Source: Tubulanus polymorphus
Lineage: Eukaryota; Animalia; Nemertea
DNA: 64,000 nucleotides
Assembly: GCF_964204645.1 (NCBI RefSeq)
Contig: NC_134031.1
Span: forward strand, 18,173,910-18,237,909
Reading direction: 5' to 3'
Shown: one piece after another, positions 1 through 64,000 of the stretch
How positions within the stretch are numbered: the first letter of the stretch is position 1
Layout: each line of letters opens with the position of its first letter
Translations under genes and position numbers: made by a program
The notes under the pieces: generated by a model
What the model was told of the DNA's origin: nothing
Seen by the model: the letters and a program-made list of their open reading frames with translations, nothing else
The model's database searches: none

Positions 1-348
1 TGATTTATAACAAGCATTCATATCAAATGACCTTCAGTAAAAAGTGTCCTCCCTTAATCAAAGACCGGTAAAAACTATATATAGTTTATTATCACTGATA
101 AATGATTATCTTACGGAGAACTTTGAATTGTGAACCCCTGGGGAGACACAAGAGATAAGATAAAAAATGTGCAGGACGAGATCTAAAAATCTTTCCATAC
201 AACACTCTACAATATAATGAGCAGACCAGTGACCGACCCACTGAGCCTATTTATATCCAGTTAATAATACCTAGAGGGATTAAACTCTATACTTCAAATG
301 ATATATAAATGTTAATCCCGGATAATTGATATCAGTTACGCAACTCAC

Positions 349-733
349 CTAGACGTAGAAATAAAACAGTACTGAACATCGATAGCGCAACTGGAGCGAA
401 TACTCCGGGAATCGTCGATAGGTGGCGGTGTCCTCCACTCTCTCCGATACGGACCCATGTCGACAGTCGCCTGCGATCGCTGAGGTCCTCACCTCCGACC
501 CCAGCCCCAGCACCGGCAACGCCTGCATTGTTTATACTCAAATTACGTAATAAAGGCGTCCGATCGTCTATTTCGTCTGTACCTACACCGGGAGGAGGCA
601 TATCGATAGAGGTGGAATATCCATCATTCCCTTCTCTATCCTCCCCTCCTCCTGACGACATACTGCTCCCTAACTGACGAATAAAACTCCTCAATCTATG
701 AGATGAGGTATACCTGCGAGGAGACGAGTCCAT
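349..733 (-). CDS. SLC12A9: SLC12A9-like cation-chloride cotransporter, proximal first coding exon (1b); gene continues left of the window
   Basis: ATG at 733. Encodes a dileucine motif DRTPLL and TM1 LSTIPGVFAPVALSMFSTVLFLRLG, matching SLC12A9 TM1 (GVVVPTVLSMFSIVVFLRIG). Phase-1 donor G|GTGAGT at 348. Confidence 0.88.
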
Positions 734-883
734 CTTTACTGTCACTCACCACACCGCCGCCGGAACGTAAATAAACTACTGTCAAAACCGACCCCAGAAT
801 TTCACTTCCTCGTAGGTAATCCCTCTGTTGTTGTGATGACGTCATTTTGAATCGTATCATGTGACGGCGGAATTCCGGACAAA
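734..883. promoter_or_regulatory. Compact bidirectional promoter between SLC12A9 exon 1b and TTC36
   Basis: Only 150 bp separates the divergent ATGs. Palindromic CRE TGACGTCA at 837-844, ETS-like CCGGAA and CACTTCC, and YY1-like AAAATGGCGG overlapping the TTC36 ATG. Confidence 0.65.
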
Positions 884-2880
884 ATGGCGGACGAGATCAG
901 CGAACACGATTCGGCGATTTTAAACAAGATTTTCAATCCTAATCAACCGTTCGAGCCGAGTACAGCGCGCGTGAATACAGCAGCAGACGACCAGAGAGAA
1001 ATAGAAACTGAAACCACTCGTGAAGTGAAGCGGTAAGTGACGTCAGCGCTGTGAAATAGTAGGAAATACGCGGCGTCTCGTCGATCAATCAGCAGACACA
1101 GTGCGCGTTTAGCTGAGACAACAGCTGTGTGCATAAATACACCACAATACAGAGTGTAGCGAAACTAAAACCGGTTTCAATGTTCTATAGTCCACCACGA
1201 GTACATAATGAATACATGAATTATTTATGGATCAGATTAGATAAAGCAAACCGGGCTGGTTGTTTCAATGACTGGTCAGTGTTGAATGTGGTGATATAGG
1301 CCTACTGAAGTTGACAAACCAGACCGCTAATTCAAACCTACCACACACGACACAGTGTCGACTGTTTTTAAATCAAACCAGTCAAATTAGTCTAAAAATA
1401 AATTCTATATTTGATTAAACTTCCTTCTTGCGCTAAAATACTCAGTAACGATTACAGGGGAATCCCATTACATTGAACTTCAGGTGCAGACCAGGTTTTA
1501 AGCTCAGCAATTCCAGACCCAGTTCCATATTTTTGGATCCAGTTCAACAATTCAAAAACCCAAGTTCCACAGTTCTCGATCGAGTTCCTCAGTTCTCAGC
1601 TAAATTCAATTGTATAATTAATTGTATAGTTAAAATGTGTTCAGTTCCAACTTTAAAGAGTCAACTGTAGATCTAGTTCCTAGTTAAAGATGATATTAAT
1701 ACCAATGCATCGGAACAATCAGTTCAAATTCATAGAATTGTTTTTTACCCGGTAATAAATAATTCAGATAAATAGTTTTATATACGATGAAATGCTAGTT
1801 TTGTTTAATGTTGTATAATTCAGGTTAGAACTGGCCGGAGTGAAAGCTGCAGAATCGGGAGATTTCAAGAATTCTCTCGAGTTTTTCACCCGAGCTATAA
1901 ATCTCGAACCGGAGCGAGGGTCCGCTTATAACAACAGAGCACAAGCGCTTAGACTAAAAGGAGATGTGGAAGGTTCGTTTCCACATTCAGAAGAGTCAGT
2001 TCCACATTAAGGAGCTAGTCCAGGAGTTGACTCCATCCACAGTTGAAATTTTTTCAGCCTCAAATTCCAAAATTCTATTTCAAGGGTATAAAAACCCTCA
2101 AATTCTGAGTTTTAGCCCGTGACCCCTTAGAAAATATGCTTCAATCTCAATAAACTCTCAGAAAGTGAAGCTGATTTGTTATTCTTTGAGATAATGTGAG
2201 AATTTCTGGAGATGAAGTCGTTTTATGTCATGTTTTTTTTTTCAGGTGCTCTACAAGATCTGAATAAATCAATAGAACTGACAAGTGGTAAAGGACAAGT
2301 TGCCTGTTTAGCATTTACACAACGGGGTCTAATTAGAAAACTGAAAGGTTTGTTGAACTGTCCACAGAAACGCAAATACTCGATACAAAACTGAAATTGA
2401 CTTCGACTGATTTCAAATTTCATAACGCAGCTGGACTTGGTCTAGTCATCATTTGATAAGTCATCGCATTAGATTTTTTGGTCCAAATTTGTATTTCCAA
2501 GTCAATTCAATTAGTTTAAGTCATCATTTGGATAAGACATCATGTCATCCCTAATTTTGAGTGCCAATTTGTATTTCTAATTCAATTTCCTAAGCGTAAG
2601 TCGTTATTCGGAAAATTCGACATATGATCAACCCAACTACTACCGTAGCATCATCATAAGTAAAAGATGGACCCACAGCTACAAATAGCTTCGAACTGGT
2701 TTTGGTTTTTTTATTGCAGAAGATGTTGAAGGAGCTACAAATGATTTTCAGAAAGCCGCGAATCTCGGATGTCCGTTCGCTAAACAACAAGTCGTTGAAA
2801 TGAATCCATACTCGGCGATGTGTAACAAAATGTTAAACGAGGTTATGGTTAAATTACGCGAAGGAAATCCTGTCGAATGA
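884..2880 (+). CDS. TTC36: Tetratricopeptide repeat protein 36, 4 exons, 186 aa: join(884..1032,1824..1972,2246..2347,2720..2880)
   Basis: Spliced translation [23 protein letters not shown]...[13 protein letters not shown]...[30 protein letters not shown]...[12 protein letters not shown]...[35 protein letters not shown] matches TTC36 throughout. All introns GT-AG; 561 nt in frame; AATAAA near 3289. Confidence 0.95.
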
Positions 2881-4086
2881 GTGACATCGTTATCACCATC
2901 GCAAACATTCCAATCTAACGCAGTATTAGAGCTTGCAACATTTCACGTTTGATATATCTGAACTGTTCTACAATTGTTGGCTGAATATTTGACTTGAAGA
3001 GTTATAATTCATTTAGTTGATACTCAATAGAGTCAAATTTCAACGAACATCTGTGGAACTATGGAACTTGATTCAGGATCCGGTTCCTCAGTTTGGCTGT
3101 AGAACTGTAGAACTGAGCTGGCAGTATATATTGAGCTGTTTGAAATGAAGTGTGTGGATTTTTCCTTGTTATTATTGAGTGAATGAGTGAAATTCTTTTT
3201 TTTTGTAAATTGATCTCATTTTTTGGAGATATTTCTTCAGATTTAGTCACATTATTATTACATTGTTTATTGGTTAAAGGCGAATGTTAATAAATCCTTT
3301 ACATAAATATTAATCATATTTCAAGTATTATATTATTTTGGTCTGAGGTCGTCAACTGGAAGAGGAATTACTGGAATGGGTAAAAAAAACTTCAGTACCA
3401 GGAAAATAGACCTAATACCGAAAGCAGCGTGTAGATGGCAGCACGAGATGGCCACCGATGATTATATCGATATTGATAATTTGAACGCAGCACCTGCTGC
3501 CTAAAAGAGAAGGTGGTAACAGCCGTCAGTAGACAATCCTTTATTGATCTGATCATTACATTCTATACAGAAAGTAAATTCTACAGATCTTTGTAAAATG
3601 ACACTAAAAGTTATTGTTGTCAAACTATCGTGTAACAGACTGTAACAGAGAAACGCAGTGATCATTTCATAAAACCAAATTGTTGAAAAACCGTTCAAAA
3701 CTTCAGGTATTCGGACACGACCCCCCGGCCCCCACATCCCTGAAGAGATCGAAATCAATTCACACAAGTCGCATATAAAAAATTTTGAATTTTGAACAAA
3801 TCTCTGAAGACTGAGAGAAGAAATCTTTTGTAAACAAACAAGTCAAATCTTCATAGTTTGGGATTTTTATACGCTGGAAAAGATGATTCGAATATTTTAA
3901 ATATTTTCCGTAAATTTTCAGGGATGTTTAGTTTTGGAAACAAGTTACAGTTCGACGGGTTATAACTGTAGACAGAGCCGATATTTCCAGACTAATTAAA
4001 ATTGTAGATCAATGACCCAGACAAACAGGGGAAGAAGCCTACATTCACTGAAACACAAATAACATATGTGTGATCTACAAGCTGCA

Positions 4087-5180
4087 ATGATTGCTCTCTG
4101 CAGGTATGATCTACGAGCAATCATCTCAGAGTTCAGATGATTGCTCTCTGTAGGTATGATCTACGAGCAATCATCTCAAAGAGTTCAGATGATTGCTCTC
4201 TGTAGGTATTATCTACGAGCAATCATCTCAAAGAGTTCAGATGATTGCTCTCTGTAGGTATGATCTACGAGCAATCATCTCAGAGTTCAGATGATTGCTC
4301 TCTGTAGGTATTATCTACGAGCAATCATCTCAAAGAGTTCAGATGATTGCTCTCTGAAGGTATGATCTACGAGCAATCATCTCAAAGAGTTCAGATGATT
4401 GCTCTCTGTAGGTATGATCTACGAGCAATCATCTCAAAGAGTTCAGATGATTGCTCTCTGTAGGTATTATCTACGAGCAATCATCTCAAAGAGTTCAGAT
4501 GATTGCTCTCTGTAGGTATTATCTACGAGCAATCATCTCAAAGAGTTCAGATGATTGCTCTCTGTAGGTATGATCTACGAGCAATCATCTCAAAGAGTTC
4601 AGATGATTGCTCTCTGTAGGTATTATCTACGAGCAATCATCTCAGAGTTCAGATGATTGCTCTCTGTAGGTATGATCTACGAGCAATCATCTCAAAGAGT
4701 TCAGATGATTGCTCTCTGAAGGTATGATCTACGAGCAATCATCTCAAAGAGTTCAGATGATTGCTCTCTGTAGGTATGATCTACGAGCAATCATCTCAAA
4801 GAGTTCAGATGATTGCTCTCTGTAGGTATTATCTACGAGCAATCATCTCAAAGAGTTCAGATGATTGCTCTCTGTAGGTATGATCTACGAGCAATCATCT
4901 CAAAGAGTTCAGATGATTGCTCTCTGTAGGTATGATCTACGAGCAATCATCTCAAAGAGTTCAGATGATTGCTCTCTGTAGGTATTATCTACGAGCAATC
5001 ATCTCAGAGTTCAGATGATTGCTCTCTGTAGGTATGATCTACGAGCAATCATCTCAAAGAGTTCAGATGATTGCTCTCTGAAGGTATGATCTACGAGCAA
5101 TCATCTCAAAGAGTTCAGATGATTGCTCTCTGTAGGTATGATCTACGAGCAATCATCTCAAAGAGTTCAGATGATTGCTC
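4087..5180. repeat. Tandem satellite, 50/52-bp self-complementary unit, ~21 copies
   Basis: Unit GAGCAATCATCT-C(AA)AGAGTTC-AGATGATTGCTC-TCTGTAGGTATGATCTAC, near-identical copies. Confidence 0.95.
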
Positions 5181-5204
5181 GTAATTAGGTATGATCTATA
5201 TATT

Positions 5205-5460
5205 GAGGTGACTGACCGAGTGACTGTCCGACCAAAGCGGACCAGAGTGACTGACCAGACGAGATATGAGCGACCAATCCGAGTGATTGACCAAATCGAC
5301 CACGAGTAACCGTCCGGACTAACAAGAGTAACGAACCGGACCAGACTGACCCGAGTGACTGACTGACCAAACAGGATTTGAGCGACCGACCGAACACGAG
5401 TGGCCGGTCAGACACAAGCGACCGACCGAACTGATGCGGACCTGAGTCGGTTGTTCGGTG
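5205..5460. repeat. Degenerate GACC(G/A)-based low-complexity repeat
   Basis: Recurring GACCGA/GTGACTGACC motifs. Confidence 0.6.
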
Positions 5461-5929
5461 GTTTATGTAGCTATAAAACGTTTCATACGATGATAACACA
5501 GAAATCATTGAATAGAACAGTAACAGGTGTTTCATATAAAAACGATTCACGATAACATTGTTATAAAAATGTGCAGCACGTTTTAGGATGAAGATCGTCT
5601 GAAATCCTCTGTATTATGTGATGAGTGAAATTTTACCTACAACATATTGAATTATCGCCTGAAGTTGAAGTAAGCCTATGGCCTGACCAGGTCCCAGTCC
5701 CCCAGTCCATGAAACATGTCCATAGATAAAAAGATTTCTATCACTATTTTCACTCTCCTCTCCCTGGGCCTGGGTCCCTCTCCTCTCCCTGGACACCTTC
5801 CCAACTCTCAGGGTTATAGTCGTTTTTAGACTCGGGTTGGCAAATTATTATATATTATACAAGATTTTGTTAGGAAATAACTGTTAATTATTCTTTATTG
5901 ATGAAATTAACATAACATAACATTAGGCC

Positions 5930-6200
5930 TACCCTCCTCCCTGGAACCCTCTCTTCTCCGGCCTGAAACCCTCTCCCTGGAACCATCCCTCCTTTAGCAA
6001 CCCTCACTCCCTCCGCTTCGTACCCCCTCTCCCTCTCCCTGGAACCATCTCTCCCTCTGCCTGGAACCCTCTCTTCTGCGGCCTGAAACCCTCTCCCTGG
6101 AACCATCCCTCCCTTAGCCTGGAACCCTCACTCCCTCCGCTTCGCACCCCCTCTCCCTGGAACCATCTCTCCCTCTGCCTGGAATCCTTCTCCTTCTCTC
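5930..6200. repeat. Pyrimidine-rich degenerate tandem repeat (CCTGGAACC core)
   Basis: Repeated CCCTGGAACC(C/A)TC blocks; explains the spurious ORFs at 5888-6222. Confidence 0.7.
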
Positions 6201-6336
6201 CCTGCCAGTTCAGATGATACAAATTAAAAGTGATTTTTGCGTCTGCCGTTGATTCAGAATGAGATCATCAGACATCGATCGTCACCCCCGGCGACGAGCA
6301 GACGCGCCGAAACAACAATATGCGCCGTTTTTTCTC

Positions 6337-6350
6337 GTTGCCACGGTAAC
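6337..6350. promoter_or_regulatory. RFX X-box motif
   Basis: GTTGCCACGGTAAC fits the X-box consensus GTNRCC-N0-3-RGYAAC and lies in a CpG-rich patch. Confidence 0.4.
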
Positions 6351-7052
6351 GCTCTACCAGCAGACAGACGAGACACGTAACACGGTAACTTAGCCCGAGG
6401 AGCCGTGATTGACAGAACGAGAGTAAGTCACGATATCATCAGAGACCAGTGTATGAGAGGGAGAGAGGGGGAAGAGAGAGAGGAGAGAGAGGGGGAAGAG
6501 TATGTCTCATTGTTTCTGGCAGTAAAATGATGAATACAGTTGGTGACTGTTTATGCTGTTTATAATTGAGCTATTAATTTGATGAGGTCATCATTATACC
6601 TGGTAATAGTAACTACTGTCTGAGTATATCCACACACTACAACCGACTGCTGCCCGGATTATTTATAGCCATGCAGGTCGTGATAAACCTGAACCTTATA
6701 AACTACAGATCCTCAGGGCAAACAAAATGCGAAACCAGTTTCTGGTTTAACTAAAATATTTGGTTAAGATGCTTTTTTCCTGTAATTATTCAAGATTACA
6801 ACATGAAGGACAAAGTCACAGGCGCAGTTTTTCCATGTATGATGTTTGACGAAAAAGAGGACTGAATTGAGATTGATTCAAGCCTCAGATTTCAGCCCAA
6901 GATTCAAATTTCGGACTCTGGGTTGTCTGGTCTCTTGGAGATGTCTGGGTTCTCTCAATTCTCTGGGTTGCCTCAATTCTCTGGCTCCGTTCTGCCTCAA
7001 TTCAATCTAGTTTTCTCGTCAAATATAAATATATTATATAAACAATACATAC

Positions 7053-7407
7053 CGACTCGTTGAAATACGTTAGTACTGAGTTGACCTAACGCTACCGGAC
7101 CGAACACGCCCCCTAGTGTCTTTAACGTGCGTTTCGCCGTATCGCTGTACGACTTCCCGGCGTTCTCCACGTAACTCAATCCGGTCAGATCGTGGTAATA
7201 TTTGCCTCCGTCCGACAGTTCATCCGAGCCGTTCGGTCGTCGACGGTGATGTAATCCGCCATTGTTACTACCGTTACTACGGCGATTGCTACCGTTAAGG
7301 ATGGGTTTTTTCTCGTCCGTTTCGATCCCGGGCGAGGTTGACGTGTTATTCGAGTTTGTATCGCTTGGTTCCTGCTTAGCCCGGATTTCTATTCCATCCA
7401 GCTCCAT
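7053..7407 (-). CDS. SLC12A9: SLC12A9-like distal alternative first coding exon (1a), or first exon of a paralog
   Basis: ATG at 7407. Ends in the TM1-homologous LKTLGGVFGPVALGQLSTNVFQRVG with a phase-1 donor G|GTATGT at 7052, the same codon position as the 349..733 exon. Confidence 0.75.
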
Positions 7408-7676
7408 TTAAACGTCGTATGAATTTCGAATCCGTGTTTTTGTTATGAATGAATGTCAGATCTTTATTTGGAAGACGGCACCGGCAGCAGCAGCAGCAGC
7501 AGTCGTAGCATCACGAGCGGAGCGCAGTTGATTCAACTACCGAGATTCAATACCTCACACGGTTTACATCCTAGAAATATCACAGACAAAAAACATCGTT
7601 CATATACATACAACGATAATCTATGAGACACAAGACCTACATTGACTTTGGATTAAAATGTTTGTATTCAATTCTG

Positions 7677-7929
7677 AATACAACCAGACAAGACCCAGAT
7701 TCACTTAGCCTACAACCAGACAAGACCTAGATTGACTTTGGATTTAAATGTTTGTATTCAATTCTGAATACAACCAGACCCAGATTCACTTTGCCTACAA
7801 CCAGAAAAGACCCAGATTCACTTTGCCCACAACCAGACAAGACCCAGATTCACTTTGCCTACAACCAGACAAGACCCAGATTCACTTTGACCACAACCAG
7901 ACAAAACTCAGATTCACTTTTCCTACAAT
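7677..7929. repeat. 32-bp minisatellite, left block
   Basis: Unit CCCAGATTCACTTTGCCTACAACCAGACAAGA. Confidence 0.85.
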
Positions 7930-7932
7930 AAT

Positions 7933-8335
7933 GGGCCATGCATAAAGTATGTACGCTTGACTTCCAGGTATTTTTTACCCCCCTCCTCCCATGAACGCTT
8001 CTGTAGGTTAATTTATGACCCTATCCTTGCATACATAACTCTTTGATTGACCCCCCTCCCGGTAAAATGGAATTTTTCAGGATCCATGGTTTAAAAAAGG
8101 CAAAATTCACCAGCATTCATCAGAGCTCCGACGACACAATGTATTGATATTGTGAAAGAACGAGAGTGGGGAATTCCCAGGAAATACCAACAAATATAGG
8201 CGATATTTGTAAAAATTCACATTGTGTTTCGTGCACAAAGTACGTACTATAAACATTAACCCTCTCCCTTAGAATAGTGTGTACGCTTTGAGCTTACCCC
8301 TCCCCTCCCCCTGTACGTTTCTGTATGGATTTCTA
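7933..8335. mobile_element. Probable MITE-like insertion splitting the 32-bp array
   Basis: Starts GGGCCATGCATAAAGTATGTACGC and ends in degenerate GTACG...TATGGAT, with subterminal GTACGC/CCCCTCCCC repeats. The same minisatellite lies on both sides. Confidence 0.45.
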
Positions 8336-8348
8336 AAAGACCAGGCCT

Positions 8349-8740
8349 AGATTCACTTTGCCTACAACCAGACAAGACCCAGATTCACTTTGCCCACAAC
8401 CAGACAAGACCCAGATTCACTTTGCCTACAACCAAACAAGACCCAGATTCACTTTGCCTACAACCAGACAAGACCCAGATTCACTTTGCCCACAACCAGA
8501 CAAGACCCAGATTCACTTTGCCTACAACCAAACAAGACCCAGATTCACTTTGCCTACAACCAGACAAGACCCAGATTCACTTTGCCTACAACCAGACAAG
8601 ACCCAGATTCACTCTGCCTACAACCAGACAAGACCCAGATTCACTTTGCCTACAACCAGACAAGACCCAGATTCACTCTGCCTATAACCAGACAAGACCC
8701 AGATTCACTTTGCCTACAACCAGACAAGACCCAGATTCAT
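8349..8740. repeat. 32-bp minisatellite, right block, ~12 copies
   Basis: Same unit as 7677-7929; explains the repetitive ORFs at 8358-8796. Confidence 0.95.
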
Positions 8741-9466
8741 TTAGAATCAACATTGAAAATCTTTACAACACATTAAATTTTAAAATAGCCAGATAAAATA
8801 TTCAAAACATTTTCGAGGTAAACAATTGTGTTTGAGTTTCAAGATGACGAATAATCTGCCTGGACCTAGTTTTTTAAGGTTGAAATCAATAGCTCCAGAA
8901 TCAACTCAAAACTACAATCGAAACAGCAGTCAGTATTGAAAATAAAAAGTTTTGAAAAAAAATATTAGGAATAATTACAGCGGCCCGGATTTGATCTCCT
9001 AATCATTTACCAAAGTGCCCCTTGTCACGGTGAAAATGTGCCCTTTTTTTCTTGAAATAGAACTGCCCCCTCAAAAAAGCTTGCCACTGGCCTGTTACAC
9101 GGAACAACTGAATGTTGAGTTGTAATCGAAGAATTCTCGATGCTTCACAGCTGTTTAAGTTAATTTATTCATCAAAAACATCAGAATGTTATAAATTCAG
9201 TACGGGAGAATACGTTGAATGTTTACCCTTCAGAGCAGCTGCAAGATACACTACCTCCTCCATACGTAATACATATTCTACTGTTCTCAGAGTCATACAG
9301 TATAGTAGTATACAACCACAACATACTGTTTACACCTTACATAAACTCATTCTTAATCAAACAGGTCAATTTGACAAGTCAATTAAACAGGTCAATTAGA
9401 CGGGTTAACTTTAATAAATACAGTTCAATTTCAAAATTGAAGATGTCACCTTCAAATTGAAATTTT

Positions 9467-9605
9467 GATTAGTTACTTATGACGACCTTCTCATTCTCGA
9501 TGACTTTGATGATTCAGTAAAAGTATGATTAGTTACTAATGGCGACCTTCTCATTTTCAATGACTTCGACGATTCAGTAAAATAATGATTAGTTACTAAT
9601 GACGT
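9467..9605. repeat. 60-bp tandem duplication (~2.3 copies)
   Basis: TGATTAGTTACT(T/A)ATG(A/G)CG recurs at 60-bp spacing. Confidence 0.8.
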
Positions 9606-10816
9606 CCTGAAAATGGCCTTAATGAATAAGAATTCCGTAAAACCCGAGACTCAACCTCAAAATCAATCAACATTCAATATAGGCCTACATAAAACTATCA
9701 GCATAGAAAACATCTGTCTGTCTTCCATACCGGTCCCTCCCACTGTTGTGTGTTTAATTTTACATCTAGAATCAAATCAATAGTTTAGCAACCTTTAAAA
9801 TGGAAGTAACTGATATTCATTCCCCTGAGAGTGAGAGGGGGTTTAAAGTCCTGAAGCCAGGAATAATCAACAGTATGTAATCCTACAGTCAGTAATTGAT
9901 AAAACATCTGTTACTGAACGATTTATAATATACTACAATCGATTTAACACTTAATTCCACAATCATCTTGTATTACAAACATTATATAAACACCATACAT
10001 AATCTAATTCAGGTTAACATGGACCCTGCGCCCTGGGGCCTGCAGTGGGCATCTGAAAAACTATAGCATTAAACACACATGGATATGAGTTTATATTCAT
10101 GCATCAAATAAAGCCTATTCTACCATTAGCCTGAAACAAATTACATAGGCCTATACTCCTTACTTAAGTTCATTTAAAGTGCACTATTTCTTGTTTAAAC
10201 AGTTATTTTATACTTTATTCTTTACATTTTATGCTTAACGTCAGAAGGACAATAACATTTCACTAGTCACATAGACAGAGCATTTGTAGAGACCCGTAGA
10301 TTATCCTTTCATCATTTTAAGACCCTAAACAGAGGGGCTTATATCAGTAGAGAAAACATGAAATTTTATGAATGCATTTTATTGGTATTAGTTAGGACTA
10401 ATATCTAATAATCGAATTGTATATATGTATATTCGCACAGGCCTATAGTGTAACTTACAGCTGACCCAACTGAGACTTTTATCACTGACATACCATTTAA
10501 ATACAAAATTAGCCTACATGAATACAAATGTGATGAAAACTTCATTTTAAATCGTTTTACCTTTTGTCACAGAATTAAGATCCACTGAGATCGTGTGGTA
10601 TATACAGGTATACTACTGAAGAGCGTATGCATGTGAATCATTGACAACTGTCATCAGTGTGTAGTTCACCATACAGCCGCACGAGAGCGCCACCGATCAG
10701 CTTTCAAATCAATCTAGTTTATTGTTGAAGAGTGACGAGTCATTCTACATTAGAAGAATAATAATCAGTATTTGTGAGAATTATTGACTGTGGGTTCAGT
10801 CCGGGAATTATTCGCT

Positions 10817-11701
10817 ATGTCTGGAAGAGTGGTGAGTATTACTGGAAATCATCGACGGGTCGCGAAATTTCAACAAATCGAAAACATTTCTGATACTCTG
10901 TTTTGGAAAGGACCCGGGGTGGGGAGGGTGTTTAATACGCCCCGGGGCTGGGCTAAGAACCACTGATTCTGGTTTGAGACGTTTTAAACTCTGATCTGAA
11001 TCGGTTTACATTTATTTACTGCTTTAAATCGGTCGAAATTCCGAGATAAAAATAATTTTTACCATCGCTCGGCTCCACCGGCATCCATTCGCGCGATTCA
11101 GAATGGCTGATAGTCACCGGATTTCCCTGGCGCTCGATGACGCAATTTAGAAACAACCAATCAAAAAGCTGCTACTGCCATTACGCAATAGACTAAGCCG
11201 TGTTCCGATTGGCTGTTTCGTTAGATTACGTCGTTGTTGGAGACGCGCGAAAGTCATTCGATTCGAATCCCAAATATATTCTGAAAAACGCGAAATAATA
11301 TTTCAACCATTTTATCTAATTTTCAGAGTAAAAGTAAGAAACAACAAATAAAACTATCGGACGATGACTTAATCACGTTATCGGTTAAAGATCTGAACGG
11401 GTTGTTGAGCGGTTTGCCGGCAAATGAGGTGCGAAAACTGAAACATAGGCGACGCACGTTGAAGAATCGCGGCTACGCGGCACATTGCCGGGAGAAACGG
11501 GTCGTTCAGAAAGAAGAGTTAGCGACGGAAAAAGAGACACTGGCGCAGGAAAACGATCGTCTTCAACGCGAGAACAATGACATGAAAGACAAACTGAAGA
11601 ATTTAAAAAGAACGTACGAACAATTGTCGAAGTTTAAAAATTCTCAAGTGAAAAACGTTAGAAAAGTGAAAAAGAAAATAAAAACCGAACCAACGGATTG
11701 A
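10817..11701 (+). CDS. MAFK: Small Maf bZIP transcription factor (MafF/G/K-like), join(10817..10831,11327..11701), 129 aa
   Basis: Extended homology region [15 protein letters not shown], basic region [21 protein letters not shown] and a leucine zipper, with no transactivation domain. Acceptor TTTCAG at 11326. Upstream micro-exon ATG TCT GGA AGA GTG|GTGAGT is in phase 0 (less certain). AATAAA near 11863. The symbol denotes the family, not one-to-one orthology. Confidence 0.88.
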
Positions 11702-12243
11702 GGGAGCAAGAATCAATCTAAATGTTTTTCTCAAAATACCGAGTGGTATTAGTGTTTGCGGTTCACATCTGGCCTGAGTGCCTGAAATCACAAAAAACTT
11801 AAGCCATAATTTGTTGTGACTCGGTGTGCCAATTCGAATTGTAAATGGACACATTAAATGGTAATAAAGATTTTCTCAGTCATAATATTATTAGAACCAT
11901 TAATGATTTGTCTTTTAGTCGTTTTCTTGTCGGCGCTGCCACCGCGGCTGAGGACGGCCAGGAGTCTATTCAAAACCAGAATAATGCATCGTTTTTAATC
12001 ATATTTTTACACTGTCGCAGTCGCGATGCCATTTTGAAGCTCTACAAATTAACAATTAAACACGATAAATTAAATATTGAATTACGCAAATACATTCAAA
12101 TACGGTACATCAATTGATTGACAGAATGCTTGGCACTTCATGAAATAAGCTACATGTCAATTTTTTTCAAAGATCTTGTTTCGATGCGTGAATGGATTAG
12201 ACCATGTCAACGAGAATGTATTCAAAACTCACAAGATCATGTC

Positions 12244-12333
12244 CCCTCGATAGCTCAGTTGGTAGAGCGGAGGACTGTAGAGTTGACACAGTTGGATATC
12301 CTTAGGTCGCTGGTTCAAATCCGGCTCGAGGGA
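12244..12333 (+). tRNA. tRNA-Tyr (GTA) with 17-nt intron (12281..12297)
   Basis: CCCTCGATAGCTCAGTTGGTAGAGCGGAGGACTGTAG-[intron]-ATCCTTAGGTCGCTGGTTCAAATCCGGCTCGAGGGA. Perfect acceptor stem, A/B boxes, canonical 37/38 intron, TTTT terminator at 12337. Confidence 0.97.
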
Positions 12334-12991
12334 GTATTTTACATTTTTCATCTTGTATGTGCTTTTAAGATATTCTTCTAAGATTTTTCATTTAATTTCA
12401 ACACGTTATCGTCAAAATAAAATCGTACATTTAGGTACAAATGCTCACCAGTTAGATCCGATCTACAGTCGCAAATCACAGTCAGTGTCTTATGGGGCAA
12501 GTTTCTGACGCCTCTGTGAAAGTGTTCAAAAAATACAAAACGAAAAGCCTCTATTTAAAACAATTCATTTGTACCTTTATTTTTTTTTCAAGCTGCAATG
12601 AAATATTTACAATTTATTGGGACCTTTTACCCACTTTGTCCACGTAACGTGCTTTAAACATACGTAGGTGAATGAAAAAAAAAACAACTTAAAGAACTAA
12701 TACAAACTTTAAATTAATAAAAAAATAAGAAAAATAAAACTCAAAATTCAACCATTTTGAATTCAAATTAATTCAATCAAATATTATTTACAACTTATCA
12801 CCAATGCTACCATGTTACCATGACGACTATATCACCGCAGAGATAACAATGATAACGAATAATACCAATAATATTTCATAATTACAAACAGTAACATCCC
12901 AATAAAAGTATAGTTAATACATAGGGTTAAATATCACCAAATATAACCTAGTACCATAATCTATATAGGTTTATTCAATAATCACATGATG

Positions 12992-13280
12992 TAGGAACAG
13001 ATCCAGGGGGTTTTGTGAGTTTTGTACAAGACCCTCAAATGTTTGAATCCGCCTTTTCTGAATAAACTCTTTTATTTTGTAACTGCCGAATCTTATGAAC
13101 CTCTCTTGCTTAATTGGTAGGAAAAGATTTGTCAACTGGAAACGCTGTGAAATGCATCTCACCTATCCCACAAGCTTTGATCATTGCTAAAGCGCCTCAG
13201 AATAAGCCTTTTCAGTGATCAGAATCAAACCCTTAAATGCGCCACATGACGGCCAAAAGTAGTCCTAGGATCCGCCCCCG
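12992..13280. mobile_element. Degenerate short TIR element (GGCGGATCCAGG...CCTAGGATCCGCC type)
   Basis: Ends AGGAACAGATCCAGGGGG and CTAGGATCCGCCCCCG are imperfect inverted repeats. Confidence 0.4.
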
Positions 13281-14377
13281 TAATGTGTAATAATTGAGAG
13301 AATTGCAAACACTGCAAGCAAAAATACGAGCTCTGCACTTTGAGAAATATTATGTATCAAAGCTTTCATTTAACCTCATTTTAACAATAGAAGCAAAATA
13401 ATTGAATTATTGGTAATCAATAGTAGAGAAAAAGAGTGATTTTTAAATCTTTAAAGACAAATACAGATTACACAAAGTGCAAGAAAGTAGAACCTCTTTA
13501 TATTGGACGGAGTGTAATTTCATTATGGAGCAAAAACTAAGAGGTTAGAGTTGATAAGGAGTTTAGAGTTGTTTTGAGTTGAAGACTTAAAATTTAGAGA
13601 AAGATTGATTTCATCTTCTACGTATCACAATTAATTCACAATCGAAGCTTTGAATTCACAGATATCAATCAGAGGAATGATTCAAGTTTGTCGAGGGTTT
13701 ATCAACTGAAATATCAAAGACTTGTTGGTGGTTTATGTATGTACCACCAGGGGGAGGAAATCCCACTAAGGAAGCCTGAACATTTTGTTGTAAAACTTAA
13801 CCACAAAAACAACCAATCAAATAGTTACAATGTAGAGAAACATTAACGATAAACGACACATACAGTGAAACTTGCTGCTGTAAGTCATTAACTTTAACTT
13901 CGGTGTTGAACAGAACCAATTCCGGAATAGCATAATCTGTAAACCTGATAGAAGCGGCCGGTAGAGAGTTTGTAATTCGGAATTGGTATTCCTGAACCGA
14001 AATACATTCAAATAGAAAATTGAATTGGATATACAATATAGTAGTCAAAAATATTGTTGATGACTTATATACCTAAGCGAGTTTGACTGTAATAATCTTT
14101 ATACTGTATTTACATTATAGTTACAATGTATACACACACTATATCCTCACAACACACACTGAAAACTGGCAGTCGATATTCATTTTATTTTCATTCATTT
14201 TATCTGTTGATTTTGTTAGAAAAATCATTATGTTTTTCAAAAGTTTTGTACCCGGTATCAAATATTTACAATAATAATTATTATAATAATGATGATATCC
14301 ATAGTAGACAGAACTAAAAAAACCTTTTACCCGATGAATCAACAAATTTTCACACATTTACAAAAATATCAGCTCAG

Positions 14378-14564
14378 CTATAAACCAGAAATGCCACCTA
14401 ATAGAATACTAGCAGCTGATTGGATGGCCAGCATCATGATTGACACTTGTTCCTTGACAATTTCCCAATCTCCAGTTTCAGTGCTTATGGCTATGGCATC
14501 CTCAATTCCAGGAAAAACCGATCCAGTATACCAATTATGTGAACTTGGTGCCAGTAATACATTC
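14378..14564 (-). CDS. NAALADase-like gene terminal coding exon
   Basis: NVLLAPSSHNWYTGSVFPGIEDAI...WEIVKEQVSIMMLAIQSAASILLGGISGL*. Confidence 0.92.
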
Positions 14565-17500
14565 CTACAAGATAAATACTACATGCATGTCGTTTATAGG
14601 AAATATAAGGACTACGTAAAAGATGGAATAGGGGCCTTCATGATCCAAAGCTATAAGATGCGGGGAACTGCTGCCCATTTTTGACAAAAGAGTTTTTAAT
14701 GAAAATTCTTAAACGCCAAATTTCTCAAATCAATACACAATTAACATACACACTTTTGTCAGAAATAGGCAGACTGGCACACATCAAATTTGGTTCATTT
14801 GCTACCCTCAAAGCCCCTCAGCACGGGCCTGGTTTCTGTGAAATTAACTTGAATCTTCTTGAATTCAAATAATAAAATTTTCAAATATTTTCAAATTTCA
14901 TTGGCCATTACCAGGTAATTCAAATATCTCACTGCAAATATGCCCCCAGGAAAAATTCTTAAAAAATTTAAGCAAATGAATTTCTCAGCCATGCATTTCT
15001 GTAATTAATCAAATGAATGAGTTATTTTCATAGTAGGATTGAATGTAGTTTGTGTACATGATAACGTTGTACCTGATTTGAGGTCTTCCTGGTAAACCGC
15101 GAGGAGTGATAAACGCTCGAGACACTCGCATCAAAATATCATTTACTCGACGCAATTCCAACTCACTAGAAAAATACGAACACACAAATATAACACACAG
15201 ATTGCTTCTCATTTCCTCATAGATTTGTATGTACATATAATTCATAATAAACAATCCCACAAGTGATGATATCTAAAATCTGACAGTTCCGAGATTTATC
15301 TCAATCTCATCTTCAGAGAAACAGTAATGAATGTTATTATAGTTTAGAATACAATGAACATTCTTTACCCTTTCTCTGAAGATCTTCAAAGAGACAGTAG
15401 TTTTATTTTCTCTTTCTTATTTCAACCCCGAGGAATTAGGTGGCATACATTCAGAGAGCCCTGAAAATACATACTCTGTTGGATTCACGTTGGCGAAGTG
15501 TATTCTAAATCGACTTTCAGCCTCTTCGTAAGTTTTAATAGCTTTTTCTAAATAATCTAAAATTCAAATTGAAATTCGGTTAATGACATCATACATGATA
15601 TAATAAACTAAATCAGTTTCAATCACCAATTTAGTTTAACTTCGGTAATCCTTCACATTTTCTTTAATTTACTAAAAATGAATCATAGAAATCCTACCTA
15701 AACTAATTCCCTGTTGATTAAATGTGTCTGAGTGTACTTCCTTCACTTTTTTCAACGCCTCCTGTAAAGTATCGACGTACTGGTGACTGTTTAATGTAAG
15801 TTTGGCCGTTTCCGAAAGTTGTAGAATAATCTCGCTGATGACGTCTGTGTACGTGTGATGAGCCTCGAATGTTGGATCCATGAACCGAGCGACCATCTCA
15901 AAAGTGTCGTATTTCGTGTGGTAAAATGGCGGAGTGAATACTTTCTACAATGACACAAAGAAGAATCGTAGATAGAGTAGACTTGGCTCAAGTTAGATCT
16001 TTTGACTTGAGAGTGGTATTTGAGTTGGATGGTACAGTAGACTCTTCTCAAGACGGATATTTTGACTTGAGAAATATAAGTACAAAGTACTCCACTGAAG
16101 TTAGAAACAATCAACTCAAAGATACTGTATGTTTGTTGAAATCTGAGCCTCCATATGAATCATACACCATCCAACAAAGACTTGAGCAGAGTCTACTGTA
16201 TGGGTTTTACAAGATAGAAGTAATATCAAAAGGTGAAATTGACAGTTTTCAGTTCAATGGTTGCAGATATCAGACATGTGAAGTATAGTCATATCATATT
16301 GCATGACATGCTTAAGACGACTTAACAATGTATAGCCATTTCAAAAGTGTTGCATTGCAAGAGGTTATAAGGTATAGTAAATGTAGAAGGTTAATTGATA
16401 CTTTTGAAATTAAGACATATGAAGCACATTATATCATATTTCATTATGACTTGCTTAACCTGGCTTTACACTGTGCAGAGATTTGAAAAGTGTCATTTAA
16501 CCGTCTACAATGATAGGAACTAAACGGTAACTTACTGTAACCTTACTATCAAAATAGTAACCAGGATACATCGACGGGATTCCGAATTCATGAAGGAAAC
16601 TTGTTTGATCACTGCCGGCCCCAAGATACGATATGCTATAACAAAAAACATCGACACATGTTAACTGAGACCAGACCAAGACCAGTTCTACAGTTTAAAA
16701 TTCTGATCCTACATGACACTGCATCAAATGAATTAAAACCTTTGTAAAAATGCAATATTCATTTCATGTTAGTCTCGATCGTGGAAGTGCCCTGTAGTTT
16801 ACTTATCACCTAGTGTATGAAACTAGGACCAATCAAAAATACATTTACCAACCTCGGATCACCAGCTTCAGTTTGTCGATCACTTTTCCGAGTCCAGTCT
16901 TCGTAGACGGTTGATTTGCGAGCAGCGCAGTCCGATAAACTACACGGTACTTTCTTAGTTGCTGCGTATATAACATCCTTCAACATCGGGCTCGATCGCG
17001 CGGCAAACGTAAAATTACCTTAAAAAGTGATTTGTTTTATTCATATATTTCAATTCAGAAATAAATTTCTATTCAAGAGAATTGACGCAATCCATGTTGT
17101 TGCTTACTTTGATGTTTTACCAGTCTTAGATTATTTCTAGACTATAGTCTAAAAACTCTCTCGAACCAGGGTCTAGTTGCTCAAAGCTTGGTAAACTCTA
17201 ATGAACTTTTGAGCGACTGACCCTTGGTTCACAAAATGCAAAATTGTATAAACGTAGATATACCGGTAATGAATGTTCTGTATTTTGTAAATTCTATCTA
17301 CCTTTAAGCGGTGAATCCATATTGATATAAGCGACTGCCTTCTCCACGAGATCATGTTCAAATTGCTACAATTCAGAATCAGAAATAAACAGTTTATACA
17401 GACACATCTTCACACAGAATGATTTCTATCATCATACAAGTAAGGCTAAAAAAATGATAGCTTGTTCCTAATTTCCGCTGAGATTGAAAAGTGGACCCAG

Positions 17501-20500
17501 CCGGCCATCTATCTACCCTGTACATAACACTTTTTAAAATCATGATCAAGCTACAATAACCGACCTGGCAGCTATAGAAATGAACTGATTACAAATTTCA
17601 TTAAGATAAACTGATGTATTCTGAATGATGAAGATAATGAATAATCCCACAATTGATGATACTTCATTGTTGTTGCTCCGAGAATGATCTAGATTGATTG
17701 CGAAACTGTCAGATAAATAAACTTTGACGGATCATCATTGTGGGGGATTATTCATAATCCCTGAACAACTTGTGCACCACTCAGCAGGTTCAAGATTTAT
17801 TTACGCTTAATTAATGAGACCAGTAGAAATCTGAAACCGCAAAAAATATCAGTCGTGACAATACATGAAGGGATTACACAATGAAACCTGTTGCCCAAAT
17901 ACACTTTTCATCATAGAGTATAAAGAAAGCTCCTGAACACACAGGTTAAGTGTGAAATATCATATTCTATTGAATATCTGGATCTAATTACATAGTTTTC
18001 AGTTCATATTTAACTCTTCGACAGCAAGTTTGTCATGATATATTTTCAGTTACGCAAAACAGCCCCCTAACTTGTAAGGTATAGTAAATGTGAAAGGTTA
18101 ATTGATACTTTTGAAATGGCAGCACAGAGCTAAGACATATGAAGCACTTTGTATCATATTTCATTATGACTTGCTTTACATGGCTTAACCCTGTGCAGAC
18201 ATTTCAAAAGTATCAATTAAAGCTTTTAAAACTTAAGCCTTCTGAATTTACCATTTTAACCACAATAAATTCAAGGCAGGAGAATGTTTATTGATACCAG
18301 CGTAAAGGATCTGGGAGATCACATGAACCACTGGCTACTCCTTCCCTGGTAGGGGGTCTAACATCTTTCCAACGAGTAGTTAATAGATTCAACCATATCA
18401 TAAAATTTTTGTTAGCTGTTTTCTGTAGCTTTACAAGAATTCATTTGTCAATTCCATTCATTTGAGTTCTGGATTCATGAACAAATTCAATTTGGTGCAA
18501 TTGATTTTCCTATAAAACATTTACAAATTCGAGGTTTGCATTGGAGAAAAAAAAACCAAATTCTTGTAGTATTAATAGCTACTGGTATATCTAATTTAGA
18601 TACATTCATACAATATGAAACTTTCACAAAATCTGAGTCTATTGTGTTAGATTTCAGAGAATCAATTTTCTATTTGCTGTTAACAATAAATTTTACAAAT
18701 GAATTGTAGCTGTAATACAAAGACTTTAATGATTTTATCAAATTACATTTTCAATACTCGAGAAGACCAGTCCCAGTATATTCTCAGACACTCTCATTTG
18801 ATCCTCATGAACGATGAATTCTACTCAGATGCAGATCGGTCGAGCTTATACCAGTTACATGTCTATTATGTCTCTTGCAAACAGGTCTGGAATCTACCTT
18901 ACTGTGTCATTGACCATTCTGCCAATCATATTCCTGTTTGGAACCTTCGGAAATTCAGCTACTTTCCTGATAATGACAAGTCGCAGATTCCGCAGTTTAT
19001 CTTATGCTAACTATCTGATCATTTTGTCTATTAGTGATTTCACATTCTGCATCAACTACTCACTGCTGCCTGCTTTACAGTTTGCTCTCTTGCACATCGG
19101 CGACGGTCCTATATTCATCATGAATTCACTGATCAGTTGTCAAATTTACGAATTTCTAATGGCGGTTGCAGTCAGCAATAGTTCGTGGTTGATAATTGCA
19201 ATATCTCTAGAACGCGCGGCAGTTGTGCTCTTCCCGTTCACATCTCGTTTGATATGTACACCGAGATTTGCTAGATGTACTGTATTGATAATTACTGCAG
19301 TGAATGTACTGATTGTTTATCTTTCACCTGCTGTGACGTTACATTTCACGACTCCATCGTTTGGATGTTACCATACATTAGCTGACCAAATTACATTCTT
19401 CGCCATAATGGCCGTCCATGCTTACCAATTACCGCTGCTTCTAATTTTTCTTACAAATTTGGTTATAATAATTCAGTTATTCAGAGGATCAAAAATGGTT
19501 TCGACTGATCAGAAAACTACAAAATCAAAACGTACAACCATAATGCTTCTAACGGTTTCACTGGCATTCGCGATGTTCATACTACCATCTTCTGTTTCTG
19601 TATTTTTACCAATCTCACAGGAACTGAAAGATTTTCTTTACGATGTTTTCACACATTTCCATCTTTGTAACTTTGTGATAAATTTCTACATATATCTTTT
19701 ACTGGGACGAGAAATTCGTGAATATTTCTGTATGAAAATCCGCTGTAGAAATACAATGAAATAACTATCGAATACAAGTTTAAGCTATCTTTCGATTCGG
19801 CAATTATGTAGACAACAGATTCAACAATGTCAAGTGGAGTTTTACCAATATTTTGAATGTCTATGATATCATATTCTAACTTCATTTGTTAATAAGTCCC
19901 CGTCAACTACGTAGGCGATATCTCATAATTCCAGTTCAGCCACCATTGCCACTAGAAGTAATGGTAGTTCAAGAATTCAAAATCTGTACATTTAACAGAA
20001 TTGATTCTTGGCAAATGTAAATTCAAAGATGTTTTTAATTCTAACAAATCAATGACAGCCACCATAGAAAACACAGAATTTCTCTTAAAGATACATTTGT
20101 CATGATATGAGACAGTCAGAACACCCTCAGGCAGTTAGGACACCAGGTCTGTACCTCTAGAGTCAATCAACTCACTAGTTCTTTTGTCAATGACTCACGA
20201 ATTTGACTCTAGAGTCAACAAGTCATTAGTTAGACTCTTTTTCTTACCTCCATCCATTCAAATGAACCGATCAAACCAAATTCCTCTGCGTCCCAGTTTG
20301 CAAATATAATCGACCGTCTCGGTTGCCAACCAGTCGATGCTTTCAACGAACCGAATGCTTTTACGAGTTCGTTTAAAACTGCCGTTCCTCCAGACGGGTC
20401 GAGGGCACCTGCGTTCCATGCATCTCTATGGTTACCAACAATCACATATCTATCGGGCTCTTCGACTCCACGGATGACTCCAATCACGTTCGTGATGTTG

Positions 20501-23500
20501 ACCGATTCTCGAAAATTGTTTACAACGACTTTGACTTTCCTGAAATAAAGATGTAGAAGTGAGTCATGAGGCTTACCTGAAAGTCATTGAGTCCAACCAG
20601 GCTTTGAGGTATACCCTGTGAGTCATGAGTCCTGCTCCTTCCGGGAGCACCTGTCCTCATAAAACTTACCAATTAGATTTAGTTCCTTTAAAACCGGGAC
20701 CAAGCGCATAATCAACTTCAGGTATACTACCTTTCCATTTCGTTTCGATCGGACCGGCCAAATCTCTATAAAACATTAACAACATCAAACATCATTTCCA
20801 AATATTTACGAATCAGGGTCGAGTTTCACAGTTAGGGTTCATTATGCCATTACAGATCCATATTCGATACTTTTCAAAGCCACTTTCACAAATTTTATTG
20901 CCAAATATAGTAATTCCTGAAGGAATCATCAATGACTGATGAAAATAGAAATAGATAAACAATAATGGCAAGAAAGAACTTAATTTTGTCCAGAATTCAC
21001 CAGGAATTTGCTTGACACCCTCAATTTTCTCTCCTCTCTCCTCATTTTCAAGGCCTTACATGAAAATTCAATGCTATTGAATTTTGAACAAGATTTTCTC
21101 GATTCAATGCTATTTCCTGTTTTAAGGTACCGGCCGCAATAAACCCGATAGTCCACAGTTTAATCAGTATTGTGTCTCATGATTTATGAAACTTATGAAA
21201 AATCGTTCTGTACAACTGATATGACTGATGTTTGATGGGTTGTATTTATGACTTACTGCAGTAACAGTTTAGCATCATCGTATCCAATTGGTTGAACTGG
21301 AATCGTTGGGAGATCAGTGCGATTTTCAGGCAATCGGTAAGCACCAACTAGAATAATAAATACATATGTATATATATATATATATTAATGAATAGACAAT
21401 TCATTATTTGTACGTCCTAACCAACTGATCAGATCAGCAGACAGTAAACTCTTCCTAACTCAAATCAATTGAGACCAATGATTATGACACTGAAATTTGC
21501 TAGTCAGCCTGTGCTGAAAACTTGCCATACATCGGAAGATAATCAGGATCCAGTTCCTCAGTTAAGAGTTAAAGTTAACTCTTAAGTTAGCTCATTGAAA
21601 ATTAACAGATTTTAACTCAAGAGTTGAATCTAAGTCGGAACTATTGAACTGGATCCAGGGGATTTACAAGCATAAAGATCCTGTCATGTACACTCGTATG
21701 GCGTAGTCGAAGAGGATAAAAGACCAGGCTACAAGTAAACTATAGTCACGCTGAGCCGGGGTCGATGATTCTTCTGTGAATTTACCAATCATATCCATTC
21801 TACTAGAGGTATTTCGGAGCAGACGCACAGACTTACCAACTGACGGATTATTAGGTGTCAGCGGGTCGCCGCCTCCATCGTGACGGATAGTACCCATCTG
21901 AACCGCGTCACCCGGGATCCACCATCCGTTCGGCCAAACTTTCTCCGGTTCGAGAGCGAAATCTTTCGGATCCGTGAACAGTATCACACCCTTCGCTCCT
22001 CTCTTCGTCGCTTCTTGGATCTTATCGCCACGGAAACCACGCCCGTATCTTATTATTACGATACAATCTTTAACGGTTATATTGTGTTTCGATTCTAAAA
22101 GTTCATAATCTTGTTGTTGTCCGTAGTAGGCGTATACTAAATCTCCCTGTCAAAAATAAAATTACAAAACATGATGATGGGAGAAAGTGTGTAAGATCAT
22201 CTGCTAAAGCTACTCTAGGTCTATAGTCAGGTATAATAGGCAAATTGTCTTAACTCAGCCTCTGATTCAAATGAGGCTTAGATACACAGTTGTTTGAGAC
22301 ACAGCGTTGAAAATGAGCTACAGGTTTATTTGAATCTGGATCCAGTGAGTTCACATTTAGTGCAGACTTTACTGTACAGTTCAAACATTGGAAAATGAAT
22401 TTATTTCGACTGAACATATTTTCAACTTATTTTCAACTGAAGAAACAACTGCAGAACTAATTCTCTGATTCCACATCTTCAGATCATTTAACTATTTTAA
22501 CTGAATAAAGTGTAGGCAAGTTTTTAATGGTTTACCTCGACAGTCGCGTTTGGTGCGAAGGCGTTATAAGCGTATAATTCGGCTCCGGATCGTACACCAG
22601 TACTGTTACAATCCACTCTTACTTTACCGCTGTCATCTAATACATAAACTCTATTAGGATTATTATCACTGAAACAGACAAACACAGAAACATCACTGAT
22701 TCATTATCACTGAAACAAACACAGAAACATCACTGATTCATTGTTGATTCAGTTCAGTCTTGACGTTTATTGATAGACTAAATCATAATGATCAAATCAA
22801 TTATACATTAGAACAAACATGAGGTCATGAGGATATTCAAGGGCATGTAGCCAGCCACAAACTAGAACTTGGGGCCAGTCATAGACTAGGGCTTTGGGCC
22901 TGTCATAGACCAGGGCATTGGGCCTGTCATAGACTAGGGCTTGGGGCCAGTCATAGACTAGGGCTTTGGGCCTGTCATAGACTAGGGCTTTGGGCCTGTC
23001 ATAGACTAGGGCTTGGGGCCAGTCATAGACTAGGGCTTGGGGCCAGTTATAGACTAGGGCTTGGGGCCAGTCATAGACTAGGGCTTGGGGCCAGTAATAG
23101 ACTAGGGTTTGGAGCCAGGCAATTGGGCTATGGTCTAATGAGACAATTGGGCTATGGTTTTATAGACAGTTCATCTTTCGCAAGCTAAATGTCTCCAAAT
23201 TCACAACAATGATACCAAATCCTAGATGGTTCTTTATTATTACTACAGCGGTGAAAACCGGTAACTCAAAGGTTAAAGATACGTCATCTCCGGCAGAAAC
23301 TTCTTATCTATGCATATCACATGTTTGTGAATAGAAATGACGGAGATGAAGCTTCACTGATGACAATAAATCCACACAGGAAATGAAAAGTATTTCAATA
23401 AGCCACAGAGGACTGAGTGTCATCAGAGAGAGCGAGAGAGAGACAGAGAGAGAGACAGAGAGAGCTGAGAGAGCTGAATGCAGGTGAGACAGAAAACCTT

Positions 23501-26500
23501 CAGGCTTATATCAACACACAGTGAATTTAGACAGGAAATTAGTATTAGTTTTTAAGGGAAGGTAGAGAGCACACACACACCAGGCACACGCACCAGGCAC
23601 ACGCCAGGCGCACAGGTAGAGTACACCGTCGTAGAAAACACTGCAGCAGAGAATTCTGAGAAAACGTAACTCCTAAACCTGAACAGTTTCACAGAAAATC
23701 TATGATCGCTTCTGAAATCTGGACCTGACCATCAAATATTTCAGGGCAAATCAATAAGATAGGGCCATTTGGGCAGCCGTTGTGACCATTCGCAATGATT
23801 CTCAACAAAATCATCTCTTACAGATTCAAAATTCAGGGAGTTTTAAAGAAGAGGTCTCAGATTCACCTGTCCCTGGATACCGATACACGTTACTATGATA
23901 GTATTCAATCACTGACGATACTTACATATCTGGATAAGATAACAATACTCGATATCGGTCGAGTCTCACCGAATCAACTCCATAATTAATCCAATTATCG
24001 TGTATACTATCGGCTAATACGTTATTCTCATGTCTACCAGCTAAATGAACGTGTTGAGTTAAATTCCTACAAATAGAATCCATCAATGACATGTACATTC
24101 AGATGTGTGCACATTACCTGGAAATCATCGATCAATCTATTTGACAGAAATACGAGGTCTAGTTCTAGGGTCATAGGAGAATAGTAAAAAATTCAGATTA
24201 ATTCATAATGCGATGACTTCAGCAGATTTGGATCAGTCTTTACCGGAATTATCTTCCGGCGTTTTAGTTTCGTACACAATACACACTACCTATTCGGTAA
24301 TAGTATGATGTGTAAACCTGATAGAAACAGCCGGCAGAGAATCAGCCGGTAGAGACTTTATATTCCTAAATTGATATTTCTCTAAATATCTAGATTCTGG
24401 TTGTACGGTCACAGTCTCCATGGATATAAGTAAAAAATTCAGACTTATCTAAATAAAATCATGATTTTCTGGATTTTATAGAACCACAATAAACACAGTA
24501 AGTTCGTACTAGTTCCACAGTTCTGGACCCGGGTCAACAGTTCAGGACCCAGTTCAACAGTTCTGGATCCAGTTCCACAAATCTCAGTTAGAATTAAGGT
24601 AATGACCAATGTTTAACATCTTGAGTTTAATCTAAATCAACACTAATTGTTGAACTGGGTTTGAAAATTCATGACTTGGTCTTGATTCCTGTAGCCAATC
24701 TAACACCATTTCGGCCCTAAATACATACAAACCTTAACGTATTTTGAAGACTTTGAGCACTGATAAACTGACGTAAAATGGGACCATGTTTAGGATCATA
24801 ATCCTGAAATATATAACAAAGAAAAAATACACGATTAGAATTCATGACACGCCGAGACAGAAATATTGGAATATTTCTGAATTTCAGAAATAAATCATTA
24901 AGAATTCAAACATAAAATTTGATGATGTAACTACTGAGGGAGCCGGGGGGGAATGAAATTGAATTTCAATACTGCACGCGATAAACGCGTAAGAATCATC
25001 GGTTTATCAGAGATTATCGTAAACTCTGACGACGACGACGAACGAAGAAAAGAATCTTTCTCCAACGGAGAAACGCCAGAAATCCAATACCGTAATAAAT
25101 AAATCAAGCGTAAAGTGATCTCATCCGAATAATAAGTTATCATTTGTGAAGGAGCGCGAAAGAATTCTAAAACTGCGACGACCGTGCGCGTTCCGACCCA
25201 TTATCAAATACAATAATGTTCTTTCCGATATCGATAACGTAATGGTTTCCACGGCGATCAATCTGCATCCGATGGCAGGTGACAGACGCTCCGAGTCGCT
25301 TCAAGTCGACGTTTTGTCTGAAGTCATTTTCATCAACATCGATTACTGCGAATATAATCATTCATCCCGAGATAAAGAGATCAGAATGAGACAGGAGAAT
25401 CCATAGATACCGCTCGGATCCATAGATACCGCTCGGATCCATTGATACTGCTCAGATCCATAGATACCATGCGGATCCATTGATACTACTCAGATCCACA
25501 GATACCGCTTGCACCATGGATACCACTCAGATCCACAGATACCGAACCGTAGATACCGCTTGGATCTATAGATACCGGTCACGTCCATAGATACTACTCA
25601 GATCCATAGATACCACTCAGATCCATAGATACCGCTCGGATCCATAGATAGGTACCACTCAGATCCACAGATACCGCTCAGAACCGTAGATACTGCTTGG
25701 ATCTATAGATACTGTAAAGATCCATAGATACCGGTCTGATACATAGATATCCCTCAAATCCATGGATACGACTCAGAACTATAGATGCTGCTTGGATCTA
25801 GAGATAACGCTCAGATCCATAGATACCGCTTGAATCAATTGATACTGTAAAGATTCAGGGATACATACAGGTATTCTATCAACTGATTGCAAAACTCTCA
25901 ATCATGGTGATCACTGTGATCATGGTGATCATACGGTGATCACACGGTGAGGAGGAGTAATATACACTTATACCTCATCAAATTCACTGTGAACTTTCTG
26001 ATCTTGTTTCCACGTGTGTAAAACTTCTTCGTGGCGCGGTACGCTTATTTTTTATAACGTTGCCGATGGCGACAAATTTGATTGTAACATCTCTCCGCGA
26101 AGAATTCTGCGCTAATGAAATTTAGATAATGAACCTACGTCGGTCTGTAGTTCACCTCGTAACGATTCAATCCTCTCCCGTCCCCGGCAATCATTAGAGA
26201 CTCGCTACTAAAACTGAGATGCCTTCAATATTCAGGGATCACGACTCTTCTTGCGTAACTTAAAAATACAGCGTATTATAGACATTCTCCTGGTGCCACA
26301 TTAACAGTTATGTAAAGATCAGTTAGGTCCCACGACGGCGTCAGAGACTCTAGGTCTTTTAGATTTCACCCTATTTCATTAAGCCCGAGTCATGATTGTG
26401 GAACTGTGCCCCAGGGGGATGGCTGCTCAGTCAGCACTTAAGATTTTAGGACCTGGGCCCATTTTCACAAAAAAGTTGAGGACAACAATTCAAACTTAAC

Positions 26501-29209
26501 CGTTTTTGGCTTAAACTTTTTCGTGAAACTGGGCCCAGTTTATTGAGAAGCTCTTTTGTTTTACAACAATCTTTTTATTACTACTTACAAATGTGTTACT
26601 GTGCCCGGAACCCAGTTCGTAGTTCCACAGTTCTTCCGGTTATTTTCAATCAATGCAGTTGAATTTATTTCACATTCAATGTTCCTAAACGTGGGTCAAA
26701 TTTCGAACTCAAAAACAGTGGAAATGGGTCCTGAATTCTAGAATGTGCGGTCGTGTTATGTTTTTTCATTATCAAAGCTTTGCTTTTATTACGACTCTAT
26801 CATTAATTGTTGGTCGGGTTCGCTATAAATCTCCGAATTCACGATACAACGTTATCACGTCTTCACAATTCCGTCAGCAGCAGCGGTGGCTACATATGTA
26901 AATCGATCATGTGACTATGAGCCGCGGTCGGTCGGAGCAGTTTATATCAGCGGCGAGCGAAGTCAGCCGCGGATGTTGAAATATTATTCTTTCATTTACA
27001 GACGAAGACGAATCATCAGAATTCTATCGTACGAAGTTCAGAAGTCAACGTTGCATCAATGATTACATTAACACTTCTACGAGTCGCGTCCCGCGTAATC
27101 TCACAATTTGCTCATTCGCGCAAAACTGGCTTTCATTGTTGCGTCGGTCGTCGATGGCGATGGATTTCGCGATGTTATTGTAGAGATGAAAACGGAATTT
27201 GACGAGGGAATATTACGAACACAAAGATGAAATTGAGGCTTACGTCTGTCTCTCCGGGAATAACGAATGCAGCGCGAAAACAGAGATGACCTTCACTGAT
27301 AGAATATAGAATAACACAACTCTTACACTCCACACAACTGTGGAACACTCATCCACATAACCGTGGAATTCTTATCCACACAACTGTGGAACTCTTATCC
27401 ACACAACTGTGGAACAGGGTTCAGGGTCAAATTAAACCCACCCAACTGTGGAACTGGGTTCAGAGTCATATTAAAGCCACACAGCTGTGGAACTGGGTTC
27501 AGAGTCATATTAAACCCACACAGCCGTGGAACTGGGTTCAGGGTCATATTAAACCTACAAAACTATGGAACAGGGGAACTGCTGTGAGATACAGGGGAAC
27601 CGCTCTGAGAAACAGGGGAACTGCTGTGAGATACAGGGGAACCGCTCTGAGATACAGGGGAACTGCTGTGAGATACAGGGGAACTGCTGTGAGATACAGG
27701 GGAACCGCTCTGAGATACAGGGGAACTGCTGTGAGATACAGGGGAACCGCTCTGAGATACAGGGGAACTGCTGTGAGATACAGGGGAACATTTTCGACAT
27801 TTGCTGAAAAACATTGATATTTGATAGCGATTATATTGAATGAATGTTGAAATGGAGACTGAGTAAATATAGAACGCACCAAACAGTCAATCATTAGACT
27901 GCAGGAAAATATTGACAAATCATTCAAAAATCAATACGAGATATAAGACGAGATTAGCAATTATAGATCTCATTGATATTCATAATTGTCTCAATAACGA
28001 CCAGAGATATTTCATTCTCGAGTGAGCGCTTGATTTGATGAGATAATATCAGACAGTTTATCATAGTACATGTAAATATCATTGATCCATAATATAACCT
28101 TCAATTACTCATATTGTTAATGAGCGGTGAGGGGGTGAGTGGGGTGGAGGTGGGGTGATGGATGGAAGGATGTTCACGAGAATCAAAATAACCTTATAAT
28201 AATGAATCAATGATTCTGCTACGAGATTGACAACATATTTCCAAAAACACTAACACCGACAAAAACAGTTTGATTTCGCGGAAAATCCTGAAAAAATCTA
28301 GTTGAAAAATATTCAAATATTTCAAGTAAAACTCGTCGATAGAATTTGATAACAACATGAGAGGAATATTCGACGAGATTTCCGTCTGGATACACGCACG
28401 CATAACAGCGGAAAAACTTTTACTTTTAAGCGGGCGCTAAAAACCTCACGTCTCACGACGTTCGGGGAGAAATTTACAATCGCGACATGAAAGATTTATT
28501 CGATCAGACCGGAGACGAACGGAGAAAATGCGATCGCTACGGCGATCACAATAATCCAAACGTCGCGGGTTTAACGAGTGTTTCATTGCCGAGTAACCGA
28601 CAATAATTGACACGTAATCAAATATTCATAGCACGCGTCATCTTCAATAAAAACCGGCATATTTGATTTGAATTTGATATCGCTCTTATTGATAATACGG
28701 CAGTCGGTCGGACGGTCGGTTTCCGCGGAGAGATTGTTTAAATTCTCGTGGGGATGATTTTTACGCGCTGTTTTCAACGCAACAATTTTTAATGTCTCTT
28801 TGAAATATTTATCGATTGTGTCAAATTAGCAATTTATCTTATACATCAGGGGGGAGGCAATCGTTCTCAAACGTTGGTTTGAGAACCGACGATTGATCGT
28901 TTTTATTTGAAGATGGAATTTTCAAAACATTCCGTTTAAATCGCGCGAACCTTTATTTACCTTGTACTGTTTTCCTGGACAGAGTTGATGAATTTGTTCG
29001 GGCTCGTGTAAATTACGCCTTATCAAATAACCGGCCATCAAACCCATTATAAAGAACAATACCAGCAGTAATAGTTTAATAATGACTCCTTTACGTCCGG
29101 TGAACCAGCCATTACTGGGCGGTTTATCCATCTGACGATACTGTAGATCGACGTGGTCGCCGTCGCTGTTCCATCTAGAACGCTGTAATGGCGTCGGCAG
29201 TGAAGGCAT
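14378..29209 (-). CDS. Glutamate carboxypeptidase II / NAALADase-like M28B metallopeptidase, type II membrane protein, 15 coding exons, 773 aa: complement(join(14378..14564,15073..15165,15475..15556,15698..15944,16536..16635,16853..17018,17302..17365,20248..20539,20670..20765,21257..21347,21837..22146,22536..22668,23926..24066,24733..24803,28961..29209))
   Basis: All introns GT-AG with consistent phases (2322 nt). N-terminal TM anchor; HLAG; LLSYP; PA domain RYGRGFRGDK and GDPLTP; Zn/catalytic motifs [35 protein letters not shown]; TfR-like dimerisation domain ending APSSHNWYTGSVFPGI. An acceptor at 29214 implies an upstream 5' exon. Confidence 0.93.
15698..15944 (-). CDS. NAALADase-like gene coding exon 12
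   Basis: PPFYHTKYDTFEMVARFMDPTF contains the Zn-ligand His. Confidence 0.92.
16391..16500. mobile_element. Palindromic short element, copy 1 (degenerate)
   Basis: TTAATTGATACTTTTGAAAT...ATTTGAAAAGTGTCATTTAA; homologous to 18098-18220, including the upstream flank. Confidence 0.6.
17170..17222. mobile_element. Tiny TIR element (MITE-like)
   Basis: GGTCTAGTTGCTCAAA...TTTGAGCGACTGACC inverted ends, preceded by CAG. Confidence 0.5.
18098..18220. mobile_element. Palindromic short element, copy 2
   Basis: 21-bp perfect inverted arms TTAATTGATACTTTTGAAATG / CATTTCAAAAGTATCAATTAA, extending imperfectly to ~50 bp. Confidence 0.7.
18814..19764 (+). CDS. Intronless rhodopsin-like (class A) GPCR, invertebrate orphan peptide-receptor-like; nested antisense in NAALADase intron 8
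   Basis: 316-aa ORF with 7 hydrophobic segments: N-glycosylation site NST, TM1 GN, TM2 LSISD, TM3 Cys plus ERA (DRY variant), ECL2 Cys, TM5 LP, TM6 LP, TM7 NFYIY. Confidence 0.92.
   Translation: MNSTQMQIGRAYTSYMSIMSLANRSGIYLTVSLTILPIIFLFGTFGNSATFLIMTSRRFRSLSYANYLIILSISDFTFCINYSLLPALQFALLHIGDGPIFIMNSLISCQIYEFLMAVAVSNSSWLIIAISLERAAVVLFPFTSRLICTPRFARCTVLIITAVNVLIVYLSPAVTLHFTTPSFGCYHTLADQITFFAIMAVHAYQLPLLLIFLTNLVIIIQLFRGSKMVSTDQKTTKSKRTTIMLLTVSLAFAMFILPSSVSVFLPISQELKDFLYDVFTHFHLCNFVINFYIYLLLGREIREYFCMKIRCRNTMK
20248..20539 (-). CDS. NAALADase-like gene coding exon 8 (catalytic core)
   Basis: [25 protein letters not shown]...DPSGGTA...[27 protein letters not shown]. Confidence 0.95.
21547..21655. 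mobile_element. MITE, PIF/Harbinger-like, with CAG target-site duplication
   Basis: CAG|GATCCAGTTCCTCAGTT...AACTATTGAACTGGATC|CAG: ~17-bp TIRs and identical 3-bp flanks. Confidence 0.75.
21837..22146 (-). CDS. NAALADase-like gene coding exon 5 (PA/apical domain)
   Basis: GDLVYAYYG...IVIIRYGRGFRGDK...GAKGVILFTDPKDF...VQMGTI...GDPLTP. Confidence 0.93.
22870..23120. repeat. 24-bp minisatellite, ~10 copies
   Basis: Unit GTCATAGACTAGGGCTT(T/G)GGGCC(T/A). Confidence 0.9.
24509..24660. mobile_element. MITE of the 21547 family with tandemly amplified left TIR
   Basis: Three 20-bp CWG+TIR units directly precede CTGGATCCAGTTCCACA...TTGTTGAACTGGG. Confidence 0.6.
25398..25860. repeat. 19-bp degenerate minisatellite
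   Basis: Unit ATCCATAGATACCGCTC(G/A)G, ~24 copies. Confidence 0.85.
26456..26535. mobile_element. MITE (Harbinger-like), short derivative
   Basis: CTG|GGCCCATTTTCACAAAAAAGTT...AACTTTTTCGTGAAACTGGGCC|CAG; interior shared with 36232-36361. Confidence 0.7.
27330..27570 (+). repeat. 39-bp minisatellite (ACTGTGGAACTGG family)
   Basis: Unit AAACCCACACAACTGTGGAACTGGGTTCAGAGTCATATT, preceded by shorter units. Confidence 0.85.
27570..27790. repeat. 21-bp minisatellite, ~10 copies
   Basis: Unit ACAGGGGAAC(T/C)GCT(G/C)TGAGAT; explains the repetitive ORFs. Confidence 0.92.
28961..29209 (-). CDS. NAALADase-like gene coding exon 1 (cytoplasmic tail plus signal-anchor)
   Basis: MPSLPT...YRQM...GVIIKLLLLVLFFIMGLMAGYLIRR; phase-0 donor GTAAAT at 28960 joins the exon at 24803. 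Confidence 0.8.
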
Positions 29210-29568
29210 AGTACTGAAATATATAAAATATTAACATTGTTATTTTCTTAAATCTTTAAATAGGGATTGTCCCTGTTATTTATTTGGTTGGTAAATTTCA
29301 TTTGATTTTTTGATTGATTGTCCCTTAGAGACCCACCACACCTGCCGGGAGCGATACTTATTAACATCATAGAGATTTATTTAATCATTCAGGAAATTTT
29401 TTGAGGCAATTTCATGATTTAAAATTCCATGATTAGAAAAGAGAGTCAGTCCAAAATGTTTCCTTGAGTTAATATTCATTTGGACATTCCATCTTTATAC
29501 TAATAATCATCTTCAGGTACACTAAGTATACAGTATTCCTGAAGATGATTTAAGTCTTACGGCTGATC

Positions 29569-29735
29569 TTGTTAGATTGGTTATATAGAACCAAAATCAG
29601 CTTAGACTGGTGTTAAGTTGTTAGATTGTATGTAAAACTGAAATGAGCTTAAAGTGGTCTTACGTTGTTAGATTGACTATAAAACCAAAATGAGCTTAGA
29701 CTTGTCTTAGGTTTATAACGATCGGTTATAGAACC
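29569..29735. repeat. ~47-bp tandem repeat
   Basis: TTGTTAGATTGG(C/T)TATAGAACCAAAATGAGCTTAGACTGGTCTTAAG x ~3.5; matches the reverse complement of the interior of the element at 45367. Confidence 0.7.
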
Positions 29736-30689
29736 ATTCCGCAAACAATGGTTTATTTTTAATGAGACAAGTTTCCAAAAAGAAAGTTGGTGAACGATCT
29801 TCTAGTTTCTGAGCACCTTTTTTATGGAACCTTTTACGGAGAAATGTCAGGGACAGTCCTACGACCTGTTCTTAAAAATAGGTTAAAAACCTTTATGTTT
29901 CCCAACGCCTTTAATTCTTGGAATGTCTTTTTTGTTTTATACTACAGGGAGTTGTTAGATTAGCTACAAGACTAAAATGCGCTTAGATTGGACGACTGCA
30001 GAATTGTCACCTGATAATGTTTTTTTCCTGGTTCTAAATGTAAAAGTGGCACTTGAACAATGTCGATAGTAATTTGAAGGATGTAAAATAGCAGAATCTC
30101 GTTGTTGTATGGAGAGCAGACGGAGAGACTGTGATTGTAGTAATCACTATGATCAGATTGTAAACCGATTTAGAAATCAATCCTGCAACACTCGACCCCT
30201 CGAACCGGTCGTCTCTAAAGACGTTACAATCAGTATTTACCACGACGATGGTGATACACGTGTCACATCAATAACGAGACGACAATTCCCAGTCGAGGAA
30301 TCAGACTCTATATACACACCAGTATCATCGATGTTTCAAATTCACACTCAACTCATTCTAAGACGTATCATCGTCGTCTACGCTGGTGTAATTGTTTATT
30401 CGACACATGTTGATAGAATATGGATATTTAGCGCGAAGGAGACGAACATTGTTTATTAGATATAAACAGATGATATGTATTCACTCCAGCCGCAAGAAGT
30501 GTTAAAAAAACTAGCATAAGAAGAACAGAATATATATGTATCTATATTTGAACATGGCCGGCTGGGAGGTTGAGAATTCCAGCATATGAAAAGCTTTAGA
30601 AATGCAATTTAATCCATATTTGATTGGTTTATACTTCATGGTAAATCTTCCGGAGAATATCTAAATGATTTATGCGAAACTCTTAAAAG

Positions 30690-31100
30690 GGTCAATCGGC
30701 TGATGACATCACAGCCAATCAAAACCCTACGCCTATCAGTCACCACTTCTAACCTGACCAGTCTTTAGATGCCTATTCATAATCCTAACTTCAGCTGACT
30801 GGTGACATCGTTAGCCAATCAAAATCCTAACCCCAGGTCACATGACCAGATTCATAACCCTAGTTCAGCTGACTGGTGACATAATTAGCCAATCAAAAAC
30901 CTAACCCCAGGTCACATGACCAGATTCATAACCCTAGTTCAGCTGACTGGTGACATAATTAGCCAATCAAAAACCTAACCCCAGGTCACATGACCAGATT
31001 CATAACCCTAGTTCAGCTGACTGGTGACATCATCAAGCGACTAAAATCCTAAGTCATCTGACCAGTGGGTGGTCACAGGGTCACTCATATCTAGGTCATC
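30690..31100. repeat. 74-bp tandem repeat rich in TF-like motifs
   Basis: Unit CAGCTGACTGGTGACATAATTAGCCAATCAAAAACCTAACCCCAGGTCACATGACCAGATTCATAACCCTAGTT; 3 near-perfect copies plus degenerate ones. Confidence 0.88.
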
Positions 31101-32334
31101 TGACACAGTCAAAGCATTGAACCAAAAAGAGAAAATTGACGATGAAATTTCTACAGATTGAATAAATATAACTCACTATCACACAGACTAGACTCGGTTA
31201 ATCACTTCACCGGCAATAATTAATAGCATCACTCAAAACTACTGTCAACGAACGCATATTTTGTAGTTGTCCGTTCACAGCCTACCTATCTACCGGTATC
31301 TCCTCTTTAATTCGCGCTTGCACTGTTTTAATTGCACCCATATGTAAGAAAGCCATTGTATTTACATATACTATCTGTATTCAGTGTCTCGGGTTTAATC
31401 AGGTTTAAATCCTGGAAGACCTTCAACTCAGATACGATCAAATCTAACTGTGATATCGTGTCAGTTGTTTGATCGATGATATTACAAACCGTTCGGTCCG
31501 ACGAAACCGAGTAAAATTGTGACCATCAAAAGCGTACGAATCCCGATGCGAAGTATTCGGAAAAAATTCATATAAAATTAATGAATTAGATATAAATGTA
31601 TTGTAATTATATAGGACATCATCTGTTACATGAATATATATATTCGAAGTATAAATCTAATTGACAATGATCCGAACTGGTGCGTGTTGTCTGGAAAATG
31701 ATTCCAGTCGCAAATTTTACCACGAATATTCCTCAAGGGGGGACTGAAAATGTGATAAGCATAAATGAATGTAGGTTGATATACTAATGTCTAGTGTTCA
31801 GCTCGTTTTGAAAGTACATCGGGAGTCATAATTCAGTCATATGCGTTTTAGTACATACCTGATAAGGTGTTAAAATGGCCAGTATATATACGGGCAGCTG
31901 AACTAAAACATCAGTTTTTAATCCATTCTACACTGTACCCAAGTATTACCAAAAATATCCCCTGTAATGGCAACAGTCCTCGCAAATAAGTTGTAATAAT
32001 AAATAATAAACTTGTAATAAAGTGGCAGACCGGTTTTTTGCTGTATGAACTCCTGATGAACCGAATGTAGTATAGAAAGTGACAAGAGTTTCTAAGAGGC
32101 TTTAAACACTTGATTAACAGTATAACAGTATAATCAATATCACCCTTGAGTGTCGTATTAACACACACAAATATGATGTTTCCCTGATGTTTCATGAAAC
32201 TGATGTTTTATTATCACTATCATATGAAACACATATAAAAGTAATAACTGCCTTTCTCTTCCTACCTCACTTTCTACACTCCTCTCGTATAGTTCTATGA
32301 AAATAAATAAATCAAACTCTACCTATTATCTATC

Positions 32335-32595
32335 ATCTGTCCTCCCTCTCTCCTTTCTCCTCTCCTCTCTCCCCATTTGTCCTTTGTCCTCTATCATCTC
32401 TACCTATTTATCCTTTCTCCTCCTCTCCTCTCCTCTCCGCTCCTCCCCACCTCTGTCCCCTTCCTCTCTACCTGTTTCTCCTCTCTCTCTATATATCTGC
32501 CCTCTCCCCCCCTCTCTCTCTTATCCTCTAACCTCTCCCCTCTATCTCTCCTTACTTCTTCTCTCACTTTCTCACTTTCTCGCTTTCTCCCTTTT
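32335..32595. repeat. CT-rich low-complexity tract
   Basis: Polypyrimidine sequence. Confidence 0.8.
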
Positions 32596-33280
32596 ATGTT
32601 AAGCTATTGGTCATGCTCTGTGAACACTCGTGTAGCAATCGCATACACAGTATCTCAAACTGACATTTAATGCCTTAATTTAGAGCTATGACATTTTCCA
32701 TCTATAGTGCAGGTTTTACTGTGGAAGACTTTGAAAATCACCAACCGGCTGAATTCAGAGAAACACTTTATCGGTAGTTCAGAGAAATTAATCATTTCTA
32801 CCGAAACCAAGAAGTTGAGCATGAGATACTTTTAGAAAAGATGTCTGCCCCAGATGTCTGAGTTCATGATTTCCCCCTCAATATATTGAAACGATTTAAA
32901 ATGAAACGAATTTAAGACATGTTACATCTAAGAGCGATTTGATAATTGATGATGACGTAAGGTGATGATGTCATCACGTGAATTTGAAGATGTCATAGGC
33001 GGATATTATCCAGTTCAAAACTAAAAGATTCAACCGAGGCTCGTCAAGAGAAGAACTTAACACCAGTCTTTACATTTAAGAAGATCATAAGTTTTAAAGT
33101 ACTGGTAAGTCACAACTGCGCAAATGGACGTAGCAGGTTAATCCCGTATAAACATAACTTAATCTTGTAAATACGCCGAGATGAGTTATGAGTGTTCGTG
33201 TAGCTGGTGATATGAGTTATGTGACTAATGGGTCCTCGGTGTAACCTGCTAATACGCAACACACTAACAAATCAGTAATA

Positions 33281-33364
33281 ACAGCACCAGCACCAGCAAC
33301 ACTTATAACAGCAGCAACAGCAGCAGCAACGACAGCAGCAGCAGCAGCAGCAATAACAGCAGCA

Positions 33365-33434
<70 letters not shown>

Positions 33435-33509
33435 TAACAGCAGCAGCAACAGCAGCAGCAGCAACGACAGCAGCAGCGGTGGCAGCAGCAGCAGCAGCAG
33501 CAGCAGCAG
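33281..33509. repeat. Long interrupted (CAG)n trinucleotide repeat
   Basis: ~75 triplets, with a pure run of about 20 CAG around 33369-33432. Confidence 0.92.
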
Positions 33510-33948
33510 TCGTAGCGTGTACAACTACATTGTCAGTTTTTTTATTCACATCGAATTCAATCGATTAATCAACAACTACATTCAGTTGAGCAGCGACGAC
33601 GACGATGAAAGTAAAGTGTCGACCGCCGCCCGGTGGTTTAACTGCTGTTAGTTAAAGAACGGGCGAATTCCCCGCGGGCGAAAACAACGGCAACGACGTT
33701 CATTTCTATCGTTACCGACTCGTTGAAGTGATTCATAGTTTGACGGCTCGGTCGGTCGGTCGGTCGTATCACGGCAACCATTTAATAACTGGCGAAAGTA
33801 AACGTAAGATATCGGCGAATTTTTTGTTCGGTTGTCGTTGATTTCGTTCGGTGTTCACTGACGCGATCACAACGTTGATTTAGAGACGTTTTGTAACAAC
33901 GTACGACGAACGAAACCGAAGCTAATAACGAGATTCTTGCGTCAATTC

Positions 33949-35034
33949 AACCGTGGTTTAACATCGGTCTCTACTGACCAGAACTTCGCTGAACCGTGGT
34001 TTAACATCGGTCTCTAATGACCAGTACTTCACTGAACCGTGGTTTAACATCGGTCTCTACTGACCAGTACCTCGCTGAACCGTGGTTTAACATCGGTCTC
34101 TACTGACCAGTACTTCACTGAACCGTGGTTTAACATCGGTCTCTACTGACCAGTACTTCCCTGAAGCGTGGTTTAACATCGGTCTCTACTGACCAGTACT
34201 TCCCTGAACCGTGGTTTAACATCGGTCTCTACTGACCAGAACTTCACTGAACCGTGGTTTAACATCGGTCTCTACTGACCAGTACTTCACTGAAGCGTGA
34301 TTTAACATCGGTCTCTACTGACCAGTACTTCGCTGAACCGTGGTTTAACATCGGTCTCTACTGACCAGTACCTTGCTGAACCGTGGTTTAACATCGGTCT
34401 CTACTGACCAGTACTTCACTGAACCGTGGTTTAACATCGGTCTCTACTGACCAGTACCTCGCTGAACCGTGGTTTAACATCGGTCTCTACTGACCAGTAC
34501 TTCACTGAACCGTGGTTTAACATCGGTCTCTACTGACCAGTACCTCGCTGAACCGTGGTTTAACATCGGTCTCTACTGACCAGTACCTTGCTGAACCGTG
34601 GTTTAACATCGGTCTCTACTGACCAGTACTTCGCTGAACCGTGGTTTAACATCGGTCTCTACTGACCAGTACCTTGCTGAACCGTGGTTTAACATCGGTC
34701 TCTACTGACCAGTACTTCGCTGAACCGTGGTTTAACATCGGTCTCTACTGACCAGTACCTCGCTGAACCGTGGTTTAACATCGGTCTCTACTGACCAGTA
34801 CCTCGCTGAACCGTGGTTTAACGTCAGTCTCTACTGACCAGTACTTCACTGAACCGTGGTTTAACATCGGTCTCTACTGACCAGTACCTCGCTGAACCGT
34901 GGTTTAACATCGGTCTCTACTGACCAGTACCTCGCTGAACCGTGGTTTAACATCGGTCTCTAATGACCAGTACTTCACTGAACCGTGGTTTAACGTCAGT
35001 CTCTACTGACCAGTACCTCGCTGAACCATGGTTT
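33949..35034. repeat. 43-bp tandem satellite, ~25 copies
   Basis: Unit GAACCGTGGTTTAACATCGGTCTCTACTGACCAGTAC(T/C)T(C/T)(A/G/C)CT. Confidence 0.96.
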
Positions 35035-35259
35035 TAGACTTCACACCACCTCCTCAAACTACTAACCAAATCTCATGGCTCACAGTACATTTTTTTTTCT
35101 GTAGACATTCAGTTAATGGCTTCGTGAATCATATTGTAGATTATTGATGAGAGAGACAGGGGCGAGTTGACTATTTTTGGATTCAGGCAATTAAGGAAAT
35201 TGAAAAATGAATATTTTATCAATAACTAAACGATAAACTATTCTGGTTTACTGAAGCAG

Positions 35260-35390
35260 CATCACCCTCATACAGTATACATCACCCTCATACAGTATAC
35301 ATCACCCTCATACAGTATACATCACCCTCATACAGTATACATCATCCTCATACAGTATACATCACCCTCATACATTGCACATCAGCTCTA
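35260..35390. repeat. 20-bp minisatellite
   Basis: CATCACCCTCATACAGTATA x ~6. Confidence 0.92.
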
Positions 35391-36231
35391 TACTATTCAC
35401 ACTTTTTTAATGTACATTTCCCTTCACATAAAACATTTTGTTCATACACCTATATGTATATATATCTATAAAGTATACATCTGTGTTATACTGCATACAG
35501 TGTACATTACAATGTGTACACTTATGTACAGTATAGTTTAGATTCGAGAGTTGGAAGTTGAGATGTGAGTTTATAGTTGTAGAGTTTCGATGATGAATCG
35601 ATTTAAAACAAGTGATGATTGAAATGTATGAAGTAGATATCTATTGAGATGAATGTCTCTCTGTTGAGATCACGCGACCTGGCGCTGAAAGTCTCTTAAC
35701 TAGAAATCGATTTAGAAAGTAGATTTTTAAAGCGTTCTCCGCGGTTTATTGATAATTCAAGCGTGAAACTCGATAGATCATCCCCACAACTAACCATTCA
35801 TAATTCAATTCGAATTCACAATTTTTAGTCGTGAAAACACGTGAAATAAAGAATGTAATTTGAAATGTTGTAGAATGTGATTACGTTCCGCGGCAAGTTT
35901 TCCATGTGATAGAATTTATTAGAAACGACTGCGGAGAAATTATTGATCGAATTCGAATGTTCATTTTCCGTTTAAAACGGTCGATGAAATTGATATGTAG
36001 TCGACGCACAGGTTTAGACTGAACGTAATCCCTCAGATTATGGGAGTTCGTTTAAATCGGATTTAGCGTGTATTGTGAGAAAACACGAGCGAAATTGAAA
36101 TCGTTTACTGCCAGCTAGATTGGACCGAGCCAAACGGTTCGTGGGCTTCATTCGACCTGTTTGGAACAAAATTGTTTCAATAATTCAAGTATCTCACTCA
36201 AATTTGAATCCGTTTTAATCCACGAGACCTG

Positions 36232-36361
36232 GGCCGAGTTTCACGAAAAAGTTTAACTAAATTTTTCGGTGTAATTGCTGTTGGTTACTTAATGTTTTCG
36301 ATGAGGACAACAATTCAAACTTCACCGTTTTAAGCTTAAACTTTTTCGTGAAACTGGGACC
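36232..36361. mobile_element. MITE (Harbinger-like), longer member of the 26456 family
   Basis: GGCCGAGTTTCACGAAAAAGTTTAA...TTAAACTTTTTCGTGAAACTGGGAC inverted ends; shared interior GAGGACAACAATTCAAACTT. Confidence 0.7.
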
Positions 36362-37862
36362 CGGCCCACTGCTGTCGGTAAAGTTTGACACCTGAGTTAA
36401 AACAGGATCCAATTCGACAGTCCTCGGAGAGAACTGTTGAAATCGATCCTGAACTCGGTCCTGAGACAGGTATGGATTGGATTTGATGAAATTATAGTTT
36501 ACCCAATCAACTACCAGTAGCCATTACCACTGAACACGATATACCGTGGAGCCTCCATTTACAACATTCTGTAAATGAAATAAACTGCTTTCTAAAATTC
36601 ACCACAAGTTCAACGTCGCACGTATGTCGCATGAAACGTTGAGATGTTTCATGATTTATCGCCGTGGGAACTGACGAATGAAACATCTCCTCGATAAAAA
36701 AAAAACACCAGTCATTGAAACTAGTTCATAGTCGGCTCTCCCGAGATAATCCATAATATAGATGCATAGCCGGGTCGCTCGTGAAGAGACCATTCATACG
36801 ATCCAATAATGAACGGAGCACGTAAAACTGATGATGAAGTCCCCTCTCAATGAAAATACCTGATAATAGGAATAACACTTCACCGTATAACCGGGTGGGT
36901 ATGTTTGTTCCTGAATAATCAGCGAAATAGCCTACGCCGTGTCTGACCGTGTCCGCGCGAGTCGAAATCTCTAATGTCATAAATTCATAGATTCATAGTT
37001 TTTTTTCTTCCAAGTGGCGACTTTTCCTTTTTTCCGCCGTGTTGCGGGTCGTCTGTTAAATAGCCCGCGTGTCAAGGCATCATCTCTTAAGTCGTTCGTA
37101 GATTCAAGTCGCGAATTTCCCTGTGCGATTACCATTACGCGGTGTAGAACTTCAAAAATAAGCAGTGACAGACAACCGATTGAGGAAGACAACTTACTAC
37201 GGCGGGGAGGGGAGGGGTACTGCGCAGGGGTTCACATGTTATAATTCTCTGATGCAGTGAACTTCGACTCGGGACTTGAGTTACTCAACTCTCGACGAAC
37301 TCAAGCAAAATCATTTTCTATAACGTATTTTCTGGTCCTCAACAAATTTTGCCAATTTGTCGTCGGAAATAACTGTTCTAACGCAGGGAAAGTCTTCGCA
37401 ACGCAGGGGAACTATTTCTCATTTTCTCTACTGGGTAATCTCACTGTATTTTTTTCATACATATCTTCTCTACATGTCGTGTTTATCCTCGGTAAGAAAC
37501 GAGTTTGTCATCATTCTTCCCTTCCTACGACAGGGCACCGGGTTAAAACTCTAGCGTCATTTCGCCTTACAAATGAATGCCGTCACGCAGAGGATAAAAA
37601 TTTCACTTTTGCTACGAAAAAAATGCTTCCACAACAGAAGCCAAAAAATCGGCTACACGGACAATCATACAGTAGAAATAGTGAACAGAAGAAAAGGTGA
37701 TAAAAGTGGTTGACAAACGGTGAGCTGGATATTCATCCCCCTACAGATGTCTATCTAATCAAGTTGTTGTGGCTTCATTCAGAGAGAAATGACGACTATT
37801 TGTGTAAATGAGCTGATTTCCTCTTATACATAATAAATACAACAGCAGAATGATCAACCAGT

Positions 37863-37900
<38 letters not shown>

Positions 37901-37925
37901 TCACTGTGTCTGCATCTACGGGGAG

Positions 37926-38140
37926 CTATGTGGATCTATGTGGATCAATATCAGTGGAGCCATGTAGATCTATGTGGATCAGGGTTAGTGGATCTGTGTG
38001 AATCAGTGTCAGTGGATCTGTTTGGATCTATATGGATCAGTGTCAGTGGATCCGTGTGGATCTATGTGGATCATCAGTCTCAATGGATCAGCGTGGATCT
38101 ATGTGGATCAATGTCAGTGGATCGGTGTGGATCCGTGCCT
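37926..38140. repeat. Degenerate ~10-bp GTGGATC repeat
   Basis: GTGGATCTAT/GTGGATCAGT reiterations. Confidence 0.75.
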
Positions 38141-40718
38141 AATGAGATTCCATTTGTTCTCTTTACCTTCTGCCATACATAATATCAACATGTACAATTA
38201 GTGAAATATATTACAACAGACAACAGGGAGCAGACGGAACATAGATATGATTAATGAGAGAGTGTGGGTGGGAGCACACAGACTGAGAGAGGAGAGAGGG
38301 GAAACATAGCGCTAAAGGAGGAGCGAGGGAGAGAAAGGGGAGGCGAGGGAGAAACGGATAGGGAGAGAGACGAGGGGAGAGTTTAGTGAAATGTAGATCT
38401 ACCGCGAGTTAAGAGTGAAATAGAACATCAAAATATCAATGTTTACTGAACACTTATTTCTCTTAATCGCAGCAACGTGAAATGTATTGTGATACGTCCC
38501 ATCGGACAAACAAACAAAATATCACAGACAATAATAAAACACGATATCAGAATAATGAATGACGAAAAAAATTTATAACAAAACCCTGGACCAAGTTCTA
38601 AAGTAGTTAGCTAGAGTCGACTTGGAGTTAAGATTAGATAATTTTCCACGAGTGAAGACTGCGAGTGAAATCTCAAGGGTGGAATTAGGATTCTTGAAGG
38701 GGTGGGCCTGAAAATTGTAATGGACACTTAAGGCAGATGAGATTTGGCCGCACGAGGGCAATTTTGGTGAAGGCTTCTGGTGGCGCTCCAATAGAAAATT
38801 TAGCATACAAGGGGGTTTTCTACTAGTCCACCGGGACCCGGTCCACCCCATAAATCTGTCCTTGAATCTTAATTCACAACTGTGGTCCTGAAATTTCAGT
38901 TTTAAACTAAAAACCATCATCTACAAGAAAGGGCTTGTTTATAATATCGAATAGAACATTACATTCACGTATCTACACTATCAGTCATTAGTCATAAGTC
39001 ACTAGTCAATCCTATCTGAACTATCAGACCTGTTGAGACCAATCCTTACTCTCCAACCTGTTCAACAGTCAAAACTAGTCCGATTCTCTGCGAGATCAAA
39101 CAGCACGTAGTCTCTGTGCTTGTCGTAGTCTTTGTTTGTGACTAGTCGGGGATTGAGTCGTTGATGGGTGAAGTAAAAGTTCATCTGAAATTCATTACAC
39201 ACTCTGTCAGTAAGTATACGATACACGTTCTAGACACAGTTGATTGCTGTTTATGCTGTGAATATCACCGGTTTCAGACTCAACGACCCTAGCTGCGGAT
39301 TAAATCCAAAAAATAACTACACCATTCCAATCTTCCATCCTCCTGCGTAAACTAACGACTCGCAGTTTATGAGCGGAAAGATAATTTACTCAATAATCTA
39401 CTTCAATCTTTTAATCTTTCGGGAATCAAAATTTTGACGGCTGCAATTTTTGATACGTAAAAGATTGGCTCGATCGCGCTCGGTTGCCGCGTGATGGACG
39501 AAGTTTTAATAATAGCTACAACGATGTCTCTCAATCTCAGGAGAGTTTTATAGAATCGCGACAGATTCTATAAACAACTGAATCCGGTGCGAATCACAGT
39601 GAATCAACACATATAGATTCGTAGATCGCTTCAGTTACGAACAATCCTGCCTTTCATCCGCTGTACTTTGTATGTCATCTCTCTCTCTCTTTCTCTCACC
39701 CTCTCTCATCCCACTCCATCCTGTCTCTCTACCTCCCTCCCTGCCTCCCTCTCTCTCTCTCTCTTCTCTCTCCGCACCCTACCTCTCTCTCTTATGGCTG
39801 CTGGGGGCTGACGCAATACTTATCACCACTTATCTGCTCTTAATTCCACTGACCGCAAGATTTTAATGGAAAGAACCACAGACATACAGACTGCACGCAT
39901 ATATTTTTATATATATATATAATAAGACATTTATACATCCAGGCGGCAGTAAACTGATCTGTATCAGTATGATACTTGGACACCTTAAACATGTCCGAGT
40001 AGATTTTCCAACAGCCGATGCAATTTGTCTTTTTGTGACCCGACACGACATGTCGTCCACTCCAGTTATTAGTACTCGATCTCTGAATGGCAGCCGAGTA
40101 GGGGTGGGGGGTATGAGTCGAGGGAGGAGGGGGTAAGACGGGAGGACTTATCAGTTTACTAATGACAAGTCATAGTTATCGGCGAGCTCCACTTGATTCT
40201 GATTCAACGACGACTAAAAAAAGAGGGGAGAGGAGATAGGTGGAGAGGAGAGAGAGAGGTGGAGTGAGCAAAGGAAAGAATGAGGAGAGACAATAGATGA
40301 GAAAAAGGAGAGAAAGGAGAGGAGAGATGTTGTTGACTAATGGACCGCAGCCGAGGAGAACAAAATGTCAAAACCCGATTGAGGAAAAACGTTGAGAGTC
40401 GAGATGAGAATGAAACATTTTCTTGCAGATAAAAATCGGAGCAAAAAGAAAAACAGTTTACATCATCATCATCGCCGTGGTGATAAGTACATTAGTCGTA
40501 ACCGTGGCAGCAACGGCAAGAATCGTCGCTATCGACGACGATAATAGCGCGGGAAAATACACGCAACGATTTATACAACAATGACAGAAATCGCCGTCGG
40601 CAACGAAAACAGCGGGTGTCGAATCATTGATGTAACTGAATTTCATCCATAAACGACGAAACACACTTTCAGAGAAAAAACCAGAAACACCTGAGTGGAA
40701 TTCACTCGGTTCCACCAT

Positions 40719-40815
40719 CCTGAATCCAGTTCCACAGTTCTAAAAACCAAGTCCCACAGTTCTGAGCCCAGTTCCACAGTTCTGGATCCACTTCCACAGT
40801 TCTAAAAAACAGTTC
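40719..40815. repeat. 20-bp CWG+TIR tandem array
   Basis: CTG(A/G)(A/G)(T/C)CCAGTTCCACAGTT-like unit x 4. Confidence 0.75.
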
Positions 40816-40867
40816 AGTATCCAGAATACTGGTAGCTCAATAGATTACCGGTCGATCTGTGTACTTC

Positions 40868-40961
40868 AAAAACACCTCAATAGAATACCGGTAGATCTCA
40901 ATAAAATACCGGTAGATCTCAACAAAATACCGGTAGATCTCAACAAAATACCGGTAGATCT
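40868..40961. repeat. 21-bp minisatellite
   Basis: AATACCGGTAGATCTCAACAA x ~4. Confidence 0.85.
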
Positions 40962-41519
40962 CTGTAAACTTTCTGTTAAACCTACATAAAAATAAGGTAC
41001 TTACAAAATTCTCGGACACCTGTTACTGCTGTCTCGGATACGATTGTTGAACATGTTGTTGCCGCGGAGATAATTTCATCAGTCGTCTGCTAGTGACGAT
41101 GATAGCGGTACTGCGACACACGAAGCTGCAGTTGCCACCGACGATGACGACTACTGAGAAGCGGGAATGATGGACCTGCAGCATCCGCTGGAGTGTTGAT
41201 GGTTAATTCATTAGGTTCTCGTTATACTGACACGTGAAGTACATGTCGTCAATATCATAACAATAAACGACACTTCTTATCTCCATATCTGATGGGTTTT
41301 TTCCGTTGTTCTCTCGAACTAGAAGGTGAAGGTCAACAATGACAGTCTCTTAAAGTTAAACGCATCTGAAACAATGTCCGATATCTACCTTCTGACTACC
41401 TCAATCTCCCGATGGTCATAACATGTAATGATAATGTTTGATTTTTCCAAAAATCCTCTCAAAATAAACATGGTCGGAATTCTTTTCTGGTGCGTTCGTT
41501 TCAACCAGAATACACTCTA

Positions 41520-41735
41520 CACTCAATCTATAAACCTCATAGATGGGACCAGTAGGCCTAGAGAGTTTGGTAATTTTCGATTGGTCTCTACCAATTCTGG
41601 AATTCAACCAGAATACGCTCTACCTATTCCGGAATAATATGTGTAAACCTGATAGAAGTGACCGGTAGGGAAATAGCCGATAGAGACTTTATATTCAGGA
41701 ATTGACATTTCTCTAAACTGGAATACATTCGATTG
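41520..41735. repeat. Dispersed repeat family member (also 13937-14010 and 24290-24390)
   Basis: Shared TGTAAACCTGATAGAA...CCGGTAGAGA(C/G)TTT...AATTG core. Confidence 0.65.
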
Positions 41736-42421
41736 AATCCCGCCTAAACGCGTAGCATTCAACCGTTCGGTCGGTCCGCTGCTGTTTTTTTTTTCACGTC
41801 GATTCACTGAGTAGATGATTATAAGATGATCGTTAAAACCGATTCGATCTATAATTGTCTGATGTACGTCGGTTTGATTCGACTGAATTTTCATCGCTAC
41901 AAAATTAAACCGGAATCGATCAATCGAGAAACGCGACGCGAGCCTCGTGAACCTCGCGTTATCGACATCCCGTCAATACATAATCCTTCGTGAATGTCCG
42001 CTTTTAAATACCGCCGTTAAACAACAGAGTTTCACGCTCGACTAATGGATTTTTGTAAGAAACTATTTATCGAACGGAGGTCGGTTTGTTTTTTTTATCG
42101 CATTCTGACGGGATTTTTCGGCTAAGCGAATCGACCATCCGCGGGCCCGGTACGGAACGTTCTCGTTTAGTGATAGCCGAGTTGAAACGCTCAGTTATCC
42201 GTTAATGGAACCAAAAAAAAAAAACGAATCGTGCGCAAAAATCTATGAGTGATTCTTGACTCGAGAAAATCTGATGCTCTATTGACTACGAGAGGTTTTG
42301 TCTGAGTTATGAACCATTTGTCCGGTTGATTAACTAAGAGATTGATATGTAAATCTGATCTAAATTCTATCCCGGTAAGGATGAAAATCAACGAATTATG
42401 GGACTGGATCCTGAGGCAAAT

Positions 42422-42852
42422 TGAACCCACACAACTGTGGAACAACTGTGGAACTGGATCCTGAGTCAAATCAAACCACACAACTGTGGAACTGGATCCA
42501 GAGTCAAATCAATGCCGTATAACTGCGGAACTAGATCCAGAGTCAAATCAAACCACACCACTGTGGAACTGGATCCAGAGTCAAATCAAAGCCGTATAAC
42601 TGTGGAACTAGATCCAGAGTCAAATCAAACCACACAACTGTGGAACTGGATCCAGAGTCAAATCAAACCACACAACTGTGGAACTGGATCCAGAGTCAAA
42701 TCAAACCACACAACTGTGGAACTGGATCCAGAGTCAAATCAAAGCCGTATAACTGTGGAACTAGATCCAGAGTCAAATGAAACCCACACAACTATGGAAC
42801 TGGGTTCTGAGTCACATTAAACCCAAACAACTGTGGAACTGGGCCCAGAGTC
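42422..42852 (+). repeat. 38/39-bp minisatellite (ACTGTGGAACTGG family), ~11 copies
   Basis: Unit AAACCACACAACTGTGGAACTGGATCCAGAGTCAAATC. Confidence 0.92.
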
Positions 42853-43626
42853 AACACACAAAATAATCTATGTAAATGAATCCATAGAAACTGTAGAAAT
42901 ATAGGTTGTTTGAGTAGAGTGTAAAGACGAATCCCTCCACTGTAAAAGCTCTGTTCTCTCTCTCTCTCCCAGTAGTTCCGGGTTGAATAGAGAATTTTTT
43001 CGATATCTCGTTCGTAAGGATTGGTATTTTACGACGATTATCTCGTTCTATAAATCATACGACAAATTGACTAGCCACTTGCTCTTCCGTTATTTTATTG
43101 ACTAATTTGTATATTTACCCGATAAAAAACCGGCGTCGCGGGCCGCGTGTCGACGGGCAATCTCAGCTCATCTCGTCAGGTCACTCGGAACACACATTAA
43201 AAATATTCACCCTTTACTACGCGTGAGTACAGGAGCCATTCATACGCTCGTCCTCGCTTGCCAGGGCTGGAATATGCGACCACTCACGCACATAACGTAC
43301 ATCAAATATCTCGTAGCTTACATCAGTTTAATAATTCAATTCTGACCAGATTAGTGTAACATAACATAACATTTAAATGGGGATCGCATCAGTTGTATAC
43401 AGTCATGTAAATACAGGTAACTGGGGCATATAAGATTACATCAGAATTGACCAAGAATCTTCGGATTTTATCACATTCAACATATAATAACTCAATTACC
43501 ATACAGAGAATCAGTTCTAGCTTCGATTAGAAATGGTTTAAATTGTAAGAACTCTGGTCTGAAAGCTCCACAATGTTCTGAATCAGAATCTAATACAAAC
43601 AAAATTCAACTTTGAAACTCGATACA

Positions 43627-43727
43627 GAACTGTGGAACTGGATCCTAAACTGTGGAACTGGATCCTGAACTGTGGAACTTGGCCCAGAAAAGTTGAACTG
43701 GGTCCTGAACTGGGTCCTGAACTGGAT
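43627..43727. repeat. 20-bp CWG+TIR tandem array (opposite orientation to 40719)
   Basis: AACTGTGGAACTGGATCCT(A/G) repeats. Confidence 0.75.
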
Positions 43728-44666
43728 GTGACAGATTTTCGGGCTATCAGCAGAAGTCCCTTTATGAGTCAACCCCTCTAACTGGATTTTGAAACTGTTT
43801 GATTTTGGGGCCACCTACACCAGGTTAAACTTGTTTGATAGAATTCAAAATTTGCTTCGACATTTGAATCAATGGTCTAAACATTGGAATTGAGCTCTAC
43901 AGAGTAAAACTTAACTCGTCATTGGAGTCCGATCCCGTGGAGTCAGAACCTGTATATCTGTAGTCCTGTAGTCAAGTGAATCATAATCAAAATCAAGTGT
44001 AGAAATCTCCAGCGGATTGTGAATAGATTCCGTCAGCCTGTATCAGCGAAGACTTGATCTCATTAGGGCTAGTTCAGATAGGTCATGATTCAGAATCCGT
44101 AGGGTGAAATCTATCGGAGACATTGCCAGATATCTGATACATTCAGATACGATCACGGATTCCATGCACACAAATCTCAAGGGTAAAATGTGGTGTTAAA
44201 TTGTCCGGAAGATTATAGCAATCGCCTCCGACAAGGAACCGAAAATAAGAATCGTATAGCAGTGTTCAAGGTATCTCTTTATAGGTTCATGTTTTCATGT
44301 TTGAGATGTGTTCTTTTAGCCGTTTTATTTCTGTAATGATTCAGACTGCGGGCACCGCTAGATAGACAGCTCCCAGATCTACACAACTGCCGGACTTCAA
44401 ACTTCAAACTCCACATTTGTGCAATCTATGACAATATTAGTTCTGTTCGAAACTTTTCTACTGCATTAACCCATACTACGCTCTGTATATATCAAGGTGT
44501 AATAAATGTAATAATCATCTTGAATTTCGTTAAATTAAAGAAGAAAGGTTTGATCCTATCGATGTAAAATTCCTATGTTTTTGATCTTGAAAATACCAAT
44601 GAATTTCACTCTTTTCATTACGTTGATGGATTTTTGTGTGTTTCGGTGTGCCACTTATATATCGAG

Positions 44667-44840
44667 CAGTCACACCTGCCGGGAACTAGTCATACCTGCT
44701 GGGAACCAGTCACACATACCGGGAACCAGTCATACCTGCCGGAAACCAGTCACACCTGCAGGGAACCAGTCACACCTGCAGGGAACCAGTCACACCTGCA
44801 GGGAACCAGTCACACCAGCCAGACACCAGTCACCTGCCGG
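44667..44840. repeat. 20-bp minisatellite
   Basis: CAGTCACACCTGCAGGGAAC x ~8. Confidence 0.9.
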
Positions 44841-45366
44841 GATCATAACGGGGGTTTGATTTCAAAATCAAGACATCTAAGTACAGATACGCTAAAAGCT
44901 AGATAAACCTTAGTGAAATTTCAACCACAAACTGTAGAACAGGGTCTGGGAACACGGCTGAATCCCGAATCCAGGGGGGAATATTTTCAGCAAATTCTCT
45001 CGGAATCATCGTTTGTTCATGTATAGATTATATTTTGTGGAAATTGATTAGATTGCGGTGGAGAACGACCGATCAAATTCAACCGGATTCCAGTACGACA
45101 ATAAGCCTTCAGGGACGGTAATAAACCTATCAAATACAGAGAACATACTGATATCCATTTGTTTGATTAGGTGTATGAGAACTATACACAATCACTCCAG
45201 GGACTAAAACACACGTCACAAATCCAGAAACTCATACCACGGGGAATAGAAAACAATTTATAATAATTCAAAATCCAGGCCAAGTTTATTTCATCAGTTT
45301 CGTAAGAACGAATTTCTCTTAACGTTTACATCGGGTGACCACCTCTCGACCAATCACAGTCACCTG

Positions 45367-45499
45367 GGGCCGGTTGCATAGTCATGGCTTAGATATAAGA
45401 CCAGTCGAAGACCAACTTAGTTCTATAGCCAATCTAACAACTTAAGACCAGTCTTAAGATCTAAGACCATTTTTGGACGTAAGTCACAACTGTGCAACC
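45367..45499. mobile_element. MITE-like element
   Basis: GGTTGCATAGT...ACTGTGCAACC inverted ends after CTG; internal direct repeats AAGACCAGTC. Confidence 0.6.
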
Positions 45500-45681
45500 A
45501 TACAGTACGATCCCGGCTGAAATCTTGTATTCGTCAGAATATCTCGTACACAGGGGATGTATGCACGCGTATGTTTGAGGGAATTTTGTCAATAATTTTT
45601 CTTTCTTTCTCTCTCACTTTCTCCGAGCGAGATGAATCAAGTTGTGACGGTTAAGGGATATTGGGTTCGTCCCTCTCACAC

Positions 45682-45716
<35 letters not shown>

Positions 45717-48700
45717 ATATGTATATATAAGTGTTACCGAGATGGAGCTTATTTTCGTTGAAAATGACAGACATAAAGTGTATAAACTACGGATGAGAAA
45801 TCGATGTGTAGATATTGCCTGGCGGGTCGGTCGAAGAATTCCTCAAGTCTAGCAGCTCTCGTTGTGAGATGTGAGATGCATATTGTGTGTGATTGATGAG
45901 TTTAATAAAACCACCATACACCCAATTCAATACCAATTCAATATACTTTATTATCACAATCGCTTAACCGTTTCTTTCTAAGATGATGTAAAAAATTCAG
46001 TTGAATGTGCCGTAAACCTGATGAAATCAGTCAATTTTACTAGTCATGCCTTGAAGATCGTGGCCATGTTTATCAGGGAGTCCGTAAATAAAAATTTAAT
46101 TAACCCGTATTAAAAAATACAGTGATAATGCGTGAGAACCTATGATCTAAACCTAATGAATGAAGCTTATGATTTATTTGACTTATAGACTTTATCCTGA
46201 TGTAGCGATTTCCATTTCTGAAGCCGACTATCAGGATATAGTCGAAGTGTAAGGAGAAAAACAAAAAACTGTTGTTTAATCCATATTATGTTCAAAGATC
46301 GGTCTTTCTTTCAGTACAAAATAGGATCGAGATTCAGGATTTAACTACAGGTGAATAAACAACTGATTCATAGATTATAGAGTGGAGTCTGAGACCTTTT
46401 AATGCTTGCGACTATTTCAAATATTTCTATACGCGATAAAAAATTTTCGCGATTCCATCAACGGCGCGACAGTCTGGAGACCGAAAATTCCACCATCATC
46501 AACGATCCATATTTCGTGCGAGAAAGGTTTCGACAAAAACAAAAAATAATTCAATGTTGGAAAACGTGGTCGGCGTCAGCCGCGGGCGGCGATGGTATGA
46601 TAACATTGATTACATACAGTTTAACATCGACGAGAGGCTGATAAATACCTGAGGGACGTCGGGAACCGTTAGCGCCCGTGCCGCGCCGCACAGCTCCGCG
46701 CTGCGTGTTGAATTTAATTAAAACAACCACAACAAGTTTTATAAAATTATCGCCGCGACGATCTGTAATTTCACGCGTCAAACCTGACGCTAATTTCGGG
46801 TTTAAGTATATCCGGTTCGAATCGGTTACTGGCGTCGTTGAAGCAGCGAGAAACCGAGTCTTCTCTACGCGAGTATTAATTATACACGATGCTTATTCTT
46901 TACAGTCAAATGAAATGTCATGTTATTTCAGAATGTGTCGTTTCCTGCGGTTGTAAAAACACGTTCGGCGCTCGAGTTGAATACTATAATCGAGAAAGAT
47001 GGCCGCCCACTACCCGAGTTTCAAATTCATAACTAAACACAGAACCTCTGAAATACTGGTGATTACTATAATCAAACATGATGGCCTCTCATAAACACAG
47101 ACATAGACAGACATTTTGAACTTGAAGTTTCATATTCCTGATATAATTCTCTACGTATTCTTTCACCACATAACGATATTGCATAAGCCACTGCAAGCGG
47201 TCAAAGGAGAGAGAAGAGGGAAGCTAGACAATCTAGCTGATTTCTCAAATTGAAGTAGTTTTAACCAGAAATGATAGTAATTGAATTAAGAAAATAATAG
47301 TTTAATCAAAAATGAATGGATATGAGTATTTTGATATTTTTGTTTAGAAATAGAGTAGAAACTACTCTCAAATAGAAGTTGTAGTCAGGTCTGGAAAGAG
47401 AGAGGGGAGAGATAATGCAGACTCAGCTGTGTGGAGTTCTGTCACGCAACGTCGTAATTATATAATGACTCTAATAGACATTAGTCTAATATGACCTGTT
47501 CCACGTACACATCACACAGATAGACATACTCTATTACTGTAAGTAAAACTCTCTGCTGCTGCTCAGATAAATGGACCGGTTAATTCAACTTGGATCTAAT
47601 GTGACAGTCGGAGTGATTCTCAATAGAACACAATTCCCAACTGATACAGAAATGTATTTTTATGTGTTTCCGCTACAGTCAGACGTACTATAGCAAACTT
47701 TAAGATTAACTGCCATATTTGGCAAGTGACTTTTTAAAAATCTTAAAATAGGGATTGACCCTGTTATTTATTTGATTGGTAGATTTTGTTTGATTTGGTG
47801 GCATCAACTGAATAATCGAGGGTAGTGGATTACTGGAGGACCCCGCGCACTGTACCAGTTATCCCATCAGATGGCGTACATAACTATAGAAGCACTCAAT
47901 CAAAATTGAGTTTACGAATGAGAGAATAATGTATCTTTTTCAAATGAATCCTGCATCCTTGTCCTAATGCACACTAGAGACACCTGGTGAATCCTCACTC
48001 GCCATAAACGAATTGAATCCTCGATTGCCACAGTCGACTGTTCTGAGTCCTAATCGAACTAAATAATTTAAACGTTGCCGGAAAACCAAGAGCTACAGAT
48101 GACAGAGGGTTAAGACTGTTTCTAGAATGAGTTTGTAGTATGAGTAGTAAATTCACTAGAAGTACTGACTTTACCTCATCGTACGTAATACCAGTTAATC
48201 GTTCGAATGCATTAGATTTAAGAATAACAGCCAAACGCACTTAAAACTATAAACCATCAGTCTGTATCTGTAGAATAGCTGACAACGTCGTCGTCAGTCC
48301 TCGGGTCACAGAGCACGCAGCAAGTTCAAATACATTACATCTCGGGCATATGTGAAATACAAGTCGAAATGCTGCGTCACTATCATCCTAATCCATTCAA
48401 ATGCACATGGGTTCATCAACGTGACCTTCGACCTCTATCTCAATAGCAGACGTCATAAGTCCTCGGGTCACAGAGCACCACAGCGAGTTCAAACACCAAA
48501 TGGGGCTGGGGTTGGTCGGCTTATTCCAGATCGTCTGAATACGATAGATTTTCAATGAAAATTTCCGAAGAGAAATAGAGCATTCACACCGCGGCCTCAG
48601 GTGACCGGGTTTCAGATCATACCTCACGTGAGACTCCGCGATGACCTTGACTATCACCGATTATAACCGTAGATATTATATAATCGTTGAAGTATTCGGG

Positions 48701-50539
48701 AAATATTTACAATTTAAATTCTAACCCGCGAACAAATTGGTGCCAGCGTCACGTGGGAAAACACTGCCTCTCATCATTTATACCCAGTTTACATTTACAT
48801 TTAGAGTGAAGTTGAATTAAATAGTGAACGTAGAGGAGACAGAGAGACAAAGCTGATCATCACAGTTAAAAACATCTGTAATTACGACTACACTTGATAT
48901 TAATGAGACTTCAGCCGAAAGTTTAATTATTAACGATATATGTCTGGTGTTTGTAGGTCATAAAACGTCTCATGTGAAGCGTGGATGATCAGTTTTCGGA
49001 AGTGTGTTGATAAAATGTCTAATATCTGGTGTTTGTAGTTATTTTCAATTAAAGAGGTAAACAATGAACACATGTGAAGTGTGGACAATCAATTTTTAAA
49101 AGTGTGCTGATAAAGTTCTGAATGTCTAAGATGCAGTGTGCAGACTGAATGGATGACAGGGTCAAGGGTCTGATACGTGCGTTAGGGTACAAAACGTTCT
49201 TGTAGTATCCGAATGAGCCAGTGTCGCTGATAGCATGGATGAAATTACCCTTCCACTTATGAAACTACATCTAAATGACGATTCGTTATCATGAAAGTGA
49301 ATTTCAATATCACAAGGAATTAACCATGACATTAAAACCAACCTGATACAGCGATACTGCCACAGGGGAAGGACCTGGAACCACGACACAGCGGTAGAAA
49401 TACCCGCACACTGTCAGGACAGAATGTAGTGTTAGATGTTTTCAGGGTTTAGTCAGGCGTATCAATTGAATTACTGCCAGTGCAAAGATCATACGAGACG
49501 CTTCGAAACGCTAAATAAACTCCATCTCTCTCTCCTCTCACCAACTCTCACTAGCAATGATATCGATGTTCAGTTGTTCATCTATTTGTAAATCTGAAAG
49601 TTTTCTTTTATTTCTTTTATTAAGGAAAAAAGATTGCATGTCACTGACCCTCGCCTGTAGCCTTGTTAAAGACCATGTAAAGCCATGATGGATGGTAGAG
49701 AGTCACCATTCCGCTGAATTTAAATAATCCCTTTATTGAAATTCGAATGGTGTCAAACTGGCTCGATGCCTTACAGTTCGGACGATCATTCATGTTGATG
49801 GCTTCCAAACGGTGATTTACACTTAGTAAATTGAATTGGAAATACAAATTGTGTCTCAAAAACAGAGTAATGATTTCCGTAATGCGGTGACTTAGTCTGA
49901 TGAGGACTTAACCTAGTTTAAATGCATAACCTAAACACCAGTTGATAAAACTCTGACTACTTCAATGCTACCAAATTTTGAGCATTTTCGATTTCGGAAA
50001 TTCGACGAAATTCCCAGAAATTCTTCATACATATATATTTCAGCCGGGCTATTAATGATATTGAGCTAGAAGCGGTTTTAATCTTATCGAAAAGGAACAA
50101 GAAAAGACAAGAGTTTTAGTTGTGAAATTGGATCCAGAGGCTAAAAATTGAACATCTGTGACACATGTAGGATTGACAATGTTTATAGTAGACACTAGAC
50201 ACAGATCAATGTGTGTCGTATGAAAAAGTAATGATAAAATATGGATTTTGTGATGATTCGCTTCAAGCTAGAAAAACATCTGAGAATCTGAAACATGTTT
50301 GACGACGGCGCGCTCTCGGTGACAAACATTAAGTGCAGATCAAGACGACGCCATCAGGGCTTTCAAAGTATCAAAGTATCAAAGTATCAGGATACTGCGG
50401 TCTCCGAGGACACTGATCACCGACACCCACAGAAACACTAGATTCCTCTGAGATCTAAACACTGATCATTATCTTAAATGATTGCGTATCACATACCACA
50501 ACAAAACCAGGAACATGTTCGAACAGGGGGACCTGTAGA

Positions 50540-50842
50540 CTAAGTTCAACAGTTGTGTGGGTTTGATTTGACTCTGAACTCAGTTCCACAGTTGTGTGGG
50601 TTAAATTTGACTGTAGATCCAGTTCCACAGTTGTGTGGGTTACATTTGACTGTAGATCCAGTTCCACAGTTGTGTGGGTTTAATTAGACTCTGAACCCAG
50701 TTCCACAGTTGTGTGGGTTTAATTTGACTCTGAACCCAGTTCCACAGTTTGTGTGGTTTAATTTGACTGTAGATCCAGTTCCACAGTTTTGTGGGATTAA
50801 TTAGACTCTGAACTCAATTCGACAGTGTGACACTGGATCCAG
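50540..50842 (-). repeat. 39-bp minisatellite (ACTGTGGAACTGG family)
   Basis: CCAGTTCCACAGTTGTGTGGGTTTAATTTGACT(C/G)T... x ~7. Confidence 0.9.
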
Positions 50843-51518
50843 TTGTATTGTTGTAACTGTAGTGTGAGTCAGTGAGGTAAAACTGTATAAGTGAGTTTGT
50901 GATTTGGACAGTCGTAGTCGCAGTGTTCGTATATTGCGCTCAGGAAACGCATAAAATTTGTAGCCCTCGTTGTTAATGTCATTGTGAAGGCAATAATCTA
51001 TCGCTAATGGCAACAGTAACTGGCATCCAATGTAGTGGAACAGGTCCTGATTGGAATTCTGAATTATCTCGACATGAGCTCACGAAAAAAACAAGCCCAA
51101 CCACTATCAGCCCACCGTCGCACAACTTACTGCAGTTATACTCATTGACTGCGTAGAATGTTATGAATTGTGACGGTTCGTGACACATTCAACGCATTCA
51201 AGTTGAAATTCACTAAACTCTTATGAATCTTCAGGGAAATTGTGAAGAGTAAATAGAGACGTTTTCAAAAGTCGATTTAAAAGGTTTGAACTTAACATCT
51301 TTGCTTTCTGCATTTAGATAACTTTCGACATAAAAGGAAGCGTTTATTAAAGCAAATTAAGGCCGTTTTAACCTCTTTTTGGCTCATCATTCTAATGAAC
51401 TAGATGTCAACATTTTAAGCCTCTGCTAGCCTCTTTAGTTACTACATTCGTAAAACACGCCCCAAAGCTCTCATTCTTGAATGCAACATTCTGATTCTAG
51501 AAATGGCATGTGTCTTTC

Positions 51519-51750
51519 TGGGACAAGGGAATCCCAACATATCCGGGACAGGGGAATCCCAACATATCCGAGATAAGGGAATCACAACACATCTGGGACA
51601 AGGGAATTCCAACATATCTGGAACAGGGGAATCCCAACACATCTGGAACAGGGGAATCCCAACATATCCAGGACAGGGTAATCCCAACACATCCGGGACA
51701 GGGGAATTCCAACATATCTGGAACAGGGGAATCCCAACACATCCAGGACA
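51519..51750. repeat. 25-bp minisatellite
   Basis: GGGACAGGGGAATCCCAACA(T/C)ATC(C/T) x ~9. Confidence 0.9.
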
Positions 51751-52794
51751 CACATCCTGAGAAGAGGTGATTTTATCTAATCATAGAATCACCTCCAATC
51801 GGACAATGATGAAGCAGCAGCAGCAGCAGCAGCAGCAGCTGCTGTGGTATGTCGGACTCCGGTGGGACAGAGCGGCTGATTCAAACTGATTCAGATTCAC
51901 GACCAGTATTGAACAAGTGAAATGTGTAACTAACACAATCGGACAACGGAATCAAGACGGCATAAAGAGAACATCCAATAAAACCGATACATTGTCAGCA
52001 GGTCCAGCGGTGGCAGCTGCAGCAGCAGCGGCGGATCACCAAGAATACAATAACTATTCACCACTGACCACCACATACTGTCAATATATACAGTCTATAG
52101 TCACAGGACTCCAATCCTGTCAATACAACATCCCTTGATTCTTGAGTCCTGAAATAGGCGCAATAAGACTCAAAAAACGATTCACCTTTTCTTGAAATGC
52201 CCCAGAATTATAGCAAGGTAAGGTGAGGGCTGATTTGGTTGAAAACTTGGGGAGTAGATAGAACCATGAGATATTCACGTTTCTTATTCGAGAATTCATA
52301 TTTCATATTCTAAAGATTACAATGTACTATGTTTCAGTTATATATACACGGTTATCGCAAGGATGATTACCCGGGAGGATAGAGGGCGCAACGAGGTATC
52401 TAACCTGTATCTGCAGCCCTCATCCGAGTCATTCAACCGGACAAATGACTCACTAAAAAGTCTCTCTTGTCAGTAAATTAATTATAAATCAAACAATCTA
52501 CGCGAAACGACAGTAGCCGCCGATGGGTAAAGAAAATGTTGGATGTCGTCATCAAGACGCAAAAATCATGTACAACATATCGAAGAATAAAGAAATTGTG
52601 CCATCGGCTGGTTATATATTGATATTAGCCACGAGGCACGAGGGGGGTGTGTGTGACAGACGGGCACTTACACAACACAACGGTCGTGTTCCTTTAACAC
52701 CACCGTCGAGTTGTCAGTCAGTAATTATCCCCTCGAGGGTTTTCACACAGACTATCCTCAAAACGAACAGGGACAATTAATAGCAAAGAGCCAC

Positions 52795-52838
<44 letters not shown>

Positions 52839-54556
52839 GCAACTAACCAATCAAACAACTCTCAGTAAATAATATCTATATGACTGCCTACATAAATCCC
52901 CCTATGACATCATACATCTGGATGTGATATAGTAGAGTACGCGGTAGAGACAATCACTACGGTCCATAGGTAGTAGTGTGATGTCATAGGGGGAATGAAA
53001 TGCTGCAATCATCTTTTCTGTAAGTCGAGTGAAAAGATCAAATCTAAGAGCAATCTTTCGATGTCGTAAGGGGATATAGGCGCTAACCATCTTCCCTGGA
53101 AGGGTCGTATCGGAGAGTAATCTGATGATGTCATAGGGTGATTCGGGGTTCAGGTTTAGATCGACCGTAAAATGGACGCTTACTCGGTATCTTACGATTT
53201 CTTAGAATGGATCATTTTCAAAGTTACCGGTTTAATCCGATAGTTATACGCTGGATTACGCCGGGTTTAATCCGGTAGTAATACCCTGATTTATGCCGGG
53301 TTTAATCCGTATTGCAGGAGTTGATTAACATGTAAGACGTCAGTAGAAATTTTCAAAGCAACCGCTGAAAACCTTCAAAAAACATCGTCAGAAACTCGTG
53401 TCGCGAGAGACTGAGAGATTATAACAAACGGAATACTGAATGTAAAACACGGCGAACGCTGTGTGTCGTTATCTGCGCAACAATCAAAGCCGTTACGTTT
53501 GAAATTTTCACCAAACGAATCATCGACGTTTTAAAACATGTTTTGAAAGGGATTACAATCACATTGGTTAATTAAACCTGAGCACCGATTACCGGCCTGT
53601 CTGCATGTCAGACTGTCTGCCTGTCTGCATGTTAGCCTGTCTGCATGTCAGCCTCTCAGCATGTCTGTCAATCAACCTGTCTGCCTGTCTGTCAATCAAC
53701 CTGCCTGTCAGCCTAGCAGCCTGTCAGCCTGTTTGCTTATCATCCTGTCTGCATGTCTGTCAATCAGTCTGTAATTTCCGGACATCTCCGCATGATTAGT
53801 GATTAATGAAACAACTACGAATTAAACTCTTATGGAAAACGTATAGCATCAAATTTGAATTTTTTCTGTCTCAACTGGAGAGACAGAGCAAGGCAAAGCG
53901 AAGAAAGTGGTCCAGGGGGGAGAATGGTAGGGAGGAGACCGGGGAGAGGTAAGGAGGAGAGAGGGGAGAGGCAAAGGAGGAGAGAGGGGAGGGAAAGAGA
54001 GAGAGATGAATAATCAATCAGTTTCACATGAAGTCATTTGAAGCGAATTCATTTATTTCAATCTATTTCGACATTTCTAAATTCCGTTTACGCAGTTACA
54101 ATCACTTAAAGCGTCAAATTTAAACCGTCACTTAAAGAGTGAGAGAGAGTGAGAGTGAGAGGAAGGAAAGAGAGAGAGAGTCACACACATGCAGCAATCA
54201 CGAGTCATTGCTCTACACAGTAATATGATCAAAGCGCCTGTTGCAACGTTTTACATCAATCACCATAAACACAGTAAACAGTATAGATGGTTGTGTATTG
54301 GGTGAGATGTGACATTGTGAATACCAATGAAACCGACATCCGCATTATAACAACAACACTGCAGCCCCGGCTAATTAAAGACGGCCACAAGGGAGCGCAA
54401 GGTTTGTTTGGCAAATTTCTGTTAGTCATGCAATGTCGAAGATAAAACAATAGAAACTGTTTAGATAAACACGCTATTTGATGATTAACGGATCCGAGCA
54501 GTTTCAGATTCACCAGCGACGGTTAAATTAAACTTCATATTCAATTTCAAACTCTT

Positions 54557-55048
54557 CACTGGCGTCCCTAGTAAACTCCTCATCCCTCACTGATGTCCCT
54601 ACTGAATTAATCCCTCACTGGCGTCCCTAGTAAACTCCTCATCCTTCACTGGCATCCTAAGTGAACTCCTCATCCCTCACTGATGTCCCTACTGAATTAA
54701 TCCCTCACCGGCATCCCTAGTAAACTCCTCATCCATTACTGGCGTCTTAAGTGAACTCCTCATCCCTCACTGATGTCCCTACTGAACTAATCCCTCACTG
54801 GCGTCCCTAGTAAACTCCTCATCCATCCTTGGCGTCCTAAGTGAACTCCTCATCCCTCACTGATGTCCCTATTGAACTAATCCCTCACTGGCGTCCCTAG
54901 TAAACTTCTCATCCATCACTGGCGTCCTAAGTGAACTCCTCATCCCGCACTGATGTCCCTATTGAACTAATCCCTCACTGGCGTCCCTAGTAAACTCCTC
55001 ATCCTTCACTGGCGTCCTCAGTCAACTCATCATCCCTCACTGATGTCC
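54557..55048. repeat. 90-bp higher-order repeat (31+31+28-bp subunits)
   Basis: CACTGGCGTCCCTAGTAAACTCC-type subunit recurs at 54616, 54706, 54796, 54886 and 54976. Confidence 0.9.
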
Positions 55049-56477
55049 ATTATGTTGAAGCCCTACCCGAGTCAACTGAAACCTTATTACTAATGAATCC
55101 TTCAAGTCAATGACTCTCATACATTGATACCCCGTGACTCTCATACATTGATACCCCGTGACTCTCAGACATTGATACCCCGCACCACCATAACCATAAG
55201 CAACAAGTGCTTTCATTTATATTCAATGCGATAATAAAATGACCACCGGTAACTAATGATACATTTCCTCTACTACTACTCCATCCCAGTCACAGTATCA
55301 ACAGTTATCATCATAAACTATATCCATCTGTCAACTTCATACAGTATCACAATATTATAAGTATCAGTCATCAGTTACAGGTTGTTGGTCAATGGGGAAG
55401 GGGCTGATTGTCTGGATGTCCATGAATTTGACTCAAGTTCTCAACAATTTATTAGGAATATTCATAATAGACTGATCCAGAGACTCCTGAGAACTCCGAT
55501 TCTAATTGAGTTTATATTCAGCTAAAATCGATAGAATTATTTCTGGGATCATTTTTAATGTTTTTATCCAGCGTTAATTTGAATTGATATCTGAAAGAAA
55601 GGTAAGTGTCGCGTGAGAACAAATCTACTAAAAAACATCTGATATGCGTCGTGAATGAACTGAATTACTGAATTCTCTCTTTCTCACGACTAAATACTGA
55701 TCAGTACAACATAGATCATTAGCATTAACTCATCAAATACAGCAGAATACAGCAGAACCATCCTGAGCCCAGTTCTACAGCTCTTGGTTAAGATTTGAAT
55801 TGAGAAATTTAGAAAAAAAAAAATTGGAAATGAACTAACCTCTAACCAACTATTCATCAACCGCAGCCCCTGTACTTGATAGTTCATTATTTTCCAGCCA
55901 TGACAAAATTTCTTTTTCAAATTTGAGCTTTCTCAATTTTGAATAAAAACTATAAATTCTAATGAAATAAATATGTTTTGCTGTGAAGGTGTAACATACG
56001 TAATAGTCATCAAACGCCGCAATAACTTTTTCAAATCGTGAATGAATGTTTTTTCTAAGATGCCACCAGGATCAGACATCAAATTGTCTCTTGAAACATT
56101 TTCATCTACCCGAAATGTTGAGGAAGTGTAAGAAAGAGCACTAAACGTGAGTGGTAGAGACAGGAACTAAACACAGAGACAGGTATAAAACAGGTAACAA
56201 CAACACTACAGTTACACCACATATCGGTATAACACGACACAACCACCAATACATCATGTGATAAACTGAATGAAATAGTGCAACAGTTTCTCAGTTATTG
56301 GCTCCAGTGAAATCATCGTAAAACTGTGCAGGAATTAGACTGGATTTTCTGCTCATATATAACACTACTACATTTCTCGGGTTTATTTGGAAAGAATTAG
56401 AAATAAATTCTCCTTGAAATCTAAAAATATCTCGGGACTCATAAAGATGAAATAGTTTCATGTAGGGAGCAGTCACC

Positions 56478-56775
56478 GGGCATGAACTAATGACTGGTCC
56501 CTAGATACTGCAGGAACCAATGACTGTCCACTGGCATCAGACTGTAGGAACCAATGACTGGTCCCTAGGCCTGCAGGAATCAATAACTGGTCCATGGGCA
56601 TCGGACTGTATGAACTAATGCCTGGTCCTTAGGCATGATTCTGCAGGAACCAATGACTGGTCCCAGGACATCGGACTGTAGGAACTAATGACTGGTCCCT
56701 AAACATGATTCTGTAGGAACCAATGATTGGTCCACTGACATCGGACTGTATGAACTAATGACTGGTCCCTAGGTA
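56478..56775. repeat. Degenerate ~30-38-bp tandem repeat
   Basis: GAAC(C/T)AATGACTGGTCC core x ~9. Confidence 0.8.
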
Positions 56776-59700
56776 GAAGATTTTGCCTGGGGATTTTTCT
56801 AAATGTGACTTGTTAATCAGAACTGTAAACAGTTATATATCACTGTATAGCTAGCTGTCTGTACAGCCGTTCTGTGGCCAACCATATTTTTATTTGTTTT
56901 ATCGGGAATTTTCTCTGTTTCTCCCGCAATCAGTTGGAAAATGTTTGATTGTCATGCAACATAGCGATATTTACAGCAGGCATCGCCCGGACTGACTCAT
57001 AAACACTGACATATTCATACACGAGTTACGCACATGATTTAAACACATCTATAAACAAACAATAAAAACCATTTACTGACTCTATCTCCATCGGATACAG
57101 ATTCTGCAAATTTTGCAAATTCTGCTGATTTTTTGACAGCATTCGCGAAAGGGGGTTAAATTTTTTTTGAAAAATGAAAATTCGAGATCGACCAAATATC
57201 CAATAATTCCAGGACTGCGTTTAACAGCTGCAAAATATCATAAATTTCAATTTTTTAATTCAATATTCAAGAGAATTACTATTCAATAAATGAACAAAGG
57301 ACTGAGAAATTAGAATTATGTAAATCTGAGCTGGCTTCATGCGACAGTTATCAATCGGGATGTATCAATTCAATGATTGATTGAAAACACTCTCGCTCAA
57401 ATCAATGGTGATTATTAGCAAGGCAAAGATGTCTGAAGTATGAATGAAGTTGTCTGAATCGAAGAAGTCTATCTGCTGCCAAGTTACTGCGCGAACGAAC
57501 AACTAATCCTCACAATACGTAAAATATCTTGAAAATCCTGAAAGTTGTGAAAACTACGAAGTTCTTGGTGCCATGAAGTTTGGGCAATCAGAAACAGAAA
57601 GTTCGCTGTTAGAATTTCACTGCATTTGTTGAGTTAAAACATCGGAAAACGCATTAACTTCACCGATTTGAATCACAACCGTGAAACTTTGTTCTTTAGA
57701 GTTCTAATCTGACTTTAAAACTGATGACATGAAAATTAATTAGATCATTAGGGGAGTAAAACTTAACCAACTACAGCCAAACTGGGTCCAGAAACAAAGT
57801 TTAAACTAAGGGAAACTAGGGAAAGTTTATCGACACTACAAAGTTTACTCTGTTCCTCACGATCACTGAGGAAACAATTCTAAATTCTATGTTCTTAATT
57901 CGACAGAAGCAAAATAAACAGAGATTTAGAAGACGCAGCCACTTACCCCGGATGAGAGTGTCCATTCACGATGCAATTATTTTGTAACGGTTGATAATCA
58001 GTGCGACTGTGTTTATCCATTTTATCGTTAATTAGTAATTAGTAATCAACACGCAATCAACAGTTAACGAGCAAGCAACGAGTTAGATCTCAACTCACGG
58101 GATAAATGAGTATCGCGAGTTACCGTCGTCGGTATTTTATACCGGTCCTCGTCTTCCTCGTGAGTGGTTCTATCTCCAGAGAGCGAAAAAAATCACCAGT
58201 CGTCGTCGTCGTCGTAGAAACGATTTAAACCGCCGGTTGTGTTGCACGGATTTAAAATTCTTTCGCGTAAAACAACGGAAAAAAAAAGCGCTTCGAGAAT
58301 TCGCGGTGGTTCGTTCTCTGCGAGAATGTGTTTGGAAGTTGTCTCGCCCGCGCGCGCGCGCACCAGAGTGATTACCGCACCTACGCCTACACCAGCTGCC
58401 TACACAATCCCGTCCACCAGTTTCTAATCGCTCCCGGTATTATTCTTCTCTTTTTCGGGAATAAATTTCCACTTGTCGATGAAATGTACGTGTATTATCA
58501 ATATCGCGCGAACGGCGTAGACAGCTGTTCGTCTGGGAGAGACTTCGACCGATAGAATTATCGTATTCGCGTCAACGTCGTAGTCACTAGTTTAACGCTA
58601 GACTAATAGATGTATAAAGGTGTAAGACTCCCGAGCAGAAATGAAGTCGTCATTCCCTTCGTGACTTATATACCGATATACCGACAACAACAACTGAACC
58701 GGCGAGTCTCTCAGAGAATACCGATATACACCGCACCGGAGGAGTTCTAATGCACCCTGTGAAGATTTCAAATTGAATTTGATTATTTCGTTTATCAGAA
58801 TTCACCCAGCGGGCGCGAATTCGAAATCCGTTCTCCCGAAGGAACCGAGGACCCGACATTTCTACCGCGTTCCGTTTCGACTCTCTTCAAAGTTGAAGTA
58901 ATTAAAAACGAACTCATCGAGCGCCGTGGAAAATAAAGAACTTTAACCGAACACTAAACCTCGTAAACGATTCCTTTCAAAATCGCACTCGAATATTTGT
59001 AAATCTAATTAATTTGTTTTATCAACTGAAGCCATTTCTGAATGGATTGAAAATAAATCCCGCTGAGATTTACATTTCAGGAAATAAAAGCCTTTATTAA
59101 CGACATTAAGAACCGCCGGATTCCGTAGTATTTTGAAGTGGCTGTAATTAATTATAAACAGTTAACACGATCCGGCCAACTACTAGATCATTAATAACAC
59201 GTTAGTTATTACATTGTTAATAAGTGATCTCGTATCATAAAGCCGATCTTTTGTTAATTGAATATCGTTTACATGTTTTAACTAGTTTAATAATAGTTTA
59301 TAAAACTATTCACTGACAGACATAAAGAGACGTGTTTTCATTGAAATTCTATCCGTTCGCCAGAACTGCATATTTCAACTTAAAACGCGACTAAAACGAA
59401 ATGAATACAATTTAAAATTAGATGAATTTTCTCATGGATTTTGAAGCTTCGTACAGATCAACTTCTTTACTGGAAACTGACTGGAGATGTAAAAAACAGC
59501 GCACGGTGATGAGAGAGGAGAGATGGGGAAGAGAGGGAAGTGGAAGACGGGGAGAGGAAGGGAAGGTATGAGGGAGGATAATGGATTGCAATACGGGGAG
59601 AGGGTATCACTGAATAGGGGGAACGGGATTATGAATGGTCAAAGAGTGCGAGGGGTGTGAGGGGGTGTTGGGAGGTGTTAGGGGGTGTTGGGGGTGTTAG

Positions 59701-60745
59701 GGGGTATGAGATAATGGGTTATAAAGATAGAAGCTGCAGACAGAATTTATTGGTATTTGATAAATATATAGAATACTAATAACATCATTAATAGTCACTA
59801 CTGATAAAACAACAACTAACGGCAACAGCAGCAGCAGCAGCAGCTACAGACCAGCATAAACAATAATACCTTTAATACGTTTATGAGTAAATGAACTATG
59901 AAGACATCTCCGATCGAATCACGGGATGATTGAGACTGATCGGGTCTGATTGGAGTTATCATTAATACAGTATCATCGCAAAGAATGAGAAGAGACCAGT
60001 AACCAGTGCGCGAGCTACTGATGACTCTATTCTAAGTGAAACACAGCTCCTCAATACCCGCTTAGGCTCAACAGAAACCACTTTCCACTTCATCAATGTT
60101 TGCACCTGATCAACTCGATGGTTTATACATGAATAATCCTGTTGATGTTGAGCACAGGACACAACATTTCTACATTCTCTATCAAATATATGAGCTGTTT
60201 GTGATTGCGGTTTGCGGGGACAGATTCACAGCTATACCCAGGCAATATTCAGTCATCTAGACCTCAGAAGGCCACCTGATGATACCGGCCTGGGGGTATA
60301 GGTCCTTCCTGAAAATATTTTGTTAAATTCGCCAGTTTCCTGGCTTGGAAGGACACGGGATGTAATCGAAGATGAAATAGATAACCCTCAGATCTGCTCT
60401 CGTACTAGAAAACCCGATATCAATACTGAATTCCTGAATAGATACTTAATTTCTCCGATGACTTATTTTCCCATCAAATAGAAAATTAAGATGATCTCAC
60501 ACGATGATTAAACCGGACTCCATCTCATTGAGCCGAGCACGAATTCGCTGTCGATAATACCCGTTTATATATCATCAATATTACAAAACGTCGCGAGATG
60601 ACATACATCAAATAATTATATCTGCCGTCATTCAACGACATCTGATCCTATACCGTCTTATATTAAAAACCAATCTTAGAAATTAGATAGAACTCCTCCA
60701 GTGCAATGAATTGAATCTTTAAAATAACTTATAACTGAGCCAAGA

Positions 60746-60950
60746 ATTAAACCCACACAACTGTGGAACTGGATTCAGAGTCTAATTAAACCCACGCAAC
60801 TGTGGAACTGGGTTCACAGTCAAATTAAACTTGTGCAACTGTGGAACTGGGTTCAGGGTGAAATTAAACCCACACAACTGTTGAACTGGGTCCACAGTCA
60901 AATTAAACCTACACAATTGTGAAACTGGGTCCAGAATCAAATAAAACCTG
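60746..60950 (+). repeat. 39-bp minisatellite (ACTGTGGAACTGG family)
   Basis: ATTAAACCCACACAACTGTGGAACTGG(A/G)TTCAGAGTC x ~5. Confidence 0.88.
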
Positions 60951-61464
60951 ATTCCACTGGTATCAGCGAACTGGAAAGAAACCTATATAGAATTTATTCT
61001 GATTTTGTCATTATTTTAACGGTTTCTCGATATGAAATCAATACAAAGATTGAAAAATCAATATTTAAGTCATTTGTTAAAACGCGAATTCACAATATGT
61101 CAACTATAACCAATAGACAGACAGACAGATACAGGCAGCGGATAGACAGACTGATACAGGCAGACCGGCTGTTTCCTAATGGATATTGATAGCTCTTATT
61201 GGTCTCGTAATAAGAATTCTATTCAATTGAATCCGGATATAAAAAACCAGAACTCATAAAACCTGCATCCTGAACGAACGTACCAACGAACGAACGAACC
61301 AACGGTGGTCGCTATCAATGTTTCTCTCTCTGTCGCTTTCAACGGGCGAAAAAACCATCAATTCATTTCAGATCAATATCTTTCCGCGTTGAATACAAAT
61401 TTCCTTTCTACGACGGAACGGTAAATCCTGTCAAACTCACTCTAACCTTTTCTCTTCTCGCTCA

Positions 61465-61865
61465 ACCTGCCTCTCTCTACCTCTCCCCACTACCTCGCTT
61501 CCTGTCTCACTCTCTCCTCTCTACCTCTCCCCTGCCTCCCTCTACTCTCTCGCCTCTTCCTCTCTTCTCTCCCTCTACCCTTATACCTCTTTTCCTGTCT
61601 CACTCTCTCCTCTCTACCTCTCCCCTGCCTCTCTTTACCTCTCCCCACTACCTCGCTTCCTGTCTCACTCTCTCCTCTCTACCTCTCCCCTGCCTCCCTC
61701 TACTCTCTTGCCTCTTCCTCTCTTCTCTCCCTCTACCCTTATACCTCTCTTCCTGTCTCACTCTCTCTCTACCTCTCCCCTGCCTCTCTCTCCCCACTAC
61801 CTCACTTCCTGCCTCACTCTCTCCTCTCTCTCCCTCCCCTATCTCTCTTCCGTCTCTTTCTCTTT
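61465..61865. repeat. CT-rich low-complexity block with internal duplication
   Basis: Polypyrimidine blocks such as CCTCTCCCCACTACCTCGCTTCCTGTCTCACTC recur. Confidence 0.8.
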
Positions 61866-62457
61866 TCACATTCACTGTTTGCAATGTTAAGAATATTCTC
61901 CAGACGACACAAAAATGTACAAGTTTCTTTACTTAATATACCGACTATTTTCAATGTTCAACTTCTTCGCTTTAGAAATTGACAAATATTCCAGAATCTG
62001 ACTCACATCTCGAACTTCCCTTGAAAAAATCTATCTTCAAAGCGAGACTTCCTCCACAGGATGAATTTCTAGTATTGGCATAGATTACATACGCGTATAA
62101 GGAGTAACTACCATCAAAGAAATATCTCAAATATCTCATTATATTTCGCAGAATAAATCAATAGTTGGGTAAATATAAAGTGGCAGTAGATCGTTTAGAT
62201 TCGACCAGACCACTACTTCACTACGCTTCTCCACCCTCTATTAGTCCATTAGTCATTACCGGATTATCCGATAAAATTACATATTTCTGAGCGCGTATAC
62301 ACGGCTAAAAACTAACCCTAACCGGTATAATCTATGGACCTCTGAGGAATAGGATAAAAACCATCTAAAACTGCTCAGCATTCTGCAGTTCTGATGATAA
62401 TTAATCACACAACACCGGAATTGATTTCCTTCCTAGGCTTTAATGAGATGCTATAAG

Positions 62458-62789
62458 CAGGAAGCAGTTCTACATTTCACAATCCAGTTCCACAGTATAG
62501 GAGCCAGTTCCACGGAATAGGAGCCAGTTCCACAGTATAGGAGCCGGTTCCACAGAATAGGAGCCAGTTCCACAGTATAGGAGCCGGTTCCACAGTATAG
62601 GAGCCAGTTCCACAGTATAGGAGCCGGTTCCACAGTACAGGATCCAGTTCCACAGTATAGGAGCAAGTTCCACAGTATAGGATTCAGTTCCACAGTACAG
62701 GGTCCAGTTCCACAGTATAGGAGCCAGTTCTACAGTTCAGGAGCCAGTTCCTCAGTTCAGGAGCAGTGTGGAACTGGCTCCTGAACTGA
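62458..62789. repeat. 20-bp CWG+TIR-type minisatellite, ~15 copies, ending in an inverted copy
   Basis: AGGAGCC(A/G)GTTCCACAGTAT units, then TGTGGAACTGGCTCCTGAACTGA. Confidence 0.92.
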
Positions 62790-63645
62790 AATCAAATAAT
62801 CTGAACTCTAGATTTAAACTTAATCGATAACATTGGACCCTGTTCTGCTTTGGAATAAGTCTTAACTAAACAATCATTAAAAATAAATTCCAGAATTACA
62901 ACTACACCAGCTCATCTACAAACATCTTTTAATCTAAAGATATTTCTTGCAACGATCGTGAACTTATAATTCTACCATAATCAAATTAGTGAAAAAAAAG
63001 AAGACTTTATTTACTTCGACGAAAATTATAAACCGGCGAAAATTTCAACCCGAATGCCATACGAGGTAACGATGAGGGAATATACCTTACGTTTGAACGG
63101 AAATCAATCACAATGAAATCATATCCGACGACAACAAGAGAGAAGAACGAAATCCGGAATGCGTTTATCGATGGCCGATTTGAAACTAAAGAGTAACGCA
63201 CAACGAACCGAGCTGCAACAATATCCACCGGTAATAATTAACTCACAGATGATTGGTCGATGAATTCAACCGATGAAACTGCAAAAAAAAAAATCCCCGA
63301 ACGTCGGATCGCGAGAGAGTGCGATAATTACGCGGCATAGTCGACGGCGACGAGCGCAACGGTTGATTTTGAGAATTGACCTGCGGCGAGTAACGCTACC
63401 CCTCACTCACTCACTCCCTCGACGGCTCCCCTCCCTCACTCACTCTATAGCTCCCCTCACTCGCTCGATGGCTACCCTCACTCATTCCCTCGACAGCTCC
63501 CCTCACTCACTCGTTCCCTCACTTGACAGCTCGTGCGATGACCATCGGCGCTAACTGCGATCACTAAACTACTGAGAGCGAAATCATTTCTTTATTGATC
63601 TTAAATGTGACTGAAAATCATTGACCATTAGTTCGCATGACCCAG

Positions 63646-63744
63646 GGGCCTGTTTTATAGACCGGTGTTATTTCTAACCCAGGGGCTTACTCGATTCATT
63701 TTCACTCGAGAGTTAATAACCCCACCCCTCTACAAAACCTGCCC
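63646..63744. mobile_element. MITE-like element
   Basis: CAG|GGGCCTGTTTTATAGA...TCTACAAAACCTGCCC|CGG imperfect TIRs. Confidence 0.55.
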
Positions 63745-64000
63745 CGGGGGAGGGGGTATTTACAGTTTTTCCCTGAATTCTCAGTTCTTTTTTTTTTACA
63801 TCAATCGACGAGATGTGCTATGATGCGTTCCAAATTGTTTCGATGAATTAACACCTGACGATGATCTCAAAGGGAGAATTCAAAACGCTGTTTTTTTAAC
63901 TTGAGCTGCTTTTTAACTTGATAAATAAATTGTGCGTTCTAATTTGTTGAGTTCTAATCATACCTCCTCTCTCTCCCCCCTCTTTCTCTTCCCCCTCTCC

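Follow-up and report, generated by a model that had tools for sequence, protein, structure and literature searches.

Two interchangeable versions of the N-tail and first membrane helix in an SLC12A9-like gene of the ribbon worm Tubulanus polymorphus, with counterparts in lamp shell and snail proteins

Few cation-chloride cotransporters are as poorly understood as SLC12A9. The mammalian protein (CIP1) is described, in the part of the report available, as a lysosomal ammonium-chloride cotransporter, in which an acidic dileucine motif was shown to direct lysosomal targeting and the TM3 tyrosine is missing, an absence linked to the exclusion of K+ (10.1101/2023.05.22.541801). The proposed ammonium selectivity rests on this one mammalian study, and the word "isoform" is absent from its main text. 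In NKCC2 (SLC12A1), exon 4 occurs in variants A, B and F, used one per transcript, which set ion affinities (PMC7818487); alternative homologous 5' exons are described for ASIC1 and ASIC2 in the accessible portion of a further report (PMC4494069). The literature searched contained no paper on a swappable N-tail/TM1 pair of SLC12A9; an SLC12A9-like gene with two interchangeable front ends, each composed of N-tail and TM1, is known from automatic annotation.

The gene is that of Tubulanus polymorphus. The window, that is the whole analyzed stretch of 64,000 nt from contig NC_134031.1, contains two minus-strand exons, 1a and 1b, each encoding an N-tail and a whole TM1, and finishing at the same phase-1 codon. 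The coding part of the proximal exon, 1b, is found at 349..733, and encodes an N-tail with an acidic dileucine motif and an ancestral-type TM1 (block 350-427); the ORF, from 733 to 349, has a length leaving a remainder of 1 when divided by 3, and is followed by a phase-1 donor (TAG/GTGAGT, after 349). The start assigned to it by an earlier note on this DNA, ATG 661, is a real in-frame ATG, but the second one, as RefSeq isoform X1 starts at 733. The distal exon, 1a (7053..7570), includes a 163-nt untranslated part, ATG 7407, an N-tail and a variant TM1 (block 7054-7131); it is bounded by an acceptor at 7570 and a phase-1 donor (TCG/GTATGT, after 7053), and its coding stretch, 7407 to 7053, also leaves a remainder of 1. 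Exons 1b and 1a correspond to the N-termini of RefSeq isoforms X1 (P0002) and X2 (P0001), respectively, of Tubulanus polymorphus SLC12A9-like, whose C-terminal 852 aa are identical. The observation of the earlier note, two minus-strand ATG exons ending at the same codon with phase-1 GT donors, is confirmed; the TM1 sequences and tail motifs of both exons also read as written there.

The TM1 block of 1b scores 64 with that of 1a, and none of the other windows exceeds 30 (29,510 stop-free six-frame windows). No further SLC12-like stretch was found by tblastn in the 64,000-nt window, using each exon as query, in line with the former claim that no other SLC12 exon lies between the two. Taken alone, neither exon gave a Pfam family, and a search of 1,823 candidates for longer proteins matching exon 1b had no result.

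Splicing of exon 1a was observed in contigs of runs X2 (study P1) and X5 (study P2), taken as transcript data solely from contigs skipping GT..AG introns: these leave the exon at both ends into neighbouring exons. On one side they exit at 7051 into letters read by eye as GFVVGQVGILE, with which the shared body begins. On the other, loose ends at 7572 continue into sequence lying at 10563-10592 (single match at 10569-10592), at the 3' end of a non-coding exon (10561..10592, minus strand; donor AAG/GTAAAA after 10561). Of the "two alternative first exons" originally proposed, 1a is therefore a first coding exon, but not a first exon. A spliced contig of run X2 covers exon 1b and stops 27 letters beyond 347; in this run the 1a and 1b contigs each stop 27 letters past their own donor, as expected if one downstream sequence follows both. 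For 1b, we infer the junction with the shared body from this contig geometry only, together with the RefSeq model, run X2 being possibly among the data underlying RefSeq models, so that contig and model need not be independent; the 1a junction, in contrast, is seen in contigs of two studies. Over positions 1-4050, run X4 gives short unspliced pieces only, run X6 nothing, and run X5 lacks the 1b donor: these runs carry no weight either way. The locus features, as in NKCC2, homologous exons of equal phase joined to one body, and the suggested two-front-end architecture is supported by 1a contigs running into the body identical in X1 and X2.

Since the gene body lies outside the window, exon 1a could be regarded as a pseudo-exon or as part of a separate paralogue. 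Such an origin is extremely improbable, and is largely refuted by contigs from two studies in which 1a is spliced to the common body; moreover, coding differences of exon 1a in run X5 are all synonymous (4/4, versus 23% expected per change), and 1a counterparts are found in two further phyla. The outcomes which had been indicated as fatal to the two-front-end interpretation, 1a never being spliced or being spliced to a paralogue, were not seen: 1a joins the body common with 1b.

The 6.3 kb between exons 1a and 1b are not empty, as they hold, on the plus strand, a spliced four-exon gene coding for a TPR protein (884..2880; Pfam TPR below the curated cut-off, best E 9.7e-06; three GT..AG joints in run X2), presumably TTC36-like. 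This gene sits inside the 1a intron and faces exon 1b head to head, its ATG being located about 150 nt from ATG 733. A bZIP-Maf ORF (11285..11701, plus strand; PF03131, E 4.1e-25, above cut-off) is divergent from the non-coding exon upstream of 1a. A proximal promoter, common to the TPR gene, would drive 1b, while a distal one, about 10 kb upstream and beside the Maf gene, would drive 1a.

AA_permease (PF00324) and SLC12 C-terminal (PF03522) domains are found above cut-off in both isoforms. The closest relatives are SLC12A9-like proteins from sea urchin and amphioxus (952 and 927 bits), KCC4 scoring 282 bits in a separate search; judging by best match, not by a tree, the protein can be assigned to the SLC12A9/CIP1 subfamily, rather than to KCC, NKCC or SLC12A8. 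For the 1a isoform, AlphaFold predicts (mean pLDDT 84.9) a 12-TM LeuT-type fold, with TM1 broken at 111-112 (helices 97-110 and 113-125, pLDDT 95 and 86) and TM6 broken at 345-351. Its best PDB matches are NKCC1, NCC and KCC, with a target TM-score up to 0.85 for the transmembrane domains; as the underlying alignment is dominated by ordinary TM1 rows, this agreement, for the 1a isoform only, is weak evidence. None of the 35 matched PDB sequences is a solved SLC12A9 structure.

The same two TM1 versions, splitting at the same residue, are present in SLC12A9-like X1/X2 of Lingula (a lamp shell) and Littorina (a snail), pairs known from proteins, not exons; beyond the split, the remainders are identical within species (854 aa in Lingula, 844 aa in Littorina). 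The region search which found them had only 4 candidates. Over the 26 aa of TM1, identities are 23, 19 and 21 between 1a helices and 20, 17 and 20 between 1b helices, with 14, 13 and 12 between 1a and 1b within species. In a tree built on only these 26 columns, the 1a helices of the three species group together as one clade (99/97), and pairing of 1a with 1b from the same species, corresponding to independent duplications, is rejected (p-AU 0.010, 0.0025, 0.0048). Although the 1a clade may have formed through convergence under selection, it is likely, according to these comparisons, that the pair arose once, by exon duplication before the split between ribbon worm, lamp shell and snail. The earlier note had held that the TM1 difference matters, and conservation of the variant helix in three phyla speaks for it. 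A recent duplication or conversion in Tubulanus is not supported, 46/79 bases being identical in TM1 and 6/14 codons for the same residue. When metagenomes were scanned, a strict 1a pattern gave 0 matches, and a loose one 14 loci, none SLC12-like; the ESM Atlas returned generic amino-acid-permease clusters only.

In 3/3 species, TM1 of 1a features Gly, Gln and Asn at the columns of KCC N131, I132 and I136 (Gly108, Gln109 and Asn113 in Tubulanus). At the I136 column, Asn is found in 3/3 1a and 0/90 other rows: all 90 have I, L, V, M or F, and 1b has Val. A hydrophobic residue at this column is a regularity of the family, broken only by the variant exon. Among other rows, Gly at the N131 column and Gln at the I132 column occur in 3/90 each. 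The change L>Q, listed previously as a 1a trait, is not fixed, as Littorina 1a has Leu at the L139 column.

According to the available part of one report, it is the main chain of TM1 that coordinates K+ and Cl- (PMC13294203). The side-chain ligand columns (TM3, TM6, TM10) sit in the shared body and are all kept; side-chain ligands and gate are Tyr193 and Glu199 (TM3), Thr346 and Gly347 (TM6), Tyr496 (TM10) and Arg117 (TM1b). "Different substrate sites" for 1a and 1b, as formerly proposed, can therefore only be inferred. In KCC4, side-chain changes at these backbone-ligand positions lower transport (N131S 63%, I136E 80%, mock 38%), while I132S does not significantly differ from wild type (PMC11994965); in KCC2, I115E also lowers it (PMC10518353). 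A changed ion affinity or selectivity of the 1a isoform is likely: the cation is held by the carbonyls of two positions, which Gly and Gln would occupy, and Asn would fall at the start of TM1b, on the third amide position of the first chloride site. At the central site, these substitutions would alter local geometry and polarity, in the way that NKCC2 kinetics are altered by the alternative exon 4 copies. The 1b isoform, with its ancestral-type helix and strict acidic dileucine tail, would be a likely endolysosomal cation/chloride cotransporter.

ASIC2b, where N-tail and TM1 are swapped, acts as a modulatory subunit; by analogy, the 1a isoform might be non-transporting alone, and serve as a regulatory dimer partner of 1b or of other cation-chloride cotransporters. 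To this role a low probability is given. It would fit the description of SLC12A9, in the accessible text, as first identified as a CCC-interacting protein (10.1101/2023.05.22.541801), and the near abolition of KCC2 transport when the residue at the I136 column is made polar (I115E 46%, mock 34%; PMC10518353); Glu, however, is charged and Asn is not. In addition, gate Arg, Pro and helix break are all retained in 1a, where particular new residues have become fixed in three phyla instead of drifting.

Asn350, located in TM6b within the shared body and adjoining the second chloride site, is found in the three two-isoform species and in two flatworm rows (0/84 other rows); the latter have a single TM1, with Gln at the I132 column. 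This distribution, along with the clustering of three polar or small replacements on the unwound segment forming the central site, would suit a 1a helix switching, together with Asn350, the substrate class, e.g. to a polar organic solute or to uncoupled ion flux. It is unlikely: every side-chain ion ligand column is kept in the body, co-evolution is not established, since Asn350 is common to kin, and row P0046 has Gln at the I132 column without Asn350. Doubtful, too, is the wider proposal that a second TM1, selected by promoter and switching SLC12A9 to a different substrate, has persisted in Lophotrochozoa for >500 million years, with flatworms possibly retaining only a variant-like helix; if true, this would be a natural substrate switch by exchange of the helix building the central site.

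Tails differ in their motifs: the strict [DE]xxxL[LI] is present in 3/3 1b and 0/3 1a tails, while 1a tails feature a near-match dileucine in 2/3 and YxxPhi in 3/3 species (YxxPhi in 1b, 0/3), all short motifs counted with no chance control. A different trafficking is weakly suggested; given the near-match dileucine and YxxPhi of 1a, both isoforms may be endolysosomal. The distribution of strict dileucines, the separate upstream regions of 1a and 1b and main-chain coordination (PMC13294203, in the part available) would also agree with a second exon serving promoter and tail, for tissue, timing or compartment, its TM1 differences being tolerated with little effect on transport. This seems quite improbable, as tails are unconserved across species, while 1a-specific TM1 residues are conserved, and columns invariant across the three species are 19/26 in the 1a block versus 16/26 in 1b. 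No tail homology across species was found in 15 pairwise tests: 14 of the 15 pairs give p>0.14, and the match between Tubulanus 1a and 1b tails (p 0.019, one test of 15) is lost on correction. With unalignable tails and a conserved helix, selection acts on the helix.

Our preferred interpretation, which we consider probable, is that one SLC12A9-like gene produces two full-length proteins sharing TM2-TM12 and the C-terminal domain, and differing in N-tail and TM1; the pair would have arisen once, and what the variant helix is expected to retune is ion affinity or selectivity, not fold. The two proteins, identical from TM2 on, constitute a natural controlled chimera. Their comparison tests the part played by TM1 side chains in selectivity where the backbone supplies the ligands, and points to unexamined ion or ammonia handling in marine invertebrates.

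Like mammalian SLC12A9, the Tubulanus protein combines AA_permease and SLC12 domains, has relatives named SLC12A9-like, an acidic dileucine in the 1b tail, and the TM7 and TM10 tyrosines. Unlike it, the body keeps the TM3 K+-site tyrosine (Tyr193), which all three spiralians have, as do 48/93 aligned rows; ammonium selectivity, therefore, cannot be assumed for the nemertean protein. NKCC2 belongs to the same family, and its exon 4 is similarly a set of duplicated homologous exons, each encoding a membrane helix; in vertebrate NKCC2, however, TM2 and loop 1 are swapped by internal splicing, while in Tubulanus the choice of a 5' exon swaps the N-tail and TM1, the helix forming the cation and first chloride sites. 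In the cation-chloride cotransporters KCC1/2/3, N-terminal variants likewise come from alternative 5' exons, but alter a cytoplasmic terminus which, according to a review, is not involved in ion translocation (PMC4301019), whereas the Tubulanus swap takes the whole TM1. ASIC1/ASIC2, in turn, belong to a family of trimeric channels and lack the LeuT fold of the cotransporters. A swap of this general kind is known from NKCC2 exon 4 and ASIC1a/b.

The two minus-strand exons of the SLC12A9-like gene are present as the earlier note had described them, each an open reading frame of length 1 mod 3 ending at a GT donor: exon 1b codes from ATG 733 (or 661) to 349, with donor TAG/GTGAGT, and exon 1a from ATG 7407 to 7053, with donor TCG/GTATGT. 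Aligned pairwise, they share 14 identities across the final 26 residues, a likeness far above background: their match scores 64, the next best among 29,510 stop-free windows 30. With either exon as query, no additional SLC12-like stretch was found within the window. The 1a intron contains a 52-bp tandem array (4087-5198; 21.5 copies, 96% matches, partly palindromic).

Exon 1a matches, at 100%, one protein among 189 candidates: RefSeq SLC12A9-like isoform X2 of Tubulanus polymorphus (P0001). Its cluster has two members, the other being isoform X1 (P0002), whose N-terminus is exon 1b translated from ATG 733. Both isoforms, already in databases as automatic gene models, feature PF00324 and PF03522, and are identical over the 852 C-terminal residues, the first being the Gly whose codon the phase-1 intron interrupts: one shared body under two N-termini, as had been proposed.

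Splicing was evaluated on contigs from sequencing runs X2 and X5 (not to be confused with the isoforms), which come from different studies and carry no RNA label on record; their contigs skip introns. Run X2 may underlie the RefSeq models. In both runs, contigs exit the window at 7051, and the next letters, read by eye, give GFVVGQVGILE, with which the shared body begins; the junction from 7053, which it had been suggested to check, thus joins exon 1a to that body. For exon 1b, a contig of run X2 aligns as far as 347 and continues for 27 letters, available as a length only; the 1a junction contig of the same run also ends 27 letters beyond the donor. Equal stops are expected in an assembly graph when two upstream exons enter one sequence, from which we infer, rather than read, the join of exon 1b to the shared body.

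Both runs leave exon 1a at 7572, entering a sequence with a single match at 10569-10592 (minus strand) and ending at a donor at 10561: exon 1a is therefore the first coding exon rather than, as the earlier note had it, the first exon, a non-coding one lying ahead. Coding differences in run X5 are synonymous in 4 out of 4 cases in exon 1a, where 23% is expected per random change, and in 1 out of 2 in exon 1b. The run X2 contig extends 841 letters past 7572. In a candidate 1a 5' leader (7511-7569 and 10632-10887, minus strand), ten ATGs precede the main start codon and open ORFs of 1 to 24 codons, all of which stay clear of the main ORF; the one at 7569 is a Met-stop.

A spliced TPR gene (884-2880, plus strand) lies within the 1a intron, head to head with exon 1b. 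A single run X2 contig covers exon 1b and the first exon of this gene, which suggests that their divergent 5' ends overlap or abut. A small bZIP-Maf ORF (11285-11701, plus strand) is divergent from the upstream exon of 1a. Since each 5' end faces a divergent gene, each isoform likely starts from its own divergent promoter region, the two being predicted about 10 kb apart. Farther along are a plus-strand tRNA gene (12244-12333; ARAGORN, anticodon unresolved), presumably an intron-containing tRNA-Tyr, and a minus-strand gene for an M28 peptidase that includes a PA domain (20230-22149); a rhodopsin-family GPCR (PF00001), a single ORF on the strand opposite to the peptidase exons (18811-19764, plus strand), possibly sits within an intron of the peptidase gene.

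Used as query, the 88-135 segment of the 1a isoform retrieved three proteins among four candidates: the query itself, and the X2 isoforms of Lingula anatina, a lamp shell, and Littorina saxatilis, a snail. Each of the latter two clusters with an X1 isoform, and the residue at which X1 and X2 part is the one found in Tubulanus; from there on the pairs, seen at the protein level, are identical over 854 and 844 residues, respectively. Within the 26-residue TM1 block, 1a copies share 23, 19 and 21 residues between species and 1b copies 20, 17 and 20, versus 14, 13 and 12 for 1a and 1b within species. Shared bodies are 59-61% identical between species; for the N-tails, no alignment between species was found. 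A TM1 tree built on 26 columns from 19 hand-picked animal rows unites the 1a copies in one clade (support 99/97), and forcing 1a and 1b of the same species together is rejected (p-AU 0.010, 0.0025, 0.0048). The simplest reading would be a single duplication preceding the split of the nemertean, brachiopod and mollusc phyla, which separated more than 500 million years ago. The exon pair is real, spliced, under selection and ancient.

TM1 residues were compared in an alignment of the six isoforms and 87 of 150 representatives; the 63 left out were mostly TM1-less fragments, very long rows and some near-duplicates. In 1a isoform numbering, Gly108, Gln109, Ser111, Thr112, Asn113, Gln116 and Arg117 correspond to KCC4 N131, I132, G134, V135, I136, L139 and R140. 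Gly, Gln and Asn at the N131, I132 and I136 columns are all present in the three 1a rows; among the 90 other rows, Gly and Gln occur in three each, and Asn in none (all I, L, V, M or F). Of the substitutions originally listed, L>Q, at the L139 column, is not general, being found in two of the three 1a rows. By eye, the 1a signature is absent from the other proteins inspected. The predicted 1a model, which resembles NKCC, NCC and KCC structures in a structure search, features a disordered tail (1-90), TM1a (97-110), a break (111-112) and TM1b from Asn113. Ion-ligand and gate columns of TM3, TM6 and TM10 are kept, and lie in the shared body.

In KCC4, both sites use the main chain: N131 and I132 hold the cation through their carbonyls, while G134, V135 and I136 bind the first chloride through their amides (PMC13294203). 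The outer pocket has V135 and L139 in its lining, with R140 as gate (10.1101/2020.07.26.221770). Side chains thus make no direct ion contact, which weakens the proposal of different substrate sites. Side-chain changes there nevertheless alter transport: KCC4 N131S, V135T and I136E give 63%, 83% and 80%, and I132S a non-significant 90% (mock 38%; PMC11994965), while KCC2 I115E gives 46% versus 34% for mock (PMC10518353). Given these effects and fixation in three phyla, a retuned transporter is the most likely reading of the 1a isoform, and probably the right one, as a predicted function; a new substrate class and a regulatory subunit are both improbable readings. Asn350 (TM6b, shared body, P0001 numbering) adjoins the second chloride site; all three species with two isoforms have it, as do two flatworm rows, and it is absent from the 84 other rows. 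The single flatworm TM1 has the 1a-type Gln at the I132 column, one row has this Gln without Asn350, and flatworms group with the 1a clade at only 85/83: kinship by itself could account for the pattern.

The tails differ in sorting-like motifs, as claimed: a strict acidic dileucine is present in 1b tails of all three species and in no 1a tail. YxxPhi, however, occurs in all three 1a tails, and both isoforms could, judging from motifs, be endolysosomal. That the second exon matters through a promoter-and-tail effect, for which separate promoter regions and tails would speak, is also an improbable reading, set against the TM1 residues fixed in three phyla. Mammalian SLC12A9 is described as a lysosomal ammonium-chloride cotransporter, targeted via ExxxLL and YxxL motifs and devoid of the TM3 tyrosine (10.1101/2023.05.22.541801). 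The nemertean body, in contrast, keeps this tyrosine of the K+ site (residue 193, P0001 numbering), as do 48 of 93 rows, including many invertebrate SLC12A9-like proteins; the cation carried is therefore uncertain, and ammonium-over-potassium selectivity may not be ancestral.

No report of this TM1 swap was found among the papers listed on SLC12A9, CCC evolution, recent structures, duplicated first-helix exons and the species, with subscription journals sparsely covered; the available part of a shrimp SLC12 survey contains nothing on SLC12A9 isoforms (PMC12428425). The pair would be a chimera made by nature, affecting the core ion-site helix of a transporter that is still poorly understood; functional differences between the two are predicted. 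Three homologous copies of exon 4 vary TM2 and ion affinity in NKCC2 (PMC7818487), N-terminal variants of KCCs spare the translocation domain (PMC4301019), and in ASIC1 and ASIC2 alternative 5' exons encode the N-terminus and the first helix (PMC4494069).
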